Positions 1-64,000 of a DNA stretch of 64,000 nucleotides are shown here, one piece after another. The stretch lies in assembly GCA_050575255.1 (NCBI GenBank), contig JBNZDD010013542.1, positions 590,955 to 654,954 of the forward strand, given 5' to 3'. This DNA comes from Harriotta raleighana (lineage: Eukaryota). The position numbers and the translations under genes were made by a program. Positions within the stretch are counted from its first letter, which is position 1, and each line of letters begins with the position of its first letter. The notes beneath the pieces were generated by a model that saw nothing but the letters and a program-made list of their open reading frames with translations, had not been told where the DNA came from and did not search any database.

Positions 1-2254
1 TTCTTAGTTGGTGCCAGTCTATGAACAGATTTGGTCTGTTGTCCCTGTACTTTTGGTTAACTTTTCGGCTCCACCCACTTTGGCTCCCATCTCTAGTTCG
101 GGTGCCTAAGAAGTTCTGTTAAGTACTTTGGGAGGTGCTCCTGATGTCAAAGATGCTAAATACTATTGTAGGCCATTTCAGGTGCCATATTAAAGAAAGG
201 ATATTAGTTATGGAGAAGGCACTGAACACATTCACAAGAATTAATCTACAGGTGATAGGATGAAGCTGTGGGAGGCTGGAGAGATTAGGACATTTTCCAT
301 GAGACCAGAGCAGGTTGAGGGATCAGAGATGTATAACATAATGAAAGGATTTGAGAGGATAAACATTGAGAAACTAATTGGATTGGTAGACTATTGGTGC
401 AAGACTGTGTTGAATTTATAATCATAATTCTGGAAACGAAAGGGAAAATTAGGAAGAATTATTTTCTCCCAGATCAGAGGTGCATCAGAAGAAGAAATGA
501 TTTGCTGAGGGTACCGTCGAGCAAAGTGGTTTGGGGGGATTTTAAATAAAATGAGATAAGTGTATGCAGAGTGAAGAGTATTAGAAGATATAGGAAAAGA
601 GCAGGGAATTGGCATAGAAAGATGACTCCATTGGAGGGGCAAACACTAAAGAACCTTACTGTCTCACTGCTACAAACAAGACACTGAACATTCAGGCCAT
701 TGTAAAGTGGTGTATTAATACCTCTGGCCAATGATCACTTCAGTCCATACAGATTACAATGCTGTAGTGATAGCCTTGAAAATTCCCCTCAAATTCCCAA
801 TAAATCCTAGACTTCTTGCTTCCTGTGATGTTCCCCCTCTGCTTCTTTTCCTAGTTGCCAAATAAGTTGGGAAGAGATATGGACAGGGCGGACACAGAGA
901 GAGGAGCCTCCACTCTGTGTTTTTCCCAACATGAACATAGTCTCAGATGGCACTTATAGACACTTTTGTTTTAATCTCAGCTTCTTTTTTCGCGGAAGTG
1001 GAGCAGCATCTCTGCAACGTGGCGCAGTGTTAATATCAAAGTGATGGATCTTGTGCAGCAAGTGGGAAATCAAAATCTGCCCACCAGCGCTGCTCAAGAC
1101 AGAACAGCTTAGCTGCATGCTCTAATGTTTAAATTAATGTTTCGTTATGTTTTTTTATTTTCTACTTGAGATTTCCAAATAAGCTTCAACATCTGTCTGA
1201 AACCCTGTCCCATCAGGTGTCGCAATTCTGCGGCTCTCAAGCCCACGACAGGCTGGCTGGCTGGATGATTAACAGTGTGATATTCGTGATACGAATTTGC
1301 AGAGATGAGTGAGATTGTGCAGGGCCTGCTGGATGCCACTGTTTCACTCGCACTTTACTTCCCCCTCCACACCCACCCTCCTCTCGTGCACCCACCGACG
1401 TGTGAGAGGACGGCTCCACCGGCCCTTCCCCAAGTGGATGTTTTTCATGCGTGAGCTCGACAATGAGTGTGGTCTTTGTGGATTCCACAGATGCCGGCAG
1501 TTAGGACCTCACTTGTGTGGCTGTTCTTCCAAGTGTGAGGATGGATTGTCAGTGTCAGCAAGCACCCAATCCATGGTCTATAATCTGCTGATACTAACAA
1601 TCCAGGAATATGCATTTAGTAAGATACCAGGTCAGCAATTTTAGGAGAAACTATTATTCAGGTTCAGATTTAGAATGAAATATAGTCACCAAGACTACAT
1701 TTGATAGCCTTGTTGTTTGACATGTACATGTTTGACATGGCTGCAAGATATTACACCCTCACCAGAGAGGGCCTATCACAAAGAATATTCCAGAATAATA
1801 CAATGGAAACATAGCTGGTGTGACGGTCAGTTACCAGAACCAATCTTGCCTGGAATCACTGCACTCTCCCAGTAAGTTGATAGGCCTCTGCAAGAAACAC
1901 AATACCCAAGGAAGAGTAGGACAGATTTGATAATGATCTGACAATGCTACCTATGCACTGGCATGGCTCCAGCATTGGTTACATATTGACACAGAGTCTC
2001 TGGATGCTGAGAAGTCAATAAGGCTAATTGGAAAACAATATTTTTTCCGGATTTGGGAGAGCTCTGATGGGTGGAAACATACGTTACCTTCAGTTCGTTC
2101 CCTGCTGTAAAGAAGCACATTGATTGCTTGTTGCTCACTATAACAGACATTACAATACAGTAGGACACTCAATGGGATAGCACTGTTACTTTCCATTTCT
2201 GTCAGTTCAGAATTCTATGGGTTTCAGTGAGATAACGCCATGAGGTGTATGGAA

Positions 2255-2475
2255 TGCTGAGTACAAAATGGCTTTATTGTGGTTTTGTAGGACGTCAGTG
2301 TGCTCCCAACAAAGTGCTCACTGAAAATCTTGAAAGTGGCCCGTTTCTTGGCTTGGGGCCTGAGTTCACTGGATGCTGTGCAAGGCATTCGGCTGCTGAG
2401 AGGCAATAAAGCAAGTGGCGACGAATTGTGCGTGAGAGTACATTTTGTGCTTGGGAACAATTCACAGCGAGAGAG
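2255..2475 (-). other. SKAP1: Putative non-coding terminal (3'UTR) exon of the SKAP gene
   Basis: Strong polypyrimidine acceptor tctattttctctcccattctctctcttgtttcag| before 2475, and AATAAA at 2278-2273 on the minus strand. A downstream exon is required by the donor at 5325. The 3' end is estimated. Confidence 0.55.
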
Positions 2476-2807
2476 CTGAAACAAGAGAGAGAATGGGAGA
2501 GAAAATAGAATGGGATGATGTAAACACTTGTCAGGTCTCTGCAAGTCAGCACTTTCTTTTCCCTCAACCCCATGCCAGTGCTTGGGAAAATCAGATTCAC
2601 GTTAAGATCTGAAAGGAATATCTCCTTCTTCCCCGCCCGACAAACCTCCAGATAAATTGATTATTGATTACGACTATTTCTGGGACATCACTATGCACTA
2701 ATTTGGCTGCTGCATTCACCTACAAATACAAGCCTTTTACTAAAACTTAGAAGCACCTTGAGACATTTACTGGTGCTATATTCAATTTACGGATTATTAT
2801 TAATTAT

Positions 2808-3109
2808 TAATAATTGCATTTGATATATATCTTTTCACATCTTCTAGATATCTCAAAGTGCTTTGCAGAATATACTATAAAGTGAATTGACTGTATGTAT
2901 GTGGGCTAAAACGCAAAAGGCATTTGTGCTTAGCAGTGTCCCACAAACAGTCATGGATTGAAATGACCAATTTATTATTGTTTCCTTTTGAGGGATTGTA
3001 TTAGGCATGTGGAGTAAGGAAACTTGCCCAAGATTTTGCCCTGTCTGGAATCTAAGTCAGGTCTCTCGCTTGCAAGGTGAGTGCTCTAACCACTGAGTTA
3101 CAGAACTCC
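2808..3109 (-). mobile_element. tRNA-derived SINE, short subfamily
   Basis: Reverse complement of the shared head (ggagt.ctgtagctcagtggttagagc), body and (TTA)n tail. Confidence 0.85.
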
Positions 3110-4082
3110 ACATAGTTATAATCCTCCCTCTGCTCCCTTTGTTTCCAAAGGTGGGTGGGGCAAACTTTCACCTGTGTCTAGATTTACTCTGTTAATGTAG
3201 TTTTTCACTATCCAGAATTTGGCACATTTTTCAATTCAGCAAAGAATTTACAGAAAACCAGCTTCAAAATTAAGCCTGTATTTGAGAAATTGCCAGATTC
3301 TCTGCTCTCTGAAAGGCTACATTAATAGAGCAATTATTGACCCTGTAGAATTCTACTTCTTTGCTTCTGAAATCCCTTTTAAGACTTCATATGGCGCTGG
3401 ATAACTTCCAGGACTTGTTTAAAGTGGCCATTCTTCATGTGTGAACTCAGAGTGAGTGTTGACAGGACATTCAACTGCAGGGAGTTGTCGTCAGCCCAAT
3501 CCTATCTTTACCCCATATCCACACCACATCCACACACGTGCCTTCCACTGGGAGGATGTCACTGGGTATCAACTGGAAACAGGAACCCTGACTGATGTTT
3601 CCTTTTCTAGTCAAGAAGCCACAAGGCCAATCGTGGGACTGACTGATAGCCCCACTGAGCTGAACTAACTCACCGAGAGGAGCCACGTTTTAAACCTAAA
3701 ACTTTACCAGTTTGTCTAGCTCAGATTCACAACAATTTACAATCAACTGAGCCAGTGGAGAGTTCAAGTGGCCATTTCATCATTCCTTTGTCAGGGAGAT
3801 GAGCTGTGAGGCTGTTTTTGCAGTACACAATCTTTTGTTTCTGTTACACCAGATGATGCCACAATATGCTAGAACTGGGGACAAGTGGATCAGGAACAGA
3901 TGTCTCTCCAATTGGACCCTAGGGGTACTGAGAGCATGGAACAACTTGGAGAAATAGTTTTGGGTAGTAACAGGCAAGCTGCACATCTCCTGTATAGTGA
4001 CGCTTACTTCAGTGACTGACTGACTGACTGGACAGAGTTGCACTCGGGGGCGTAACCGTACCCCACACCTCCCTACAGAAAT

Positions 4083-4403
4083 GGAGTCCTGAAGCTCAGT
4101 GGGTAGAGCACTCGCCTTACAAGACCTGTGTTTCGAATCCAGGCAGGTCAGGGCGAAACCTTGGGCAAGTTTCCTTACTCCACATACCTGATAATAATCC
4201 CTCCAAAACAAAAACTATAATTGGTCATTTCAATCCATGACTGTTTGTGGGATCCTGCTGTGTGCAATTGGCTCCCACATTTCGCCCATAAAAAATATAT
4301 ATAGTCAATTCACTTTACAGTATATTCTGTGAATTGTGAAGTGCTTTGAGATGTCTAGAAGATGTGAAAAGCTCTATATCAAATGCAAGGATTATTATTA
4401 TTA
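4083..4403 (+). mobile_element. tRNA-derived SINE, short subfamily, near full length
   Basis: A-box-like agctcagtgg, B-box-like ttcgaatcc, body gactgtttgtggga..ctgctgtgtgcaattggct, tail tatatcaaatgcaaggattattattatt. Confidence 0.9.
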
Positions 4404-5327
4404 TAAGTGTGTTGAAGGTCAGAGCTGATGAAGGGGGAATGGCTTTGCTCTGGTGGGGGGGGCACAGCTGTTTATTCCAGGGAATATTTATTTTGGTGCT
4501 GAGGTTATTGTTTACCTGGGGGTGGACTGCTGTTTACCCTGCGAGTGGGAAGTTAAGTGCGTCCACGAACAGTGTGGCCTCCCCCCAACTCACCCAGGGT
4601 ACAACATGGGGGTATTTCACTGTACTTGCTTTTATCAGTGATATTCACTATCCTCTACCCTTTGGAACTTGGGAAGCAGACTACCTTCTTTAGCCATCAG
4701 CTGGTGAGCAGGTTAACTGGAGTAGATGATACAGAGCCAGGCATTTCCTTGCATTCTGCCTGCACTGCAGGTGCGGCTGTGTGTCTCCACAGCAATAAAT
4801 ATTTAATTCCTTTTGTAATGTAAGTGCAGCCTCATCACAAGCTGTTGGTGGGGTGGGGCGGTCATGTGATAAAGGGGCAGCAATTCAATTTGGGTGATGT
4901 GGAACAGTGTCGGGTGGTGCGGGGGGGGGGGAGGGGTAAGACGGAGCACGAGGTGGAGGGTTAATAAAACTAAACCAGGTGTTAGCCCTGGCAGCAGTGA
5001 ACCCCAACACTAGCTGCTGATGCTTGTACCGTCCACAGCATCGAGAGGGACCTTAACGCAGTATATGTATGCTTCAATTTAACAGATCACACATCGCTGA
5101 GCAAGAACAGTCATGTCCTCGCTGAGTCAATGCCCTCATCCTGTCCCCACTGACTTACACATCCCCATCTACACCAGTCAGTGACTGTATCCTTCTCACA
5201 CCCAATAAGTTGATGATGTTACTGTCAGTCACTCCCGGGTACCATTCCCGAGATCCATCTGTTACAGACTGGAGCCACACAAACTGCCCCCCAACTCTGC
5301 TGGTACAAAGCCCACATGCACCTACCT

Positions 5328-5420
5328 TTACAACTCGTACGCTTCCATGAGATAATCCTTTGGGACAATACCAATGATACCCTTCAGCTCTCCAACCCAC
5401 CAACCGTCTGAATTGTACTC
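5328..5420 (-). CDS. SKAP1: SKAP-family adaptor, last coding exon (EYNSDGWWVGELKGIIGIVPKDYLMEAYEL*)
   Basis: Acceptor tttctccttcttttcag|GAG, phase 0, matching the donor at 48400. GWWVGE..G.VPK.Y completes the SH3. TAA at 5330-5328 is followed 2 nt later by donor AG|gtaggt. Confidence 0.95.
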   Translation of the reverse strand, partial: EYNSDGWWVGELKGIIGIVPKDYLMEAYEL

Positions 5421-5579
5421 CTGAAAAGAAGGAGAAAGGAGTTAGAAGACATTAGATCTTCTCCTCTCTGTCAAACCAGTTCAATGTTATCCATCTTCTC
5501 CTGATGGTGCTGATTAAAAGGGATCTGTGTCTAATACTCTCTTATTACCTCATTCTAAATAACCCTCTGGTATTCCTGT

Positions 5580-5938
5580 GGAGTCCTGTAGCTCAGTGGT
5601 CATAACGGTTGCCTTGCAAACAAGAGGACCTGGGCAAGGCAAAATACTGGGCAATTTTCCTTACTCCACACACCTGTTTACACACACCTGCAGTAAGTAG
5701 GAAAGTAAGTTAGTCGATAAGCAGATTGCTTTTCCGTGGGATAGTAATCCCTTAAAAAAATAACAATTTGGTCAGTCAATCCATGACTGTTTGTGGGACA
5801 CTGCTGTGCGCAGCGTTTGGCTGCCAGGTTTCGCCCACAAAATACGCAGTCAATTCACTTTACATGAAGCTCTCTCGGACATCCTGAAAACATGATAAGG
5901 CCCTCTATCAAATGCAAGGATTATTATTATTATTATTA
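5580..5938 (+). mobile_element. tRNA-derived SINE, long subfamily
   Basis: Same head and tail, plus the internal cctgttta..gcagtaagtagg..gggatagtaatccc segment. Confidence 0.85.
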
Positions 5939-7504
5939 TAATGATACTGCTATGTTTGGCTAAGTTTGCACTTGTCGAGGAGTGACTTTTTACTGCATTT
6001 TGTGATCCAAAGTGGCAGTTCACTCAGCCTGAAAGTCAGATTTGAATACAAATTATTAACATTGCGATAAGCTATTCCCTGTTGCAAACTAAGAAGTGTC
6101 TGAGAAATTATTTGCCATTCTTGTCTGGTTATTGCTGGTGTAATTTCGAGTCAGCTCATTACATAAATGCCTCCGACAATCGTTAAGTAAAAAGGGAACA
6201 AAAGACAGATTGGAACACATGCAGACCATACAATCCAGCGCCCTCGCCTCTCCATCACAGCTCCACACTGTGCCAAACAGCAGCAAAGTGAAGCACCATA
6301 AAACCCCCTAAAGCTCCCATTTCTAAAACCTTTAACGGTGCCCACATTAAACCGTGCAGATGTTTTCTAATTATCCTAAATTTGCAATAAACCAAACCCA
6401 GGTTTGGAATCCTGATCAGCCAGACCTCTGGCTGCTGGGACTTTGATTAAACACCTCTCTGTGAAGCACACCGAGCATAACAGTCTCTCTCTGGTGATGG
6501 TGTACACATCAAAACCTCTTCCAGCTTTGCCTCGGTTTCCCAGCTTTGTAGTAACAGTTAGAAGGGGAATTGGCACCACGCACTCACCATATTATGGAAT
6601 GAATTGCACCATTAGGGCTCAATACTGAATGAATAACAAGCGGCTAGTGAATGCTATCAAACACACTTTGGGCCTGAGCGACACATTGTTAAGTGACTAT
6701 TTCCAGGTACTCCTCGGTGGCCTGGCCTCTTAACCCGCTGCCAGCACTGAATGGGTAATATTTTTGCTGACGCCTATTTAAAAGCTGTTACATTTTGCCA
6801 TCAACTCTGTGCTATAAGATGGTTTAAGGGGCTTGCCAGTGCAAGAGGCACCATCCATCAAACTTAAACCAGCAAAACCACATCACGTTTGATACACAGA
6901 GAAAAAAAAGCCCAATGAATCAAACAACCTCTTGGATTATGATTGCTTATTGCTGTTATTACTGCTTACTAATAACATAATCATATTTTACATCAGCCAC
7001 AATGGCACTCCGTGACGTGACCCGTGCTGTAAAGCATGCAGCTTGCAATAACATTTTGGCAATGTGGCTGCAATAATCGAGATTAGCATTTCACAATGAG
7101 GCACCTTCCATTCATTTATGCCTCAGCAGAGTGCGAATCAATCCCACGCCTCTCACACCCTTTCAGATCCAGACTTTGGGCTTTGGGATGTGAAAGGCAC
7201 TATAGAAATGTTAATTGTATTATCCTTGCCTGTGATGATACCTAGCAGGAGGAAAAAAATATGTCAGGAATGGAGAGCGCCAATTGATTCTGTTTCTCGA
7301 TCTCTGAAGAAGGTAAGTGTGGGGCCAGGTGATTTGACGGCTGCATTTCTGATGTGTGTAAAAGGGAGAGGTGAAACCTGATTAATCCACGACTGAGAAA
7401 CAATGGTGTGGGAGGGGGCGTGGGGGGTGGTAGACACAGACACTTTAACTGTAAAGTCTCTAATGCTGGGAAAAAGCCAGCTTGCAGTTAGCAGTGTTGT
7501 AATG

Positions 7505-7930
7505 TAATAATAATAATAATAATCCTCGCATTTTAAATAGCACTTGCGACATGGGTAAGATGTTTCAGAGTTCTTCACAAGATTTTACTGTGGAGTGATT
7601 CTGTATTTTGGACATGGCAGCCAATTTACACACAACCAATTAATTCCCAAGTAGCAAAACCAATGACCACTTAAAGAAAGATATTTGAGGCATTGTCAGC
7701 TAGTACTCAGGAGAAACTCCCTTTCTCTTTCTGAATACTGCCATCGGGGCTTTAATATCCCAACGAACAAAACCTTTGTTTAACATCTCATCTGAAGGAT
7801 GAAACCCTTGACAATGCAATGCTCCCTCCAGTGCAGTATTGTGGTGTCAGCCCAGAGTGTGAAATCCAAGTCCTAATATGGGGTTTGAACTTCTAACTCA
7901 GAGCTGCGAGGGCTACCAACTCAGCAAGTT
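7505..7930 (-). mobile_element. Old DeuSINE-like element
   Basis: Reverse of the Deu-domain-like cttcagatgagatgttaaac..aggtt motif and the shared tail; diverged. Confidence 0.6.
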
Positions 7931-8659
7931 GACACCTAAATGTGTTGAACCTTTTTTGGAGAGCACAGCTTACCTGGCTCAAGGCTCCATCCTGTAACAT
8001 AATCATCACTTCAGTATGTAGTTGTTATTAGGTCATGACTTGTGATGCCTCGTTTGATCTGTTAATGAGCACTGGTAAGTTTCACTATTCTTGTCCACCT
8101 TGGACAAACGTGTTTCTCAGGGTTGGGGACATGCTTACTTACACCTGAAACTCTCACTGGTGAATAAAGTAGGTTGATCAACCTGTAATAATGTTTGGGA
8201 TTTCTATGGAGCTGTAATGCAATGCATTTGAATCAATGTGAACCTAGAGAGCCCTAGTTCTTCCCGAGGAGGATTATGTATATATAAGTTCATGTGCAAG
8301 AGGTAATAAAAAAAACTGCATTCAGCCCATCCATGCTTCTCATTTCAGAGATTACACAAAATACACTCTGTTATGAACTTCATTGCACTACTTTAATCCC
8401 TTAGGGAAAGATCTATAGAGGGACTTGCTGAGGTATTCGAACAAAAGCTCTGGGAAGAAGAGCTTTGTGTGGAGTCCAACTCCAGGTTCTTGGGAAACTA
8501 TGTGCTATGTTGCAATAGATAGTAGTTCCTGGGAAGATGATTTCTCTCAAATCGTGTGACACTACAAGGAATACTTATCCGCAAAGCAACCTAACTTGAG
8601 GTTGAGCAGCTAAAATGGAGTAATGACTGATCTGAGACTCAATAAAGTGAAGGCTGGGC

Positions 8660-9325
8660 ATCCCAGCAGATCAGAGAGGTAAAGAGGCATGAGACTATTT
8701 GAAAACAATTGATAGGCTCTTGAAGTCAATCTGTTTGGTGATTGGGAGCCAGTGGAGACAGGCAAGGATTGGTGTGATGGGGGTATGGAGTTTTGTGCAG
8801 GTGACTGTTGGATTAATTGGATTTTATGTATGGTGGAGTCAGGGAGACCTGTGAGGATGGCATTGGAATAGTCTGGGTAGGATATGACAAAGGTGTGGAC
8901 AAGGGTTTTGGCTGTGTTGGTTGTGTGGTTTGGACTGAAGTGGGTAATGTGACACAGGTAGAAAAAAGCGGTCCTTGTCAGGGAACAGGTGTGGGTTAGA
9001 AAGGAACGCTGGGGATTGAATCTGACCCTTCAGTTGCATATGGGTTTGGTGAGTCTGACGGAGAGCGCAGGGAGGTGGAGGAGTTCAGATCCGTAGGAGA
9101 GAAGATGTTGATGGCTGCCAAAAAGTATAGATTCCGCCTTGCCGACATTCAGCTGCAGAAATAGTCCAGCTGGGAAGTGACAAAAGCGTGGACAAAGGTT
9201 TCGGCTGCATTGATTGTGAGGTCCGGACAGATGCAGAGAGCGGTAGAAAGTAAAGAATGACTGCTTGCAAAAGATGCCAGAGTGATACATGCACCCATAG
9301 ACTTGGCAGTGACTCAAAGGCAGAT
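8660..9325 (-). mobile_element. L2-clade LINE fragment (ORF2 RT C-terminus)
   Basis: Remnant peptide FLQLNVGKAESILFGS; similar to the fragments at 13549 and 20510. Confidence 0.75.
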
Positions 9326-10085
9326 AAAAAAGATAAAACACATTTTGTGCTAGGTTTCTCTTGTACTGTGTGGCATGTAAAACTGTTAACAATATTCTAG
9401 TGTACTCTATTTCCAAACATGCACTTTACAGAGCCTCGGATCTGCAATACACAGACTTATTATGGTAACTACTACTTATTGTGGTAACTACTACTTTTTG
9501 TGGTAACTACTAAATAATATGTCTCACTATTTAGGACCCATTTTAAATATGAGATGACAGGAGAAAGTTTGAAGTTAATTAGTCAGTTAATTAGTTAGTT
9601 AATTAGTTAGTTAATTAGTGGGGCTGAGGCTGAATTTTCTCTCTCAGAGAATAACTTGAACAGGTTTTTCACAGAATGTTTTTTTTAAATTCTCTACAAC
9701 ATCCTCTCCTGAAGGTGTTATCTCTTCTTTGTTCTGGGGCACAAGAGCCAACCATCCACCGCTACTACATTCACAGACTTAAAAGAAAGGCAGCTGCAAT
9801 CCCTCCACCTCACTCCCTCCTTTTCCATTTTCATGTCGCGCCTGAAGACCTTACTGTTCGACCGCGTCTATGGTCACCTTCCCCTCCCCCTGGCTCGGCC
9901 TCGGGTGTGAAGCGCTCTAAGATACCGTCTGGCGTGAAGGGCACTATATAAATCCAAGTTGTTGTTGTTGCATTCACAGTCCTTAACTCTAACTCTAAGT
10001 AAGCAAGGGAAACTCTAGAATCAAAGATTACAGTAAATATCTTACATAGAAAGCTTGACAGATGTGGATCTGACATATGGAGTTT

Positions 10086-10380
10086 AATAACAATAATAAT
10101 CCTTGCATTCGAAACAGTGCTTTTTATCTAGATGTCTCAAAGCGCCTCACAGAATATACTGTAAAATGAATTGACTCTATATTTGTGGGTGAAACGCAGC
10201 AGCCAGTTGCGCACAGCAATCTCCCATAAACAGTCATGGACTGAAATGACCAGATTCTTTTTGTGTGATTATTATTAGGTGTGTTGTAAGGAAACTTGCG
10301 CAAAGTTTTGCCCTGCTGAGAACTGAACCCAGGTCTCTTGCTTAAAAGTGAGTGTTCTAACCACTGAGCTACAGGACTCC
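10086..10380 (-). mobile_element. tRNA-derived SINE, short subfamily
   Basis: Full head-to-tail match to the other copies. Confidence 0.9.
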
Positions 10381-11749
10381 GATATGGAATATCAGTAAAA
10401 ATAATATGGCGTATAATACACATAAATACAAGTTACTGCATAGAAAATACAAATAGACACATATTTACTCTATTCTTGTGACAGACTTTTATCAAGGTAA
10501 AAATGATCTGGGACGTTAGTTGAAACAAAAACAGAAGTTACTGGGAACACTCGGCAATATCTATGCAGAAAGAAAAGTGAGCGAGCATTTCAAGTCCAAG
10601 ACCCTTCGTCAAAACTGGAGCATGTTGGGTAGGTGGGTTGGAGGGGGGGAGGGGGGGGGGCGGTTGAGGCTTTTAAGGACTAACAGAAAGTGGAGGGCAG
10701 GGCAAGGAAGGCAAAGGAGAAAATTGGTTTAGAGGAACTGGAGATGATGGGTTAAAGAGGTGTTAATAATGCAAAATGGTGGGGGGAACTGCAACAAAAG
10801 TCACCCCTCTCTATTAGTCATTAAAAGCTTCTCCCTCCCAAGGAAAGGAAATTGAGCATCTTTTCCCTCACAAGCTCACTGGACCCTTACCAGTCTATTC
10901 CGATCCTACTCTGATCTTTTTGTCTATTGAATGACTCATCCCTAAGTTATTTTGTCAGTCTCCAATTGTGCGACTCAGTTTGAGTATCTTTGCATCTCTT
11001 CCAAACAAACGATAAGCTATCTATGTCTCACCAGAGAAATTAGCAACAAAAACTTATCAGTCATCATGTTGTGGTATGTTACCCACATCAGTTCTTAACA
11101 TTCCAAAATGAGAATTGTGAGTTTTTATTAGTGTGTTTTTTTCCTACCCTAAAGACACTAACTTGTGCTTGCATACAATTTGATGGCTTCATTAAGTATT
11201 TGAAGATTAGGAGTCACAGTGAAGTACTGTCAAAGCAATTGAGGAAGCTCAGAGACACAGATGGAAGGTAAACATAAGAGACTCAATACATGACAGGAAC
11301 CAGAACACCAGATGGTACACCGCCAATAGGAAAGACCAATGCAGATCTGGAGACAACAGGAGAAAATTAAGAGAAAGTTTTGCTGAATATATAAAATGAC
11401 ATCTCAGAACAACATTGGAAAGTGCACTAGTGGCTTGGTGTTAAACTTTTTATCTTCTTGTAATAATACAAAAGGACCAAGACCAACAATTTCCTCGTGA
11501 CCCATGTAGACACCAAACAACACAAACGTTTCACTAAACCTAAATTCCTCTCCTGCTCACAACTGAGACCTTGTCACAGCTCAGCGTAGCAGCTGTACCT
11601 TGGGGATGCTGACATGAGCATCCTGTCTTCTTCATATTTCCTCCACTGAATTCAGCGCCTTGGGACGGCCTCCCGATGTGAAAGGCTCTAAACAAATGTA
11701 ATTTTGTTGTTGTTGAACGATGATTCACACTGGTATTCAGGTCTCGGGT

Positions 11750-11995
11750 CGAAGTTACTCCCTACTGAGTTGAGGAGAAACTTCTTCACTCAGATGGTGG
11801 TGAATTTAAGGAATTCTCTACCCCAAAAGGCTGTAGATGCATCTACAGCCTTTTCAAGACTGAAATTGACAGATTTCTTGTGGACAAAGGAATTAAGGGA
11901 TATGGGGATAAGACGGGTAGGTGGAGTTAAATTAGAAGATCAACCATTATCTTATTGAATGGCGGGGCATTCCTGCTCCTAATTCCTATGTTCTT
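11750..11995 (+). mobile_element. CR1-clade LINE 3' fragment
   Basis: Peptide ELRRNFFTQMVVNLRNSLPQKAV (CR1 ORF2 C-terminus) followed by a 3'UTR ending cctatgttctt. Confidence 0.8.
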
Positions 11996-12740
11996 TTGTT
12001 CTAGTATGTTGCATTAGTAACCAATGTTCATGTGTGGCTAGGCAGTGAATAACGGCTGGATGTTTGATGGGAATGGACGGTGGAAGACATCACAGGTAAG
12101 CACTTTCCTGTCATCAGCTGGCACCCACACAATCGCTGTCTGCATCTGCAGCCAGTGGACAATGATCATGAGTCGTAGGTTTGCAAGAAAGTAAGAAAAG
12201 GGTTAATGGCCGAGCTGCAGTTCCCACACTGCTCTTCCTCATGTTCTGTGAGGCAGTCATGTGGTACAGTTCCATGATTTTAAGTGACTGTTTTCATTGT
12301 TTGCCCATTGGTTTCTGTATTGTATCCAGACTGTGTTCCACAAATTGAAGTTCCAAAATAAGTTAAGGAGGAAGTTTGGAGTAAAAAGGGAAATCATGTA
12401 GAACACTGTTACACAAAGGACAATAGACTCGGGTGAAAAAGTTGCCAGGGAAAAATTATTGAAGTGAATAGTAATAACGTCTATCATTCATTGATCTCTA
12501 AAGGTAGACATTTTTTGAGTCTTTCTAATGGGAAATCCCATTATCTTGATAGAAATCAGTTCAATATACACCCCCAATGCATATTTGAAGAGAAAAAATA
12601 GATGGTGGGAGATGAAAACGTGGAGATCAGTCAAACAATAAAGGGCTTGTTGGGTGCAGAGCCCGTCTTTTACATTTTAAATACTTGTACATTTGCAACC
12701 TCCGTGCTTCAATGATATGGGAGGGAAGGAGCAGATTTCT

Positions 12741-14125
12741 GGAGTACTGTAGGTCAATGGTGAGAACACATGCCTTACAATTGTGAGAGCTGGGTTCGAT
12801 TCTAGGCAGGGCGAAACCTTGGTCTAGTTTCCTTACTACACACACCTGATAATAAACTCTTGAGAAAAACAAACAATAAATTGGTCATTTTCAATCTATG
12901 ACTGTTTGTGGGACACTGCTGTGCGCAATTGACTGTTTGGTCCACAAATATACAGTAGAACCCATTTACCTGGCCAGTGGCGGTTATTTTTTTTTTTAAA
13001 TTACAAATTATTTTAACACATACCATATTAATAATAGACTAAATAATAAAAGAATATTCTATTAGTACATTAGTACATTATTATTGATATTTAACTTCGC
13101 AATTACAGCACTGATTCGACGGGAGGTAAAAAATGCGACTTTAAAAAGCAACGAGTTTAGACGTAACGGCCAGCACACACACACACAGACAGACAGACAC
13201 ACAGACAGACAGACACAGACCCTCAAAGATATTCAGTCTTAATCCATCATATAAATTCTGTCCACAATCCTCATCACCCACCCTGTCCCTTTCCTCTCTC
13301 TCCCTCCCTCTCTTTCTGCATCAACCTGCCTGCCATTTCTCTCTCTCTCTCTCTCATTCCATTATACTTTCCCCTATCTATCTCTCCCTCCCTTTCCCCC
13401 CTCTCTCATTCCCCCCACTTTCTCTTTCTCTGTCTCTCCATCTCCCCCCCCCACTCCCCCTCTCTCTGTGTTCCCCTATGCGCCCCCCACCCTCCCCGCT
13501 CCCTCCCTCTCTTGCCGCTACCTGCAGCAATATTTATTATATTTACAGTACAAGGAGGGCATTGCAATAATCCAGCTGAGAAGTGACAAAGCCGTGGACC
13601 AAGGTTTCAGTGGCTTTTAGAGTGAGGTATTGCCGGAGTCGGGCGATCCGTCGGAGGTGGAAGAAGGCGGTGCTGGTGAGGGACCAGATGTGAGGGAGGA
13701 AGGATAGTTGGGGGTCGAACCTGACGCCTAGGTTGCTCACATGTTCGGAGAGTTTTAGGGGTAGACCGGCAAGGTGGAGGAGGTGAGAGCTGAGCGAATG
13801 GAGACATTTACGAGAGCCAAAGGGTATGGCCTCCATCTTGTCAACATACAAGAAATTTGCACTCATCCAGCTCCTGATGTCTGACAGGCAGGCTGACAGA
13901 ACATCAGGGGACCGGGAGTCGCAAAGTGAAGTGGAGAAATAGAGCTGGGTATCATCCGCGTACAAGTGAAGTGCGCTCCATGTCTGCGGATGACATCCCC
14001 AAGAGGGAGCATATAGATGAGGAAGAGAAGGGGCCAAGGATGGATCTCTGGGGTACCCCACAGGTTTCAGAGACGTCTAGAAGACATGAAAAGACCTATA
14101 TCAAATGCTAGGATTATTATTATTT
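12741..14125 (+). mobile_element. Nested stack: SINE split by a Tigger-like MITE remnant, microsatellites and an L2 fragment
   Basis: SINE head and body at 12741-12951. MITE-like sequence from about 12953 resembles 60823 onward. (CA)/(CAGA) and C/T-rich tracts follow, and a SINE tail resumes at about 14063. Confidence 0.7.
13549..14062 (-). mobile_element. L2-clade LINE RT fragment
   Basis: Peptide LHLYADDTQLYFS...CLSDIRSWMSANFL...LVHGFVTSQLDYCNALL, containing the YADD RT motif; typical of L2. Confidence 0.9.
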
Positions 14126-14656
14126 TTATTTCTCAACAGTGAGAAATGACTTTGCCCCAAACACAAGGAAAAGTTTCACCTAAAATCTCAGCTGGCGATC
14201 TTTACAAATAGGCAGCTGTTATCCTTTTGTTGGGGGAAAATTTCTCACTGTTGGGAAATTACACTGAAATCTCTCCAATGCCATTTATGCTCCATGATGC
14301 AATCGTGTCAGAAACATGATTACAAATAAATAGGTTATCATGTACAATGCTTGTGTGCAATAACCGCAAAAGTTAATTGCGACCCTTTTTGCCTCTTCCT
14401 CTCCCCCTTACCATCAAACACAATTAATGCCATTTTAACATTTTGTAAAAGAATGTCAACTGTCCCTGAATTTTCCTCCCTGGAGTACAAAGGCTAATCC
14501 AAATAGGTAGTTTACCTACTCAACATATGTCATGGTTCGATATAACATCTCTACAGTGGAGATACTGTCCTTAATTTCCAACTTTTATCCCTAAACTACT
14601 TGATTTGAATGTGCAATGTAACTCCAGAAATATAGTTTCTATTTTTTGAGCATAAC

Positions 14657-14975
14657 AATAATAATAATCCATGGATTTGATTCAGCACCTTATCATGTCT
14701 TCAAGCCGTCTCAAAGTGCTTGACCGAATATACTGTAAAGTGAATTGACTATATTGTGTGGGCGAAACACAGCAGCCAATTTTGGACAGCAGAGTTCCAC
14801 AAAAAGTTGTGGATTGAGTGCCCAAATTATTAATTATTTTTTGGAAGGGATTATTATCCCCGGTAAAGCGATTTTCCAATCGACTAACAACCCAGTTCCT
14901 ATATACTGCTAAGTAAACAGAGGTGGGTGCATAAGAAAACTTGCCCAACATTTTGCCCTGCCAGGATTAAGGCTC
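14657..14975 (-). mobile_element. tRNA-derived SINE, long subfamily
   Basis: Reverse of cctctgtttacttagcagta..gggataataatccc plus body and tail. Confidence 0.8.
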
Positions 14976-16149
14976 AGCCATGGTGTAAAAGAGTGTACAG
15001 TATAATGATGTATCCCCATACCTATTATGGTTTGAGATGGAAATGCCAACTCACATCTCAGTGCTGTTCTCCATGTTTAAATCTACATTTCTTTACTTGT
15101 TTAGAATCATTTTAAATTTTCATTCCAAGGAAAATGCTAACAAAGAAACTGAATCTGCGATAAAACAATTTATCGCATAGGTCATGTATTTTGATAATGT
15201 TCATGAGATGATCTCAGATTTTCTTGGGTGTACTTCGTTAATTTTTCTTAATAAAATTTACTTTCTGTACATATATATCTCTATATATAATGCATGAAAT
15301 CCACCACCAGCCTAGCAGCACTTAAATTGCAGTCTGTTTATTCCGTGATGCATTCCGAAGCAGCATAATTTTGCACTTATTTGTAAACAAGGCGAGCTGT
15401 ACGAGAGTTCAATAGTCTGCTTGGCATATTGTGATTTAGAAGGCACATTAAAATGGCAATCTAGTAATCAGAACATGCATCTAAGGGAGAGTTCAAGAAA
15501 TGCAGTGCAGATGGGCTGTGCTGATAAATAAAAATCTTAGTGACATCAATCCTAAATTGTATGGTGGTGCCTTGGGGCCACGGCTGGAACTTTATTGTGC
15601 ACGCAGCAGTTGGAATGGGGTGTTTTGGAGCTGTGAGATTTGTATTTCCAAAATGACTGTTTCTGTGCTGACGGTTACAGCCTGTTCCGTGGACATTTCA
15701 TTACACAGTTAATGTGTCTCTCCTGACCAAATTCACAATGCTTCCCAGATTCCGCTTTTGGGGAAGTACATTAAAGGCTCTGTACCCTGACCTCCAAACA
15801 GCTCTGCAAAAAAATAAAATCTATTTGCTTTTATTAACTTAATATTAATACGGCAAAATGAAACTGCGTGTCTCGATGAGGGAAATGGAATTGGTTAGCT
15901 GAAAAGAGAGAAATCAGGATATCTTTTAAATATTAAACCACTTGCAAAGATTTAGATTTAAATTCTGATATAATTCTCTTTCCCCAAACAGCCAACATTT
16001 TAAAGTTTAAAAAAATCTTGGGTTCTAAAAGGCCACTTAAATTTAGAAATTCTTAAAAATATCAAATAGGAATGAGGCCGGTGTGCCCGAGGCAGCTCCC
16101 GACACACACTTCAATGCCGGCATCTGTGAAGCTTACATCTGTCTTCACT

Positions 16150-16640
16150 TTTTGAGATTGCCAACTATTCAAATGCCCTTCTTGCCAGGCTCCACAAAAT
16201 CCACAAATTCCAGCTAATCCAAAACTCCTGCCATCTGCATACTCACCCGTACTTAACTCCTTACCCCATCACATGAGTTCTAGCCAAGCCCCACTGGCTC
16301 CCAATCACCCAACGGATCGATTACAAGATCCTCACAAGAATCTTCAAATCCTTTCATGCCCTGGCACCTCTCTATCTTTCCAACCTGCTGACTCCCCAAC
16401 CCACTACCCACTGTCTCCGCTGGACTGCCTCTGGCCTCCTGCTTGTCCCTCATGCCCTCCATTCCACTATTGGTGCCTGCACCTTTAGCCAGTAAGCTCT
16501 GAAACCATGGAATACCCTTTGTCTATTCTCCATCTTCAGGTCGTGCCTTAAGACCTTCCCCTTTGTCCGAGCCTATGGTCACCTCCCCCTCCCTTAAATG
16601 CTCTGGACGCTATCCTACGTGAGGGGCACTATCTAAATGC
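16150..16640 (+). mobile_element. L2-clade LINE 3' fragment
   Basis: Degenerate ORF2 end and tail gcctatggtcacctccccc..gggcactat.taaatgc. Confidence 0.7.
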
Positions 16641-17492
16641 TTGTTATCTCATGGATTCAACCGCAATCAACTGCCGGTTCATAGTGTATTGGTGGAGCTG
16701 GTTCATGGTGTAGATTTGTCCACACATTCTCAATCCTTTCTACCTCAGTAACTATCAAAACTCTTCAAAATTCTAAAGACCTCTATCAGGTCACCCCTCA
16801 ACCCTCTTTGTTCCGGTGAAAAAATTTCTCCAGCCTTTGCTCATATGTCAAACCACTTATCCCTAGTATCATCCTAGTAAATGTTATTTATTTATTGATG
16901 ATATTTCATCCACAAATATACAGTCGGTTTTCTTGCTCTCTTCCCCCGACTCCTCCCCTTACCTTCTTTCCCCTCTTTCGTCCCTGGCCCTGTTTGTGGG
17001 ACACTGCTGTGCGCAATTTGGCTGTCACGTTTCACCCACAAATGTAGTCAATTTTCCTACTCTCCTTCCCCCTACCATGACCCCCCCCCTGCTCTGGTCC
17101 CTACCTCTTTCCCCCCCTTTCTTCCCTCTTTTCGTCTCCCCATATCGACCCCTCCACTGCTCTGGTCCCTACTTTGGGACATTGTTGTATTCTGTGAAGC
17201 GCTTTGAGATGTCGATAAGATGTGTAAAGCGCTATATAAATGTAAGGATTATTATTACTGTATTTTTTTATTATTATGACCAACACTGGACACAACATTC
17301 TAACTGTGGTCTAACTAATGATTTAAATAGGTTTAGCATTATGTACCCAAGTCCCTTTGCTCTTCTACTGTAATATTTTACTATCTAACATGTACTCTAC
17401 GTGTCTACTCCTGGGATCCGTTATTGTCAAGCGCTCTGAGACACCTGGTGTGGAGAGTGCTATATAAATCTAAATTCTGCAATTTTTTGTGC

Positions 17493-18486
17493 AGCGTGCG
17501 TAAAACTAGTGTATATGTGCTAGCTGGCCCCTGGGCTCATGCGCACGGGTGAAGACGCCGAAGCTCCCGTCTAAATCCAATGATTCCTCGGCTGGCTGGT
17601 CCCATGTGCATGCGCATTTTTGACGAGGCTGGCAGATCCCAACTAAAGCTGATGATTCCTCGGCTGGCTGGCCCCACGGACATTGCATTCCTGGGTAAAT
17701 ACAATAATGCTTTGGCCTCGGAGAATCCTATTGGATTGCATGCTAAACAGAAGAGACAGAGAGAGAGACAGGATCCTACAGCAATGTAGCCTAATCTACT
17801 CTGTTGTTTTATTGCTTTTTTTTATTGCTTCACTGCTTTGTTATCGCTTTATTATAGCAATAAAGTGATAACAAAGCCGTTGTAACCTTTCTGCATCTCT
17901 CGTCCAGACCGCCTGTGACTCTCTGCACCCCCGCATGCCCCCGAGCTGTTCTCTGCCCCCCAACTCCGCGAGTCCCCTCTGCCCCCGATCGGCTCTCTGC
18001 TCCTCACCTCCCTGAGTCTCCCCCCTGCCCCGAGTGGCTCTCTGCCACCCACCTCCCCGAGTCCCCCCTGCCTCCGAGCGGCTCTCTGCCCTCCATCTCC
18101 CCGAGTCCCCCCTGCCTCCGAGCAGCTCTCTGTTCCCTCCCCCACCGCCCACCCGCCGCTCTCCCCGATTTCTCTCTGCTTCCCTCCCAGGCTGCCTTGA
18201 TTTGCCTACTTCCTGGGTGGTAGGAGAGACGAGAGCAGGTGGAACGGAGGGGGGGGGGAGCAACACAAGCGGGGAGAAGTGGGCGGAGCAAGGAGCGGGG
18301 CAACCAGCTGTAGCCCGCCTCAGTAGGTATCTTGCATCTCATGTGCTGGAGGCTTGAGGTGGGTAGCCTGCGACTGGATTCCCCTAACCCCCCTTTTCCC
18401 ATTACATCTTAAACTTCTCCAATGCGATTTCGTTGAGTGCGCAGTTTTCCAGGAACGTAACCCCCGTGATTGACGAGGGTTACCTG
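17493..18486. mobile_element. Tigger/pogo-like non-autonomous DNA transposon remnant with internal GC-rich minisatellite
   Basis: Right end ...gacgagggttacctg|TA is Tigger-like. An approximately 44-bp tandem unit runs from about 17925 to 18135. The left TIR was not found. Confidence 0.55.
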
Positions 18487-19269
18487 TACTGAGTTTCACC
18501 CACAAAATATACAATTCACTTTACAGCATATTCTGTGAAGCACTTTGAAATGCCTTGGACTTAATAAGACGCTATATCAAATGCTACTATTATTATTTTA
18601 ATACCACATCCACAGCATTATCTTTATGTATTTTCTCAGATATATCATCAAGAAAACTATTAGATTTGTCAGGCTTGCCTTTAATAAATTCATACTGCCT
18701 GCCTAATCAATCTGTGTCTTTTCAAGTGGTTAGCATTATCCTCTATTAAAGCCTCGCAAACTTTGCTCACTAAAAGCATTTAAAAGATGCCAGACTGACT
18801 GGTCTATAATTATGCGGCTGGGCTCATTCTATCTCTTTAAAACAAACGTGTTATATTAGTTACTCTCCAGTCTAGCACTCTTTCAAATCCAAGGATATTT
18901 GAAAAATAGTCAAAAGTTGTAGTTAGGGCATCTCCTACTTCCTCCCTGACTTCTTTCAACATTCTCAGGTGCTGCCATCAGGTCCCAGTATCTTGTTCTC
19001 TTTGAGTTCCAACAATTTCTTAAGTACCAGTTCCTTTGATATTAATAATACTAATAAAAATCCTTGCATTTGATGCAGTGTCTTAATGTGTCATTGAGAC
19101 GTTTCAAAGCACTTCACATGATATACTGTAGATTGGACTGATGGTGTTATTTGTGGGCAAAGAACCTGGCGGCCAATTATCCCGCAAACAGGTATGGAGA
19201 GAGTGATTCATTTTTAAATTTAGAGGATTGTTGGCCAGGACACCAGGAGAAACTCTCTTCTCTTTTGTG

Positions 19270-19592
19270 GAGACCTGTGTTCGAATCCAGACAGATCAGG
19301 ACGAAACCTTGGACAAGTTTCCTTATTCCACACGCCTAATAATAATAATCCGTCCAAAAAAAACCCCATATTAATAAAAACTGGTCATTTCAATCCATGA
19401 CGGTTTGTGGGACATTGCTGTGCACAATTGGCTGGCGCGTTTTGCCCACAAATATACAGTTAATTCACTTTATGGTATATTCTGTGAAGCGCTTTGGGAC
19501 ATCGATAAGATGTGGAAAGCTCTATATAAATTAAAGTTATTATTATTGATAAGATGTGAAAAGCGTTATATCAAATGCAAGAATTATTATTA
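19270..19592 (+). mobile_element. tRNA-derived SINE, short subfamily, 5' truncated, duplicated tail
   Basis: B-box gttcgaatcc, body, and two successive gataagatgtg.aaagc..tat tails. Confidence 0.85.
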
Positions 19593-19834
19593 TTTTCGAA
19601 TATTGCCTCGGGATCATTACTGGCCACCTGACCCGGCAGATAGGATGCGCACCTCCAGACAATGCAAAACAACTTTTCTAAAGTTCAAGTTATTGCTTCT
19701 GATTATGATTCTATTTGTAATTCTAAATGAATCTAATTCTGGTCCCACACTATAAGGAAAATATAGCTGTGATGGAATGAGAACAATGAGATTCACTAGC
19801 TGATAGCAGGGCTGGCAGGTTAACTACTAACAGG

Positions 19835-20144
19835 ATAATAATAATCCTTGCATTTGATACAGTGCTTTTCATGTCGCCTGGACATCCAAAGTGCTTCACA
19901 GAATATATTGTAAAGTGAATTGACTGTATATTTGTGGGCAAAACGCGGCAGCCAATTGCGCACAGCAGTGTCCCCACTAAGACTGTCATGGAGTGAAATG
20001 ACCAATTTATTATTTTTTTGAGGGATTATTATTAAGTATGTTGAGTAAGGAAACTTGCCCAAGGTTTCGTCCTTCCTGCCTGGATTCGAATACAGGTCTT
20101 ATGCTTGTAAGGCGAGTGTTCTAACCACTGAGCTACAGGACTCC
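19835..20144 (-). mobile_element. tRNA-derived SINE, short subfamily, full length
   Basis: Intact A box (tagctcagtgg) and B-box-like attcgaatcc, body and tail. Confidence 0.9.
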
Positions 20145-20509
20145 ACGATAAACTGGACAGGGTGGATTTTTTTGTTGTAGAAGAGAGAGGATCTAAATTA
20201 TAAAAGGGTTTGGTAAGATTAGCAATAAATTAGCTGTTTCCCTTGATTTGGAGTCTGTAGCCAGAGGAGACAATAATAAGATAGCCACTGGGAAATCTAA
20301 AAAAGAATTTAGGAGGAACTACTTCATGCCAGCGAGTCAGATTATAGAACTCACTGCCTGAAGGGTGGTTGAATCAGATAGTGTAGATACATTCAAAGGA
20401 GACTAGACTCTCACACAAGGGAGAGAGAATGGAGGGTGTGAGAGGGAATAAGGAATGGGTGGAGACTCATGAGGAATATAAAGATCATCAGGGACTGGTT
20501 CGCTGAGTG

Positions 20510-21850
20510 GCCTGCATATATAGTGCCTTGCAGGCAGAGTAGCATCTCAGAGCTCTTAACAGTGATGGAGCCCGACTCCAAGATGACGGAGAGGTAACTG
20601 GAGGGAGGGAGGTGACTGTAAACATGGTCAAAAAGAAAGATGTTCAGGCGGGAATTGAAAAAGGGGAGACAGGGGACAAGGAGGAGAGATTGAGGAAGAG
20701 TGTTCCAGAGTTTTGGGGTATAGTGGCTGAATGCGAGACCTCCAATGCAGAGGAACAGAGGGAGGTAGGGGCGAGCAGGAGACCAGAACCAGTAGAGTGG
20801 AGGTGCTGGGTGGTAGATTGGGGAGTGAGGAGGTGAGATAGGTATGGAGGTGTCAGGGAGTGAATGGACTTGATTATGAGAGTGAAGATTTTTGAAGTCG
20901 ATCCATTCAGTCATGGGGAGCTAGTGGAGCCTGTGCCTGAACTGGTGAGATGGGAGTACGGAGTTTGGTCCGGGTGAATATACAGCCAACAGAATTCTGA
21001 ATGAGCTGGATTTTTTCAACAGTGGAGCTGGGGAGACTGGGCATATGAGTAATCTAGGCAGGAGATGACAAATGCATGCACAAAGATTTGGGCTACAATT
21101 TGGGTGGTAGAGTCAGAGAGTGACAATGTGATGAAGTTGGAAGAAGGTGACTGTAGTCAGGGACTGTATGTGGGTACGGGAGGACAGCTGGGAGTCAAAC
21201 CAAAAGCCTAGGTTGCGCACTGGTTCAGTGAGTCTGTGGGAGAGCCCAGAGAGGTTAAGATCAGCAGGAGTGAAGATGTTGACTGGAGTCAAGGAATATG
21301 GCTTCCATCGTGTTCACATTCAGCTGCCCTGATGTTTGCCAGACAAGCTGATAGTCGATGCTGGAGGAATCAAAGTAGATTTGTGTGTCATCTGCATACA
21401 TGTGGAAGTTTCCCCCGTGTCTGCAGATTATATTTAGCCAGCAGAAAGCGTATAGATGAGAAAAAGGGGGACAAAGATGGAGCCTTGGGTTACCCTGCAA
21501 GTGACTGGATGGGGGCAGAAGGAGAAACCATTTGCTGAGATGAAATGGAGGTGCTCTTAAATCAGAGCATGCGAGTGTGGTTCCACTAAGGTGGATGAGG
21601 GAGAATAGGTGGTGGAGGAGGATAGTGGGACCGATTGTGTCAGGTAGCAAGTGGTGAACTTCATATGGGTGTTTGTGCTTGAAAGGGAGGGAGAAATGGG
21701 GGCAAAGAAGAGTAAGGAGGGGAGAGTGGCAGGAGCCTTGGCGGAGGGAGAATGGATGGAGTGTGGAAGGTCTGGGTGAGGTGGAAGGGGATTTGGAGGT
21801 GGTGGGTGGAGGAGGACGAGGCAGCCTAGCCGATGTTTGCAATCTATGAG
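20510..21850 (-). mobile_element. L2-clade LINE fragment
   Basis: Peptides FHMYADDTQIYF and GGLAFSHYTPKLWNTLP; frameshifted. Confidence 0.85.
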
Positions 21851-21862
21851 GCAAAGAAGTCT

Positions 21863-22188
21863 ATAATAATAATTCTTGCATTTGATATAGCACTTTTCAC
21901 ATCTTATCGACGTCTCAAAGCGCTTCACAGAATATACTTCACAGAAGTATGTATACTTCTAGTCATTCACAAAACATAAGCGCCGCAGCCAATTGTGCAC
22001 AGCAATGAACCACAAACAGCCGTGGATTGAAAATGACCAATTTTTATTATTGTGGTTGTTTTTGGATGAATTATTATTAGGCATGTGGAGTAAGGAAATT
22101 TGCCCAAGGTTTTGCCCTGACTGCCTGGATTCGAACACAGGTCTCACGCTTGTAAGGCGAGTGCTCTAACCATTGAGCTACAGGAGAT
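21863..22188 (-). mobile_element. tRNA-derived SINE, short subfamily, full length
   Basis: Head with gttcgaatcc, body and tail. Confidence 0.9.
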
Positions 22189-22251
22189 CCACTAGGTATG
22201 GAGGTGCTCGAAACGCAAAATTCGCATTAATACTTTTACTTTTATGCCATA

Positions 22252-22961
22252 CAGGCAGTCCTCAAATTACGTCAGGGTTAGGTTCCTGAGATGTGGTGTA
22301 AGTCAAATTTGTATATAAGTCGAGTCACCTCCCTATAATGCTTACAGTAACATATAGTGATTGGTTATAGTGTATAGTGAGCTGCCCTCTCTCCCCTGCA
22401 CCCCTCCTAATATGTACAGTTCTGTAAATAAAATAAAATATTACATGGCTTCATTGTGAGTCTGGCACTCGATGTAGCGCAACACAGGAGATCACACGCG
22501 ACGTAGCGCAACGCAGGGGATCACACGCGATGTAGCGCAACGCAGATCACATGCGACATTGCGCAACTCAGGAGATCACATGTGACGTAGCGCAACGCAG
22601 ATCACGCGTGCCGTAGCGCAACCCAGATCGCACGTGACGTAGCGCAACGCAGATCACACGTGACGTAGCGCAGTCTAAAGGCTGGAGAGTACTGTCCCGC
22701 CGAACTCACAGACTCACACAGTACCTGTACAGTACACACTCGCGTCTCGCCTCCATCCTGTTCCTGAACGCGTATCGTGGTCCCATAAGTGTTGAGAGCG
22801 ACGACTCCAGTTTTCTATCGCGCGTGGGGCAACTAAAGTATTTACATAGTAGTGTCGTAACTTCGAGAACTTGGATGTAACTTGGACGTAATTTTACTGA
22901 TTTTAAGTGTCGTAACTTTGAATTGTCGTACCTCGAAACGTCGTAACTAGAGGACTGCCTG
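22252..22961. mobile_element. Tc1/mariner Tigger-like MITE, complete
   Basis: TIRs CAGGCAGTCCTCaaaTTACGtC and (reverse complement) CAGGCAGTCCTCtagTTACGaC, with a TA target duplication on both sides. Confidence 0.9.
22470..22673. repeat. CpG-rich minisatellite, 26-29 bp unit (gacgtagcgcaacgcag[gag]atcacacgc), about 7.5 copies
   Basis: Directly visible tandem array inside the MITE. Confidence 0.9.
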
Positions 22962-25055
22962 TACTTTTATTTTCTATAACCAGATTTCCTGTTTTTTTAA
23001 CTACCTTTTCTTTAACTATTCTTTTACTTTTAGTGCATTTATAAAATGTTTTTTTTTTTTTCGGACCCATATGGCTCAAGACCAGACTATAAGACCGCAA
23101 ACAGGCAATTGAATGGTCTCACCCATTGTATTGTCAAGCATGTCACCCTACAGATTCCCCCAAGGAGAATATTCTCCAACTGTGCAAATACAACTAAAAT
23201 TCCTTCTTGATGGCTCAGCTGATCAAGCCACTTTCCAAAGGAAAACCACATAGCTCAGAAGGTATTTCTCTGGTAGGCAGTGGTGAGGACCTCTGTATGA
23301 TCCATTGGCGTTTGACCAATGCTGGGGTACAATTTTGCAGATACCAGTTGTTAACCAATAACTTTGCTTACTCATCTGACTGCTGTGTGGTTACTTATCT
23401 CATTCCTGATGCGTATTCCCTTCAATGTTTGTCAACAGAATAACTCAATGCATGTCAAAAATTAATTAATCGCATGAAGCAATTTGAGATAATAATAATA
23501 ATAATCCTTGCATTTGATATAGCACCTTATCATGTTTTAAAACGTCTCAAAGCGCTTCGCAGGATATACTGTAAAGTGACTGTGTGTTTTATGAGTGAAT
23601 TAACGGAGCACAGATGGTCAAACACTGCATTGTATCAAATGCTAGTAATGTTATAGTGGGCCACCGTAGTGCCTCTGATTTTGCCTTGCGGCTTTCTTGC
23701 TCAAGTTAAGAGGCTCCTGTGAAAATCTTTTAACTTGCTAGTGTGTAATATACTTAGGGTTTATGGCAATTCAACTTATGAGTAGATAGGAACTGAAAGA
23801 TACATCAGAGGAATCCAAATGATTCACATCTTGCTGTGTGTGACATGCCACATGTACTCCCCCAGCATTGAGAACATGTGTAACAGGATGGACTTTCCAA
23901 ACACTGGGCTGATTGTCGCACCATTGAGAGTGTGTGTAAGAACACTGACTGTCCCAATGCTAAGCAACTTGGCCCACCCTAAAACTACAACTGCTCTAAT
24001 GGGACTGAAGAATCGAATGAAGGGATTCAAAACTGAAATGGTTATAAATTATCTGAAGCCTGGAGGAGAGATCCTTAAATCACATTGAGATTTTAAAAAA
24101 ATGTTTTATAATACATACTATACGTTTTAGGCAGTTGTTTAATTTGCTTTCAGGTCTGTGTGGTTTTCGCCAGAAGCAGCTCTTGATGTGGTAACAAACA
24201 TTAGAACTCTCTGCATCACTGATCCGCGAGGCTATTCACAGCAAAGTATATAAGAATTCACATTGCCGCAAGCTGGTAGAGTAATTCTACGGCCAATGCA
24301 TATTATATATAACTATTAAGTCAGGACTCGACTTAATATGGACATAATCTTGAAAAAGCAAGTCTTGGAATAATGTATACGGGTGGAAATGGATAATGTA
24401 CTTTTTTTGCCTTTTCCATAAAAACTCAAATGTTGCACAAATAAATAGAACAATGTTCAACATGATCACTGAACAAAAATTCTACTCAACGGTAATTCTT
24501 GCAACGTACCCTGCGGAATTTAAAGCTTGGTAACAGTGCAGCAAATCACATAAATGTGTTCTTAATGTTATCAACACACTGTTTATATGCACTACAGTTT
24601 GCAAGATGTACAGTAATAGAAGTCGCAAAAGCTGAGCAATGGAAACGCACAACTGCGGGGGACTGCTGTTACAACTTTCTGTTCTATTAAATGATAAATT
24701 TGTTGTCTTGGTCCTGTTTCGTTCCCCCATTTCCTCCCCTCCCCTACTATGGTCATCTGGCATTCCCAGGACAGAGGCACTTAACCAAGGAACCTGGCAC
24801 AAAGATACACACTGTATGATGATTCCAATGTTGTTTGAATCTCTTGAATTTTAACTAAAAACAATTCTGAACAATCTTTTGCCGGCCTGCCTTAATCCCC
24901 TTCCCCATAATAATAATAATAATAATCCTTGCATTTTGATCTAGCACTTTTCACGTCTTCTAGACAAATCAAAGGACTTCACAGAATATACTGTAAAGTA
25001 AATTGACTACAGATTTGCGGGCGAAACGTGGCAGCCAATTGCGCACAGCATACTA

Positions 25056-25540
25056 AAGTAAAAGCCCGTTTATCCGTGACTCAATGAACCGGAACTTCCG
25101 TGTAACTGGCACATCAAAAAAAAGTCCCCATCCAATTAACCAGAAGTTATCCGGCAGAATAGCGGTGGCGCATTTAATGAATCGATTTGTCGCACATGAG
25201 TACTGTGCAGGTATATTAGCTTGCCACTAGTACAGCCTAAAGTCACGTTGCCATTTTGTTTCCTCCTGTGGTGGCTGTCGTTGCAGAAGTTAAGTGTAAA
25301 TAATACAATATTCTATTATTACAGTATCTGTTATTACTGTATTTAGTCTATTATTTATATGGTACAGTATACAACATTTACAATAAAGTACCCATACAAT
25401 ATTCTGTTATTATTTTGTCTATTATTAATATGGTATGTGTCAAAATCAGTTATTTTTTGTGTTGGGTTTTCGGCAAGCCATTTAACCGGCATTGATCAGG
25501 TCCCGTGATAAACGGATGCTGGATAAACGCACTTTTACTG
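25056..25540. mobile_element. Tigger-like MITE
   Basis: Ends agtaaaagcccgtttatcc and ggataaacgcacttttactg are inverted repeats. The interior is the reverse complement of 60823-61403. Confidence 0.85.
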
Positions 25541-25857
25541 CATTGTCTTTCAATTCTACCAATTTTCGAACAAGATTTTATCTTTTTCGTGCTCTGCTCC
25601 TCTTTAAAGGCATTTTACTTCTTCCCTCATCCTGGGATATGGTTCCAGAGGCTCCATTGTTACTTTCTGGCACCATATTCAAATGGTCATTCTTCATCTA
25701 CAATTTCTGGCATTGAATGTTGGCTGGATATTCGAATGTGTGTGACATTACAGCTGTTACTGTAGTCCAACCCTGACTTGACACAATGTCTGTCAACATG
25801 GCAACTTCCAGGAAAGCGGGGTGGGGAGGGTGGAGGGGGAAGCTGCAATCAATGAAG

Positions 25858-26990
25858 TAACAGAGGTGGTGCAGTTGATGTAGTTTATGTGGATTTTCAA
25901 AAGGTGTTTGATAAAGTGCCACATAAGAGACTAGTTAGTAAAATAAAAGCCCACGGTATTAAAGAGACAGTGGCAACATGGATACAGAACTGTCTGAGAG
26001 ACAGAAAGCAGAGAGTGCACAGTTATTTTTCTGATTGGAGGGAAGTGTTTAGGGGTGTCCTCAGGGGTTGTTTCTTGGACCACTGCTGTTTTTGGTCTAT
26101 ATAAATGATCTGGACTTGAGTATAGGGAGTACAATTTCCGCGTTTGCACATGATACAAAGCTAGAAAAAGTAGTAAACAGTGAGGAGGATAGTAGCCAAC
26201 TGCAAGAGGACATAGACAGACTGGTAAAATGGGCAGCATGTGGCAGATGAAGTTTATTGTGGATTAATACGAAGTGATGCCTTTTGAAAGGCAAAATGAA
26301 GAGAGGCAGTATAAGATGATGGTAGAATCTTAAAGGGGTGAAGGAACAGAGAGACCTGGAGGTTCATCTAAATAAATATTGGCAGAACTGTGGAGAAAGC
26401 TGTTTTAGAAAGCATATAGGATACTAGGCTTTATAAATAGGGGCATAGAATACAAAAGTTAGAAAGCTATGATTAACCTTGATAAAACACTGGTTAGGCC
26501 TCAGCTAGTTACTGTGTTCAGTGCTGAGCACCATACTTTAGGAAGGATGTCAAGGCATTGGAGAGGGTGCAAAGGAGATTTTCCAGGATGGTACCAGGAT
26601 TGAGGGACTCCTGAGTTACCAAGAGAGGCTAGAAGTTAGGATTATTCTCCTTACAGAAGTTTTCAAAATTATGAGGGGATTCGATGGGGTGAACAGGGAG
26701 AAATTATTTCCACTGGCGACTAGGTCACCAATTTTAAATAGTTATTAAAAAAAAGCAGAGGGGAGGTGAGGAGAAATATTTTCACACAATGAGTTGTTCG
26801 GATCTGGAATGCATTGCCTGAAGAGGTGATGGAAGCTGATTTGATAAGAACTTTTAACACAAAGGTAGATAGTTATTTGGGGGGAAGAGAATGGGAGAGT
26901 GGGATTTAGACAGTTCTTTTGTAAGAGCCGGCACAGATATGATGGGCTGAATGGCCTCCGTCTGTGCTGTGTAATCCTATGATTCTATGA
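25858..26990 (+). mobile_element. CR1-clade LINE 3' part (RT C-terminus plus 3'UTR), degenerate
   Basis: DFQKVFDKVPHKRLVSKIKAHGI and LGPLLFLVYINDLD...FAHDTKL...LQEDIDRL; ends in a ctatgattctatga tail. Confidence 0.92.
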
Positions 26991-28358
26991 ATCATGAGAT
27001 TGGCTGATTATTCTCTTTCTATCCCGAGGCACTGAAGCCAACTGTTCTTGTGCCTCAGATGCTCATGAATTAAGGTTCGTTTACACTCAGGAAAGACCTG
27101 TTTCTATCAGAACTTTCAGACAGCTGATCTTCAGCTACAGCAGTTGTGCTGAGGGACATTTTTCCCCATTAGTCCTATCTGTCCTTAAGATAAATGATTC
27201 ATATTAAAAAACACACACCCCAAAGTATTTCAGACTTTATAAATAAGTACTGTACATACATCTGTTTGCTTAAAATCGAAAGCATATTTTGATAAAGTTA
27301 ATTTCTTCTAAGATCTGGCACGGAGAGAGGAATTTGCCTCAATAAATAAAATGTAGCTACTGGCAGAGAAATTATGCTTCAAATCAATTTATTTGGCTGA
27401 AGCCACAAAAGGAAACCAATATCCCTTGGCTCCGGTTTTCACATAAGCTGCAGAATATGTTAAGGACTCGAGTCTGCCATGTACTGATACTGCACCAGGC
27501 TAGAGCCCACAGACTCACTCAGATAAACAGAGCCCATCAGACGATGCAATGGTCCAATTTGACCTCAGCTCCCCATGTAACATGATGTATAACCTCAGTG
27601 ATATCCTGTGGCTCTGTTTTCATTTATTGTACTGTTTGTTATCCCCCCGTGGCCTCTGGTTACCTCTGGTTATCTCTGCCAACTTCCAAATACTGATCTC
27701 CCTGTTACTTGCTCAGAAAGGTATTTGCGAAACACACCATCTGCAAAAGAGATTTCCTTGAGACAGATTTGTAAATGAAGTAAGGGGACAGGGCAGCATG
27801 CTCACTTATAATAATCATCGTATTTATTATAGATTTTAACGGCTTAATGTCTCAAAGTGCTTCCAGCGAATTTGTTTAAAGTGTAGTGAATGTATTTGTG
27901 GGCGACCAAAACAGCCAACTTATGAGCAGCAGTCACACAAAAAAGGCAGAAAGTAAAAGGCTAATTTACCTGGAGGATTACTGAAGTCCGTTTTCTTTTC
28001 TAATAGTGTCATTGTATTCTAAACGTCCACTTGAACAGATGGTGGGGACATCAGTTTAAAGTCTCTTCCAAAGAATGGCACCTCTGAAAGTTCTGTGTTG
28101 GAATATCACCCTAGTCTATCCATATTTGGTGCTTGAACCCACAACTATTAAAATCCTGAGAAAAAGATTGCTTTCTACCTCTGTTTGGCATTGGCATGTT
28201 TCAGTAGTATTACAGAAGACTAGCACTAATTTCATGTTAGTTCTGAGTGTTTATGCTTTGATTTAAATTTATTTTTATAGTTGGAAACATAGAAACCTAC
28301 AGTATCATTTGGTCCATAAATTCGCACCAGATTATAGAATGAGGAGATCCATTTAATA

Positions 28359-28744
28359 CAGTAAAACCTACGTTATCCGGCACCCTCGAGACATGACCGG
28401 TATCAAATATGCTGGATATTCGAGTGGCAAGTTGCCGAAAATCCAACAACAAAAAATTAACTTACTTTAAAACATACCATAATAATACTACATAACAACA
28501 GAATATTGTATGGACACTTACCAATAAAGCATTCCAGGCCATCATACTCGGTAAAATAATCGTTAAAAAAGCATTCCAGCATTTGGTAAGTTTAATAAGT
28601 GCGTATGCATGCGCAAAGTTAGCATACCGCGAGTGTCCCGGATGGCTACGGTATGAGATCCGGTTGCTGGAATGATGAATTGTATTGGGAGATACCGTTT
28701 GATTGAGTATGCCGTTTGGTTGGGTACTGGATAAGGTTTTACTG
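28359..28744. mobile_element. Tigger-like MITE
   Basis: TA|cagtaaaacct..ttatccgg ... ctggataaggttttactg|TA. Confidence 0.85.
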
Positions 28745-29340
28745 TACCACTGTCTCACCTTATCCCCGTACCCCTTCAAACCCTTCTCTGTAATATGCCT
28801 TTCTACTTCCATCTCAAAAGCTACAATCAATCAATCAAAATTTTATTTATATAGCGCCTTTCACATCGGGAGGACGTCCCAAAGCGCTGTACAGCCAAGT
28901 AGGGGGGGAGGGCTCAGGGAAAGGAGTAGGAAAAATTGATTGTATATTTGTGGGCGAATGGGTCTCCACTTCCACCATTACTCAGCAGGGGTTCATATCC
29001 CAACAACAGCCTCAGTGAAAAAAATCCTTCTAAATTCTCTTTTTGCTGTAAGTGTAGAAACATGAATATTAATAAATTTATTTTTTATTTTTAAAAAATG
29101 CTATCCATTTGTAAAACTAATCGATACATCTAAAACATTCCATTAATTGTGCATTCAAAGGAGGTGCCACAGAGACCAATAAACTGTGGTTTGTGGGTGA
29201 GCAGGTCTGCAACTCTATTTCCAACATCTGAAAAACACTGTTAATAATTAACCATGTCTGCCAGCAGCTATGCCATTATCATGCTGGGCAGGATGTGGAA
29301 AAGTGTAGAGGGAGCTTTATTCTGCATCTGTCCCATGAAG

Positions 29341-29687
29341 TTGTGTAGCTTTGTGGTTAGAGCCTTTGCCTCGCAGGCCAGAGGACTGGGGTTCAATTCC
29401 CGGGCAGGGAGAAATGTTAGGCAAATTTCCCGACTATACAGTCCTCTGCTTACCTCGCAGTAAATTGGAACCAGATTGTTGTGGTTCCCTTTCTAGTGTA
29501 ATAATCCCTTAAAAAAAACATTTGGTCACTCAATCCACACTGTTTGTGGGACACTGCTGAATGCAATTGGATGCTGTGTTTTGCCCACAAAATATTGTCA
29601 ATTCACTATGCAGTATATTCTATGAAGTGCTTTGAAATGTCTCAAAAATGTGATAAGGCACTATATCAAATGCAAGCATTATTATGA
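29341..29687 (+). mobile_element. tRNA-derived SINE, long subfamily
   Basis: Head with gttcaattcc, internal cctctgcttacctcgcagtaaattgg, body and tail. Confidence 0.85.
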
Positions 29688-29715
29688 TGAATGTGAACCT
29701 GACCTGGTAATGCTG

Positions 29716-29816
29716 AATGGGACTGACTGTACAGCTTCACTCTGTATTAATGGGACTGACTGTACAGCTTCACTCTGTATTAATGGGACTGACTGTACAG
29801 CTTCACTCTGTATTAA
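29716..29816. repeat. Perfect 33-bp tandem repeat, 3 copies (aatgggactgactgtacagcttcactctgtatt)
   Basis: Three identical units visible. Confidence 0.95.
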
Positions 29817-30472
29817 ACCTCTGCTGAAGCTGTCCTGGGAGTGTTAGATGGGGCAGTTTAAAGGGTGCTTCATTCTATATCTAACCAGCGTTGTACCTGA
29901 CTTGGAAATGCTGGATGGATTTGGACAGCTTCTCTCTTACAGAGGATCACACAAACATGATTAAATGAAGACATTAAGACAATGACTTTACATGCATTTG
30001 TTCACTAATCACCAGCAGTGATTCTAACAGTGAGAGTTATGAGCACTTTGAAATGTCCGCCTGATGTGAAAGGTGTAAATGTAAATGACTCTGCTGTGTT
30101 CTCCAAATTTAACGCATTTGCCAATGTTCATGTACAAATAATACAACAAATTAGTATAATAATTTTCACTGCAGCAGTGTAAAACCACTCTTTATTGAAT
30201 GCATTCTTCCAAACCCAGATGTTTCTCTATTTTATAAAATCGTATTAGTTGTAAACTACATGAAAACAGTTTTTGGAAATACTAATTAGATTTTTTTTAA
30301 GTGGAAAGATGTCTCACCGATTGCAGCAATGTTATAAAACCGGCCTAAATTGGCAAAGGTGACGTCACAGGCACACAGATGGTTTCCCTGGTTACGAGCT
30401 GAGCGAGTGCTCATTTCCTTGATACCCCACAGGCTTCAGACACCTGCTTTTTTTCCAACCAACCCTCAAAGG

Positions 30473-30489
30473 AGGTCATCTGGAGGTCA
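30473..30489 (+). promoter_or_regulatory. DR5 retinoic acid response element motif AGGTCA-tctgg-AGGTCA
   Basis: Perfect consensus match in repeat-free DNA; function is inferred. Confidence 0.55.
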
Positions 30490-31823
30490 CGAGGGGATAA
30501 AAATCTCCATCTGAATAATAAACTGTTTACTGCACGCACTCACAACACGGCTACAGAAGCTGAAGTTTACGTACAGGGAAATCTTAATTCACACAAATTA
30601 CTTTTTTTATTAAACAATGGGAAAGGCTGCTCTATCGAAGCTGGCAAGAGCAGAGTACTTGGGAGCAAAGCAGGGCAGGGCAAAGCCCTGAAGTGTGTCA
30701 GCAATCCTTTCGTCCATTGAATCCCTTATTCAAGGCAGAGAAATGAGCTGTAATCTTATTGTGAAACAGTGTTTGATCTGATCCTCACTTAACCTTTCCC
30801 TTTTGTGCTCTCAAAGTGTTTTATTTCCTCGCTCCCATTTAACACTTCCTGTACACCTCCTCTATAGCTTCCACTTCCCATCCAGCTGAGCGGACAGCAT
30901 GTCCTTGTTTCTGTCTGTGTCACTGAAGGACTGACCACTGGGTGACCGGACAGTAAAGTTCACTCGTGATTCACTCACCCCTCCCTCTCTGAGTGAAAGT
31001 GGTCGCTTTCTGCTCATCTCCAGCCCAATTTGGAGACTGAGATGTGCAACGTCTGCAGCATTATTAGCTCATCTTATAACAATAATAATCCTTACATTTG
31101 ACATGGCACTTTTGAGGATATTTCAAGGAGCTTCACAGATGTTTACTGTGAAGTATAGGGACTGTGTATTTGTAGGCGAATGCAAATTTGCATACAGTAA
31201 TGTCTCACAAACAGCTACTGATTGAGTGGCCAATTTCATCCGAGAGTTTTAACTAAGATCTTTAACATCCATTTGAATAAACAGACCTTGGGTTCGCTAT
31301 CTGATCCAAAGAATGCAGCACTCTAACAACGCAGAACTGTAGTGTCAACACCGACTGAGCCCCAACATGGGACTTGAACCGACAAACTACTGACTCAGAG
31401 GTGGCAATGCTACCAATTGAGCATGACCGAAATGCTAAAGATGAATAACTAACTGGCCAGCAGCCATATGACTTGTCTTCATTCCATAAAACGACTGTTT
31501 GTGGAACACTGCTGTGTGCAATTGACTGCCGTGTTTCACCCATGAATTCACTTTACAGTATATTCTGCAAAGCGCTTTTAGACATCTCCAGTGGTTCAGT
31601 TGCATCACTTGTCTCCCCTGGGACCTTCCTCTTTGACCATGTCTTTTGACACCCTCCTATGTTGCACCTACTTGATTAACCCCAGTTTGGGTGCAAACCC
31701 TTAACTGTCCAATGGGACATCAATCTGACTTGAAAGACGCTATATAAATGTAATTTTTTCTTGTTTTTTTAAATGAGTCCAGCATCCAAACCTCAACCAT
31801 TATTCCTGGCAACCTGTGTAATT

Positions 31824-34132
31824 ACTCTCTGTGTCACAACTCACTCCATGTAATCCACTTGTCCTGTCTCCTGTCCTGACTGAGACAAGCTAACTTAGCA
31901 GTGACTTAGCAGGAATTCAATCTGTGATTTTCCGGTCTGTCTGTGTGGTACATTGGATAGAGCTGAGAAAACAGGTTTATATCACACTCGACACAACCAA
32001 GAACAGCCGCAGAGCCCAGTCCAATTTTTCCCCAAAAGTGTAAAGTATTTGAAAGGGCAAATAGTATTTAACCTAACAACTAATTGACAATATTTCCACT
32101 GTATCTTTGTTTTGTTTTAGAGAAGATCCAATCCCTTGAATAATGTCTCCCTCAGTGATGTTTCTGAGGCCATTCTGCTGCTCAGCATTAGGTTTCATCA
32201 CAGACGGATAGTTAAGATGATGTTCAGCCATAAACTACACTGCTGACCAGAGAACCTCTCTAAATAGCCAACAGTATTGTCTCCAATTACACTTCAAAAC
32301 ACAGATTATTGTCCTTTTCCCTCTGCACACAGACATCCCTCTACCAATCATCCCACACATCCAAATTATTCTGAGAGATTCACCAAGCAAGGTGCTAATT
32401 TGAGATATTTAAGTTGTTTTATTCCCCTGCTGAAAGACCGGTGATTGGGTGAAATTCTCCTCCGACGGTCCCATCCCTCCATTTCCCTCCACCCTCCATC
32501 TACTGCTCGGGTCTGAAACAATGACAGTCCACTGCCTTGGGACGTCCTCCTGATGTGAAAGGTGCTATACAAGTGTAATTTTGTTTTTCTTGTTCTTTCC
32601 TGAAGAACGATGACTTATGCTTGGGTACAGTTCTTTTTCCTTTGTTTTGCCCACAAAAAATACAATCAATTCACTTTACAGCATATTCTGTGAAGCTCTT
32701 TGACACTTCCTAATATGATGACAACAACTTGCATTGATACAGCAGCCCTCACGCTGGGTAGTGTCCCAGATCTCCTGAGACACTATATCAAAGACAATAT
32801 AAGACTTTGCAAAGATTTTTAGTTATTATCCAAGTTACCAAATGTTTGGGCCTGAAAATAGAGACAGACTTTATAAACTATAAAGAAGTTTCTGCACAAT
32901 CAGAAATTTTAAGGCAACCGTCTTAATGTTAAAACCATAAGATGATTTGGGGCTCTAGTTTACTAATCTCCCCCCTGNACTCTCTGTGTCACAACTCACT
33001 CCATGTAATCCACTTGTCCTGTCTCCTGTCCTGACTGAGACAAGCTAACTTAGCAGTGACTTAGCAGGAATTCAATCTGTGATTTTCCGGTCTGTCTGTG
33101 TGGTACATTGGATAGAGCTGAGAAAACAGGTTTATATCACACTCGACACAACCAAGAACAGCCGCAGAGCCCAGTCCAATTTTTCCCCAAAAGTGTAAAG
33201 TATTTGAAAGGGCAAATAGTATTTAACCTAACAACTAATTGACAATATTTCCACTGTATCTTTGTTTTGTTTTAGAGAAGATCCAATCCCTTGAATAATG
33301 TCTCCCTCAGTGATGTTTCTGAGGCCATTCTGCTGCTCAGCATTAGGTTTCATCACAGACGGATAGTTAAGATGATGTTCAGCCATAAACTACACTGCTG
33401 ACCAGAGAACCTCTCTAAATAGCCAACAGTATTGTCTCCAATTACACTTCAAAACACAGATTATTGTCCTTTTCCCTCTGCACACAGACATCCCTCTACC
33501 AATCATCCCACACATCCAAATTATTCTGAGAGATTCACCAAGCAAGGTGCTAATTTGAGATATTTAAGTTGTTTTATTCCCCTGCTGAAAGACCGGTGAT
33601 TGGGTGAAATTCTCCTCCGACGGTCCCATCCCTCCATTTCCCTCCACCCTCCATCTACTGCTCGGGTCTGAAACAATGACAGTCCACTGCCTTGGGACGT
33701 CCTCCTGATGTGAAAGGTGCTATACAAGTGTAATTTTGTTTTTCTTGTTCTTTCCTGAAGAACGATGACTTATGCTTGGGTACAGTTCTTTTTCCTTTGT
33801 TTTGCCCACAAAAAATACAATCAATTCACTTTACAGCATATTCTGTGAAGCTCTTTGACACTTCCTAATATGATGACAACAACTTGCATTGATACAGCAG
33901 CCCTCACGCTGGGTAGTGTCCCAGATCTCCTGAGACACTATATCAAAGACAATATAAGACTTTGCAAAGATTTTTAGTTATTATCCAAGTGACCAAATGT
34001 TTGGGCCTGAAAATAGAGACAGACTTTATAAACTATAAAGAAGTTTCTGCACAATCAGAAATTTTAAGGCAACCGTCTTAATGTTAAAACCATAAGATGA
34101 TTTGGGGCTCTAGTTTACTAATCTCCCCCCTG
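31824..34132. repeat. 1154-bp direct duplication separated by one N (31824-32977 and 32979-34132)
   Basis: Offset is 1155. The only difference I noticed is T32836 versus G33991. Confidence 0.97.
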
Positions 34133-35200
34133 CCACTGCAGCCCCCACCACCCTTTTTGCCCAAACAAAATGAACAATAGCGTTTAAAATGGTATTGAAT
34201 GTGCTCCTGATTATCTTCAAATACCTCCACTCCCTTGTCCTAGCCCAGCTCTGCAATCTTTCTCTTCCGCCCACTCCCTCCATTCTGCTGGTTCTGACCT
34301 ATTTTATGTCCCCCACCCACTCTCTCAACCCCACCATCACTTTGCCCTTACTCTCTGCAACTCTTGCTGAAATAGTTCCACCGTCTCTCGCACTCTCGGC
34401 TGACAAACTATCTAAAAACCTTTCTCTACACCTGTGGCATCAATGACCTCCCCACTAACCCTAACTCGAGCTTCAATTCTATGTTTTTAAAAGCCCCGGA
34501 GACACTCCCCTAGATGAAAGTTGCTTTACAAGTGCACATTTTTGATGGAATGAATTTTCAAAGTCTGAAAAACCGAATGAAGTCAAACAGAGGACTGTTT
34601 CCCCTCATTAACGAACCTGAAACTGGGCAGAATCTCAGTTCAGTGGGTGAGGTTTCCTCTCTGAGAGGCAGAGAGCTTCCTCCTTCCCTAAGTCTGCTGT
34701 GGAGCTGAAAACCAGGAGTCTGCTGAACTGGCATCGTTCCCTCAAATGAGACAAATCAGGAAGTGCAGAGTTCCTTCCATTGGCCTGGAGATACCAGACA
34801 GAGGAGAAAGTCACAATAGCTTGTGTTTTCTGACGTTGGATATTTTCTGGTGCTTATTTTGGGAAAGAGAGGGAAAGGATATATTTCATGTAATGTACTA
34901 CAATTAACAGTATGAGAGAAAAAACTCAGAAGTTCCTGAGCAGAATGTCCAAAGAGACTAACTCAGAGCAAACTGCTCTCTCAGATCATGGCAAAATGTC
35001 TATCCTTTCAAACCAATGCCTAATAATAATCCCTCCAAAAAAATAATAAATTGGTCAATTCAATCCAGCACTGTTTGTGGGACAAATGGAGGGGGGGGGG
35101 AAGAGGGAAGTGGGGGAGATGTTAAAAACACTGTATCAACTGCTAGGATTATTATTAACTGACGAGAGTCGAGAATAAAAATCCACTTTTATCACTGAGC

Positions 35201-35219
35201 TGGCCACCAGGGGTCACTA
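35201..35219 (+). promoter_or_regulatory. CTCF motif TGGCCACCAGGGGTCACTA
   Basis: 17/19 match to the canonical TGGCCACCAGGGGGCGCTA. Confidence 0.5.
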
Positions 35220-37100
35220 TCTCCCATCTTTTAGCGGATGGAAAGCCACATCCACCGAGGCCTGATGTGTCCTGGTCCCTAACACTGCCTTTACTTGGAT
35301 GAATACTATACAGAGAATTTATTACTTTTAACACAACAAATGTCATTTCTTTGTACTCTCTATTCAAATGGTGTGTTTGTTAAAGGGCCAGGCCTGGGTT
35401 TTATGTTTTCTTTCCCACTGTGAGTTGTTTATCAAGCTTTCCCTTTTACTTTCCACTCTGCTGCTTGGAGCAGGGCGGGCATTTACTCTAGAGCATTATC
35501 TGGTGCTCCCCCACCCCAATAAATTAATAAAACACATCAACCCCTACCATCTCTCCTCTACCATCTGTTCTGCTATATTGTTTGTAACTCACTCGCACAG
35601 AGAAGGCAGTGGCAAGGCAACTGAGCCCACCCTTCATTAGGGTTATCCCTTTGTAATAGGCTGCTCCTGTTTTTAAAGAGGCTCCACTGTGCTAAAAATA
35701 TAAAATCCCAGTTTATTGAATGCCTATCAATCTATTAAGTATATTTTAGCCCCAACAATGGAAGTTTACAACCGGTTGCCTCAGTTACTCATCCTCTTAC
35801 ACAAATGTGCCTTCTTGTGTCAAGTTTCTCTACAGGACTCTCTTCCAGCGGTCACGCAGGGACAGGCAACGAATGTCCGTCCTGCTTTGAGGTTTCTTTA
35901 GTCTTTATCTGTAAAGGGTAGAGTGTAAAAGATACAGACCCCAAACCTCCTAAAGCTTTCACACTTCTCACACTGCCAGCCTGGGATTGAGGCTTCCCTG
36001 GGGCAATTCACTCTTTTATTGCAGCATCCTCTGCTTTTTAAAAAAAATGACAGCTCTTCCTTGGCCTCAATTGGTAATGTTTGTGTTTCAGAGGAATGCT
36101 AGATAATGGTTTGAAGGAGCAGGTTGAACAAAACTCTGCCTAGAGGCGTAATACATGGATTATTTTAAAAGGGAATTCAAAAGGAGGACAATTAAAGTGT
36201 GGGGAACAAGTAGGATATTGGGGATTGATTCCCCAATGTGGAAAGAAAAATCAGCATAACAACAACTTGAATTTATTTAATACTCTTCATGTACAATACT
36301 GTCTCAAAGTGCTTCAGAATGCTCACGGCAGGTTTTGAAAACAGATGGGAGAGTGAGTGAGACAGCAGGCTGGGGAAGAAGTTTCATAGTTTGTGGTGCA
36401 TTAGTTAAACTTGTGGCCACTAATGGCAGTGTAGAGGGTGCTGTGGGTCCACATTAGCAAGGGACAAGTGCGAGGCAGGGTACAAGGTCCCAAAGCAGTT
36501 CACACAGCTGATTGAGAGCCCGAGTTTGGAGTGGGAGGCTGAAAAGGATGAAAATGTGGCTGAAAGTACGGTTGAAAAGATAAGGCAGATTTGAAAGACG
36601 GGCATGGAGGGGGCAAAGCGGAGGGACTTTGCGATCAGAGTTCCAGAGAGTGGGGCAGAATGGCTGAAAGCTCGGCCACTGATGGGGCAAATCAGTTGGA
36701 AGAATTGAAGCAGGCCGTTGATATTGTAGTGTAATAGGATCTGTAAGTTGCCTACAAAATGCAGTCATTACGCTGATGTGTATCCTGTGAAGCATTTTGA
36801 GATACTCTTGATGATATAAAAAACGCTACATCAAATCTAAAAACAATAAATTGAAGTCTGAATTGATGTCTTGTTTCCTTTCACAGAAAACAAACACCCC
36901 TGAAATTCCTTATCCAGTGGGTAAATCCACCACCAACTAAAGCTGAACAGTAATGACAATTTTAAAAGGGAGCTGAATGACAATGGAAACCATTCATGTG
37001 GATTTAATGTCAGAAATATTAGCGATATTTGTTCAAATTTGGAACAATCGATTGAAATTTGCTGTCTCTTCTGGTCATTACATTCATACGTTAGAATTCC

Positions 37101-37420
37101 ATAGCTAGAGGTTTATGCGCTCGCCTCGCCAGCGACAAGACCTAGGTTCATTTCCCAGGCAGGAAGAAACCGAAGGCAAGTTTCCTTACTGTGCATGCCT
37201 CTGTTTACCAAACAGTTGTTAAGTCTGTTGGCAGATCGTTTTCCAGCGTTAATGATCCCTCCAAATGAAGAGATTTGGTCACTCAATCCATGACTGTTTA
37301 TGGGGCACTATTGTATAATTGACTTCCTCATTTCACCTGCAAAATACTATATTCTGTGCATTTCTTTGATATGTCTCAACAACATGATAAGGCGCTAAAT
37401 AAAATGCAAAGATTATTATG
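37101..37420 (+). mobile_element. tRNA-derived SINE, long subfamily, diverged
   Basis: ggcaagtttccttact..gcctctgtttacc plus body and tail. Confidence 0.75.
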
Positions 37421-39859
37421 TTTCAGTGTAGTAGTTAATCATGCCTAGGCCTAGTTTAATCTCTAAAATACTTTACGTTAGTTGACCACAGGCAGATCAG
37501 GAGGAGGGCTACAATGCCTGTGAGATAGAAAAGGAGAAAAAAAAATGACAGCTATGATTTCTGCTCCTGACTGCTGCTGATTCCTGAGGCATGTGTGGAC
37601 ATTGGTTGAGGAGTGGACGAGGCTGCGATATTCCTCATCATGAAATAATCTGCAAACAGTCACAGTCTAACATCTAACAAAAACGAAACGCCACTTGGGT
37701 GTGGCACTGACAGTTTTCCGTGGCCTGCAGAATGGTACCCAGACACGAGCAAGCAGCTTGGAGAGAAAAGGGGAGAAAATTGGAAAAACTAAATTTGACA
37801 AATGAAATTCTCAGGAAGAGAATGAAGCGATGGAGCCGAGTTCATTAGATGAGTGACTCGGAAGATAAATTTCATTTAGTGCAGGTGCCCCATTGTGAAT
37901 CCGCTCTATCCATCTGTCCGATCAGTTCTTTCTACTATCTGAACTGACACACTGATTGATAATTTCACCGTGCTGATGAGTTTTGAACTTTTGCTTCACC
38001 CACCTGGCTGCTCTCACTTTATACACCACACGACAGCTCCTCTCTCAGGATGTTAAATTGGATGAAAGAGGCTTCCAGGACAAGGGAGCACATGACACCA
38101 ATATCTTTAAAGCTTCACACAGGCCAAGAAGAAGAAGATGGAGGGCAGAATGACTGTGATCGGTGTGAGCCCCTGAGGCATGTGGCCCCATCCTGAAAGC
38201 CTGTTCTGCTTTATGTCTGCACATCTCAGTCTTCTGTGAAACAACACCATCCATTCAAAGAGGTTTTTAAAAAATAATTCCAAAGTCATTATTAATGAGT
38301 GTTTTTCTTTCATTTTGTTGATTTACAACACACACGTTTCCCCATAGTCAGTGACTGATCTCAGATCTTGGCTCTGATCACTAAACAAAATAAAAGTGGG
38401 ATTTCCCATTACAAAAGAGAGTAAAAAGATTACTATTTACTGCGAGGAGAATAAAACTGATTCCCCTGTCTCCGTTTTCCTCCTTTTTTCTCTCTTGCTG
38501 TCCTAAAGACGTGACTCTTGCTGAAGGGATGGTTCCATAGATGTCAGACACCCTCCAGTAACCTGCTGAAGTGCCCATTTTTCATGTCTAAGTCTACAGA
38601 GTGACTATTGGCAGGGTGTTCGACCAGGAAAGCATCACAGTTGAGCCTGGTCTTCAACTCTCCAAACTTCACACATGTACACTTTCCAGAAAAGATGGCA
38701 ATCAGCAATGAGAATCCTGCACTGTGTGGCTTTCAACCTCTCTACACAACAGACTCTGAGAATAATTTACCTGTTGAGGCAGCAAGAAAGCCAACAGAAT
38801 AAGTTCCTCCAAGATCTGAAATTTTAATATGAATTTTATTGCAAAACAGGCTTTTTTTTTCTAAGCCTTTAATTATCTAGTTACAGATAATACTTTTGGA
38901 AAGGGGGAAACATCAGAATAATTAATGTATTATGCCTGATATGTAACAGATATCTGTGGTGTTTCGGCCTACATGTGAGGCTAATGGACGATACTATTAC
39001 ACACTCGGCCACAATGTATGAAAAGAAGGCTGTGTTTTCCAGGTCATGCTGGAGGCTAGAATACACAGTAAAAGGGCAGAAAATGTCAGTAAGCATCAAT
39101 GAGGTCATAGTCAAGTGTCGGAGAAAAGCTGTAAGGCGCCATATAAATGTTCATGTTCACAGTTCATTTCTCAGGGTAAATTTACAACGATCATGTGGCC
39201 AAATTACAAGGAGCCTGAGGAAAGACAAATCACACCAGTCTCTCTCCAAACATGAGTGAGCCCTCACCAGCAAGCATCAAGTACTTTCTTAAAGGTCAAA
39301 TCACAACACTGAAGAAATAATTTGTTGAAGGCATTCTCAAATATTTCTCACTTCCTCATCCAATTTCTTTCCCTCTGATTTCCTCTCTTCTATTGGAAGG
39401 TACTGACTGACTTGTGCAGGCACGACTGTCCTTGATCAAACAGACATCGCTTGTGAACCTGGTCTGTGAGTGTCAAGAAGCTATTCAACTGTACTTGGGA
39501 TTGCAACTGGGCCCAATATTGTCCTCAATGAATCCGCACATAGGCACTGGATAGTGATCAGGATTGGAAATGCTGGCTGATTTTATGCCTTCCTATCCCA
39601 GGGGATTCCGTTGCCTAGAAACTTTCCCGAGTGCACAAATATCCGGTAAAGAGAGGTTTGTTTGAATGTAATGTCCCCTTTTATTAAATGGACGCTCACT
39701 GCCTATGTTAACAGAAGTGTATCAGTTTGGTTCACTGGTAGCTAAATCAGAATAATAATAATAATCCTTGCATTTGATTTAGCGCTTTTCACATCTTATC
39801 AACGTCTCAAAGTGCTTAAAGGTTGTGGTTTAATTCCTGTGTCAGGACATGAACTCACA

Positions 39860-40240
39860 TCGTCTAAGATGGTCCTCCAATGCAATGCTGGTGGGGGGTT
39901 GTTGCATTGTTAGAGGTCAAGGACGGATGAGATGTTAAACCGAGCTCTTGTCTGCATGGACAGATGGACGATAAAGATCCTGTGGCACTAGTCGAGAAGA
40001 GAATGGAACTTCTACCTCTTGGTGTCCTGGCCAACAATCCCCCAAATAAAATTGGTCATTTGTTTCAAGGCTGTTTGTGGGTTATTGTGTGTGCAATTGT
40101 GCCACTGTGTTTGCCGACAAACAGAGTCACTCCACTTAATAATATCATTATTATTAACAGTAAATCTTGTGAAGAGTTTCTTGTGAGACATTCTTACAAT
40201 GTAATAATACACTATGCCTAATGCAAGGATTATTATGATT
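39860..40240 (+). mobile_element. Old DeuSINE (SacSINE1/AmnSINE1-like) element
   Basis: ggatgagatgttaaaccgag..taaagatcc.gtggcact..gaagag..ggtgtcctggccaa resembles the Deu domain as I recall it. Confidence 0.7.
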
Positions 40241-41314
40241 AAAGAACAGTCAGTGAGTGATGTCCCAGAGAACAGACAGTGACTGTTACTTCAGTTGCCA
40301 CAACCCTTTGCCTGAAAGGCTGGTGGAAGCCGATTTGATAACAACGTTTAAGAGAGAATTTGGGGAGGACAGGTTTGCAGGGCTATGGGCAGAGAGTGGG
40401 GGTGGAGGATTGATTTAGACAGCTCTTTTCAAAGATATAATGGGCTGAATGGCCTCCTCTGTGCTGTATAACTCCATGATTCTAAATCAGCATCTTAAGA
40501 AATAGATGCACTCAATGTGAAGCAGAGCTGGACTGAGGCCACCTGAAGTACAAGATCATGCAATCCATCCTTGAATCTAAGACCACAACTTTACCTTTCA
40601 ATAAGAAAATAACTAGTCTTTAACACATCATAAAACCCATGAGCCATCCCAGCAAACTGGACCTAAAATAGCAGCTGCTGATAATGCAGATGATTTTATT
40701 TCTATGATATTCATAGCTCAGTCTTTTAGCTATCACATTAATGCTTAGGGAGGGGTCCAAGGGAGGGGGAGGAAGGAAAGGGAGGAAATGACAGACAGAC
40801 AATGAGATTGTCTTTTCCTCTCCGATGGCATACAGGTCATATGTGACTCGCGTGTCTTACGATTGCTGGAGCAGGAGACGGAAACTTCTGTTGTGTACAT
40901 CATAAATAAATGCTATAATTTGAATCTGTACCACACATATTGCATTGTTGATATCCGAAAAGTTTTTTTGTTTTAAGCATGAACATTGATTTCAGCACCA
41001 AAGGTGTTTGAGGGAGATTGCAGACTTGATCTGTTTCACTTTGGGTAAATGTAAAAAAAAATGAAATGTATGTTTTCTCAGTCTGTTCAATAATATTTCA
41101 CCGGGGAGCACTACACTGTGTTGATGTTACCCCGGACAGAATTTTGATTTATACAAGAGAAACCTACTGGCAGCTTTTCACCTGACAGTACAGAATGTAT
41201 ACTTTGCATTTGCTGCTTGAGGAGCTGTTGTTTGAGGAGCTGTTGCTTTCAATGCTGTCTGATGAACCCCATTCCTCTCACTCATCTATTTTGCAATGTT
41301 CAAACTAATACAAC

Positions 41315-41622
41315 TTAGCAAGCGAAAGACCTGGGTTTGATTCCCACCAGAACTAAATGTTAGGCAAGATTCTTTACTCCACCTTTCTGTTTACCTAGCA
41401 GTAAGTAGGAACCTCATTGTTACTCAATTGGTCGATTATGTTTCTGGGGATAATAATTCCTTCAAAAAAAAAAGGATTACTTAATCCACAACTGTTTGTG
41501 GAATACTGCTGTGCACAATTGGATGCTGTGTTTCGTCCACAAAATATACAGTCAATTCATTTCACACTTTGAGACATCTCAATGACATGATAATCACTAT
41601 ATCAAATGCAAGGGTTATTATT
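41315..41622 (+). mobile_element. tRNA-derived SINE, long subfamily
   Basis: tctgtttacctagcagtaagtagg..ggggataataat plus body and tail. Confidence 0.85.
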
Positions 41623-41894
41623 AACATCTGATACCCTTCGCTTAACACTCACTGGTACACCCCACTGTAACACTGATATACAATTACAAATATAAATTTC
41701 CTTAGGAAGACATCTCAAAACCACCTCACACAGCTGATAAGGAGCTTAATGAGGATTCAGAGCAAGAGAAGACGGCCGAGCATATGGTTGAAAAGATTGA
41801 TGTTACTCCAGGTTATAGTCAACACTCCTTGCTGCAAAACTCTAATGTATCCCATGCTCATCACTATAACACTCGCTGATATAATAAATAATAA

Positions 41895-42200
41895 GTAATA
41901 ATAATCCTTGCATTTGATATAGTGCATTTCACATCTTCTAGACGTTTAAAGCACAGAATCAGTATATATCAGTAAATTCTGTGAAGTGTTTTTCATGCCT
42001 AGAAGACATGGAAAGTGCCATATCAAATGCTAGGACTATTATTATTATTAATTAAAGTAAATTGATTGTATATACAGTATGTGGGTGAAACGTGGCAGCC
42101 AATTGCGCACAGCAGTGTCCCACCAACAGTCACAGATTGAAATAACCAATTTGTTTTTGAGGGATTATTATTAGGCATGTGGAGTAACGAAACTCGACCA
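41895..42200 (-). mobile_element. SINE containing an oppositely oriented SINE tail
   Basis: Reverse tail, forward tail, then the remainder of the reverse body. Confidence 0.8.
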
Positions 42201-43539
42201 GGTTGGAATTACTTTGCACCCCTCAATGTGACTCTGTTATGTACCTCTCACTCTCATGGAATCATCCCAGATATATCCTTATGTATCCCACAATCTAATA
42301 CATCCCACAATCTTCATTGCATACTTTCCTATATAGCCTTCCTCCTCTGATTGTAAATGTGATGATATCCCACACTGTGATATTCTCTATATCTCTTTCT
42401 AAAACTCTGATAAATCTTACACCACTCCACTCACAGTAATATTATAACTATTGAAGTAGCTCGGTACGAGCCTTAAAAACAATTAAATCAATTAAATGAT
42501 TTGAATGATTGAAACGTGAGTCCTGACTGGTGTTTGTCCACTTAACCAATTAACAGTCAATGGCTGAATTGCAGCCCGTATAAAACACAGTAAAGTTAAA
42601 ACAGTTTGTTTAATTAGCGCTCACAAACTAAAGGTCACAACAAAGTGGGTTATATTTCTCTCATCTTCCACACTTAGACACCAGCATCCCCCGTAAAATA
42701 ACAGCATCGTTCATTTTTCCACTTGACCCACTCTGAATGGGAGTTATTTGAATTTTCTGTACAGATTGTCAGATTCAATCACTTGCCGGTGGACCTGGAG
42801 ATAAAAACACCAGATGGGTGTTTTTTTTAATAGCACTTATTTTATATTCAGCTGCACAAAGTGATACAGAAACCAAAGCGCTGTCTAGGCATGTGTGTTA
42901 CATTCTGTGACAATGAAAGATTAATTTGTCAATTAATTGAGATCAGATTGAAAATTTCCTTCCAAAATGAAATTACGATGCAGCTGGATGAACAAGCCTT
43001 TAATCGACTTCTCGAACGTGTGCGCATGAGAAGCGATTCTCCACTGTCGGTATATTTACCAACCTTGGTGATGTGATCTTATAATACAAACAATACTGAC
43101 CAGCAGACAATAAAGATGCTCTGCCCTGCTCACCACCTCCCTTCCCCTCCACAAACATGGTACCATTGCAGTTGTCTTTTCTGTTTGTATGTGTGGTGGT
43201 TGTTTTTTTAAATTGAAACATTCTAGTGCAAAACCCCATCAGGTTTGGAAAGAAACAGAAGACAAGTTAAATCAGGAAGTGGTTGACTGATGCCTCGCTG
43301 GAGTTTTAAAAGCAGCAGCTTCAAGCGAAGACCAAAGGAAGAGAGAATTTCTTTTAGTCTTGAGATCTCAGGAAAGAATTAGTTACAGTAGGAGATTGTG
43401 CAATTAGTTTCAATTTCACCTCATTTGGATGCAGAGGAGGAATGCTGCTTGGGGAATCATAGCATTAGCCTCAGTCATGTTGATACAATATGTGTTTGTG
43501 CAATCTACGTGCTGTTCAATCTGAGTCTCTTAGTGGAAT

Positions 43540-43880
43540 GATAATAATCCTTGCATTTGATATCACGTCTTCCGAGAATATACTGTAAAGTGAATTGGTC
43601 CGGAATGTCTGAAAGGGTGGTGGAAACAGATTCAATTCAACTTTGAAAAGGTAATTAGATAGGTACTCAAAAAGGAAAAAATTGTAGGGGTTTGGGGAAA
43701 GAGTTGGGGAGTGGAACTGATTGAATAGCTCTTCTAAAGAGCTGGCACAGGCACGATGGGCTGAATGACCTCCTTCTGTGCTGTAATATTCTGAATCAAC
43801 TGTATATTTGGGGGGTGAAACGCAGCAGCCAATTGCACACAGCAGTATCCCACAAACAGTCTTGGATTGAGTGTCTAATT
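43540..43880 (-). mobile_element. SINE interrupted by a plus-strand CR1 3' fragment (about 43580-43795)
   Basis: SINE sequence on both sides of the CR1 3'UTR gatgggctgaatg.cctccttctgtgctg. Confidence 0.75.
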
Positions 43881-44089
43881 TATTATTTTACATTATAAGT
43901 ATACATATCTAATATGTGTGTTTGTGGTGAGAGAGAACATGCCTGGGAATTGCATATTGATGCTTCACTGTTACAGAATAAGAAGAATGTCTCAGATAAT
44001 ATAAACGAGAAGCAACACTTTTAGATATCCCAAGGAACCAAGCCAGAGGTTGCAAGGATAGAGTTTTTTTTTATGGAGGTGACCGTGAG

Positions 44090-44930
44090 TAACTGCATAA
44101 TGTATTGTACCTAGACTTCGAGAAGGCCTTTGACAACTTACTATATTACAAACTGATGTCACTGGGCATCAAGAATAAAAATGGACATGGATCACTACAT
44201 GGCAATCCCATTATAATGCCTTCTGTTGGTGTGCGTGGCTTCACCAATAATCTGATAGTGCTCATGTGGTGTGGAAGATCAACCGTGCAAAATCGTACAA
44301 ATCATCTTACAACAAATCTTACAAAGGAAGTTCATTTGATACATATCATGGCTGATCATGAGCAAATTAAGTTGAAAGAGACCCAAAGATATTAGTTGAC
44401 CTGCCGTTTTCCATATCAAAAGACTGTGAGGCAGCAATCAACAAACCAACTACAAAATTACATTTGTATAACACAGGATTTGGGGCTATTTGCTAAATCA
44501 GTTGAGTTTATATCACCTGAAGTCATGCTCAGCCTCTACAGTGTTCTCTGATCAATACTACACCTGGAGAACTGAATAGTTCTGGTGACTGTGACATAAC
44601 TACCTGTAGATAGCACAAAAGAGAGCAATGAGGGTTACCCCCAATTTGAGAGGGCTGAGACAGGAGTAACAACTAGTTAAGCTATTTTCAGTCTTGAAAA
44701 TGAACATCTCAGAAAGAATTTAAATAGGGAAGATACTGGATGGAATTGAGAAAGTAAACTCAAAACAAAGCTTCCAGATATGCATAAGCTAAAGGACGAG
44801 AGGACACATGTTATGATGTACAAATTTAGAACAGACACCACAAAGTATGTCTTGCCCCAGAAGATAATCAATGGCTGGAATGGTTTGTCATGAAGGCTGG
44901 GTAATACATTTACAAATAGTTTGATGCTGT
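44090..44930 (+). mobile_element. Highly degenerate CR1-like LINE fragment
   Basis: YLDFEKAFD motif and downstream CR1-like remnants. Confidence 0.55.
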
Positions 44931-46568
44931 GAGTACACCAACATGTTCACAGTAGAGAGCCTGGACATTCAGAACTTGACCGATATAAATTCACTAATTC
45001 ATTGTTTTCACCCACAAAATACACCCAGTTCACTTTACAATAAATTCGATGAAGCGTTTTGAGGTGTCTCGACGATATGATAAAGCACATATATCAAACG
45101 CCAGGATTATTATTATTTTTTTGCAACTGATCTGTACTTCCAAGAATCCAAAGTAGAATTGTGGTGGCCATTTAATTCCCAGTTTACATGTCCTTAAATT
45201 GCTTTGGGATTGTGTGGCAAAGAATGGATTTCCTGGGTCTATTGATTATATCTTATTGTGCATAAAGCTTGCTGAGTTACTGTAACGCCGCAAGTCACCC
45301 TGCCCCCTTGCCTTTCTAGCTGGCCTCATTAGTGCTACAAAAGCTGCAAAAATCTCTCCTATTCACAAGGCCATAGATTAGGACTTTTTTTGTTTTACAG
45401 AAACATCCTGTCAGGTAGGATCGATTTGGACACATAATGACCCAGTGAAAAGAATAAGATAGTGTCATTTGCTAATCTTTTTCCTTACTCTTTCCACAGA
45501 TTATTTTTGGTATATCACTAGGGTTCTTGACAATTCCTGAGCATGTGATCCAGACCTTTGGCTCTTTATGACAAAAACAGACAAGTGACTTTGCCTCCTA
45601 AAGCTCACGTTTTGATGCGCATAAGTGTCGGTGGCAGTGGGGAAATTACATCCACATAGAAATAAATTGAATTATATTCCTATCATTTTTACTATAAAAC
45701 CAATTATGAGATTGAGAATTAGATCACTCATGCATGTACCATACATAGTATATTTTTTTCTTTCTTAGCCTTCATTTTCTCGGCTCCTCTCTTGAAGTCA
45801 CTGAGAGTGGGGACAGCATGATAGGTATCAGCCATCTTTGATACCTCTCCGTGGAGGAACATAGGCAGCGACAGCACACACTTTCTGGCTAGCAGGTCTG
45901 CAGCAGAAGTGCCAGTTGACTCATCTATGAATCAGTATTTAAAGGTGCAAGGTGATAGTAGGACAATGTCATTGTAGTCTGTCTCAGCTTGAATATATAC
46001 TGTACGCAGTCAGCAAAGTCACTGCCCAATGTGAAACTGAGCCATACAAAACACGGGATATAGGTTAAATCCTTGGTGCTCTTGGGCGAGAAAGAAATTA
46101 GGTTCTCACTCTGGAATGCTGTCCTGTCATCTGTCCTGGAAAGTGCTAATGTATGAACACTGGGCGAGGATAATGTAGGAATCAGCTGTGATGTGCCCAA
46201 TGCTGACAGGCTCTGTCAGAATGGAGATCCCAGGTTTCCACTGGCTGCAAAACCATATTCCAGCACAGGCCAGTTAGTGCCTTTTACAAAGGGTGGGGAG
46301 AAAATATGTGGAGGGGAAATCTTCTTTACCCTAACAGCCTCGCTCTCGAGAGTCTGAGAGCTTTTGATTGCATCATGATTAGAGAGTGGAAATAAGTGCC
46401 TTGTTTACTATGTGTGAAGAGCACAAGATCCATTGTGGTGTCAGCCTCCTGCATGGGTTAAAAACATGGCACTTCTTCACACTCACCAATCATGATGGTG
46501 TATCTCATTCACCACTGTTCTGTCACTGGCTAATAGGCCAATCAATTCAAGCCTTTGTGCAGCACAGG

Positions 46569-46585
46569 TGACCTGGAGTTGAACC
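46569..46585 (-). promoter_or_regulatory. DR5 retinoic acid response element motif GGTTCA-actcc-AGGTCA
   Basis: Plus strand reads TGACCT-ggagt-TGAACC, matching RGKTCA-N5-RGKTCA. Confidence 0.5.
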
Positions 46586-47970
46586 AGTGAATAATCGCCT
46601 AGAAACAGTAATATCCCAGCCAGTAACCAAGTAATTATTCACGGGCGTTGGGACTGAAACTACAGCTACAGCAAAGTGAAATGGGAGAAAGAATAATTTT
46701 CTCTCTCTAATGCTGAATGTTGTAGAAACATAATTTAACAGACGCCCAGATCCTTAAATCATTTCCTCATTGTCCCTATTTACTTATATTATATATACGC
46801 AGAATAGAGAATTTCTCTGTAATCAATTGCAATTATTTCTTGCTGAACGTTTGGCAGTAACATCAGAATCATTAACCCTGCATTGTGCTGGCTGTGAATT
46901 GTCAGGATAGAACACAATGCCACTGGTCACCATAAGCAGCGCTGTGGATGGAGAAACACAGCAAATACAATGAAACCAACAGCAAGTTCAAATGGTGTGA
47001 AATGTCGATAAAACCCAAATCTATCAATATAAAATAAACACAGAACATGAAAACACTTCACAGCAGAAAAATCAGCAACTGAAAGAGAAGGGCAGGTTAA
47101 CCATAACGTTTCATCCAATAGATGATCCCAACTGAAATGTTAATCTCTCTGACACTACTGCAACAACTTGCATTTATATAGCACCCCTCACAGTATATAT
47201 AGCACCCTTCCTTACACAGGGTAGCGTCCCAGAGCTCCTGATTTGCTGTCGATTTCCAGCAAATTCTGGATTTATTTAAGAATGTATATTTGTTTCAGGA
47301 AAGGGACTTTGGGATATTAGGACAACAACAACTTGGATTTATATAGCACTATGTAAGCGATTCATAGCGCTTCAAACCTTTGGTTCTAGGTTCTAACCAA
47401 GAATCAAAGCGCTCTACCCTACATATAGGGCGTTATACAAGGGCAAGTTGTTGCTGTTGTTGGCCCCACCTACCTAATATAACCGTACTCAAGCTACTCT
47501 GCAGATTCATGATCCCAGGAGCAATTTGGATAAAGACCCTTCAAGCCACTTGATCATATCTTTCCAGAATACTCAGTGTATGTTGCTCACATCACAACAT
47601 TAAATAGATCTTTAATGAGTTCAGTGTTTTGGTCTCAGTCTGCTTTTCTGTTAAGCTATTCTATTCATTAATTATTGAATGTGTAAAAACAAATGACAAT
47701 TCCTATTCCAAAAATGCTTTAGACTGTAACATTCCCTGATCCAACTTCTAATTGGGCACTTTAATTTCTTGACTGATATGTATGGTAGTCCATTTGGGTG
47801 AACATTTATTTGTAGCCTTTCTAATGACCAATAACAAAGCAGCCAGCTCTGGATAATGATACTATATCACCTGCCAACTCTGTTTGTCACCAACTGGAGG
47901 TTGGATAGAACAAAAATATGAAAGGAGATTGTGAGCTATGGATGTGATGAATGGATTCAGCATCTTGTGT

Positions 47971-48263
47971 ATAATAATAATCCTTGCATTTGATATAGCA
48001 CTTTTCAAGTCTTCTAGACATCTCAAAGCACTTCACAGAGTGAACTGACTGTATATTTGTGGGCGAAATGCGGTAGCCAATTACGCACAGCAATGTCCCC
48101 ACAAACAGTCGTGGATTGAAGTGACCAATTTAATATTTTTTTTCTTGAGGGATTATCAGGTGTGTGGAGTAAGGAAACATGCCTAAGGTTTTGCCCTGCT
48201 GGGTATCAAATCCAGGTACCTCGCTTGCAAGGCGAGTGCTCTAACCACTGAGCTGCAGTACTC
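47971..48263 (-). mobile_element. tRNA-derived SINE, short subfamily, about 140 nt downstream of the SH3 exon
   Basis: Full head-to-tail match. Confidence 0.9.
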
Positions 48264-48400
48264 TATATCATATCAAATATTATAACAGAATGAACTGAGA
48301 ATAATTGAAGAGGCCAAGTCAAGATCCAAAGAAGTTGCTTATGCTTATTCATTATTAAGACAAATAATTGAGGAATGGATGAAATATTCTGCCGTCTTAC

Positions 48401-48513
48401 CTTGCTCAGGATCTGGATCATGTCTCCCCGCTGAAATGACAGCTCGTCCAACCCCTCGCTAGTGCAGTCCCACAGGCCTCGATAGTAGTTTGCATAACTT
48501 GAGACAGCATTTC
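48401..48513 (-). CDS. SKAP1: SKAP-family adaptor, SH3 domain N-terminal exon ([38 protein letters not shown])
   Basis: 113-nt exon with acceptor ctcttcttgaacag| and donor AAG|gtaaga. The YYxGLWDC...DELSFxRGD..ILSK pattern is the characteristic SKAP1/SKAP2 SH3; FQRGD favours SKAP1. Confidence 0.95.
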
Positions 48514-50368
48514 CTGTTCAAGAAGAGGTTGTGGCCATTAGAATATTGATTTGCACTATTTACATGGCTTTTGTTAATTGAGCAATAATGCACAAGTGGT
48601 AAGTAGGAGTGTGGCAGGTTGGAACAGAAGTATACGTTAAGTCACTTAAATCAGTCTGTCCTCAGTGACACCCAGCTGCACTCCCGTATGGCAATTATTG
48701 CCACTTAATCACATCTTAAATACATGGGCTGTTGATGGGCAGAATTGCAAATACAATTTTGTCTGGATCAGTCTGTGGGGGGAGGAAGAGAAAGCAGTCC
48801 CTAGAGTGAGGTAGATGTTCACTTCTTCATGGGAAAAGGCAATATAGCAGAAGAATCTTCGCAGGTTACTTTAATTCTCCTTCCTCTTTACGTACTGCAA
48901 CATGGTGCGAGCTGGAGATTTATTTCAGAAGTATTTCTCTACACAGAGGGGAATCTCGCAAATACTAGGAAGGGTAGTTGAGGCCAAAACACTAGATTCA
49001 TTTGAGAAACAGCTTGATGCTGGAATGGGAAAACAGTAGAATGGATATTCTGGAAAGATGGGCAAATTTGTGCTATAGGTCCATGTCTAACAGGAACTGG
49101 GTTAATACTGTTGAAGCTCATTTAATAGTGGATCCTTACACAGCCATCAGAGAGAGAGAGAGAGGGATGCAGTCTATTTCTTAGAGCAGTCTCTTTCATA
49201 AATAATTCAGTTCAGCTTTTTAAATTATACATAAAATTAATTTGCAAATGTGTGTTCTTGCTACAGAGCAGTAACTAACATAAGTCAGATTGGCAATGAG
49301 ATGTACCTCATGGGTTGAGCTCATTGCTAAGACTCAGGTGGCCCATAAGATATGGCACAGCCACTGCATTGATCCTGAGGCCCCTTCCTGAGGATGTGGA
49401 ACCTATGCATGTATTATTCACGTAAGAAAAGAATCATGCAGCACAGAATGAGCTATTTTGCTGGACTCAAAGGCAGATCCAAAATGAAACTCTGGGCCCA
49501 AACAAGAAAAGTGACCTATTAAGGGGTATTTCTCTTCCTCTCTTTCTCAATGGCTGAATTGAAATGAGATCGGGAAGGTGAGAGATGCTCCGGAAGTAAC
49601 AGAAACCTTCAGAAGTTCCAATAAAACATCATTTCAAATAAAGATTGAATCCTAAGCTCTTAGTTCCTTATATTGATCCCTCTCTCTGCCTCCCTTTTGA
49701 ACCCTTCCTTTACCTCCAAGAGGTTAATGCATTTGATTATAAGTCAAGTTAAGTTTTCTGAATCTAGAAAGAGGAAGGATTATCCTAAACCTGGAGTAAA
49801 CGCCAGATTGAATTCAACCTTTTCTCACTGTAGCAATAATTTAGGGAACAGATAGAAGTGAACTAGATGTCAGATGCTGAAAGACATGGATAATGTGCAT
49901 GTGACTAACTCATTTAATTGAAACCCTGATCCCAGAACAGGCCAGAATACAAAATATGACTAGCCTCAAGCAAGGCTGAAAATTGGAAGAAAACAATTCT
50001 ATAGAACAGCTGATAAGGACAGCAAACTCCCTGGGTACTTGTTAAAGATTTGTCGTATGTTGCCTAACTCCTTTTATTAAAGTTGGAACATCTGGTTGAA
50101 GATGGGATTAAAGGTTATTGGGGTAAGTACTCATAAAGGTGATCAAATACTTCAAAGAAATCGAAAGGCCAAGGCAAGTGAGATTATATTTGAGGTTAAT
50201 GTAGAGCTCTCACTCAACTATTAAGGGAAGAGTGGGGGAGTTCAGGAAAATATCATAAGATCATTTTGGATGAAGAAGGACCATCCTTCCAGTACACCCA
50301 CTGTTCTCCCACCACACGATCAAGCTGCTTTTTAAATGACTCCAGTCTCCTGATCTCAAACACTCAAA

Positions 50369-50683
50369 CAGTAAAACCTTGATAACCCAAGCACCCAGAT
50401 TTTGGGGTTTTTCAGTATTTAAAACTACCCTAGAAATGGCCGGGAAAGCCCTGCCCCATACACCAAGTGAGCTGTAAACACAGCGCTGAAGCCAAACAAT
50501 GACCGAGCTCTAGCCACAGCGCTGGATGACAGAGCGGCCACGCTGGGATCTACAAACCGCTGTTCCCAACTTCGGGAGATTTGCTGACATCATAAAAAAA
50601 TCTAATGGTGTTTGTATTTTGAAATCTTGCCGGTTTTAGGGAGTTGCTGGCTTTCGGAATGTCGGATTATTGAGGTTTTACTG
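50369..50683. mobile_element. Tigger-like MITE
   Basis: cagtaaaacctt.ataa.cc ... ggattattgaggttttactg|TA. Confidence 0.75.
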
Positions 50684-53600
50684 TAACGTGTTCCAGGTAA
50701 GTACTTACTGGGTAAAGAGGAACATCCTGGTATTGCTCCTGAAATTGCTCTTTGCAAATCTAAACCCAGGTCTTGTTTTACTGTATGGTGGTTCCTAAAC
50801 TATTGTTCTGGGTTGTTTGACTTTTTGAGGGAGTCTCTCTTCTGGTGGCTTACTTCTCAGAGAAATCTAACAGCGCAAATGTACTGAAGAATAAGCAAAT
50901 GTATGCGGGCTGGAAGTTTCTTTCATGTTTTTGTCATATATGCTGCGTTCTTATTGTAACACTGTTGATGTACCCCACCCACACTACTCACTGTAACACT
51001 CTCACATACCCTGCACCTCTCGTTTTATTGAGGTGGTAATTGAAATGCTAGTTTCAGAAATCCTCTGGCACTACAGATTGCCACTGTTCAGTAAGAGCTG
51101 AAAGGCTATTCAATAATTATGGATGTGAAAGAATTACTGCTGAGCCCCATCCTGTTCTCATCCTCTCTCTGTGCACTGACGGAATTTTCATCAGGGATCA
51201 CTAGTTTTCATAGGAACTCTTGCTGATTCACTCCCCTTTCAGACCCTCATTACACTTTACAGCAAAGCCTGTGAAGTAGTTTGAGACATTCTCCTGATTA
51301 TGTCTAATTCAAGGATTATTATTTACCTGCAAAACCTATGGGCTGTTTGCTTCCAGTGGCTGGACTGGAGGTGCTAGTGTATGTATTAACCTCTGAGAAT
51401 TCTCCTCAACTTGCCCACTAGCATCCCATTGCACTCTCTCCCAAGTCGTTCTATTGCTTCCAGGAACCACAGTCACCAGAGACAAACTGATGAGATATCT
51501 GCCCTGGGTAGTGACTAATGGACTCACCCTGTTATGTCTTGTAATGTATAAAAATGCAATCTGATTGGAACTATGAACGAATTAAAATGTAATAGTGCAT
51601 CGATAAAACATTAACAAAGGAGAGAAACAAGCAGAACAAAGGCACAAAAGTAGCATTTTCCAGTTAGTTTGCCTGAACATCCTGACATTTTCCTAGAATT
51701 CCTCTCACAATGAAATACTTTACAATATGATACTATGTGTAACATTTCTGTTCTGAAATTCTGTTTCTTCAATTTGTTTTATTTTTCCCCCCCCAATTCT
51801 TTTTTTCTCTTGTCTCTCTCTCATTCAAGAACAAAATAGGGAATCTTTAGCCTGTTTGAACTTTATTTGCCACCCTCCACAGACATGGGTATATCGCATT
51901 ACCATAAAATGCTCATTTGTCTTACAGTAACTTAAACAGCTGACATAAAAGCGATTAAGTAATCAGTGATACTGAGGGAAAAATGCCTTGCTCAGTCATT
52001 ACAAGATATTATCCCAACTGTGAGGGAGTCTGCCGATTGCCGACTCCCACTTGGTTTTCATGCCTTGTGAAATATTGGGATTGCCTCAGGCTACAAGCAC
52101 ACAATACAAGAATTTTCTTTTTATGACTATCACGGCTAAAATCTATCATGAGAAATACAATTTTTTTTAATATGCAACTTTATCGACCTTGAAACAGCTA
52201 TTAGTTTTTTTTGTGTAAGGCATAATAGATACTTGCAGTACAGTCTCAAAACACAGCACCAAGATGATTCCTTTTCTTTGCTGTGTCACTCTGAGTTTGC
52301 TCATTATAATTAGCTCACATTAACTTTCAGGTTGATGATTACCAAGCCAAACGCTGGGTTGATGGTTTGAAGTATTGAAATCCCCAAATAAAAAAAATCT
52401 TTTGTATGAGTCTGGAGACATTATGAAAGCTACCAGTTTACTTTCCTATGACTAGGTTTGATGTATTTTACCTCGCCTTCTTAAGATAAACAAGAACTAA
52501 CCTATTCAACACTATCTTTTGATGCCATATAATTACCATATTGTTCGATGACTTGGAATGTACAGCTTCATGAGCTACTAAAGCCAGGTAATATAAATTT
52601 ATAGAAATTACCATGTAATTTCCAGACAGAGTAACTACAGGACAATAGATGTTTGGCAATGAATTACAAGACAGTACTTCAACTGAGTGGCTCTAATGAT
52701 GCTATAAAGCAGTGAGACGGAACCTGGAATATCTTGGGCACTGGCAGAGCCCAGATACTGATATTGTTTTTATATTACAAGTTTGCTAGCGGAGCCAAGC
52801 CCAGCTGTGCCAGCAACTCGTAATGAAAAGCATCTGAAGTTTCTGGCATTAAACGTATTGGACCTTTTCTGATATTTGATCTCTTTTTACCTGTGCAGAG
52901 TTGTTCTGTCGCAGGAAGAAAAGGGTCAATACCAATGTAAAACAATTCAGTGAGGTTTCTCGCGTGCATATGAACACTGAAGTTAATTTGCTTAATGCAT
53001 TCATGGGATTTAAAACAAAAAGCCTTCATCACTATTATATAAATAATGGTAGTGGAACCAGGGAAAAGCCTGGGAGAATAGTTACCGAATTTTCAGATCT
53101 CTCGTGTTGTACTACTTTTTTCAGTGAAGCACATTTTTGCTTTGACACTTTGATGGATGTTATAAATTTACATGGAAATTCAAATCGAGTATTTAGACCA
53201 TTTTACTGAATTATTCCATATTTTCTGTAAAGGTTTTCAGGTGTTTTTATATGTTTCAGTCAGTGGAAACCAGCCAATGAAGCTCATTACAGAATTACAC
53301 TTAGAGGATCTATGCTTTGCATTTTGTTCAATAGGAGTTATCTAACCTCCGTTGGTGATGCAGACAGACAGCTATCTATCAGCAGCAGAAAGCCCTGCAG
53401 CAGTACTGACTGCTCGTCTGTTTATGGCATTTGATAGAGTGATAATATCAACCTCCACAAATGTGGATTTGCAGCTTACATCCCATTCCTTGATGGGGCA
53501 ATGGGAGTTTCTGTGGCTCCGTTGTGTATGGGAAGCTCAGCAGGCAATGGGAAGTTTCAGACTAAACTCAAACATTTTGAGAGTTTGATATGTGGAACTC

Positions 53601-55394
53601 ATTGCCATGTTAGGAATCCAGGTCTCACTCTGTTTGACATTGTCAGAATGTTTCCTTTCTACAGGAAGAATAAGAGACCAGCCAGAACTTGAGCCTCAAT
53701 CAGTGTTTCAGGAAGTGGGCAGGAATGTGGGTGGGGGGGGGGAGTAGACGGACTATAACACCAATGTCTGAACAATATGATGTGTCCTTTTGAAAGTTAT
53801 TCTGGCCTTTCACAACATGCAAGATATAGATGAAAAAGAGAGACACATAGAAAATGAAGGAGACTTAGAGCAAGACACTAGGATTGAACGAAAGATGAGG
53901 AGTGAAAGACAGAAAGACTCAAGAATGAGCAAGTGGAAGATGAGAAGAATCACACACACAAAATAAGATTATACCTCTCGACAAAACATGAGTAACACTG
54001 GCATAGACTCTCAAATGGATCACAGATGGAAACATTTGCTGATGAGGAAGAAAAGAAAAAGTGACAGATAGACACACTGTGCTGGTTAATTGGATACAGG
54101 AAGCAGATTGGGTGGTCAATGTTGGAAAGTTATTCCACCTCAGGACTTGTCAGGGCGGTGAAGAGATCTCATCAGTCCAGCCCAGTGATCGTTTATAGTG
54201 CGCGTACCTGCACATCTGCTCCAACCTCAGGGGCTGAAATGTATCCCACCTTGGTGTAGAGCAAGAACTGAATGTACAAAGCCTACTAATCAAACTCAGA
54301 TTTTCCCAGCAAATAAAAGAAAATGTTTCTTTCTTTTTCAGTGCGCACTTTTTCTGTCAGGTCACCGAGACTCAGATACAAAGCATTCAGAGGCCGCCAC
54401 TTACATTTTCTAAGAGCAGACCTCGATTCCCCAGATATTCACATTCCGACTCTCAAGTTGTCGATCAGAGAGGTGGCAGAATTAGGCTGCGCGGAATGAA
54501 TGCTACACTACACTGGCTAGCATTGGCTCTGATCTATTGGAACAGTGTATCCCTCACCTGAGAGGTCAGTGCAGGAGGGGGGAAAAAAAATCATCTGCTG
54601 TTCTTCCACTTAACTATTGAGAAATACTGTATTCTTGGAAAGCGCAATTAGACTTTTGGTGAGGACGTGAGTGAGTTCATAGAAACAGAAACAGGTGTAG
54701 GCCATTCAGCTCCTCAAACCTGTTCCTCCATTCTGTAAGATCATGGCTGATCTGTGCCTCAAATGCAATTACCCACCCTTGCTCCGTATCCAATAATAAT
54801 AATAATAATAATCCTTGCATTTTGATATAGCGCTTTCCACATCTTATCGATATCTCAAAGCGCTTCACAGAATAGATTGTAAAGTGAATTGACTGTATGT
54901 TTCCAAATGTCAGGCTGGATTATATAAGAGGGTGGGAGCGAAAATACAAAAAAATCTGAATGTTCTCTAAGAATATACTTGCAAAAATTAAATTAAAATG
55001 CTAGAAGTCTGTACTACCACATAAAGTGTCTCAAATCTGCAACATGATTATCAGCAATGTTTGCGAGCCCATTATATTCCTGCATATTAAAGTAAGTTGC
55101 TGATCAGATCTCAACTGAAGTACTGTATTATGTCTTTTGGAACGTTCCTCTGAGGAAGGACATACCAGCTGTGAAGGAAATCCTACGATAATTCATTAGA
55201 TGCTACTTGGGATGCAAGGACATAAATATGATGAGGTTATTAGGTTATATTCGTGAGATCTGATGAGTGATCTGACTGCTAAACTAATAATCCTTGCATT
55301 TGATAAAGTGCCCTATCATGTCAAAATATCTTGGAGCTTCACTCGATTTAAGGTGAGATGTACAAAATAATGGGATAATAGTTACCTTCTATAT

Positions 55395-55707
55395 AGGGCT
55401 GACTAGGGGAGTGCTGCACTGTCACAATGCCACCCTCTGGATGAGACATTAGACTGAGGTTGTGTTGGCCTGTTCAGGTCTATGCTTGAAGATCTCATGG
55501 CACTATTTGAAAAGAGGGAATATTCTTCTAGTACCAACAATTAGCCAACAATCCCTCAGATACAATTGATGGGTGATTGAGAGACATTGCGTGCAAACCG
55601 GGCTACTGGGTACATATACTAATAAACAATCACTACACCTTAAATCGAGTGAAGCTCCGAGATATTTTGAAGTGATAGGGCACTTTATCAAACGCAAGGA
55701 TTATTAC
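55395..55707 (+). mobile_element. Old DeuSINE-like element
   Basis: gggagtgctgcactgtc..ggatgagacatt..gatctcatggcactatttgaa followed by the shared tail. Confidence 0.7.
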
Positions 55708-57119
55708 TTTACTCTTTAAGGCTTGGGAGTCTTGTATAAACACTCAGTTTGCACGTTGTTCATCTAAAAAATGTTTTAATGCTCAGGATCTTTGAATAAG
55801 GAAATTAGCAGTTCAGCAAATATAGGATACAAACAGCTAATTTCCATGTAAGACACAAGCAGCCTGTTGTGCCAGTTCACTGTTGTGCCCATTTCTCCTG
55901 TTTAAAGCAACGACGTAGGAATCAAACATTCACAGAGCCTAAAGTGTCAGAATTGTACAAATTGCCAGAGCAGCAGAATAGGGAAACAGTCAGGTCCTGT
56001 CCACAAGTTAATGTTTGGTGTTGGGGGAGGGGTGATCAATCCACTTCTCACACATGTATCCTACGTAAAGCATGAACTTTGCTGCCACGAATCAGAAGCA
56101 AAGGACATGAGGCAGAGAGGGGTCTGCACTTGCGAGGCCTTTGTTTATGTTTCTCTTCAATTTCCACACGAAGGATGCATTGTAAGATTTTAAGGGTGTC
56201 TTTCAATGATTCATGGCCTAACTGAAATCAGGACCTCTGTGCGGGGTAATATAATCTCTTAAGGTTATGTTTCAAGAATCACAACTTTTTGAAATGTTAC
56301 TGAATGAGTCACTTTATGTTATGTGGGTTTGTTATAAAACAGCAAATTCCATTGCCTGGTAAATTCACAACACCACATATCTTGTGTGGATGCCAGTGTC
56401 AGCTCCTGTGAGTACATTACACACTGGGTAAAAGAGAATCAATCATTGGGTTCTATACTGTACTCTTTATATGTATATTAATGTGAGTGCCAGTAGGCAC
56501 ATAACACGTTTGATAGAAGGCAATACAATGGAATTCCATTGTATTTGAGGAAGGAGAACATAAATCTCATCCCACGTTAAAGAGGCATCGTGACAGCTGG
56601 TCGCATTTCCACATTCTATGTGAGAGGCTGGCTAGTTCACTTCCTTCGCTGATGCGTTGCTTGGGAAGTGATTTTGACAACCTGGACGCTGCCATTTTCT
56701 GCACAGGCTTCACATACCTGCAGTGAAAGAGTGAGTCCGCAATTCAATGAAACAAATAGAACCTGTATCTTAACGGGTTTCACTATAATTCATTTCCATT
56801 ATTACCAGCAGTGGCTAATAAGACGAGATGAATACAATCATTCAAAAAGGAACTGGATTAGCTACTGAGTAATGAAAGGATTAAGGAGAAAATGGTTTGT
56901 GTCAATCAGCTGGGATTGACACAAACACAATGGGAAAGTTTCTATATTTAAATGTCGGAACTCCCTCCAGTCCCCCCACCGCAAAACTCTAGCCTTTAGT
57001 CAAAGAACTGTTTTCTCTGAACCCTAATATAGTATCAATAGCCTTTTGAAGATAGGAATTAAAACACTGTCCTTTGCAATCCAAATAGGAGAAACAACCA
57101 TATTATATACTCAGAAGGA

Positions 57120-57386
57120 GGAGTCATGTAGCTCAATGGTTAGAGACCTGGGTTTGATTCCCAGCAAGGCGAAACCGTAGTCAAATTTTCTTACTCCACT
57201 CATATAATAATCCCTCAAGAAAAAAAATTGAAATTGATCACTTCAAACCATGACTTTTGTAGGACACATCTATACGCAATTTTCATCCACAAATATAGAG
57301 TCGATTCACTTTATTCAGTAGGTAAAGCATTTTGAGACATCTCGAAGATGTGAAAAGCGCTATATCAATTGCAAGGATTATTATTA
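57120..57386 (+). mobile_element. tRNA-derived SINE, short subfamily
   Basis: Head, body and tail match, with internal deletions. Confidence 0.85.
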
Positions 57387-60300
57387 TAAATATATCATAG
57401 AAATTACATCATAGAAAGAGCCCATTGAGTAAAATCTGGTGTTAGCTTCTCCACTAGAGCTAACTACTCTAACCCCAAATTTCTGGCTCTATTCCAGTAA
57501 TATTTACTTCCTCTTCAAATAGACAGAATAGTGTGAGACTGCCTCATGAAGATACAAAATATTTCACCCTGTAAGGAGCAAGATGCATTAATAATGTAGG
57601 ACTTAAATATTACCATTATCACTAAACTAGCGATGGCAGAAATGAAGCAACACTATTCCAATCTGATGGGACCCAATGAATAAATTAATACAATATCCAG
57701 ACCTTGTTCTGTACAATTCCCACAGTTCCATCAGAAATATAGTCAAGGGAACCATCTCCCACCACTATAACTACAAATAGATAATCCTTAATCTAACAAC
57801 TGCCTACTTTAAAATCAACAAAATATTTCACGTAAATCACCTCAAATTCCTTTACAATTAGGTATTTTCTGTGTTTTCTCTCCCCTTCCAGAAGCATATG
57901 CAGGACTGAAACCCCATCCTGCTCAAGTCTTGATACCTGGCCCTACACATGAAAGTTTCTCATTTCGAATTGAATTCAAACACCCACCCTGGGATGATTT
58001 TGCTGGAAATACAGTATAGTAAATCTGTGTGATACGGTTTACCTACAAAAGACAATACAGCTTATCTTTCAGACCACTTCCTGACGTGATAGCGGCTTTT
58101 TCAACTGTAAGGATTATTATTATTATTGTTAGCAGCCTTCAGGAAAGATTTTCCATTGGAACAACAAGATTACATTTATAAAGCGCCTTTCACGTTGGAA
58201 GTGCACAATCAAGTATTTTTCGCTCTTTCTGTACAGGACGGATCAACCAGTGCAGTCCCTTGCTTGTGGGCGCTGGGTGAGAAATAGTATAGGGAAGGAG
58301 TGGGAAGGTTATCCTGTATGTATCCTGTCCATACTGTATCTGATCTGTGAGTGCTGGACAGACATAGTACAGGACAACTTTACTCTGCCTCTAATGTGTG
58401 GTGTACCTGTCCTCGAAGTACTAATACTGACACTAAAAACTCTTTGAAGAGAATAAAACATATAACATAAAATAGGTCTCCACATCAACAAATTCATCCG
58501 ATGAAAGCGTCACAACCTGTAATGGACCCACATTAAGTAATCAAATCAATGACAAGTCTGAGTCACAGTTCACAGGTCCCTGCGCTGGACCCAGGCATGT
58601 TTGTTTGCTGCATTTTGGATTCTATCACTCTTTTGCGACTAAAGTTCCACCCCACCCCATTAAATAACCTGTTCCCCATTTCCTCTTCATTTTATTTGCT
58701 TGAACAGGTCAGGGCTGTGTTTCCTTTCTGCAATGGAATAGGAAAGAGATGCCAATAGCAGCTTCCTGGATACACAATCCTGACTCTCCCTGGCTTTTGT
58801 TTGCAAAACCTTTTGGGAATGATGCATGTGGCAGAGATGATAAGAAAGGTAACTTGGCCTTCACTTCCTAACATAACACTTGAACGATGCATTGGGGAGT
58901 CTGGGATTCTCAAATCTGTATATCATTTTGCCTAGGAAAGGAGGTAAAAATTAAGTTCTCATTGTGACCGGTTTTCCTGAACCCCACCTAAACCTTTACT
59001 GATTTCAAATCCACTTCCCTCACACTGTCAGAGTTTTATAACTCAGGGTTATGCATTACTGAATGTACTAAATTCCATCTCAATTTGGTTTTTAGGACAA
59101 CAATAACAAATTACATTTGTATAATGCCTCTCACTGGAGGATATCGCAATTAAGACATAGAATTAAAAATTGCAATTTGTGGAAAAAAGTCAGTGTTAAT
59201 ATAAAAATCAAGAACTGAGGTTTTAAAAACTGTAAACATCTGTAAACTAATTAATCTGACAAAATGAAACTGAAGTATTTTTCATAATTCGGTGTGACTT
59301 TAAATTTTAAAAGAAAATGGTCTTGCAGAGTATCTACACAAGATTAAAATTTGGTAGTATTTCTACTGATATTATTTGTGTTACCCCACTGTTGGGCTCA
59401 ATATTTCTTTCAATTCAAGATAGGTGTTAATCCGTCTTGGTTTGTAGCACTCTTACCTCACCTGATGTGAAAGGCGCAATGCAAATGTAACTTGTTGTTG
59501 TTGTGGAGGCAGAAAGATATGGGATTATTCCCCATGTAGTCTCTGAGGTCACAGTCTATGGTGACGCTATAGTCACCCACTCCAGTTGGAGATGTTGACA
59601 TTAGAAATCCCATGCCTCTTTATGAAAATAAAAGGGAATGTCTCCTAATGTCCTGGCGGTTTGTGGGATATTACTGTGTGAAAATTGGCTGCTGTTTTTA
59701 CCTACAAAATACACAGTCGCTACACTTTACACTAAGTCCCATGAAACATTGGCGTCATCTTGCTAACGTGATAAAATCATATATCAAATACGAGATAGTT
59801 GGTACAGACACGATAGGACGAATGGCCTCCTTCTATGCCGAATAATTCTATGAATGGTTATTATCCTAATTATAGAAAAAGGAGAGAGTCCAAAGTGTAA
59901 GAAGAGAACACTAAAAATGGGATTGGAGAGTCTGTGATTGAGAAGAGGTTGATGCTTTCTCGGACTCTCTTGGGAAGAATTGTTGAGCCCAGCAGTGGAA
60001 GCTGGATTAATGTTAGATTTCTGAAGTAATAAAAAACATACTGTAAAACCACAGCTGGTCAATCAGCATCTGAGAGAGAGAAATACTTAATTTGGGGAGT
60101 TTGAAGAGTCAGAATGGACACTTTAATAGTTCTTTCTCCTTTAGGATACTGATTTGACTCGCCATGAATTTCCGGCATTTGTTTTTATTGAACGGCTCCA
60201 TCCTTCAATAGAAATAATGATAAAAATGATTGGTTTGGGCTCCAGCTATTAAAGCTACTGTCTGTGCCTTGCATGTTAACTTCTGTCTTATCCTTGAAGC

Positions 60301-60822
60301 CTTGTCATGTTTCAGACCCATGAGAACCTTGGCAAGCTATTGGACACCTGATCTGTTTAAACTCCATTAATAGTCAGTAAGTTACAGCTGAGATGTATCC
60401 CAATCAAGCCAAGAACTTTCCACCAATCGGTATGAAATAGAATCCGTCTCTGAATCCGACCTGGTGCTTAAAATTCCGCATTTGCTGTAACAAGTCTAAC
60501 GATTTTTTTTCCTCGTCTCGAACAGTCATTAATTCAGTGTTTCCAACATCTGGACTCCACATGTGCATTGCCACCCATACTTGATTTAACACTGAATTTA
60601 AGTCATTCAGTACCCCACCCCCCATCATTATTATGCTTTTTGCATGAAGAGTGCAACGTAAATGTGGTCAGCCCGCACTGATCTCCACAGATACCAGTCT
60701 CTTCACCCACAGAGACCAGTCTCTTCACCACAGACACCGATCTCCACAAATACAGCCAATATCAGTCTCTTCACCAACAACAAGGAATCATACCAGGGCA
60801 ATGGGCAAGCTTTAGTGCATTA

Positions 60823-61403
60823 CAATAAAAGCCTGTTTATCCGGCACCCACGGGACCTGGCCAGTGGCAGTTAAATGGTTTTCTGGTTGAACTTTAAAAA
60901 ATATATATATTTAAAATTATTTGAACACATCCCATATTAATAATAGACTAAATAATAACAGATGATAATAGAATATTGTATGGTAAATGTTGTACCACAT
61001 AAATAATAGACTAAATACAATATCAGATACTGTAATAACAGAATATTGCATGGCTACTTTATTGTAAATGTTGAACAATACTATATAAATAATAGACTAA
61101 ATATCTAATAACAGATACTATAATAACAGACTATTGTATTTGTACTTTATTATTTATACTTAACTTCTGCAATGGAAGGAAAACAAAATGGCAACGCGAC
61201 TTTTTTTTAAAATGGCAGGAGTGAGTTTAGGCTCGACTAGCGGCCAGCCGAAACACCTGCACCAGTACTTGCATGCAACAATTGATTCATTAAATGCATC
61301 ATTACTATTCTGCCAGATAACTTCCGGTTTATCGAATCAGGGCTTTTTTTTGAGGTTCCGGTTCAACGAATTTTCCGGTTCATCGAGTCATGGGCTTTTA
61401 CTG
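60823..61403. mobile_element. Tigger-like MITE (same family as 25056-25540)
   Basis: TA|caataaaagcctgtttatccgg ... gggcttttactg|TA. Confidence 0.85.
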
Positions 61404-62183
61404 TATTCAGGCTTCAACAGGCTTTTACTGTATTATGAACAAAAACTCAGAATTCCATCACATTCCTGCAACCGCCTACCTTTACCTGGCCTTGTTGTAT
61501 GTATGCACATCACAAAAATACACACATTGCACTGATGTGTACAGAACACTGAATTATTAAAGATAAAGTAAGATATCTGTCTGACTTTTTAATGAACATA
61601 CTATATTTTGGTACGAAAGTGAAAATCCACAGTCACATTTCCTTAAGACAATCGTGAGCAGCAACTGTTGCTGAATAAAAAATAATACAAACGCAGTACA
61701 TCTGTTTAGTCTGTGGTTAGAGTAAACATCTGCATGTGGCGCTGGGAAAACTAAAATAGTGTGTGTAGAGGGGTATCTATCATGCTCTGATAGCTGAAAA
61801 TACTGACTTTTCATTATGTCTTTAAAGTACTCCATAAGCTCAATCATTCTCCGAAAGCTTCAATTGATAGTTGATGTAGTTTTCTGTAACTCATATTTTT
61901 TTCCTGCACCAAGCTCTGCAATGGCTGCTAACAACACAGCGGATCAATTTTACGATCCTTATTCTGATCTCCAACCTCACGATCTTCGCTACCTCGGCAT
62001 TCCAGCCGAATCCCATTTTTCTAACAAACGGTCTGACTCTCATTCGCCGCTCTTTCATCAATCGCTCCATCCAACCATTGATGACCAAGCAGTAAGCCCC
62101 TGTGCCTCCAAACTCTTTCCCTTTTATTTTCATTCCCCGTATTTTCTCACATTTGGTCCTCAGTTCATTTAACTCTAACCATC

Positions 62184-62477
62184 CGCCTTGCAAGCGAGAG
62201 GCCCCGGGTTTCATTCCCGCCCGGGACGAAATGTAAGGCACGTTTCCTTACTCCACAAGCCTCTGTTTACCTGGCAATAAGTAGGAAACTGGTTGTTAGT
62301 TGATTGGCGGATCGCTTTCTGGGGATAATAATCCCTCAAAAATAAAAAAAGTAATGCATTTTGCCCACAAAATAAACAAGTCACTTCACTTTCTGTATAT
62401 TTTGAGAAACTCTTTGAGACAACGTCTGAACGAAATGGTAAGGGCCTGTATCAAATGCAAGGAATATTATTCTTATT
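62184..62477 (+). mobile_element. tRNA-derived SINE, long subfamily
   Basis: gtttccttactccacaagcctctgtttacctggcaataagtagg..ggggataataatccc plus tail. Confidence 0.85.
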
Positions 62478-62711
62478 CACACTTTCCATGTATTAAGAGG
62501 GAGTGCATGAAGTACCTAATAAAGTGAGGGGAAGGGAAGAATATACGTTTTAATATTGGGAGAACATCCACAATATCATCATTTATGTAAGTGCCCTCCA
62601 CACAGCGCAGCATCTCAGATATATGAAACCTATGTATGATTTGAAATCTACACATGAGATTTTGAGGTCTGAAATTGTATTGATTGTATTAATTTCAAAT
62701 GCTGGCTTTAC

Positions 62712-62759
62712 CTTCTCCATCTTCGTCATCTGGGAACATTGGTGGAGGGAAGTCCTCAT
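62712..62759 (-). CDS. SKAP1: SKAP-family adaptor, short acidic linker exon ((D)EDFPPPMFPDDEDGE-G)
   Basis: 48-nt exon with acceptor ttttcttcctttcag| and donor G|gtaaag. Phase 1 at both ends, and it joins in frame (G+GA=Gly) to the SH3 exon at 48513. Size and position match the short acidic exon preceding the SH3 in SKAP1. Confidence 0.8.
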
Positions 62760-64000
62760 CTGAAAGGAAGAAAAGTAAAACTTTACAATTTTTGACAAGG
62801 ATTGTACTAGGATAGAGTCACTGGAATCCCAATAAAAGAGGGAGCAGCTGGCTGTGTCAGAGCTGGCTTGCAACCTTTTCCATTCAGAAGAACGTGGCAG
62901 CAGGCCAGGGAGGAAGGTCCTGTGGGAAACATCCAAATAGAGCCACTCCCTGCTGGCTTTGCTTTGCAGAGTGTTGGGACCTCGTCCCAGCACCATACAG
63001 ACTATCACTGCAGCTTTACGTAATCTATAAAAATCCATATTAATATTGTCCTAGGCTGTCAATATTTCTGTGATATGTGTATATCCCACTTCTAAAGCTT
63101 TCTATCTTGAATACTGGAGTAAAGCAATCCTAAATCCTGTGTGTAAATATATAAATTGTACATCTTTCCTCATATACACTTTCTTTCTCCCCAACAAAAA
63201 AACACAAGTTTTGTGGATAATTCGCCCACAAAATATAAAGTTTACACTGTGAAGTGCTTTGAAACATTTCAAAGACTCAATAAGGCGCTGTATCAATTGC
63301 AAGGTTTATTATTACATTATTTATAATTGTCAACTTCCCTTTATCTTCACCGGTTTAGTAGAGAATAAGGTTGACTGTCACTCAATACAATTGTGTTTGA
63401 GGCAGGATTTGCCAAATTCACCATGTTAAAAAAATACAATGTTTTGGGAATAAACAGTTATGCTATAAAACTTTTCAACACAATATTTCTCTCTCCTCTA
63501 AAAAATGCTGGCAGTAAACAGTTGGTTTCTGATGATTTTATTCCAAATTCGCTCTGTCTACTGTGCTCTTTATTTGTGACCAATGGAAATCAATTAAAAT
63601 CACTTCAAGAGTCTTTGCTTATTTATAAATTTGATCTGAAGTTGGCTGAGTCAGTGGCTGCATAGACCCGGGGGAACACGAGTCACACAACCCATCTCTT
63701 CCAAATGAATCAGGTTTTAGACTGGACTAGTCACACACAGATACATAAACTGATTAGCATTGACTGGAAATAAATTTAGGGAAGTGGATGAGTGCTTTGC
63801 TCAAGCTGCTCATCTCCGTGTCACTAACACAGGGGTTGTTGGGTCACAATATGTACAGCAGTTTACTTATTCTCCTCTCCCATGTAAAAGGTGGAGGGAT
63901 TGAGGCAACCAGTTCCACAGGTTTGTCTGGGCGGCTGAAAGCTTGACTGCCAAAAGTGGACTGGAGGGTTTGAGGGACACGCAGAAGGCTGGATTTTCCT

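Follow-up and report, generated by a model that had tools for sequence, protein, structure and literature searches.

How far anteriorly HoxB genes are expressed in the hindbrain and gut is determined by retinoic acid (RA), and a cluster of transcription factor motifs in the chimaera Harriotta raleighana raises the question of whether RA input to HoxB could extend to the far end of the neighboring SKAP1 gene. The window analyzed here is a 64-kb stretch of DNA (contig C13542, JBNZDD010013542.1, positions 590955 to 654954), and positions are those of the window unless the contig is named. A reading of the sequence alone had placed the cluster in a SKAP gene next to a Hox cluster, and the host is indeed SKAP1, beside HoxB and not HoxA. 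Its PH exon scores best to SKAP55, frog SKAP1 is the sole match to its SH3 exon (68%), and frog SKAP1 maps seven exons from 809 kb to 639 kb on the contig. Eleven homeoboxes are present on the same contig at 956 to 1097 kb, on the minus strand, and the nearest belongs to a Hox1 gene. In comparison with Callorhinchus milii, the first exon of this gene shares 94% identity with HoxB1 and 47% with HoxA1, which identifies the cluster as HoxB and agrees with a chimaera origin. We take the cluster identity from this exon and the SKAP exons because the paralogue-13 homeodomain slightly favored HOXA13 (103.5 bits) over HOXB13 (98.9 bits). A second SKAP gene (SKAP2) adjoins another Hox cluster, on contig C13656.

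The motifs are located in the last coding intron of SKAP1, a 43-kb intron (5421 to 48400, minus strand; defined by splice sites and exon translations) that splits the SH3 domain. It lies between the exon coding for the first half of the domain (48401 to 48513, minus strand; identified by its translation, 68% to frog SKAP1) and the last coding exon, with the second half and the stop codon (5328 to 5420, minus strand; splice sites and translation), and the element lies at 42% of its length. This is likely intron 11, a number that presumes the usual SKAP1 exon numbering, with one short exon not found. On the same contig, the HoxB1 homeobox is 334.7 kb away, with the element on its 3' side. The element is thus within the gene-poor SKAP region beyond the 3' end of an anterior Hox gene, where a Hox 3' long-range enhancer would be expected. 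A chromo-shadow (CBX) gene is about 156 kb from the element on the opposite side, nearer than HoxB1.

The block containing the motifs (30100 to 31000) is single copy and repeat free by genome match count, repeat search, and Rfam search. Positions 30250 to 30650 have one match genome-wide, and 29900 to 30999 have no non-self match within the approximately 0.5 Mb of sequence searched. The block is flanked by repeats, with a short repeat piece in the bin at 30014 to 30095 of the relatives' contigs and repeats starting at about 31000; the only tandem repeat near it is at 29716 to 29816. The repeat-free intronic setting described at the outset is thereby borne out, and the block is noncoding and single copy, like a conserved noncoding element, with no Rfam family and no repeat hit. 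A repeat origin of the core was rejected, as no further copy was found, and a structured RNA was rejected with no Rfam match at an E value of 0.1 within 29000 to 32500. A 105-amino-acid stop-to-stop frame on the plus strand overlaps the core and is antisense to SKAP1.

All six motifs reported from the sequence (CRE, E-box, X-box-like, DR5, FOX, and ETS) are present at the positions first given. The most prominent is a perfect DR5 RARE consensus (AGGTCA-N5-AGGTCA, 30473 to 30489, plus strand), in which two RGKTCA half-sites, both AGGTCA, are repeated directly with a 5-bp spacer. An E-box overlaps this spacer, and the DR5 runs antisense to SKAP1 and HoxB. Upstream are a palindromic CRE with the CREB/ATF consensus (30360 to 30367), the sole copy in the window, an E-box with the bHLH consensus CAGATG (30376 to 30381, plus strand), and a degenerate RFX X-box-like site (30382 to 30395, plus strand). 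The last of these fits a loose RFX pattern and a strict pattern fitted to the site itself, but fails two other, stricter RFX consensus patterns. A forkhead (FOX) consensus (30524 to 30530, plus strand) closes the cluster, and an ETS core (30843 to 30851, plus strand) is 350 bp beyond the constrained core described below.

How far these motifs exceed chance was judged with a third-order Markov background built from the 404 kb of the SKAP1-HoxB1 locus. The perfect DR5 is seen once per 64 kb against 0.016 expected, the CRE once against 0.59, and the loose X-box pattern three times in the window against 1.9, while FOX sites (33 seen, 29 expected) and E-boxes of the CAGATG type (57 seen, 48 expected) are at background density. 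In a ranking of 170-bp windows by a rarity-weighted score over 28 textbook motifs, a list composed after the site was seen, the window over the cluster is first in the 404 kb (8.24; runner-up, 7.2), and four or more of the 28 motifs occur in 1.8% of such windows. It is thus mostly the DR5, CRE, and X-box that raise the cluster above chance, with little contribution from the FOX site and E-box. The description of a dense cluster was overstated, because these latter two occur at background density. Perfect DR5s number 200 in 1.10 Gb genome-wide (about 0.012 per 64 kb) compared with 264 for a reversed control, and as they are not enriched the DR5 motif by itself proves nothing. A genome-wide catalogue of DR5s was reportedly assembled by Lalevee et al. 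in 2011. The 9-bp ETS core is seen five times in the window (30843, 34757, 43273, 53709, and 58075) against 0.8 expected, and 13 times against 5 in the 404 kb; lymphocyte enhancers of SKAP1 may account for this excess, or else a repeat.

Comparison with close relatives bears more directly on function. A search of read runs listed 12 holders of the sequence (of 15 rows), from four close organisms and one fish gut metagenome; no RNA data set was among those listed, which does not bear on expression. Four runs (X5, X6, X11, and X12) were compared over 29850 to 32300; the overall divergence of the relatives is 5.6 to 9%. Conservation of the core is given as bounds because 40 of the 175 differences are listed individually and the others enter through per-contig totals, with substitutions found only in X6 outside this view. 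Among these 40 differences, none changes any of the six named motifs (for the ETS core, in X5 and X6), and no substitution falls in 30344 to 30511, where covered, in any of the four runs. This 168-bp change-free run has a p of 0.001 to 0.004, provided that no unlisted change falls within it. The only listed changes within 30360 to 30530 are at 30512, in all four runs, which breaks a second E-box that is not among the six motifs, and at 30523, in X5; X6 also has two inserted bases immediately 5' of the CRE.

The 170-bp core is about 1% different from the close relatives, compared with 6 to 7% in the flanks. In X11, substitutions number 1 to 2 in 169 core positions and 10 to 11 in 156 flanking positions (p 0.002 to 0.012); in X12, they number 2 in 157 and 9 in 147 of a neighboring piece (p 0.023); and in X5, 2 to 7 in 171 and 30 to 35 in 520 (p 0.002 to 0.26). 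Divergence is thus lower in the core than in the flanks, significantly so at worst case for X11 and X12 and at best case only for X5, although the runs are not independent, and the relatives amount to nearly one comparison because most differences are common to three of them. These comparisons suggest that the core (30344 to 30530, within the bounds given) is constrained among close relatives, over a short evolutionary distance only.

The wider locus contains further RAREs. Across the 404 kb that run from below SKAP1 to HoxB1 there are seven consensus DR5s, against 0.61 expected from the Markov background or 1.33 from the mean of nine other spacers (Poisson p 5e-4), and each other spacer is represented by 0 to 4 direct repeats. 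Given this ratio of observed to expected sites, most of the seven are probably not chance occurrences. Within the sequence searched for repeats, none of the seven overlaps one. One is found 3' of HoxB1 at a distance of about 5 kb, three are in a large SKAP1 intron (698 to 809 kb on the contig) that is likely intron 4, two are in the last coding intron, and one is beyond SKAP1. The site near HoxB1 (contig position 950954), recovered by the same consensus scan, is where we would expect the classical Hoxb1 3' RARE. The chimaera DR5 shares its consensus and its 3' position with the classical Hoxb1 and Hoxa1 3' DR5 and DR2 RAREs, but these are within a few kilobases of their genes, whereas the chimaera site is 335 kb away. 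The large intron carries DR5s at contig positions 706456, 730351, and 759066 and DR2s at 723926 and 796427, the first DR2 overlapping a repeat hit. The second consensus DR5 of the last coding intron (46569 to 46585, minus strand) is 1.8 kb from the upstream SH3 exon and is not in a repeat. Two strict CTCF consensus patterns gave no sites in the 404 kb, these patterns being too strict to bear on boundaries.

Published data show that RA enhancers for Hox genes in SKAP introns are an established principle, and the idea is less new than first proposed. A DR5-like RARE in zebrafish skap1 intron 4 drives hoxb1b-like, RA-dependent GFP expression and has been proposed for long-range HoxB control (Lopez-Perez et al. 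2021, PMC8608873). That RARE and the chimaera element are both SKAP1 intronic, 3' of HoxB, and of DR5 type, but the intron-4 sequence aligns from zebrafish to human and has been tested in transgenics, whereas the chimaera element is known from its sequence. Their positions differ as well: the chimaera element is in the SH3-splitting intron, and the large, likely intron 4 is closer to HoxB by more than 75 kb. The DR5 and DR2 sites of the large intron are instead candidates for the chimaera orthologues of the four published skap1 RAR sites.

The supplements of the same study place zebrafish RARaa peaks 595, 596, and 597a/b at chr12:28,766,787-28,768,828, and peak 595 is the strongest of peaks 590 to 598, with a fold enrichment of 25.8 (PMC8608873). 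Three RA-induced ATAC peaks there are labeled as skap1 intron 11 of 12 and are assigned to psme3 by nearest transcription start site, and the interval chr12:28,766,670-28,768,828 takes in both these RA-opened peaks and the RAR peak that is strongest at the skap1 locus. This is likely the same intron as that of the chimaera element, the zebrafish sites being RAR bound and RA opened, and the DR5 at 46569 to 46585 could be the counterpart of one of its RAR peaks. The passages of the study covered here name neither the RAR nor the ATAC set, and the intron-11 peaks are missing from its table of RAR sites in conserved noncoding elements, which covers only genes that are RAR bound in both species; the Figure 4 legend describes more RAR sites at similar mouse and zebrafish places that are not alignable (PMC8608873). 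DR5 is the top motif of the zebrafish RAR peaks in these data, in 39% of peaks. Among the matches listed for mouse F9 cells, RAR/RXR peaks lie at mm9 chr11:96,603,229-729 (strong) and 96,599,322-822 (weak), both nondynamic and 25 to 29 kb from Snx11, and may fall in the SH3-splitting intron (PMC4446430).

Contacts of mouse HoxB by 4C increase toward Skap1 in E9.5 embryos (PMC9286507), and deletion of the human rs9303542 enhancer in a SKAP1 intron lowers HOXB7 and HOXB8 (PMC8017555). The latter resembles the chimaera element as a SKAP1-intronic, long-range element, the known action on HOXB being that of the human enhancer, but it was characterized in ovarian cancer cells and the passages covered make no link to RA (PMC8017555). 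In the literature covered, with most subscription journals and the Lalevee catalogue outside it, no RARE of the last SKAP1 intron, or of a chimaera, is named or tested in the studies listed, and the DR5 sequence string is absent from the text searched. Likewise, four supplement files of PMC7259794 have no Skap1 rows, the main text of PMC11040003 mentions neither "skap" nor "psme3", and the passages covered of 10.1101/2020.11.09.341016, PMC8599802, and 10.1101/111773 contain nothing on the element.

On the HoxA side, a paralogous copy at SKAP2 was rejected, the best match in the 29.7-kb SKAP2 intron having an E value of 0.07 and none being found in the 40 kb beyond; the core accordingly does not belong to a conserved noncoding element duplicated in 2R and common to HoxA/SKAP2. 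A perfect DR5 directly preceded by an extra half-site (a DR0+DR5 composite) is present at C13656:1669912-1669934, in the same orientation as the DR5 at 30473. It lies about 35 kb past the final coding exon of SKAP2, and the 3'-most homeobox of that Hox cluster is about 315 kb away. The flanks of the two DR5s align no better than random (p 0.37 to 0.46). The Hoxa1 distal e-site, about 150 kb downstream in the Skap2 region, is a long-range, RA-dependent enhancer with RARa peaks and likewise occupies the SKAP landscape 3' of Hox (PMC6649716). It differs in being on the HoxA/SKAP2 side, and the core is without similarity to the SKAP2 intron or the 40 kb beyond.

We read the 170-bp core, with moderate confidence, as an RA-responsive enhancer: RAR/RXR would bind its perfect DR5, and the anterior HoxB genes 335 kb away would be its likely targets. 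That the core is RA responsive at all is quite probable; that HoxB is its main target is somewhat better supported than not. It is likely an RAR/RXR-bound enhancer of the HoxB 3' landscape, a sister to the published skap1 intron-4 RARE enhancer and a distinct element. RAR/RXR would occupy the DR5 and recruit coactivators once RA binds, with the CRE, X-box, and E-box/FOX sites supplying signal and tissue input, by analogy in the neural tube or gut endoderm. The element would then loop to HoxB1-B4 and belong to a set of several shadow RAREs distributed through SKAP1; the RAR-bound cluster in intron 11 of zebrafish skap1 may be its counterpart. The candidate long-range RA enhancer of the sequence-only reading is in part strengthened, by its SKAP1/HoxB host, the constraint in close relatives, the RAR binding and RA opening in zebrafish intron 11, and the published SKAP1-intron RAREs and HOXB enhancers (PMC8608873, PMC8017555).

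The RA-responsive enhancer could instead mainly serve SKAP1 itself or genes beyond it on the SNX11/CBX1 side, which we consider unlikely. SKAP1 is a real alternative target because zebrafish skap1 is itself induced 12.5-fold by RA (PMC8608873) and is lowered by BMS493, and the CBX gene on the other side is closer than HoxB1. The SKAP1 promoter is distant too, however, as its exons can be followed to contig position 809 kb or beyond, more than 185 kb from the element, and activation of the human SKAP1-intron enhancer altered HOXB7/8 and not SKAP1 (PMC8017555); the Hox enhancers may be inducing skap1 only as a bystander.

COUP-TF binds DR elements promiscuously, and a real enhancer could be constrained for its CRE, RFX, and bHLH sites with the direct repeat used by another nuclear receptor such as COUP-TF, or unused. 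The constrained block covers all the motifs, beyond the DR5 alone, and the CRE is a single copy in the 64-kb window, but the selective enrichment of the DR5 spacing in the SKAP1-HoxB landscape (7 versus 0 to 4 for other spacers) and its place as the top motif of zebrafish RAR peaks (39%) argue for RAR, and we give this alternative rather little weight. The least probable alternative is that short motifs came together by chance in neutral intron DNA. It would fit the approximately 200 perfect DR5s genome-wide, no more than in the reversed control, the worst case for X5 (p 0.26), and the background density of the FOX site and E-box. Against it are the worst-case significance of X11 and X12, the 168-bp run if it holds no unlisted change, the rank of the cluster as the top rarity-weighted window in 404 kb, and a position that matches zebrafish RAR peaks (PMC8608873).

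Under the preferred reading of an RA-responsive HoxB enhancer, a far-distal RARE at the SKAP1 end would stretch the known HoxB RA landscape past 300 kb and would place the origin of that landscape in the ancestor of jawed vertebrates. What is gained is one more element and not a new mechanism, since RA enhancers for Hox in SKAP introns are already published. The finding directs attention to strong zebrafish RAR peaks with RA-opened ATAC counterparts that are filed under psme3, and the core offers a concrete 200-bp candidate fragment. A bolder and doubtful extension is that this is the ancestral, outermost HoxB RARE enhancer of jawed vertebrates, at the far end of SKAP1, with the strongest RAR site of the zebrafish locus overlooked through its filing to psme3 and the slow-evolving chimaera copy retaining a CRE-E-box-RFX-DR5-FOX grammar. 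Were this so, the chimaera copy could link mouse and zebrafish peaks that are not directly alignable, and the DR0+DR5 composite beyond SKAP2 would mark a preduplication RARE position common to HoxA and HoxB.

Several other features of the window are evident. A near-identical 1155-bp direct duplication around a single N at 32978 spans 31824 to 34132, with a 1012-bp identical run, and is most likely a scaffolding overlap artifact; elsewhere on the contig, at about 695.7 kb, an N is likewise bordered by a short repeat, here of exon sequence. There are also two tandem arrays, a GC-rich 44-bp array of 4.5 copies at 17936 to 18132 and a CpG-rich 26-bp array of 6.8 copies at 22489 to 22672.
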